NCBI GenBank assembly: GCA_002269645.1
Contig: NIVC01000052.1
Span: forward strand, 124,001 to 188,000
Length of the DNA stretch: 64,000 nt
Origin: Macrostomum lignano
Lineage: Eukaryota
Direction of reading: 5' to 3'
A program made the translations under genes and the position numbers. Within the stretch, counting starts at the first letter, position 1. Each line of letters opens with the position of its first letter. Positions 1 through 64,000 of the stretch are shown in pieces. The notes beneath the pieces were generated by a model that saw only the letters and a program-made list of their open reading frames with translations, searched no databases and was not told the DNA's origin.

Positions 1-210
1 TCAAGTCGAAAATTCTGCTTGACCTTTGCAAAAAAACAAGTTTTTCGAATACGAGTATTTAATTCCCTTAGCATTGAGCAATCAATGTGATTGATTCATG
101 GATTGATTCCGAAAAAAATCCCATCCAATAGTTAAAATTTGAAGAAAATTAGTCCAACCTCTATGTAGATAATCGATGGCATTTAAGCACGAAAGTAGAG
201 TATAATAGAA

Positions 211-2008
211 GATTCCGAATAGATTCCGAATAGATACAGAATAGATACAGAATAGATACAGAATAGATACAGAATAGATACAGAATAGATACATGTACAG
301 AATAGATACAAAATAGATACATGTACAGAATAGATACAGAATAGATACAGAATAGATACAGAATAGATATAGAATAGATACAGAATAGATACAGAATAGA
401 TACAGAATAGATATAGAATAGATACAGAATAGATACAGAATAGATACAGAATAGATACAGAATAGATATAGAATAGATACAGAATAGATACAGAATAGAT
501 ACAGAATAGATACAGAATAGATACAGAATAGATACAGAATAGATACGGACTAGATACACAATAGATACATGTACAGAATAGATACAGAATAGATACAGAA
601 TAGATACGGACTAGATACAGAATAGATACATGTACAGAATAGATACAGAATAGATACAGAATAGATACAGAATAGATATAGAATAGATACACAATAGATA
701 CAGAATAGATACAGAATAGATACAGAATAGATATAGAATAGATACAGAATAGATACAGAATAGATACATGTACAGAATAGATACAGAATAGATACGGACT
801 AGATACAGAATAGATACAGAATAGATACAGAATAGATACAGAATAGATACAGAATAGATACAGAATAGATACAGAATAGATACATAATAGATACAGAATA
901 GATACAGAATAGATACAGAATAGATACAGAATAGATACAGAATAGATACAGAATAGATACATGTACAGAATAGATACAGAATAGATACGGACTAGATACA
1001 GAATAGATACATGTACAGAATAGATACAGAATAGATACGGACTAGATACAGAATAGATACATGTACAGAATAGATACAGAATAGATACATGTACAGAATA
1101 GATACAGAATAGATACGGACTAGATACAGAATAGATACATGTACAGAATAGATACAGAATAGATACAGAATAGATACAGAATAGATACAGAATAGATACA
1201 GAATAGATACATGTACAGAATAGATACAGAATAGATACGGACTAGATACAGAATAGATACATGTACAGAATAGATACAGAATAGATACGGACTAGATACA
1301 GAATAGATACATGTACAGAATAGATACAGAATAGATACGGACTAGATACAGAATAGATACATGTACAGAATAGATACAGAATAGATACAGAATAGATATA
1401 GAATAGATACAGAATAGATACAGAATAGATACAGAATAGATACAGAATAGATATAGAATAGATACAGAATAGACACAGAATAGATACAGAATAGACACAA
1501 TAGATACAGAATAGATACAGAATAGATACATGTACAGAATAGATACAGAATAGATACAGAATAGATACAGAATAGATACAGAATAGATACAGAATAGACA
1601 CAATAGATACAGAATAGATACAGAATAGATACAGAATAGATATAGAATAGATACAGAATAGATACATAATAGATACAGAATAGATACAGAATAGATACAG
1701 AATAGATACAGAATAGATACGGACTAGATACAGAATAGATACATGTACAGAATAGATACAGAATAGATACGGACTAGATACAGAATAGATACATGTACAG
1801 AATAGATACAGAATAGATACGGACTAGATACAGAATAGATACATGTACAGAATAGATACAGAATAGATACAGAATAGATATAGAATAGATACAGAATAGA
1901 TACAGAATAGATACAGAATAGATACAGAATAGATACAGAATAGATACAGAATAGATATAGAATAGATACAGAATAGATACAGAATAGATATAGAATAGAT
2001 ACAGAATA
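211..2008. repeat. 11-bp minisatellite (AGAATAGATAC)n with a local 50-bp higher-order unit
   Basis: Period of 11 read directly; ATGTAC and GGACT variants recur every 50 bp around 960-1350. Confidence 0.97.
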
Positions 2009-2486
2009 GAAGAGTAATAGAAGCGTAAAGAAGAGAAGAAATCTGAATGTTTTGTACCTTTTAGTTAAATGGAAAGCAAAATGCCAATACCCTACTTGAA
2101 GTAGAAACAACAATAAAATTACATCGAAAAATTCGTTTATGTGAGCAGCTCAAGCTGTTCTTTTCAACGCTCTCGACCGTTTTTTTAGTATTTTGAGCAT
2201 AGCCAGCTTTTGCCCCAAGGTGCACAATGGAGTAGTGAGTTCATCTTGATGCAGGCGGGCTGGGGCAAACTACAATACTGTACATTGTGGCAGTTTTTTC
2301 AACCTACTTGTACAACTTCAGACACTTTGCGAGTGCTTTCAGCTTGTTGCACACAGAGAGAGTCCACTCAAAATTCCGTTTAAATACAACGATAGCTAAC
2401 CCTTATACGTAAATTCGACTGGAACTTTTTTGCTAAAATCATCTGTTCCTTGTTCTAATTGGAATTCGCTTGCTGTAAATGAGAAC

Positions 2487-4566
2487 ATGTCTCAAGTCGG
2501 TGGACGCAACCAGGAACGGATATCGGTACGTTGTAGAATCGTAAATGAGTCGTGAGAAAGTCGGCCAAAGGTCTAGCGTTAGCGCTTAACTTTCTACTAA
2601 CTCAGAGTGAATTGCGATTCTAATTCATGATTCATGATAAGTGACGCAGATGCGCTTTAGACGCAGCTCAGTTATTTACCTCGTAGTGACTTCAGCACGC
2701 CTCAGATCCAGCTCTACAGTCTCAGAGTCACTTGCGTCACGTCACGTAAGAGTCGTTTCAGAGTCAAAAACAATAAAACACCCGACTCTTTGACGAATTT
2801 TTGGCGACTTGTACCGTGACATCTCATCGTTTTAGAGTCGTCTAGAGTCAAACTATTTCCTACTTCCTACTCTGGGACACGTCTTGGCCTGGGTACCGTT
2901 TTCATCGGGTCAGCAGTCAGTTTGTCAGTCAAATTTCGGACTCGGTCTCAAAACCTGTAGACTCAGTTATCCTTAATGACGCTCTTTGGTACTGTGCAGT
3001 AGGACTGTGTGAGACGATTGACAGAAAATTGATGGGCGAGTCACTGTTTAGACCCAACTTTAAATCAACTTTTAGGCCCGAGAACGCAGAAGTCTGAACG
3101 TTCTTCTCGTGGGGAAAACCGGCAGCGGCAAGAGCAGTCTCGGCAATGCGCTGCTGCGAGCTGGAGGGCGCCAGGAGGGCGCCGCCGCCGCTAACTTCGA
3201 CGCATTCGGCGTCAACCACTCGTTCTGCAGTTCCAGCGTCGACTGCGAGGTTGCCGAGGCGTCCGTGGAAGGAAGACAGCTGACCGTGGTAGACACACCG
3301 GGTACAATGGATTCCAACAACCGCGAGAGAGCGCTTCATGAGGTGGCCAATGCCATAGTTCATTGTCGCGAGGGGTTTCACGTAATTCTAATAATAATCC
3401 GTGTTGACTGTCGCTTCACTGATGAAGACAGAGCCGCTGTGGAACTTGTGACGCGCATGTTCGGTGAAGACTTCTACAAGCACTGCATAGTGGTGTTCAG
3501 CCACGGCGATGACATCGGCAATAGCGAAGAAGCGTTCGCCAGGCTCATCCACGAGGCCCGGAACGCAACCAAATTCCTAAACAGTCTTCTGAACCAATGC
3601 GGAAATCGCTTTGTCCTTGTAGACAATCATGGAAGCGTAGAGCACCTTCTTAGCAGGATGGACAGTCTGGTCCAGCAGAACAGAGGCGCGACCTTCACCA
3701 ACCGGTACTTTGCTGAGGCTAAGGAGGCGCTGCGTCAGCTGCGGCCTGCTCTGCAATCCGAAGAGCAGCAGCGTCGCGAAGAATTCAACAGGCTTGTGGA
3801 GAATGCGGGAAAGGACGAGCTGGTTCGACTGAGGAATGAACTGGAGCGGGACCTACAGCGGATTGGGGAGGCCGCGATGAAGAGAGCTGCAACTGATGTT
3901 GCTAATAGCGCCATTTTGAACGGTGACACCTGCTTCCCAAGCGACGCCACGGTCGTAACGCCCGATGGTCCAGTGCAGCTGCGCGACCTCCGGCTGGGCC
4001 AGCTGGTGCTTGGCAGGAAGGGCAGCTCAGGTAACCGCCTGGCATTTTCACCGGTCTACGCCTGGGGCCACCGGAACCCGGAGGTGGCGGACGCAACCTG
4101 GCTGTCGATTCGAACAGAATCTGGCGCGTGCCTCGCGCTGAGCCCCGGGCACCTGCTGCTTCTGGCCGAGACGGCAGAGAGTGCGGCTTGTGCACCGCGC
4201 GCTGCTCCCGCCAGCCAGCTGCGTGCCGGACAATCCTCTCTGTGGACGATGGGACCAGGTGGACTCCGAAGAGACCTCGTTGTGTGTGTTCAACAAGCCA
4301 GCAGCAGAAGCCACCGCGGCATCTACGCACCGTTCACCCTGAGCGGCAGTCTACTGGTTGACGGCGTGCTGGCATCCTGCTACGTCGACTGCGGCCCGCT
4401 GACCGCGCCGCAGATGCACGCCCTCCTGGCTCCGGTGCGAGCAGCCTGGCGCGTCTGGCCAGCCGGCATGGCAGCCGTTGGCTGCCCTCAGCCCGGCAGT
4501 GGCGGCGGCATGCCCTGCTGGGTCCGACTGGCAGCAAAGCTCACCCGAGCTCTGTCTGAGGCATGA
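2487..4566 (+). CDS. AIG1/GIMAP-family GTPase fused to a Hedgehog-type Hint (Hog) autoprocessing domain; 2 exons (2487-2525, 3076-4566), about 509 aa
   Basis: Exon 2 follows a ttttag acceptor (3075) and reads ARERRSLNVLLVGKTGSGKS (G1), DTPG (G3), FHVILIIIRVDCRFTDED (AIG1 conserved box with the RFT arginine), SHGD (G4), then a coiled-coil-like stretch. It continues NGDT-CFPSDATVVTPDG (Hint block A, Cys codon 3931), LALSPGHL (block B), GIYAPFTLSGSLLVDGVLASCY (Hedgehog-like Hint C-terminus) and an SRR-like tail. Putative exon 1 is MSQVGGRNQERIS with a phase-0 GTACGT donor at 2526 (less certain). AATAAA at 4747-4752. Confidence 0.9.
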
Positions 4567-4957
4567 AGGCCATTCAACGTTATTCTGTTTCCCGCCAGAC
4601 TCTTGCTGAAAGAGGCGTTCTAGCTCTTGCAGCTTGTTAAAAGCAACTCTCTGATCTATGCATGCGGTATGTCATATCCTTAGATTGCATCACCCAAATT
4701 GGGACAAGTACGCTCGTACTCTACTTTCAGTAGCCACATTTTTCTAAATAAATGACTAAAATTCTGAGAATTGGACAAGCAATTACATGCGGCAATGTGG
4801 CTTCTTTTCACGTCACTGAATACTCGAAATGTTTGCGACAAGGACTACTAGAAGTACTTAGGTTCACTATTTTAACTTCAATTTCGTGTCTTAAAGCTAG
4901 ATAGTCAGTCTGCTGCCTTTTGGACCATTTCTCACCTTTCGAACATCCAAATACCAC

Positions 4958-5432
4958 TTTGAGCTGCCACCTCAGACCAAATACCACTTTGAGATGCCAC
5001 CTCAGACAAAATCCCAACCTTGAGATGCCACCTCAGACCAAATACCACTTTGAGATGCCACCTCAGACAAAATACCACCTTGAGATGCCACCTCAGACAA
5101 AATCCCACTTTGAGATGCCACCTCAGACAAAATACCAACTTGAGATGCCACCTCAGACCAAATCCCACTTTGAGATGCCACCTCAGACAAAATACCAACT
5201 TGAGATGCCACCTCAGACCAAATCCCACTTTGAGATGCCACCTCAGACAAAATACCAACTTGAGATGCCACCTCAGACCAAATCCCACTTTGAGATGCCA
5301 CCTCAGACAAAATACCAACTTGAGATGCCACCTCAGACCAAATACCACCTTGAGATGCCACCTCAGACCAAATGCCACTTGAGATACCACCCCAAACCTA
5401 GTACCACACTGAGATACCACCTCAGACCAAAC
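4958..5432. repeat. 30-bp minisatellite with an alternating 60-bp dimer
   Basis: CCACTTTGAGATGCCACCTCAGACAAAATA-type units; lines 5101-5340 repeat with period 60. Confidence 0.95.
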
Positions 5433-5849
5433 GCATACCAGCTTCAAAAATATTCGAAAATCATAAAGGCGAAAATATAGACAATTTAGAGGCTGAAAAC
5501 TTAAAAGTAATTATTTCGTTAAATGAAATAAACAATCGTTATGTTCAATCCCATGTGCAGTCAAAATGTAGCTGTTCGATTTTGGAAAAACAAAATTGAA
5601 ATACGCGTTTATGCTTGAGTCATTTTTTTTAAACTGCATAAGCACTGCTCGCAATCAGTTTGATTAATCCAATTTGGCGGCAATTTTTTATGAAGGAAAC
5701 ACAATTTTTATCATTTTAATTGTTATCGTTCTATTTTTGTTTTTGATTGAAATCTGCTGCAGTTGCCGCCGTCTGAGTAAAGCATTAGAAAGCAGGCTTC
5801 ATCTCTTTCCTCCGACTGGCTTCAACCGACTGACTGTGTGGAATTGCAG

Positions 5850-6619
5850 TCACATCTGTAGCAAGTGTAGCATTTCAGTGACATCTGTAGCAAGTGTAGC
5901 ATTGCAGTGACATCTGTAGCAAGTGTAGCATTGCAGTGACATCTGTAGCAAGTGTAGCATTGCAGTGACATCTGTAGCAAGTGTAGCATTGCAGTGACAT
6001 CTGTAGCATTGCAGTGACATCTGTAGCAAGTGTAGCATTGCAGTGACATCTGTAGCAAGTGTAGCATTGCAGTGACATCTGTAGCATTGCAGTGACATCT
6101 GTAGCAAGTGTAGCATTGCAGTGACATCTGTAGCAAGTGTAGCATTGCAGTGACATCTGTAGCAAGTGTAGCATTGCAGTGACATCTGTAGCATTGCAGT
6201 GACATCTGTAGCATTGCAGTGACATCTGTAGCATTGCAGTGACATCTGTAGCATTGCAGTGACATCTGTAGCATTGCAGTGACATCTGTAGCAAGTGTAG
6301 CATTGCAGTGACATCTGTAGCATTGCAGTGACATCTGTAGCATTGCAGTGACATCTGTAGCAAGTGTAGCATTGCAGTGACATCTGTAGCATTGCAGTGA
6401 CATCTGTAGCATTGCAGTGACATCTGTAGCATTGCAGTGACATCTGTAGCATTGCAGTGACATCTGTAGCATTGCAGTGACATCTGTAGCAAGTGTAGCA
6501 TTGCAGTGACATCTGTAGCATTGCAGTGACATCTGTAGCATTGCAGTGACATCTGTAGCATTGCAGTGACATCTGTAGCATTGCAGTGACATCTGTAGCA
6601 TTGCAGTGACATCTGTAGC
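5850..6619. repeat. 20/29-bp minisatellite (GCATTGCAGTGACATCTGTA, with or without GCAAGTGTA)
   Basis: Read directly. Confidence 0.95.
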
Positions 6620-6984
6620 TCTAAGAAACGTTGACCACTGGCTACGGGTCAAGGTAGCGGAGATCCAGGGAGCCTTCTTCCCGTCCCGCGCTCACAACAC
6701 ATTCGTAGTGTGGAATCACAGAGAAGACATCTGTCACGCGGATGGTCAGCAGGTCTAGTCTCAGCATTCTTATCGAAAAAGATACCCAAAATTACGTTGA
6801 GCTGTACGTAATTTATTGCACATTTGGCTAAAGCGAGTTTAACGACCTAAATAATAACTCTCTCTCTTCTACTAATAAGCTATGAACAGCATCAATGCTG
6901 AAAGCATCAGGCATGTCTAGATGCTGGTGGGGATACTTTTTCATCTAGTGAATAGTAATTTATCCGTCCATCATCCATTGGCCT

Positions 6985-8922
6985 TCAGTCCTTCAGCCAC
7001 CGAGTCCACTGGAGGGGATTCAGCACCTTCGAAGTGGTGGCAGCGGTGGGATCGCCTGTCAGAGCCTCTTCGCCACCAATCAGCTGGTCCAGGTCGTTAG
7101 AGCTGTGCATTACATAGACTGGGGAAATGTGAAACAGTTTGTAACGTACGATAAGAAGACAAGTTATCATTGTTATAGCAGCATCTCATGCAACAGCCAT
7201 CTGCTTACACTCTCTGCTATTTCCAATAACAGTTTCGAAAGCGCCCTTCACATCAGGTCCCTGCTGTTGCAGCTGTTGAACCGATTTAAGAAATCGTTTC
7301 CTAGCGTCCTCCTGTGCCAGTCCTTGATAGTTGACTGCGAGCACTTTGTAGAAATCTGCAGTCAGTTCGGGTGGCATTTCGTCGGTTAACAATGCATTTT
7401 ATATATAAATTTAAAAGTTATTGCGCAGCGCATCTGAAGGCTGCGTACAGCTGTTCAGTCCAAGGACTGGGGGGGGGGTCGCCACACACCCTCAATTACC
7501 CCAGCTAATGTTGGCACCCATTTTACAGCTGGGTGAACTGAAGCAATGCAGAGTTGAGTGTCTTGCTCAAGGACACAAATTGTTCCTAGTGGGTCGAGAT
7601 TCGAACCCCTGACCTTCAAGTCGTGAGTCCGACACTCTAACCACTAGGCTGCAACCCCCTCACTTGGCAACAACCCCTTCACTAGCTAAAACCCCCTCAC
7701 TAGGCTAAATATAAAAAATGATATAAACAAATCAGAACACACCTTGATCGTTCCACACGGACTTTATGTCACCTAGCAACGACTTGGCAACGCAGTTGTC
7801 TTGCTTTTCGAAAGCCGGCAACGCGAGCTTAAGAAATTTGTTGTTCCAATCTTGGTCGAGTGTCAGGGCGTCTCGAATAGCCTTTCTCGCCGTCAGGGAA
7901 TCTGAAACGATTTCATTCAGTGAAACTCGACGCAGGGATTTGCGTTTTGCTGCTTCGAAAAAAAATGAATTTTGAATCAAAGACCGATAAACAGAAATAT
8001 GAGAAATTCAAAAACGCATTAAAGAAAAGAGACAGTAAATGGACCCAAAATTAGTTGAAGGTGCTCAGCTTGCTATAGCAAAAATTTCCTAACAGAATCA
8101 ACCCCCTCCTGCAGTGGGTCATTGTGGAGACGCGGTTGCTTTGATCAAGCGGCCACAATGAAGCCCCATGCCGATTTTCGAGCTCAAACGTCAAATTTAT
8201 TTGACCGCGTACGAAATCGAACCCCAGGTACTTTGGAAAAACTGCTTCCAAAGTTTTCATATCAAGCTTTGCAACTTTCACAAGCATTGCGAAGTTTGTT
8301 TAGAATCGCTAAGATAGCTCGTATCAAGGCTCATGGAGGGTTATTGATGGAATTCTGTGACACAGGGGAAAGTACTGAGATGTCAAGGTTTATTTGAAAC
8401 TTGCTGGGATTGTCATGGCTCACGGGGGGGGTTGCTGAGATGCGAAGGGTCAATTGGGAGTTGTTGGTAGGTCAAGCATCAAAAGGGAGAGTTATTGGTA
8501 AAACATGGCTTAAAGGGAGGCTTTGATGTCAAGGATCATAGAGAATCTGATAGGCTTAGATAGCTGGCTTTCAGGGCTGATGCTTTTATGCTTTTAACAT
8601 CATTTTTCTTGAGAAACTAACAACAGATTGTACTTTTATTTTATTCAAAATATTTTATTCCTTTCTTTTTTGCCTCCCCGTTTGGGGGGCGCAGATGGCT
8701 AGTCGACTATACTAAAAATGAGAGCTCCTCACCGTACTCCCAGATGTGAAACACTTGGTTCAGAGAGCCCAGCTCGGCAGACCAGTAGCCAACGATGCGC
8801 GAGTGTCGGACGCGAACTCGGAACACCTCCTGGACCAGACTGCGCATCCTCGGCAGATCCTGAGCAGCGATCCGGTACGTGCGCAGCTCGTACAGCTTCC
8901 CGATGCTGCCTGTGAGCTTCAT
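6985..8922 (-). CDS. NIPSNAP: NIPSNAP-family protein, 4 exons (8733-8922, 7743-7901, 7209-7355, 6985-7118), about 209 aa; a further 5' exon is possible
   Basis: KLYELRTYRI...IVGYWSAELGSLNQVFHIWEY|DSLTARKAIRDAL..DQDWNNKFL matches the first NIPSNAP domain. FYKVLAV...GAFETVIGNSREFYVMH...KVLNPLQW matches the second. All three junctions are GT-AG, phase 1, and join to 630 nt without a frameshift. Confidence 0.85.
7420..7655 (-). mobile_element. tRNA-derived CORE-type SINE in NIPSNAP intron 2
   Basis: The minus strand reads GCAGCCTAGTGGTTAGAG (A box) ... GGTTCGAATC (B box, 7598-7607). It is followed by a segment whose plus strand, CCCATTTTACAGCTGGGTGAACTGAAGCAATGCAGAGTTGAGTGTCTTGCTCAAGGACACA, resembles the MIR/CORE consensus. 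The 3' boundary is approximate. Confidence 0.7.
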
Positions 8923-10135
8923 CGCTAAATGATTTTTCAGCAAAACAAACTGCTGTCAAGTAAAGCATTTCTCGCTTCTATTAGCCTAATAAACAGTAAT
9001 GCGCAGAAAGAGTGACTTGGCATGCAGGCCAACTGCTTGTTTGCCTGGCCAGCCACAGTGCTACAGCCCTTGGAGCGCTGCTAAGACAGATAAGACCGAA
9101 TAAATCGCCGGAAATCAGAACGAGCTGCATGCTATAGTGGATAGTAGTAGTTCAAGTGTGTGACAGCACTGCCAGGGCGATCTAGATTTAGAATCTGGGT
9201 TGGCGTTAGACAGGCAGTGGCTCTGGCCTACGAGCTCGAATTTTACATTTTCTGGATTTGTCCCAAGTCAAAGCTGCTGCAGACTTGGCGATCAACTGCA
9301 ATCAGACTCACAAATGACAAATTGACAATGGAAAACACGTCGAATTGAAGCTTTAAAACTATTCCCGTCCAGATGCTTATATCCAAGGTGTCCCCGGCCA
9401 GACCGGCCCTCGGAGCCTTCAAGCTGCCCGTGTTCAGAGATATGGTTTAGCGAGCGCTTATCAGGGCTGTTTGGTGTGCCATGGGCTTTTTCAACTATCA
9501 ACCGCTCAGTCGGGACACAAACAGTACGGTTAGTGACAGAAATTGCTCTGCAGATTCAACCCAAGCACTACCTTTAAATAAAAGCCTTTAAAAAATACAA
9601 CTAAAGCTAGCTGAGTCTGGCCTTAGATCAGCATTGCTCCCGCCAGTTGCATTGAAATATGATGGAGCAGGAAAATTAGGCAGCTGGAGAAAATATTGGA
9701 GTGACTATGAATGAGTGACGAAAAGCAGTCAGCCATCCATTTCAGTGCTTTCACCTGGGGAGGCTGAATTCGCTGACAAAAAGCAGGCAGGAGTGACGAC
9801 CAGAATGGATTGCGGGACCTGATCATGCCAGACTCGCGCCATTCTTCATCTCTTCTATCTCTCCCCTTGCGTTTCCCAAAAAGCTCCCCTCCAATCCAAT
9901 CCGCGCCCTGCACCGCTGCAGCAGCCTCCACCCCCCTACTTACTCAGTGGCGCGCATTTTAAACAGCTGAGGAGGCAGCTCCGCCTCCCGTCCCATCCGC
10001 CGCCTTCTCCCCATACACTCGGCTCTCGCCGCTCCGCTCTCCCATAGCTATCTCTAAATCCTAAACAGCAACAAACCAAGCCCGTCCTTTGTTTGGAGAA
10101 GCCAACGCAACGTTTTACTACGGCGGAAGTGTGTC

Positions 10136-32767
<22,632 letters not shown>

Positions 32768-32869
32768 TGAAGCTGGAGAGAAGCTGCGCCGCATGAAGTC
32801 GGGCTTGAGTGGAACATTTTTAGTAGAAATTTTAGTACACTTAATAAATTTATGAATGAACATTATCAC

Positions 32870-33390
32870 GAACCACCCAATCTAGATAATAAACTACCCT
32901 GTCTAGATCATAAACTATCCAATCTAGATCATAAACTATCCAATCTAGATAATAAACTACCCTATCTAGATCATAAACTACCCAATCTAGATCATAAACT
33001 ACCCAAACTAGATCATAAACTACCCAATCTAGATCATAAACTACCCAAACTAGATCATAAACTACCCAATCTAGATCATAAACTACCCAATCTAGATCAT
33101 AAACTACCCAATCTAGATCATAAACTACCCAATCTAGATCATAAACTACCCAAACTAGATCATAAACTACCCAAACTAGATCATAAACTACCCAATCTAG
33201 ATCATAAACTACCCTATCTAGATCATAAACTACCCAAACTAGATCATAAACTACCCAATCTAGATCATAAACTACCCAATCTAGATCATAAACTACCCTA
33301 TCTAGATCATAAACTACCCAATCTAGATCATAAACTACCCAATCTAGATCATAAACTACCCAATCTAGATAATAAACTACCCTGTCTAGA
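32870..33390. repeat. 21-bp repeat (TCTAGATCATAAACTACCCAA)n between the PLC and RapGEF 3' ends
   Basis: Read directly. Confidence 0.95.
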
Positions 33391-33989
33391 CTACACAATA
33401 AAAAATATAGATGATTGAATGCCCTATTTTGTCAATAAACTCCCCAATACGATAGCAATTGCCACGACTATATGATAAACTTCTGATGATAGAGGATAAC
33501 ACAATAATTTAGATGATATGCTCACCAACTCTGTTTTACTTTCGCCAGAAATCTATTTAATTCCCATACCTGCGACCTAATAAATGTACTTTTGTGTTAT
33601 TGCGAATAGCAGCGAAATATTTTGTCTCTGACAGACAGTTTTAGTGCAATATCGCCTGTCTAAGCTTATTGTATAAACGCTACTTCCAGTAGCGAGGACG
33701 GACATTCCGATTATTCAGTGATATCAAGGAAAAAAACAGTTTAAACGCGTTCTTTGCTCTCTAATTAAAGCAATCTAAATCAGCCTAAGCGCATGGAGAA
33801 GCCTGTATTTATCTGATGATGAAGCAACATTTGTGACAAATAGAGAAAATGCACTTTTAGCTAGCGAAATTATACACATACGAAAGAGTATGCGATGCCA
33901 TATATAATTCTATTTGCTTCAGTATATGTCTTTACTGTTCATGCTTAGTCATTTTCATAAATATGGAATATTGATAACTATTTCAACCA

Positions 33990-44028
<10,039 letters not shown>

Positions 44029-44454
44029 GACGGCCCCGGTTAGAGGGGAGTGCAGAGAGGGGCAGACAGACAGGCAACTCCTGCGGTGGGGAGCGAGAGG
44101 AATAGAGCGTAGGTTTTATAGTTTACTGCTAATGCTCGATCCCATAGGCGACCAGGATAGAATAGTAACACATGACAGAAATCTGTTTGTCAGTTATGCC
44201 GCAAACTGCTGGGAGGCATTTGTATTTAAATTATTGCAGCACCGCATATAATCTGCAATAATGGTCCGCCTGTCCTATAGTATGAACTTTTATTTGACAG
44301 ATTAGCTGATCTTATTAATCCATCATACTGAACACTTGACTCCTGTACACACAATTGGACCATACCTATTCCTGTACATACTGTAAACACAATTATTGGT
44401 TTGTAGATGCTCGACTTTTCAGGTGTTAAAAAAAACTTAACAGCTCAGGCTTTT

Positions 44455-44690
44455 AAATCTACTGCTCAGGCCTCTAAATCTACTGCTCAGGCCTCTAAAT
44501 CTACTGCTCAGGCCTCTAAATCTACTGCTCAGGCCCCTAAATCTACTGCTCAGGCCTCTAAATCTACCGCTCAGGCCTCTCTAAATCTATTGCTCAGGCC
44601 TCTCTAAATCTACTGCTAAGGCCTCTCTAAATCTACTGCTAAGGCCTCTCTAAATCTACTGCTCAGGTCTCTCTAAATCTACTGCTCAGG
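44455..44690. repeat. 21-23-bp repeat (AAATCTACTGCTCAGGCCTCT)n
   Basis: Read directly. Confidence 0.9.
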
Positions 44691-45169
44691 CGCCAAACTC
44701 AAACTCTCCAAGACTATTTTATCCAATGAAATTTTTTTAACAATTCTATAAAAAGAAACAGAATTTAAATTTGCAAAAAATGCGCAAAAGTTTCCTATAA
44801 ACAAAGCCCAGTAGATCAAAGCAGCGGATCAGCGTTTCCATGAAATCTAATATATCAGTTTCGAATTCTGTATTCGACCCACCGGACTTTAAAAACATCT
44901 GTCACTGACTGGCCAGGGGCTATTCCGCATTCAAATTTAGGGGCGCAATAGAGAAACGGCGTCCACGTATCTAGGGGAAGCATTAATCCTATGCCTCAAC
45001 TCCCATCGCCTCTATTCCGCAGAGGGGGCGTTCTCCCAAAGGCTTTTTGTTGCAAAATGTGCTGTTCCATTTTTTATTTCACCACCGAACTCCACCATAA
45101 AACTGGCGGGCAGTGGATCATGCCGCTTGAAACTTTGTTGTTGTCTGTCGGAAATTCTCTAACTATTAC

Positions 45170-46720
45170 GACTGGAGAGATCCCCTCCGATCCGTCAGTG
45201 GGTTGGAGAGATCCCCTCCGATGCGTCAGTGGGTTGGAGAGATCCCCTCCGATCCGTCAGTTGACTGGAGAGATCCCCTCCGATCCGTCAGTGGGTTGGA
45301 GAGATCCCCTCCGATCCGTCAGTGGGTTGGAGAGATCCCCTCCAATCCGTCAGTGGGTTGGAGAGATCCCCTCCGGTCCGTCAGTGGGTTGGAGAGATCC
45401 CCTCCGATCCGTCAGTGGGTTGGAGAGATCCCCTCCGATCCGTCAGTGGGTTGGAGAGATCCCCTCTGATCCGTCAGTGGACTGGAGAGATCCCCTCAGA
45501 TTCTTCAGTTGGACTGGAGAGATCCCCTCCGATCCGTCAGTGGACTGGAGAGATCCCCTCCGATCCGTCAGTGGACTGGAGAGATCCCCTCCGATCCGTC
45601 AGTGGACTGGAGAGATCCCCTCCGATCCGTCAGTGGACTGGAGAGATCCCCTCTGATCCGTCAGTGGACTGGAGAGATCCCCTCCGATCCGTCAGTGGAC
45701 TGGAGAGATCCCCTCCGATCCGTCAGTGGGTTGGAGAGATCCCCTCCGATCCGTCAGTGGACTGGAGAGATCCCCTCCGATCCGTCAGTGGACTGGAGAG
45801 ATCCCCTCCAATCCGTCAGTGGGTTGGAGAGATCCCCTCCGATCCGTCAGTGGACTGGAGAGATCCCCTCCGATCCGTCAGTGGGTTGGAGAGATCCCCT
45901 CCGATCCGTCAGTGGGTTGGAGAGATCCCCTCCGATCCTTCAGTTGACTGGAGAGATCCCCTCCGATCCTTCAGTTGACTGGAGAGATCCCCTCCGATCC
46001 GTCAGTGGGTTGGAGAGATCCCCTCCGATCCTTCAGTTGACTGGAGAGATCCCCTCCGATCCGTCAGTGGGTTGGAGAGATCCCCTCCGATCCGTCAGTG
46101 GGTTGGAGAGATCCCCTCCGATCCTTCAGTTGACTGGAGAGATCCCCTCCGATCCTTCAGTTAACTGGAGAGATCCCCTCCGATCCGTCAGTGGGTTGGA
46201 GAGATCCCCTCCGATCCGTCAGTTGACTGGAGAGATCCCCTCCGATCCGTCAGTGGGTTGGAGAGATCCCCTCCGATCCGTCAGTGGACTGGAGAGATCC
46301 CCTCCGATCCGTCAGTGGACTGGAGAGATCCCCTCCGATCCGTCAGTGGACTGGAGAGATCCCCTCCGATCCGTCAGTGGGTTGGAGAGATCCCCTCCCA
46401 TCCGTCAGTGGACTGGAGAGATCCCCTCCGATCCGTCAGTGGACTGGAGAGATCCCACTGGAGAGATCCCCTCCGATCCGTCAGTGGACTGGAGAGATCC
46501 CCTCCGATCCGTCAGTGGACTGGAGAGATCCCCTCCGATCCGTCAGTGGACTGGAGAGATCCCACTGGAGAGATCCCCTCCGATCCGTCAGTGGACTGGA
46601 GAGATCCCCTCCGATCCTTCAGTTGACTGGAGAGATCCCCTCCGATCCGTCAGTGGGTTGGAGAGATCCCCTCCGATCCGTCAGTGGGTTGGAGAGATCC
46701 CATCCGATCCTTCAGTGGCT
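45170..46720. repeat. 31-bp minisatellite (GGAGAGATCCCCTCCGATCCGTCAGTGGACT)n
   Basis: Read directly; head-to-tail with no spacers. Confidence 0.96.
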
Positions 46721-48101
46721 TCGTCGCACTGGCGCTAACCCCACAATACTTCAGTAGAAAGTAGGTCACGCTGCAACATGCCACTCATAAAGAATATCCT
46801 TGATCTGCATAAACCTGGTAAAATTATTCTAAATTTAGCCAGTATAAACACACTTTAAATTGCTTACCGTGCAGATAAAGTATAAAGTGGATGGCTGATT
46901 TCCTTACTTTACTCTGGCATGCTTGAATTAAGCAGCAAAATGCATTTTAGCCCAGTTCCATGACTACAGAGGCTCACTTAATCTACAGGAATAAATGGAG
47001 GCAGTCTTCACTGTATCTCTGATTTGATTTTGCGGTTCAATGGGCTTTGGGCTTCTTCTTCCAACTGCTTTTGCTGCCACGCTTATGATGCTCGGCATCG
47101 TATTTTGTATCGGATAGAAAGTGCAGTACACGGACTCGGGCCAGTTCTGGACCAATGGGAAAGCGAGAGCCTGTATTATTGGACCAAAAACAAACTTCTT
47201 TCCGAAGCGCACAAGCTCTCTTCTCTCTTTCAAAGCAGAATGTAGGAGTTCCATTCTAGGAAAGGGAAGCTTAAATATTTGAAGAACTGAGTGGAACACG
47301 CGCTCATAATGGCCTAATCCACGAGCCAATCGAACATTACTCTCTTGGGGCCCGTGCTATAAAACTAGGAGTTCAAGGACCGATTGACACTCCTAAATCA
47401 ATCAAAAGTTGATTTTTTTTAATTTCTGATCTGGGTGACCAGTTTTTTATTTAATCTGAATACCGCTTCCTCATCCTCTTCAATGTTGATGAGTATATAT
47501 ACTTTTTTAAAAGTATATTTAAGTTTAGACTTATTTAAACAATATGGGCCTAAGTAACAGTACTTGTTTGTCATTGGTATAGCTTTATAATATTAGTGAT
47601 ACAATTTGTTAAAAAGTAGCTATTGTTATTTCATAGGCGTCTTAGGACAGACTTGAGGTCCTTATTTATATTCTTGCTCCACCCTAGCTTTATAGCACGG
47701 CCCCTGAGCTGTGCAGTGGGAATTGACGTGTGAATATCAATTAGATTCAAAAACCAACTAAAGACAGGGTAATAAAAGTAACCCCCCCCGAGGTTGGGGT
47801 GGGGTTGGGCCCCGCACCCACCACCCCATGGCACCCCCTCTCAGTTGGGGCAGAACAAGCGTGCACAAGTTAAACCATCCAATAAGACTAAATTCAGGGT
47901 TAGGAAGTTTATGACTCATCTAAGTAAACCAGTTGTCTAGAACGCATTTGATTGGCTGGCAGATATATGCGCTCACAAACATGAAATTGACCAAGCTTAC
48001 GATTAAAACCAATCGTCGTTTTGCTTCACCCATTCCGTCCGACACATATAAGTAAGCCCGCAATTTAAACAGCTTTAAAATATAAAGTAAACTAATCAGC
48101 C

Positions 48102-49247
48102 ATGTCCCGATTCAGTCTGTACTGTTTGTGCATTTTCTTTGTCGCAGCGGCTCTGTTTGCTGCTGCCTACGGCGGTAGCGACCAACAAGGAAAGGAGCGC
48201 AACAAAGATGTCCAGCGTTTCAATTACAACTACGGCGGCAGGCGTGGCGTCGCAGGCCGAGAGTATGGTCGCTACTATAAGTACGACAAGCATGCCCACA
48301 AAGACGAGCGTGGCTATTACGCCAAAAAGGCTGTAGAACACGACAAGCAGAACAAGAACAAGTACAATCGGTACCGTCCGTACAGAAAGTACAGACAAGA
48401 CAAGTACAGAAAGTACAGACAAGACAAGTATAGAAAGTACAGACAAGACAAGTATAGAAAGTACAGGCAAGACAAGTATAGAAAGTACAGGCAAGACAAG
48501 TACAGAAAGTACAGACAAGACAAGTACAGAAAGTACAGACAAGACAAGTATAGAAAGTACAGGCAAGACAAGTACAGAAAGTACAGACAAGACAAGTACA
48601 GAAAGTACAGACAAGACAAGTACAGAAAGTACAGGCAAGACAAGTACAGAAAGTACAGACAAGACAAGTACAGAAAGTACAGACAAGACAAGTACAGAAA
48701 GTACAGACAAGACAAGTACAGAAAGTACAGGCAAGACAAGTACAGAAAGTACAGGCAGAACAAGTATCAAAAGTATGGAAAATTTAGAAAACATCACACT
48801 AATAAGAGGCGAGCTAACAAGAAGATCGGCAAACTTGATGATAAGACTAAGAAAACTAAGAAGCCTGACCAGAAGCCGGACAAGCCCGACCAGAAGCCGG
48901 ACAAACCCGACCAGAAGCCGGACAAGCCCGACCAGAAGCCGGACAAGCCCGACCAGAAGCCGGACAAGCCCGACCAGAAGCCGGACAAACCCGACCAGAA
49001 GCCGGACAAGCCCGACCAGAAGCCGGACAAGCCCGACCAGAAGCCGGACAAACCCGACCAGAAGCCGGACAAGCCCGACCAGAAGCCGGACAAGCCCGAC
49101 CAGAAGCCAGACAAGCCCGACCAGAAGCCAGACAAACCCGACCAGAAGCCGGACAAGCCCGACCAGAAGCCGGACAAGCCCGATCAGAAGCCGGACAAGC
49201 CTGACCAGACGTCGGAAACGCCTCACCAGAAGTCAATCGAAGTCTAA
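48102..49247 (+). CDS. Secreted, highly basic Tyr/Lys/Arg-rich tandem-repeat protein, 381 aa, single exon
   Basis: GCCATG start and a hydrophobic signal peptide (MSRFSLYCLCIFFVAAALFAAAYG). 15 x RQDKYRKY (24 bp, from 48393) and 16 x KPDQKPD (21 bp, from 48861). Differences between units within both arrays are synonymous (TAC/TAT, AGA/AGG, AAG/AAA, CCG/CCA, GAC/GAT, CCC/CCT). TATAAG at 48047 and AATAAA at 49285-49290. Confidence 0.85.
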   Translation: MSRFSLYCLCIFFVAAALFAAAYGGSDQQGKERNKDVQRFNYNYGGRRGVAGREYGRYYKYDKHAHKDERGYYAKKAVEHDKQNKNKYNRYRPYRKYRQDKYRKYRQDKYRKYRQDKYRKYRQDKYRKYRQDKYRKYRQDKYRKYRQDKYRKYRQDKYRKYRQDKYRKYRQDKYRKYRQDKYRKYRQDKYRKYRQDKYRKYRQDKYRKYRQDKYRKYRQNKYQKYGKFRKHHTNKRRANKKIGKLDDKTKKTKKPDQKPDKPDQKPDKPDQKPDKPDQKPDKPDQKPDKPDQKPDKPDQKPDKPDQKPDKPDQKPDKPDQKPDKPDQKPDKPDQKPDKPDQKPDKPDQKPDKPDQKPDKPDQKPDKPDQTSETPHQKSIEV

Positions 49248-50177
49248 TGAGAAGCTGAATGAGTCTGCTCACTTGATAAAAATGAATAAACACTGATTTC
49301 TTGCGAGAGCGTACTTTGGCTTCATTTGAGCATTTTCATTGAATTTTCCTTCCCTTTTTGCTCGACTGTCGCGAAGTTTTATTCGGTTTTATAAATTGCC
49401 ATATGACATATTACTCGTAGTAACAAATAAATGTGACGATATCGCAATTATATATAGTCCAGTAAACACAGATTTAAATAAGATTTTGGCTTCTTCATTG
49501 TGCGAAAAAATGATATTTATTCAGAAACGTTAATATATGTCAAATATAAAACAGTTGCCTAATTTCCATGTTTCTACTGCTAGTAGCGCAGTTAGTGAAA
49601 AAAGTAGTTTATTTTCTGAAGCCTCTTGGCTCGACAAAACTCTTGGCATGCGTTATGCCCATTGCCATCAAATTGAGGAGCATTTTTAAACTGCAGAACT
49701 TGCCGATTGCACAATGCCCGATATTCTCTCCCTTTCGGATTCTACCCAAGGGATCAAATCTTGAATTGGAAACGAAAAGATTGCCCAAAATTGGTGCAAT
49801 CCGCGGTTAAAATTTTGTCATCATAGTTTCTATAATGCAGGCATCCTGGAATTATGCCTGCGCGACTCGGTTGTCAAGCCGGGGACTCGATCGATTCGAA
49901 GCGGAAAGGCGACGAGCAGGGGGTTGACAGCCCGAGAATAAACAAAAACTGCACTGCATTCCCGGCCGGCCCCTGCAAAGCAATGGGCCTTCCGAACTCT
50001 CGCAGTGATTGAGCGCTGCAGGAATTCCCGTGAGGCTCGCATGGCCTCTGTGGTTGCGTAATCCCCCCCCCTGCAGTTCTGAGTCCTTCTCAGTCATCCA
50101 GCACTGGCTCAGAGCAAATTTGTATGCATTCGATGCAACTCAGTGAGTAATATTTATTCCTGAAGAAACCTTCATAT

Positions 50178-51432
50178 CCCAGTTAGAATCCCAGTTAGAA
50201 TCCCTGTTAGAATCCCAGTTAGAATCCCTGTTAGAATCCCAGTTAGAATCCCAGTTAGAATACCAGTTAGACTCCCAGTTAGAATCCCAGTTAGAATCCC
50301 TGTTAGAATCCCAGTTAGAATCCCAGTTAGAATCCCAGTTAGAATACCAGTTAGACTCCCAGTTAGAATCCCAGTTAGAAGCCCAGTTAGAAGCCCAGTT
50401 AGAATACCAGTTAGAATCCAGGTAGAATCACAGGAAGAATCTCAGGTAGAATCCAGTTAGAAGCCCAGTTAGAATCACAGTTAGAATCCCAGTTAGAATC
50501 CCAGTTAGAATCCCAGTTAGAAGCCCAGTTAGAATCCCAGTTAGAATCCCAGTTAGAATCCCAGTTAGAATCACAGTTAGAATCCCAGTTAGAATCCCAG
50601 TTAGAATCCCAGTTAGAATCCCAGTTAGAATCCCAGTTAGAATCCCAGTTAGAATCCCAGTTAGAATCCCAGTTAGAATCCCAGTTAGAATCCCAGTTAG
50701 AATCCCAGTTAAAATCCCAGTTAGAATCCCAGTTAGAATCCCAGTTAGAATCCAGTTAGAATCCCAGTTAAAATCCCAGTTAGAATCCCAGTTAGAATCC
50801 CAGTTAGAAGCCCAGTTAGAATCCCAGTTAGAATCCCAGTTAGAATCCCAGTTAGAATCCCAGTTAGAATCCCAGTTAGAATCCCAGTTAGAATCCCAGT
50901 TAGAATCCCAGTTAGAATCCCAGTTAGAATCCCAGTTAGAATCCAGTTAGAATCCCAGTTAGAATCCAGTTAGAATCCCAGTTAGAATCCCAGTTAGAAT
51001 CCCAGTTAGAATCCCAGTTAGAATCCCAGTTAGAAGCCCAGTTAGAATCCCAGTTAGAATCGCAGTTAGAAGCCCAGTTAGAATCCCAGTTAGAATCCCA
51101 GTTAGAATCACAGTTAGAATCCCAGTTAGAATCCCAGTTAGAATCCCAGTTAGAATCCCAGTTAGAAGCCCAGTTAGAAAGCCAGTTAGAATCCCAGTTA
51201 GAATCCCAGTTAGAATCCCAGTTAGAATCCCAGTTAGAAGCCCAGTTAGAATCACAGTTAGAATCCCAGTTAGAATCCCAGTTAGAAGCCCAGTTAGAAT
51301 CCCAGTTAGAAGCCCAGTTAGAATCCCAGTTAGAAGCCCAGTTAGAAAGCCAGTTAGAATCTCAGTTAGAAGCCCAGTTAGAATCCCAGTTAGAATCCCA
51401 GTTAGAAGCCCAGTTAGAATCTCAGGTAGAAT
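50178..51432. repeat. 12-bp repeat (GTTAGAATCCCA)n
   Basis: Read directly. Confidence 0.96.
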
Positions 51433-51896
51433 CTCGTAAACACTATAAAGTACGCAGAAAGTTGCTGCGTAAAAATGAGAAAGGATGTTACGAAGCTTTC
51501 ATTCCTCTTCTGAGCATTCACGCAATCTGACTCAAATTTCTTGTCTCAAAAGCCGTTGCTCTGGGATTAAGATTCCTTTGCTATTTTCACCAGCTTCCGA
51601 ACGGCATCATCAGCCTAAAATCTGGGAAAATGCAGAATGTGCAGGTAGAAATCGTGCTTACGGCTCACACAGAAGGACTTTCTGGCGCTCTTGCGTTGCG
51701 GTTCCCAGCTGCTTTGAAAAAAATTTACCTGCCGATAAGCATCTGCTGATCCAACCATGCGATACAGTATCAGAGATCGAATTTCTGAAATATTCAGTCA
51801 GTCAGTTTTGTTTAAAATCCATTGAGCAATGTGGACTTGTGGGCGTTTTCATTTCTGATGCTAATAGAAAAAAGGAATTACCCTTAAGAGGCGACC

Positions 51897-53585
51897 CCAG
51901 CACAGCCCCCGCACAGCCCCCACAGCCCAGCACAGCCCCAGCACAGTCCCCACAGCCCCAGCACAGCCCCAGCACAGCCCCCACAGCCCAGCACAGCCCC
52001 AGCACAGCCCCCACAGCCCCAGCACAGCCCCCGCACAGCCCCCACAGCCCAGCACAGTCCCAGCACAGTCCCCACAGCCCCAGCACAGCCCCAGCACAGC
52101 CCCCACAGCCCAGCACAGCCCCAGCACAGCCCCCACAGCCCCAGCCCAGCCCCCACAGCCCCAGCACAGCCCCAGCCCAGCCCCCACAGCCCCAGCACAG
52201 CCCCAGCACAGCCCCCACAGCCCAGCACAGCCCCAGCACAGCCCCACAGCCCCAGCACAGCTCCAGCACAGCCCCCACAGCCCAGCACAGCCCCAGCACA
52301 GCCCCCACAGCCCCAGCCCAGCCCCCACAGCCCCAGCACAGCCCCAGCACAGCCCCCACAGCCCAGCACAGCCCCAGCACAGCCCTAGCACAGCCCCAGC
52401 ACAGCCCCCGCACAGCCCCGCACAGCCCCCACAGCCCCCGCACAGCCCCAGCACAGCCCTAGCACAGCCCCAGCACAGCCCCCGCACAGCCCCGCACAGC
52501 CCCCGCACAGCCCCAGCACAGCCCTAGCACAGCCCTAGCACAGCCCCAGCACAGCCCCAGCACAGCCCTAGCACAGCCCCAGCACAGCCCCAGCACAGCC
52601 CCAGCACAGTCCCCACAGCCCCAGCACAGCCCCAGCACAGCCCCAGCACAGCCCCAGCACAGCCCCAGCACAGTCCCAGCACAGCCCCCGCACAGCTCCA
52701 GCACAGCCCCAGCCCAGCCCCCAGCACAGTCCCCACAGCCCCAGCACAGCCCCAGCACAGCCCCCACAGCCCAGCACAGCCCCAGCACAGCCCCCACAGC
52801 CCCAGCCCAGCCCCCACAGCCCCAGCACAGCCCCCGCACAGCCCCCACAGCCCAGCACAGCCCCAGCACAGCCCCCACAGCCCCAGCACAGCCCCCACAG
52901 CCCAGCACAGCCCCAGCACAGCCCTAGCACAGCCCCAGCACAGCCCCCGCACAGCCCCCGCACAGCCCCCACAGCCCCCGCACAGCCCCAGCACAGCCCT
53001 AGCACAGCCCCAGCACAGCCCCCGCACAGCCCCCACAGCCCCGCACAGCCCCAGCACAGCCCTAGCACAGCCCTAGCACAGCCCCAGCACAGCCCCAGCA
53101 CAGCCCCAGCACAGCCCCAGCACAGCCCCAGCACAGCCCCAGCACAGCCCCAGCACAGCCCAGCACAGCCCCAGCACAGTCCCCACAGCCCCAGCACAGC
53201 CCCAGCACAGCCCCAGCACAGCCCCAGCACAGTCCCAGCACAGCCCCAGCACAGCCCCAGCACAGTCCCAGCACAGCCCCAGCACAGCCCCAGCACAGCC
53301 CCAGAACAGCCCCAGCACAGCCCCAGCACAGCCCCAGCACAGCCCCAGCACAGCCCCAGCACAGCCCCGCACAGCCCCCACAGCCCCAGCACAGCCCCAG
53401 CACAGCCCCAGCACAGCCCCAGCACAGTCCCAGCACAGCCCCAGCACAGCCCCAGCACAGCCCCAGCACAGCCCCAGCACAGTCCCCACAGCCCCAGCAC
53501 AGCCCCCGCACAGCCCCCGCACAGCCCCCGCACAGCCCCCGCACAGCCCCCACAGCCCCCGCACAGCCCCAGCACAGCCTCAGCA
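51897..53585. repeat. About 11-bp C-rich repeat (CACAGCCCCAG)n
   Basis: Read directly. Confidence 0.96.
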
Positions 53586-54204
53586 GAGCCCCCAGACTCC
53601 TTTCATTAGCTGCATTCGTTCCAAGAAATGCAATCATTTTCGCCACAAAATTTCCAACCATTTCGCCTAAATGAATGCAATATTCACAGTTTCCTGTACT
53701 TTTGCAGCTACATGTACGAATGCCAACGTGTGGCCCAAACGAGTTTAACCTTACAGCAGCAGCCACGATACCACGAATCGAGTTGGTTGCTGGGGCTTGC
53801 GTGAGAGATAGAAATCTCAGTTGGCTTGTGTTCTATACTTGCGCGTCCTCCTATCTTTCAATCCAGAAGGGGAGATGTCTCCATGCGTGCGAGAGAGAAT
53901 CGTCGAAGGGGTGTTCCTGAGCACGGAAGATTTCTTGGAATAGTATTCCCCCCAGAATCCATCCTCAGCTGCGACTCTATCCGCTTCCCAATCCCCGATC
54001 CCCAATAGATCCCCATAACCCCATTCTAGAATTCGATTCATCAAAATTCGGCCCGAAAGAAGCCTCGACCTCGATGGCCCATTCGCAGTTCTATTTCTGT
54101 TTTTAATCATTCAAACTGCATAGTCTGCATTTGTGGCTTCTGGAGATTCTTCTTTATTCTGATGCAGCAGCAGAAATACAAGGGGGTGGCTGAAAACAAA
54201 TGTC

Positions 54205-54770
54205 ACTACTCTGCTCCCTTCTACCCAGACTACTCTGCTCCCTTCTACCCAGACTACTCTGCTCCCTTCTACCCAGACTACTCTGCTCCCTTCTACCCAG
54301 ACTACTCTGCTCCCTTCTACCCAGACTACTCTGCTCCCTTCTACCCAGACTACTCTGCTCCCTTCTACCCAGACTACTCTACTCCTTCTACTCAGACTAC
54401 TCTACTACCTTCTTCCCAGACTACTCTACTCCCTTCTATCCAGACTACTCTACTCCCTTCTACCCAGACTACTCTACTCCCTTCTTTCCAGACTACTCTA
54501 CTCCCTTCTACCCAGACTACTCTACTCCCTTCTTTCCAGACTACTCTACTCCCTTCTTTCCAGACTACTCTACTCCCTTCTTTCCAGACTACTCTACTCC
54601 CTTCTACCCAGACTACTCTGCTCCCTTCTATCCAGACTACTCGACTGTCTTCTACCCCAACTACTCTACTCTCGATCTCCTACCCCTACTCTACTCCCTT
54701 CTTCCCAGTCTACTCTACCCGCTTCTACCGAGGCTACTCTACTCCCTTCTACCCGACTACTCTACATTTA
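54205..54770. repeat. 24-bp repeat (ACTACTCTGCTCCCTTCTACCCAG)n that degrades rightwards
   Basis: Read directly. Confidence 0.92.
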
Positions 54771-55314
54771 CCTCATTCTACCTAAATTCCTCCTCTCAAG
54801 TTTTTTTCAATCATCCACCATATTGCTCTATCTTACAGAAATTTGAAGTTTATTTATTGAAATACACATCCTGATATCCTGTAAATCAATTAAACAATAT
54901 AAATTATTCTACAGTTTCTCCCGCTACACTCCCAGCTTCCCGCCAGATCTTTGCGCTTCATCAATTGCCGAAATCGACAGCCAAGCTGACAGTTGATTGA
55001 AATCCCCTCTCGCACAGCGCCTCATTCTTCCCCTGCGGATCGTTACCCCCCCCCCTCCCCCAAGCCCCCGGCAAAGACAGGATGACAAATTCCATTCGCA
55101 ATGTCCACTGGAAGTCTGGAAGCCTACTATAAAGTCGGCATGGGGTAATTCCTGTATGGCTTTGCTTTCAGCTACAATGTGAGCAATTCATATTTAGCGG
55201 CCTAAGACTTTGCACGTTATTTTTAGTGCTGTGCTTAAGTTCAACTTTAGCTACCTTCTATCTTCTTCTTCTATCTTCTACCCTATCTTATGTTCTGCCC
55301 TGCCCCTCCTACTT

Positions 55315-56460
55315 TCCCCTCTCTTCTACCTCCCTCTCTTCTACCCTCCCTCTCTTCTACCCTCCCTCTCTTCTACCCTCCCTCTCTTCTACCCTCCCTC
55401 TCTTCTACCCTCCCTCTCTTCTAGCCTCCCTCTCTTCTACCCTCCCTCTCTTCTACCCTCCCTCTCTTCTACCCTCCCTCTCTTCTACCCTCCTTCTCTT
55501 CTACCCTCCCTCTCTTCTACCCTCCCTCTCTTCTACCCTCCCTCTCTTCTACCCTCCCTCTCTTCTACCCTCCCTCTCTTCTACCCTCCCTCTCTTCTAC
55601 CCTCCCTCTCTTCTACCCTCCCTCTCTTCTACCCTCCCTCTCTTCTACCCTCCCTCTCTTCTACCCTCCCTCTCTTTTACCCTCCCTCTCTTCTACCCTC
55701 CCTCTCTTCTACCCTCCTTCTCTTCTACCCTCCCTCTCTTCTACCCTCCCTCTCTTCTACCCTCCCTCTCTTCTACCCTCCCTCTCTTCTACCCTCCCTC
55801 TCTTCTACCCTCCCTCTCTTCTACCCTCCCTCTCTTCTACCCTCCCTCTCTTCTACCCTCCTCTCTTCTACCCTCCCTCTCTTCTACCCTCCCTCTCTTC
55901 TACCCTCCCTCTCTTCTACCCTCCCTCTCTTCTACCCTCCCTCTCTTCTACCCTCCCTCTCTTCTACCCTCCCTCTCTTCTACCCTCCCTCTCTTCTACC
56001 CTCCCTCTCTTCTACCCTCCCTCCTTTCTTCTACCTCCCTCTCTTCTACCCTCCCTCTCTTCTGCCCTCCCTTCTCTTCTACACTCCCTCCCTCTCTTCT
56101 ACCCTCCTCCCTCTCTTCTACCCTCCTCCTTCTCTTCTACCTCCCTCTCTTCTACCCTCCCTCTCTTCTACCCTCCTCCTTCTCTTCTACCTCCCTCTCT
56201 TCTACCCTCCCTCTCTTCTACCCTCCCTCCTCTCTTCTACCTCCCTCTCTTCTACCCTCCCTCTCTTCTGCCCTCCCTCCTCTCTTCTACCCTCCTCCCT
56301 CTCTTCTACCCTCCCTCTCTTCTGCCCTCCCTCCTCTCTTCTACCCTCCTCCCTCTCTTCTACCCTCCCTCTCTTCTGCCCTCCCTCCTCTCTTCTACCC
56401 TCCTCCCTCTCTTCTACCCTCCCTCCTCTCTTCTACCCTCCCTCCTCTCTTCTACCCTTC
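55315..56460. repeat. 16-bp polypyrimidine repeat (TCTCTTCTACCCTCCC)n
   Basis: Read directly. Confidence 0.96.
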
Positions 56461-57188
56461 CTCCTCTCTATCAAAAAATATTTGCAGACAAAGACTTGAA
56501 ACTACAGTTAGTTTAACAGCATACTTGCTACACGCATAATGCATCTCTCATACATGAATTATCAAAGCATTATTATCATGTACTTTAAGGAAACAGCTTC
56601 TTGAAAAGGTCAGGGCTTTGCAAGAACTTTTGATTAATAATTGCGAATTAATTAATTTAAGCAAACGACCACTGAATTGCATTGACAGACAGACAAAATA
56701 TGCATTGACACACCGAAGACAGAAGCGGAATCAGGTTAGAGCGGCATCTGACTTAGAGCAATGGAATAAAAATTAGATCAATGATGACAAGCAAGTTCGT
56801 GCTTCAACAACACTAAATAATACACAGTTTAAAGCTATCAGAAGTTCGAATAATGCACAATATAAGTTAAGAGTATGCGAATCAAAGGCAGCGTTTTAAT
56901 TTTCATCTTTATAAACTGAGTTACTGATTTAATTATTGTTATTATATAAAATCGAGCAGATAGTATTCGGATTTCTCAGGTAATCTCAGCCAGGTAATTC
57001 TAACTCTTAGATAAGCTACTAAAGTCGCAGATAGGCGAGACATTCTATGGTCAAAGCCCAGGTTCGACTTCAATTAGGCGTTATGGACTGGCTAAGATTA
57101 CTGGTGGCTCATAGGCTGAGATAGGCCTGAGAAATTGCAGCAATGTACAGTGAAAGACAGGGGAGGGCTGGGCTGAAGGGGGGGTGGT

Positions 57189-60100
57189 TCAAGAGGACAC
57201 GAACTCCAGACTGTCAGGGTCCAAGGCCAGCAGCTGGCTCAGTTGCCAAGGCGATTTGGGGCCAGTCAGAGCCGGCGCGACCAGCTGGAATCCCGGCAGG
57301 CTGCCGCGGCTTCTCAGCTCGACCAGCTGCGACGAGCTCCAGCGATGCCGGGTGGCCAGACCTCGCGCCGCCGCTGTCGCTTCTCGTTGCCAGGCGACCA
57401 GTGATGCGGCGGTCAGCGCGTCGGACTGAAGCCGGGTGAGCTCGGCTGAGACTGACACTCCGTAACTAATGCTCAGGACGGAGTGCCGGCTCGACACCAA
57501 CAGGCGGTCGGAGCCATCAGAGCGGCTGATCGTCAGGGAGATGTCACCAGGCAACTCGAACCGGGATCTGGGATGGGGGTGGAAGACGGAAAATGAAAAA
57601 TGAACTTGTTACGAGCTATAATTGGGTAATTTAGACAAACCATCCTGAGATAGCCGACGTTAATAGCTATTTTTAGAATCTATTTTTAGTATATTAGACT
57701 AGCGCAGCCCCCTTGGGGTGGCCCGAACAAAGACTGAAATTCTTGTTGTACTCTGCCCCCCCCCCCTTTCTCGGCACGTTGATTTTAACTCCTGTGTACA
57801 TTGCATCATAGATGTACACTTACTCTCTAGATCTAGAGCAATCGATTACAGAGCTTTGAGCTCAAATATATAATAGCACCCCACGCCCAAGTCGGGGCCG
57901 TAAGCTTTTGGTTCATCTAAACTTCTGTCTCTCGCGTCAGTCACTACAATGCTATTTTTAATAGCGCTCTATCAAGTCTTTTTTAGAATTTTTTAGAGCT
58001 ATTTTTAGAATCTTTTTAGTACCCTCGTATATTAGACTAGAGCACTCCCCCTTGGGGTGGCCTGAACAAAAAAACGGAAAGGTATCTTATTTCATCAGCA
58101 TTTCATCACTATTTAAAAAAGGATAATAAGTAAATATCCAGTAGTAAGATTGCCATCGACTCATATTTGACTGGCTGATGCACATGTACGAAAATATGAT
58201 AACAATGACAGTTGCAAACGAGGGAAGTTGATGGAGAAGGTACAGTAAAACACAACCTAGATAGACATAGACGAAAAACATGATCTTTCTTATCGTCGGG
58301 CATGTTGACAGCTTTCAGTCAGGGCTATCTTGTAAATCGGTCTTCGTATTTGAAAACAAATGCCATTCTTCCAACCTGAGCACTAAAGCAGCTCCCATAC
58401 TCGCATAACTCCTCACCTTGTCAAATCAACAGAGCTGCCAAACACGGCCTGCAGGTGCGTGTTCATCAGGCCAGCCCGCTCAGGCCAGGCCAGGTGCACC
58501 ACCTGCTTGTCCCCGTCCAGTCCCGGGAACGGCACCAGCTCGGAGCCGTTGACCGCCGCCATGGCGAGCTGCTTCACCACCTGCGGCACCTGATCGCCGT
58601 GGAACTCCGGCACCGAGACTCGAATCCGAGGCCGCGATTCCGACCAGCCGTCGCCGTGACTTTCGCCGTAGTCGACGCTGAGCAGCAGCCCCGGATGGAG
58701 CGTCGGCCCCGTCGAGTTCAGCGCCAAGCCGCCGCCGCTGCCGCTGTCGATCTTCTCGATCATCGACAGTCGCTGGAAGGCGGCCAGGCTGTCCGCCAGC
58801 GCAGAGGACAGCACGGATGTCGGCGAATCCCGCAGACCAGCCAACGGGCTTGTCAGCGAGCTCCCTGCCGTCGAGTCCATCGCCGATACAATGGTCGCCG
58901 TCGAAGCTTCCGGACGAACGTTGAAGTTGGCCAGCCAGAAGTTTGGGCGGGACACCGCTAGCGAGTCGTAGGCGGCGTCGGCTTCACCAGCGAGATGGTC
59001 AAATGTCAGGCCGTCTAGATTGGTCAAGCCGAGAGGCGAGTCGCCGAGGCCGGCGTGCAGGCGGCGCGCCAAGCCGGAGTAGTCGGGGGCGGCCCATTGG
59101 CCGGTGAGGGGGTCGTACACCCGCTGCCCGGGCGGCAGCAGAACCAGCTGTGCGTCGGGGTCGTGGATGCCGCCGCGGTAGCCGAAGGGCAGCTGCGCGG
59201 TCTGCTTGGAGACGGTGAGCAGGCCGGTGTGCGAGTAGCTTAGCTGGTTCAGCGCGATGCCGCGGCTATCTAGAAGGGCCAGCGGCGAGCCCAGATGGTC
59301 GCACACAATGTAGGCCCGCTCTCCGTTGGTTTCCATAGCAACTAATTGACCGGTGCGATTCTCATAGACAAAGGTTGCCAGCCGGTTGCCATGCGGGAAG
59401 AAGGCGTGGCTGACTCGCCAAGGGCTGGCCGGATCGGCGTACATCAGCTGGAAGTCGCGGCTCCGGTCCAGCAGGTCCAGACGGGCGACCAGGCGGTCCC
59501 TGGAGTCGTACAGGTAGTGCAGGCTGTACACCTGCGTACCTCCGTCCGCCACGCAGTCAGCTCGCAGCAGCTGGCCTTTGGCGTTGAACCGGAAGTGCTC
59601 CGTGTGCCCTGGCAGCTTCCGGTTCCGGCGCCAGCTGAGGAAGCCGTCGGCGTCGAAGCCGAGCCCGACGCTACCAACCGACGTCGGCAGGCCGCGGCTG
59701 TCGTAGGTGTAGTTCAGCCACTCCGCCGCGGCCGGCGGAGGCGACTCAATTGAGCGGGCGGCGATTCGACCGTCGCCGCGGTAAATAATCCGTTGCCGAC
59801 TGGTAACCTGGCCGCGCTGGGCCTGGGTCAGCTGCGGTGGGTGTTGGGGATGTTGGGATTATGGAGAAATTGTGACTTTGGGGATGTTGGGATTAGGGGG
59901 ATATAAGGCTACTGGGGCTACTGGGGATATTGGGATAGTTGACATTATTGGGACATTAAGGATACTGGACATTGGGACAATGAAATACTGGGACTTCTGA
60001 TGCATAAAACATAGGAATTTGAGGATTTTTAGGGATTGTCGGATAAAAGAGTGATATTGGTGTTTGGTGTAACAATAGCAAATAAGTTAAACAATTCTAA

Positions 60101-62997
60101 GCAAAGGCTACTCACCTGCACAGGCCTGCCCAATCGGTCCTTGGCGTACTCCAGTGACACCTGAGCCTCATTTGCCAGGCCGTAGACCAGCCTCTCTGGC
60201 CGTCCCAGGCTGCAGCTGTGCAGCGACAGCACGAACGCCCTGGCATCGAAGCCGCTGCCCGGGCCGCTGGCGAAGTGCAGCGTGTTCTCCACCAGCCGGC
60301 CCATGCTGTCGAAGTGAAACCTGCGCATGGCCCTGCCGTCCTGCAGCGTGATTGTGTGCTTCATCCGGGACACCTCGTATTGGAAGCGGATGTCCAGCTG
60401 GCCTGTCACGTGACCCCTGACCGGATCCAGCGTCGTGTTTACAACGGTTCGAGCGGCGATGCTGCCGCCGCTGCCGCCAACAACGGTTTCTATGGACACT
60501 AATCGTAGCTCGGCGTCCAGGGTGTACCGATGATGGACAGGTGCGAGTCCGGACTCGGCTGTGGAGGCCAAGCCGCCAACAAGCTCAACACTCTCGCTCG
60601 CGAGGCAGCCGCCTCTGTAGTTGAACTGCTGGCGGACGGATGTTTCAGCGAGTTGGTCGGTGACCGCGGCCCTGTAGAGCAGTTTGGTGTCCGGATGGTA
60701 GCTGAACTCGGTCCTGGTCAGGCCGTGCACGCTGAGGGCGAGGCGGCGAGGCAGCTCGCCAGCTAAGAAGGAGTTCGCCAGGAGCCGCTGGCGGCTGGGG
60801 TAGGCGAGCGTGGTCAGAGTTTCAGCCGAGTCGAAATCGAACAGGGCGGCCCGGCCGCTCTGCCAAGGCCGGTAGTGCAGGCGGGTGCCGCCAACGATGC
60901 TCTGCGACAGCACCGACTGCCGGACGCCCTCCGGCGAGGTGACGCCACCAAAATTGCCGTTGGCGTTGAGGTGGAAGGTGTGCAGATTGCCTAGCGGATC
61001 CGTGACGGTGTTGGGCTGCGGGGACAGGCATGGGTGGAGCAGTTTGTAAAGGTTGGTTGGCGTGTTTGGGGTGTTTGAGGTGTTTGGGGTTGGTTGGCGT
61101 GTTTGGGGTTGGTTGGTGTGTTTGGGGTGTTTGAGGTGTTTGGGGTTGGTTGGCGTGTTTGGGGTTGGTTGGTGTGTTTGGGGTTGGTTGGTGTGTTTGG
61201 GTTTGGTTGGTGTGTTTGGGGTGTTTGAGGTGTTTGGGTTTGGTTGGCGTGTTTGGGGTGTTTGAGGTTTTTGGGGTTGGTTGGCGGGTTTGGGGTTGGT
61301 TGTCGGGTTTGAGGTTGGTGTGTTTGGCATGTTTTTGGACTAGAAAGTGCTTTGGTGATTGGAATTTAGAAATTAGTTTAGCCACGTATTTCATGGCCTC
61401 TAAACCAAACCAAACAATGGTCTCGTTCTGAGCAAGTACTATAAGAAATTTTTCCCTTTTGTTTTTCGCTCGGTGACAGAGAGCATGACTTACGAGTAAC
61501 TGCAACCTCACGAGAAGCCGAGGTTTCAACGTAAAATGAAGATTGTGAAAAATAGCGACTGGCCCAAAACTTATCCATGGGATAAAGCTAGTTAGTTGCA
61601 TTTCATCTTATCCTATTTCATCCTTTCCCACAGCAGCCTCACCCGGGCCCCCAGTTTTTTTCCCAGCTCTCCTTTCCACAGTTCCGCATTGATTGACACG
61701 AAGTCGTTCTGCTGGAAAATTGAACCGAGCTGAGTTCGCAGTGCAGCTATTAGTTCTCACCCCTTCCCGAAGTCTGTCGCCATGCCATGACCCTGGCGGC
61801 TTCAGTGATGCATGACTGCCAGCCCAATGCAACCCCGTTTTTTTCATTTTTTCTTTCTTTTTTGGTCAAACATCGCGTTATTTCCTTGAATCTACTAGTG
61901 TGAAAAATACTCGATTCGGAAACATTCCCAAATGCCCGAACTCGCAATTAACTTCAGCCGTGATTAGTAGAGAGAGGCGACCAACTGCGGTTGCTAAGCT
62001 GACCATAAACAATAGAGTAATTGACCCATCACATGATCACGTGATCTGTTCTTGTGTGCAAATTAGACCCGAGAAATAATGCTCGAATAAGTTTTAGTAA
62101 TTTACTAGATATATTTTGCTTATTGGACTTACCAGCGTTGTTGAATTGTCTGAGTAGCTGTATCGATAAACAGCCAGCTCATTCGCCGCTTCGCTGTCCG
62201 AGAATTGACGAATCTCGGACACCAGACGGCCCAGCGAGTCGTATTGCCACTGGTAAGTACCTCTCTCGATGTTGCTCTCCGATGCTGTGCGTGGCTTGTC
62301 GGCCCATTGCATCAGGGCAATTCGGCCGCGACTAAGGAGAGAGTTTAAATTTGATTCTTTGGTAGAATTGCTTTGTTTTTTGATAACAAGTTTAATTGTT
62401 TTATTCGTGTCTATAATATAACGTGTACTAAGGAGTCTATGTGGGTGTACATTTTGAGGTTCCCTCTAAAAGAATGTACATTGTAAAAAAGGGAGTGTGG
62501 GAGCTGAGGGTTAGACGGGTTGGAATTTTATAGTCAAAGTACGAGCGTATATTGGATTAATAAACTTTACGCCCCTGTTACACTAAGCAAATAAATTTAC
62601 ATTGTTATATAAATAGCAACAGGGGTTTGTGGCTCTAAAAAGCATGTACATTTTAAAAAGGGAGAGCGGGCTGAGGGTTAGACGGGTTAGAATTCTAGAG
62701 TCAATCAATAAACTTTGCCCCCCCCCCGACTGTGTACACTAGGCAAAATAAATGTACATTGTTCTATAAATAGCAACACGGGTTTCGGGCTAACCTAGTG
62801 TAGTCAAACCGCACAGGCCTGTACAGACAGATTCGCTGATTGGGCACAATAGAAATCGGATTTCCGTCTCGATTGTAGGTTATGGAGAACAGCTGCTGTT
62901 GGTCACTCTCGGATTGTGTTCCGTTGTCCGAGACACTGTAGATCTCAGTTAGATTGTTGCGATCAAACGCGACCGAGATAACTGAGCGGCCATTGAT
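57189..62997 (-). CDS. TENM: Teneurin, C-terminal part (YD-repeat shell plus Tox-GHH-like tail); 5' exons lie beyond the window or were not resolved
   Basis: Exons 62795-62997, 62133-62331, 60116-61015, 58417-59831 and 57189-57567 splice in consistent phase. INGRSVISVAFDR; YLYDSRDRL; YIVCDHLGSPLALLD; PFGYRGGIHDPDAQLV; RVYDPLTGQW (RHS-core-like); terminal AWQRE...RWSSSQLVELRSRGSLPGF resembles the teneurin Tox-GHH/TCAP region. Confidence 0.88.
61050..61325. repeat. GGTTGGCGTGTTTGG-type repeat in a teneurin intron
   Basis: Reverse complement of the 30802-31680 unit. Confidence 0.9.
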
Positions 62998-64000
62998 CTA
63001 AAATATTGAATTGGTTGTAATTGTCAGGTTGAAGTGGAACCAGTGGAACTGCGCCACAAAGTTGCTTCAGATATATAGATTAAAGAAACGGTCTCAAAAA
63101 ATGATTAAAGCCCAATTGGGCAGGGGGTGGGGTAAATCTGCAAATAATATTATCTCTAATTAGACTCTAAAGCTCTAACTGATCATAAATCTTCGAAAGC
63201 AACATGAGCCGAGCTGCGCAGCATCGGAGGTGGATCATTTTGGGCAAATTTTTCCTCCTCCCGCGCACCAGCCACACGCAGCAATCAATGAGTTGGCCTA
63301 ATCCTCCGCTACTCCGCTAGGGCGCCGCCCCCAATCCCGACCGCAATCCAGCCTCGTCCCCCCACTTAAGCCGACATAAATCAACAAATTAATCTCCCAT
63401 TTTCTATTCCCGCCCACCCTCCAAATCCCCCCCTGTTACGAGCGAGTCAGCCAAATCCCAAAAGCTAAATTATCCCTAATCTCGCTTCCTGCTCCAATTC
63501 CTCTTTCTTCCTTGCATTGAGCATTCAAGAAGTCCTGGCAGCAATAAGAAGTCTTACAAATGCAGACACCAAAAACATATTTCTCCCCAAATCCCCTCTC
63601 AGTTCCTCCTCCTCCTCCCGATGACTCACCCGGGCGGGCCTACAAATCTATGACGAGGCAAATTTTGCTCTTAAGTACATTTCTCAATCAACTGTTTGAG
63701 CATAGAGACTCGGAACTGGCAGACCGATCAATGTTAACGGAAAGAATTTAGAAAAAAAAATGTTTCAAACAACATCAAAGAAATATGGTAAATATTTCCG
63801 ATCAGATGGTTAAGCAGGATAGTATCTTTTGTTCACAGAGAGGGGCGCGTGCAATGCTTGGCATGCGGCTGTATTGGCACCTGGAGCATCTCTCTAATAA
63901 ATTAATTATCCAGGCCAATTATTAGGCTTATTAGTGTGATTGCTTATCGGAATTGAAGCCAGAAATTTTAATCAATTAAACCGATACTGAAAAAAATCAT

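Follow-up and report, generated by a model that had tools for sequence, protein, structure and literature searches.

The window, i.e. the whole 64,000-nt stretch of Macrostomum lignano DNA analysed here, carries on its forward strand a two-exon gene for a 509-aa protein in which a GTPase of the AIG1/GIMAP family precedes a Hedgehog-type Hog module. The gene is organised as follows.

2487..2525, + strand: coding exon 1, 13 codons (MSQVGGRNQERIS), starting with ATG and followed by a GTACGT splice donor
2526..3075, + strand: 550-nt intron with TTTTAG as its last bases
3076..4566, + strand: coding exon 2, preceded by TTTTAG and encoding aa 14-509 plus the TGA stop codon
4747..4752, + strand: AATAAA, a candidate polyadenylation signal read from the sequence, about 180 nt past the stop codon

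Once joined, the two exons give a 1530-nt CDS whose product matches PAA86822.1/PAA92397.1 (BOX15_Mlig016153g1/g2, Macrostomum lignano) from end to end with 100 % identity; the 2525/3076 splice proposed in the initial annotation is thus the one of the deposited annotation. Exon 1 is required for this exact match, and exon 2 cannot extend further upstream since the TAG that ends the intron is an in-frame stop. An alternative start is conceivable: the 35-nt spliced leader of M. lignano has ATG as its last codon (PMC8629364), and its addition at the 3076 acceptor would preserve the frame and yield M+ARERR..., a product of 497 aa with unchanged domains.

Exon 2 is a single 1491-nt ORF without stop or frameshift, and the AIG1-Hint junction lies inside it. 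Three genomic copies, of which two are identical and one is about 1 % diverged, all carry the junction within a continuous ORF, which makes a misassembly at this point very unlikely. As the copies g1 and g2 (L002 versus L003) are identical in the gene, the intron and the near flanks, their comparison is uninformative on selection and the diverged copy g3 was used. Relative to the present gene, it shows 11 codons with synonymous and 4 with non-synonymous changes (dN/dS 0.11), both the AIG1 and the Hint halves being constrained, and 5 substitutions in the intron. The gene is under purifying selection, and locus Mlig016153 is intact and selectively maintained. Elsewhere in the window, tblastn detected neither a further copy nor a piece of the gene. 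We regard it as highly improbable that the gene model is an artefact of annotation or assembly, in which neighbouring GIMAP and Hog genes were merged, or a dead pseudogene: the shortness of exon 1, which is a predicted exon, and the satellites flanking the gene region could be read in that sense, but the uninterrupted junction in all three copies, the low dN/dS and the recurrence of the same architecture in a diverged paralogue, many molluscs, corals and fungi (see below) all stand against it.

Because the ORF is GC-rich (61 %) relative to its flanks (31-45 %), contamination and horizontal transfer were also considered. Both were rejected on account of the spliceosomal intron, the position of the gene on an 883-kb contig beside ordinary metazoan genes (NIPSNAP, LRAT, bHLH and teneurin) and the existence of an intron-bearing paralogue.

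Domain architecture and predicted catalytic residues

The domains and residues discussed below were located as follows.

3094..3741, + strand: AIG1/GIMAP GTPase domain, aa 20-235 (Pfam AIG1, 1.5e-39)
3703..3921, + strand: two long helices (aa 223-254 and 259-295; AF2 secondary structure), a GIMAP-type C-terminal helical, coiled-coil-like extension
3931..4395, + strand: Hint domain, aa 299-453 (Pfam Hint, 1.5e-27)
3931..3933, + strand: codon (TGC) of Cys299, the predicted nucleophile, aligned to Hh-C Cys1
4069-4071, + strand: His345, at the position of Hh Asp46 (PDB alignments, residue table)
4141-4152, + strand: Ser369-x-x-His372, the TXXH motif with Ser replacing Thr, within LSPGH (aa 368-372)
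4378-4380, + strand: Cys448, corresponding to Hh C143, the SCY cysteine (PDB alignments, residue table)
4396..4563, + strand: SRR/ARR-like tail, aa 454-509 (alignment to the SHH SRR start, AF2 helices)

The fusion of a GIMAP/AIG1 GTPase with a Hedgehog-type Hint domain and an SRR-like tail, joined in one exon, had been proposed in the initial annotation and is borne out by both Pfam matches and by the single ORF; every motif quoted there is present in the 509-aa translation. An AF2 model of the whole protein reached a pLDDT of 82.8 and a pTM of 0.69. A simple Kyte-Doolittle scan (19-residue windows) agreed with the earlier statement that the protein lacks a signal peptide: the N-terminus is hydrophilic and no window exceeds 1.55, so that neither a signal peptide nor a transmembrane helix is indicated by hydropathy. 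The Hedge domain (PF01085) had no Pfam match in the protein.

The GTPase half matches Pfam AIG1 (PF04548) with 136 bits (cutoff 27) and covers positions 1-208 of the 212-position profile. It contains the P-loop GKTGSGKS (aa 26-33, nt 3112-3135), the DTPG motif (aa 86-89), RFT at aa 126 and, between G3 and G4, the conserved box ILIIIRVDCRFTDED with Arg125, which aligns to R103 of GIMAP7; SHGD (aa 155-158) occupies the G4-equivalent place and aligns to THKE/TRKE of GIMAP5/7. Its best solved relatives are GIMAP7/5/4/2/1. The match to GIMAP7 (6e-24) reaches aa 262, and Foldseek retrieved GIMAP7 (3ZJC, E 5e-16, about 290 columns) and GIMAP2 (3P1J, TM 0.86). The helical extension, with 37.5 % charged residues, runs into the predicted cleavage site. 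Vertebrate GIMAPs (GIMAP7, GIMAP2, GIMAP5) thus share with the flatworm protein the P-loop, DTPG, the conserved box, the Arg matching the GIMAP7 R103 finger and the C-terminal helices after the G domain, at a sequence identity of just 25-28 % or so. They are soluble or have a transmembrane anchor at their end, whereas the flatworm protein ends in a Hog module; to our knowledge, no vertebrate GIMAP carries a Hint domain.

The Hint half scores 97 bits against Pfam Hint (PF01079; cutoff 29.7). Its best solved relatives are SHH/Hh-C, and Foldseek aligned it with Hh-C (1AT0, TM 0.91, rmsd 1.7) and with the D46H mutant (6TYY, TM 0.90). Cys299, already designated as the nucleophile in the initial annotation, aligns with Hh-C Cys1, a position that is invariant among nine AIG1-linked Hog domains. 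The predicted scissile bond is Thr298-Cys299, within NGDT/CFPSDA (slash at the bond), and cleavage there would yield fragments of 298 aa (33.1 kDa) and 211 aa (22.0 kDa). Towards the end of the Hint fold, the GIYAPFTLSGSLLVDGVLASCY motif ends at aa 449. As judged from these alignments, the catalytic set for Hedgehog-style autoprocessing is present (Cys299, Ser369/His372 and Cys448), and its conservation supports the putative self-cleavage.

The residue preceding the cysteine is an invariant Gly in Hedgehog; it is Thr here and T, K, G, Q, A, D or E across the family, so that cleavage kinetics may differ from those of Hedgehog. The general base Asp46 (Drosophila D303) is also absent, with His345 in its place. 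Among the domains compared, Asp is confined to true Hedgehogs, and every non-Hedgehog Hog domain, including those of AIG1-Hog proteins, has His at this position, which argues against Hedgehog proper and not against Hog activity. Since the engineered Drosophila D303H (D46H) protein keeps cholesterolysis, with broader sterol tolerance (PMC9163320), a His at the general-base position is compatible with sterol transfer.

The tail consists, in the AF2 model, of a kinked helix (aa 457-481) carrying H461-x3-(A)P466-x-R468, a Gly-rich loop and an amphipathic helix (aa 494-508), i.e. the helix-loop-helix layout of the Hh SRR, which is described as amphipathic and membrane-binding (PMC7242414). The tail motif H-x3-AP-x-R, here HALLAPVR (aa 461-468), pairs in the alignment with AHRAFAPFR, with which the SHH SRR starts; GMPCW spans aa 491-495. 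Both helices are amphipathic (hydrophobic moments of 0.89 and 1.21), and the flatworm and mollusc AIG1-Hog proteins all keep H461, L464, P466, R468 and P493. Positions 165-213 of the Pfam Hint profile (its SRR part) are unmatched and the loop 482-493 is modelled with low confidence, so that sterol specificity is unsupported by sequence alone.

These observations bear on whether any lipid would be attached. Processing could stop at hydrolysis, the thioester being resolved by water or a cellular thiol; the GTPase would then be freed from a docking or auto-inhibitory module without lipid adduct, and cleavage would act as a one-shot switch for maturation or activation. The conserved catalytic residues, the variable pre-cysteine residue and the unmatched SRR part of the profile are all in line with such an outcome, as is the doubt about sterol addition in nematode Hog proteins, for which Bürglin notes that it is unclear if a sterol is added and hence uses the term 'adduct recognition region' (PMC2362128). 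The conservation of five tail positions between flatworm and molluscs, with the Hedgehog SRR start H-x3-AP-x-R kept, would however be hard to explain were the Hint fold all that mattered, and Drosophila Hh-C with a His general base still transfers sterol (PMC9163320); we therefore consider cleavage by hydrolysis only to be rather unlikely. An intein was rejected as well: the Hint fold is followed by the 56 aa of the SRR-like tail and by no C-extein. In the absence of a downstream extein, the term 'protein splicing' used in the coral paper (PMC3723955) does not apply to the flatworm protein.

Distribution of the AIG1-Hog family and earlier descriptions

The fusion does not depend on this one gene model, as judged from the related sequences that share it. 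A paralogue in M. lignano (P0002; 38 % identity) has the same architecture and catalytic residues; its first coding exon is likewise very short, and an intron lies 3-4 codons before Cys1. At least eight mollusc proteins, from Haliotis, Potamilus, Physella, Bradybaena and Gigantopelta, also combine this architecture with these residues, and a snail Logan contig contains an uninterrupted AIG1-Hog ORF of 586 aa (a poly(A) tail was looked for on this contig and none was found). Word-indexed searches gave a poor census (6 matches with the full protein, 2 with the Hog half and 6 with the Hog alignment); the mollusc members were found by exhaustive HMMER followed by local phmmer using the Hog half. 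As the best 150 of 9084 matches were inspected, the true distribution is wider than the members named here. In a neighbor-joining tree with the mollusc and flatworm members, the former grouped together (bootstrap 100 for six of them) and the two flatworm members were paired (74); no resolved union of the two groups was recovered, so that the tree speaks neither for nor against one origin of the flatworm and mollusc fusions. By rank, the AIG1 halves of these proteins lie among ordinary AIG1 proteins.

Neither of the M. lignano paralogues, nor any of the eight mollusc proteins, deviates at Cys1, the D46-position His, S/T-x-x-H or SCY. This weighs on another possibility, namely that the Hog domain performs no cleavage here and stays on the GTPase permanently, as a C-terminal module for sterol/lipid binding, membrane targeting or protein interaction. 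GIMAPs often depend on a C-terminal element that targets them to membranes, such as the hydrophobic anchors of GIMAP1/2/5, and the amphipathic SRR-like helices could fill that role. Yet the invariance of four catalytic positions (Cys1, the D46-position His, the TXXH His and the SCY Cys) among about ten proteins that are merely 29-41 % identical overall is the signature of retained catalysis and not of a mere scaffold, and we hold a non-cleaving Hog domain to be improbable.

The architecture was unfamiliar to the author of the initial annotation, but it is not new. The protein collection already holds the PF04548+PF01079 annotation for this very protein, and AIG1-Hog proteins have been reported in a fungus, corals and a snail, i.e. 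GmGIN1, a Glomus mosseae GTPase of the AIG1/IAN type that bears a bona fide Hog domain (Requena 2002; Bürglin 2008, PMC2362128), four Acropora AIG1+Hint proteins (2013, PMC3723955) and a Biomphalaria AIG1+Hint gene (2020, PMC7053062); several are also known from Rhizophagus (PMC6956056). The flatworm gene is an added member of this already described family, and the novelty of the architecture does not hold. In the searchable literature we found no paper naming the gene identifiers, nothing relevant on GIN1 biochemistry (no open-access biochemical data were found) and nothing relevant on non-Hedgehog sterylation or cytosolic cholesterolysis.

GmGIN1 (Glomus/Funneliformis mosseae) and its Rhizophagus irregularis relatives share with the flatworm protein an N-terminal AIG1/IAN-like GTPase joined to a Hog domain, which in GmGIN1 comprises Hint plus motifs J, K and L; the fungal GmGIN1 is compared here by description alone, and its lack of a signal peptide led to the presumption that it is intracellular (PMC2362128). 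The AIG1+Hint proteins of corals and molluscs (Acropora millepora, Biomphalaria glabrata, Haliotis etc.) agree with it in the domain order, the catalytic set including His at the Asp46 position, and SRR-like motifs. Many mollusc members are larger (804-1416 aa), being extended at the N-terminus or having a coiled coil of about 780 aa that separates the two domains, whereas the flatworm protein, with 509 aa, represents a minimal form. Hedgehog proteins have a homologous C-terminal Hog (TM 0.90-0.91) with Cys1, TXXH, SCY and the SRR start, but their cargo is a secreted morphogen; the flatworm protein, with its cytosolic GTPase cargo, lacks the Hedge domain and the signal peptide, and has His instead of Asp and Thr instead of Gly before the cysteine. 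Nematode (Warthog, Groundhog, Quahog) and protist Hog proteins likewise join Hog to a non-Hedge N-terminal cargo (PMC2362128); they are secreted, cysteine-rich and equipped with signal peptides, in contrast to the cytosolic, enzymatic cargo of the flatworm protein.

Proposed processing and its implications

The reading that we favour, as probable although far from certain, is that of a cytosolic AIG1/GIMAP GTPase predicted to cleave itself at Thr298-Cys299, possibly with acquisition of a sterol or lipid membrane anchor. We infer the cleavage, the identity of the nucleophile, the membrane targeting and any immune role. The Hint domain would perform an N-to-S acyl shift at Cys299, helped by Ser369/His372, with His345 at the general-base position and Cys448 as second conserved cysteine, thereby converting the Thr298-Cys299 peptide bond into a thioester. 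The amphipathic SRR-like helices would attach the precursor to a membrane from its cytosolic side and supply a nucleophile with a hydroxyl group, for which a sterol is the most plausible candidate. Resolution of the thioester would split the protein into a Hog fragment of 22 kDa and a GTPase of 33 kDa, the latter lipid-esterified, or simply freed if water or a thiol attacks. A lipid adduct would serve as the C-terminal hydrophobic anchor does in GIMAP1/2/5. The broader proposal that AIG1-Hog proteins carry out Hedgehog-style sterol/lipid esterification in the cytosol, conserved in glomeromycete fungi, cnidarians, molluscs and flatworms, is more tentative, and we would at present lean against it.

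As a genome observation, the M. lignano gene only adds a new phylum to an architecture present in papers and databases. Its interest lies in the chemistry that it may carry. Hedgehog cholesterolysis is normally located in the secretory pathway; AIG1-Hog proteins place the whole catalytic apparatus on a cytosolic GTPase of an immunity- and survival-linked family. Covalent cholesterol ligation is usually presented as specific to Hedgehog ligands (PMC7242414). If AIG1-Hog proteins self-cleave and become lipidated, Hedgehog chemistry would have a second, intracellular use, and GTPases would be tethered to membranes in a new manner. M. lignano is presented in the literature as a model in which transgenesis and knock-down screens for phenotypes are available (PMC8629364), and its gene, a compact version encoded nearly entirely in one exon, offers a convenient entry point. 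Were the proposal true, protein sterylation would for the first time be known beyond the Hedgehog ligands, and for the first time on the cytosolic side of membranes, giving a lipid-anchored GTPase of the immunity type.

Gene structure, genomic copies and surroundings of Mlig016153

Features of the window (position, strand, description)
2487-4566, +, Mlig016153, two predicted exons
2487-2525, +, exon 1, encoding MSQVGGRNQERIS, with a GTACGT donor at its end
between exons 1 and 2, +, intron of 550 nt, 3' end TTTTAG, in which TAG is an in-frame stop
3076-4566, +, exon 2, one ORF of 1491 nt
~6985-8922, -, NIPSNAP-domain protein gene (209 aa), converted from the called genes of L003, the contig carrying copy g2 (14499-16436)
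24437-25405, -, ORF whose bHLH DNA-binding domain is clear-cut (Pfam HLH, 3.6e-19)
57189-61330, -, 3' part of a teneurin-like gene, from ORF matches

The spliced product of 509 aa was rechecked, and the motifs and numbers of the initial annotation were all correct; its 2525/3076 splice reproduces, at 100 % identity, the proteins deposited at NCBI as PAA86822.1 and PAA92397.1 ('hypothetical protein BOX15_Mlig016153g1/g2', Macrostomum lignano). A comparison covering 14.5 kb showed 100 % identity of the window to contig NIVC01000052.1 (assembly GCA_002269645.1). As the junction between AIG1 and Hint lies within one ORF, joining the two halves requires no splice prediction; an annotation artefact is considered highly improbable. 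The spliced leader of M. lignano carries an ATG at its end (PMC8629364). A transcript trans-spliced at the acceptor 3075/3076 would stay in frame and encode a protein of 497 aa with an alternative N-terminus and identical domains; the AIG1-Hog conclusion does not depend on the exact N-terminus.

Three copies of the gene (g1, g2 and g3) were found in the assembly, a number for which hidden polyploidy, as described for M. lignano (PMC10468722), would account. No differences between g1 and g2 were found in the gene, intron and near flanks. Copy g3 (PAA81348.1, on contig NIVC01000536.1) has 21 mismatches in 2080 positions and aligns without indels; its coding sequence carries 11 synonymous and 4 non-synonymous codon changes (the latter E255A, G277E, S302G and G371R), and the NG86 dN/dS from this comparison is 0.11, with constraint on both halves. 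In the 476 bp upstream of the g3 ATG, 53 positions differ (ungapped), versus 6/380 downstream.

An LRAT-domain gene lies directly upstream of the window start. An 11-bp satellite (GAATAGATACA, ~172 copies, GC ~29 %) occupies 217-2010 and stops ~480 bp before the Mlig016153 ATG. Just 3' of the gene, tandem-repeat arrays extend over 4947-5431 and 5836-6619 (units of 30/60 bp and 20/29/109 bp), and length variation in these two arrays makes up most of the differences between two near-identical contigs. A G-rich 9-bp microsatellite, (CTGGGGTGG) x ~110, with strong GC skew, spans 10440-11404 and could form G-quadruplexes. The teneurin-like ORFs matched Teneurin YD-shell (1.5e-18), RHS core and repeats (weakly) and a C-terminal Tox-GHH (9.7e-09); the gene has an ordinary teneurin architecture.

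Domains, predicted fold and catalytic residues

Regions of the Mlig016153 protein (aa, description, source)
20-235, AIG1, Pfam 1.5e-39, far over gathering score
290-453, Hint (PF01079), Pfam 1.5e-27, far over gathering score
G domain, then long helices 223-254 and 259-295, AlphaFold2 model
around 291-300, GTPase-Hog junction, lower confidence, AlphaFold2 model
300-450, Hint beta-structure, AlphaFold2 model
457-481 and the final 494-508, tail helices with a poorly modelled Gly-rich loop between them, AlphaFold2 model

Among proteins of solved structure, the first half was nearest in sequence to GIMAP7, 5, 4, 2 and 1, the second to Sonic hedgehog and the Drosophila Hedgehog C-terminal domain (Hh-C). 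The AlphaFold2 model, built from an input alignment of 24 sequences, reached a mean pLDDT of 82.8 and a pTM of 0.69. Foldseek superposed its GTPase half on GIMAP7 (E 5e-16) and GIMAP2 (TM 0.86), and its Hog half on Hh-C 1AT0 (TM 0.91, rmsd 1.7 Å) and the D46H mutant 6TYY (TM 0.90). A hydropathy scan detected neither a signal peptide nor a transmembrane helix. Both tail helices are amphipathic, like the Hedgehog sterol recognition region (SRR), a helix-loop-helix that associates with the membrane (PMC7242414).

Of the GTPase motifs, the P-loop (26-33), DTPG (86-89), the AIG1 conserved box and SHGD as G4-equivalent are present. Arg125 was aligned to GIMAP7 R103, reportedly the catalytic arginine finger according to the GIMAP7 structure paper. 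In the alignment with Hh-C and SHH, Cys299 corresponds to Hh Cys1; Ser369-Pro-Gly-His372 was aligned to the Hh T69-x-x-H72 motif and Cys448 to C143, and the tail begins with H461-ALL-AP466-V-R468, the counterpart of AHRAFAPFR in SHH. The residue preceding the nucleophilic Cys is an invariant Gly in Hedgehog, whereas it is Thr here and variable across the AIG1-Hog family.

His345 occupies the position of the Hh general base Asp46 (Drosophila D303). Among the Hog domains compared, Asp46 was confined to true Hedgehogs, and His was found in 10/10 AIG1-linked Hog domains as well as in the other non-Hedgehog ones. As an engineered Drosophila D303H retained its structure and cholesterolysis, with wider sterol acceptance (PMC9163320; PDB 6TYY), and as His is shared by all non-Hedgehog Hogs compared, this substitution is not a sign of decay.

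Distribution, origin and earlier descriptions of AIG1-Hog proteins

The census combined an exhaustive HMMER search over 1.84 billion representative proteins, of which the best 150 of 9084 hits were inspected, a local Hog-half search and a name look-up.

AIG1+Hog proteins from the protein census, in at least these species
Haliotis cracherodii
Haliotis rufescens, one labelled 'immune-associated nucleotide-binding protein 6-like'
Potamilus streckersoni, two proteins
Physella acuta
Bradybaena similaris
Gigantopelta aegis

The spacer between AIG1 and Hog is very variable in length, since ~780 residues separate AIG1 (aa 165-423) from Hog (aa 1202-1375) in a H. rufescens protein of 1416 aa (XP_046377533.2), annotated as 'coiled-coil domain-containing protein 18-like'. 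Hog proteins of a metagenomic cluster (P0006, 429 aa) are hydrophobic at both termini and rich in Cys between them, and have Ala in place of the SCY cysteine (Hh C143).

Alignment of nine AIG1-linked Hog domains revealed 23 invariant positions, including all catalytic residues and five in the SRR-like tail. A Hog acting as a non-cleaving module that binds lipid or membrane is thus improbable, as the invariance of the catalytic residues disfavours it. In a neighbour-joining tree, six of the mollusc members grouped together (bootstrap 100) and the two flatworm members were paired (bootstrap 74), with no resolved single clade of mollusc and flatworm members. The AIG1 halves of the fusion proteins were not distinctly closer to one another than to ordinary AIG1 proteins.

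The M. lignano paralogue Mlig029920 (499 aa, 38 % identity) shares the architecture and catalytic residues of Mlig016153. The coding sequence of this paralogue, at 6001-9293 of L001 (contig NIVC01000184.1), is split over four exons, and one of its introns lies 3-4 codons ahead of the nucleophilic Cys; Mlig016153 lacks both internal introns. This layout would fit a fusion by exon joining, followed by intron loss in Mlig016153.

The initial annotation had proposed a candidate self-processing GTPase with a GIMAP-Hog architecture of which it knew no description. As a hypothesis this interpretation is sound, but such proteins had been described before. In the mycorrhizal fungus Glomus mosseae, GmGIN1, first described by Requena et al. 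2002 (as cited in PMC2362128), has an AIG1/IAN-like GTPase before a bona fide Hog and no signal peptide (Bürglin 2008, PMC2362128); several transcripts of this type occur in Rhizophagus irregularis (PMC6956056), Weiss et al. and Lu et al. provide further prior reports, which cover four AIG1+Hint proteins of Acropora (PMC3723955) and an AIG1+Hint gene of Biomphalaria (PMC7053062), and PF04548+PF01079 is already on record for the Mlig016153 protein in the protein collection. Neither the cited architecture papers nor a literature search yielded cleavage or adduct tests of AIG1-Hog proteins. Mlig016153 therefore adds a phylum, Platyhelminthes, to a family that is known but experimentally unexplored.

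Predicted processing of the GTPase

Two other identities were rejected. Hedgehog has a Hedge domain, a signal peptide and Asp46, whereas the Mlig016153 protein lacks the first two and carries His for the third; nor is it an intein, since there is no C-extein.

The best-supported reading, which we judge fairly probable, is a predicted cytosolic autoprocessing via thioester, with a plausibly lipid-anchored GTPase. A thioester would form at Thr298-Cys299 and split the protein in the cytosol; docking on a membrane would fall to the conserved amphipathic tail, which would also bring in a nucleophile with a hydroxyl group, plausibly a sterol, and the 33-kDa GTPase would thereby become lipid-anchored. 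Both cleavage and adduct are predictions, the former held with more confidence; a hydrolytic cleavage that leaves no adduct is rather unlikely, though less so than the non-cleaving module. If the GTPase were lipid-anchored, Hedgehog-type lipid ligation might have a second use inside the cell, a question worth testing.
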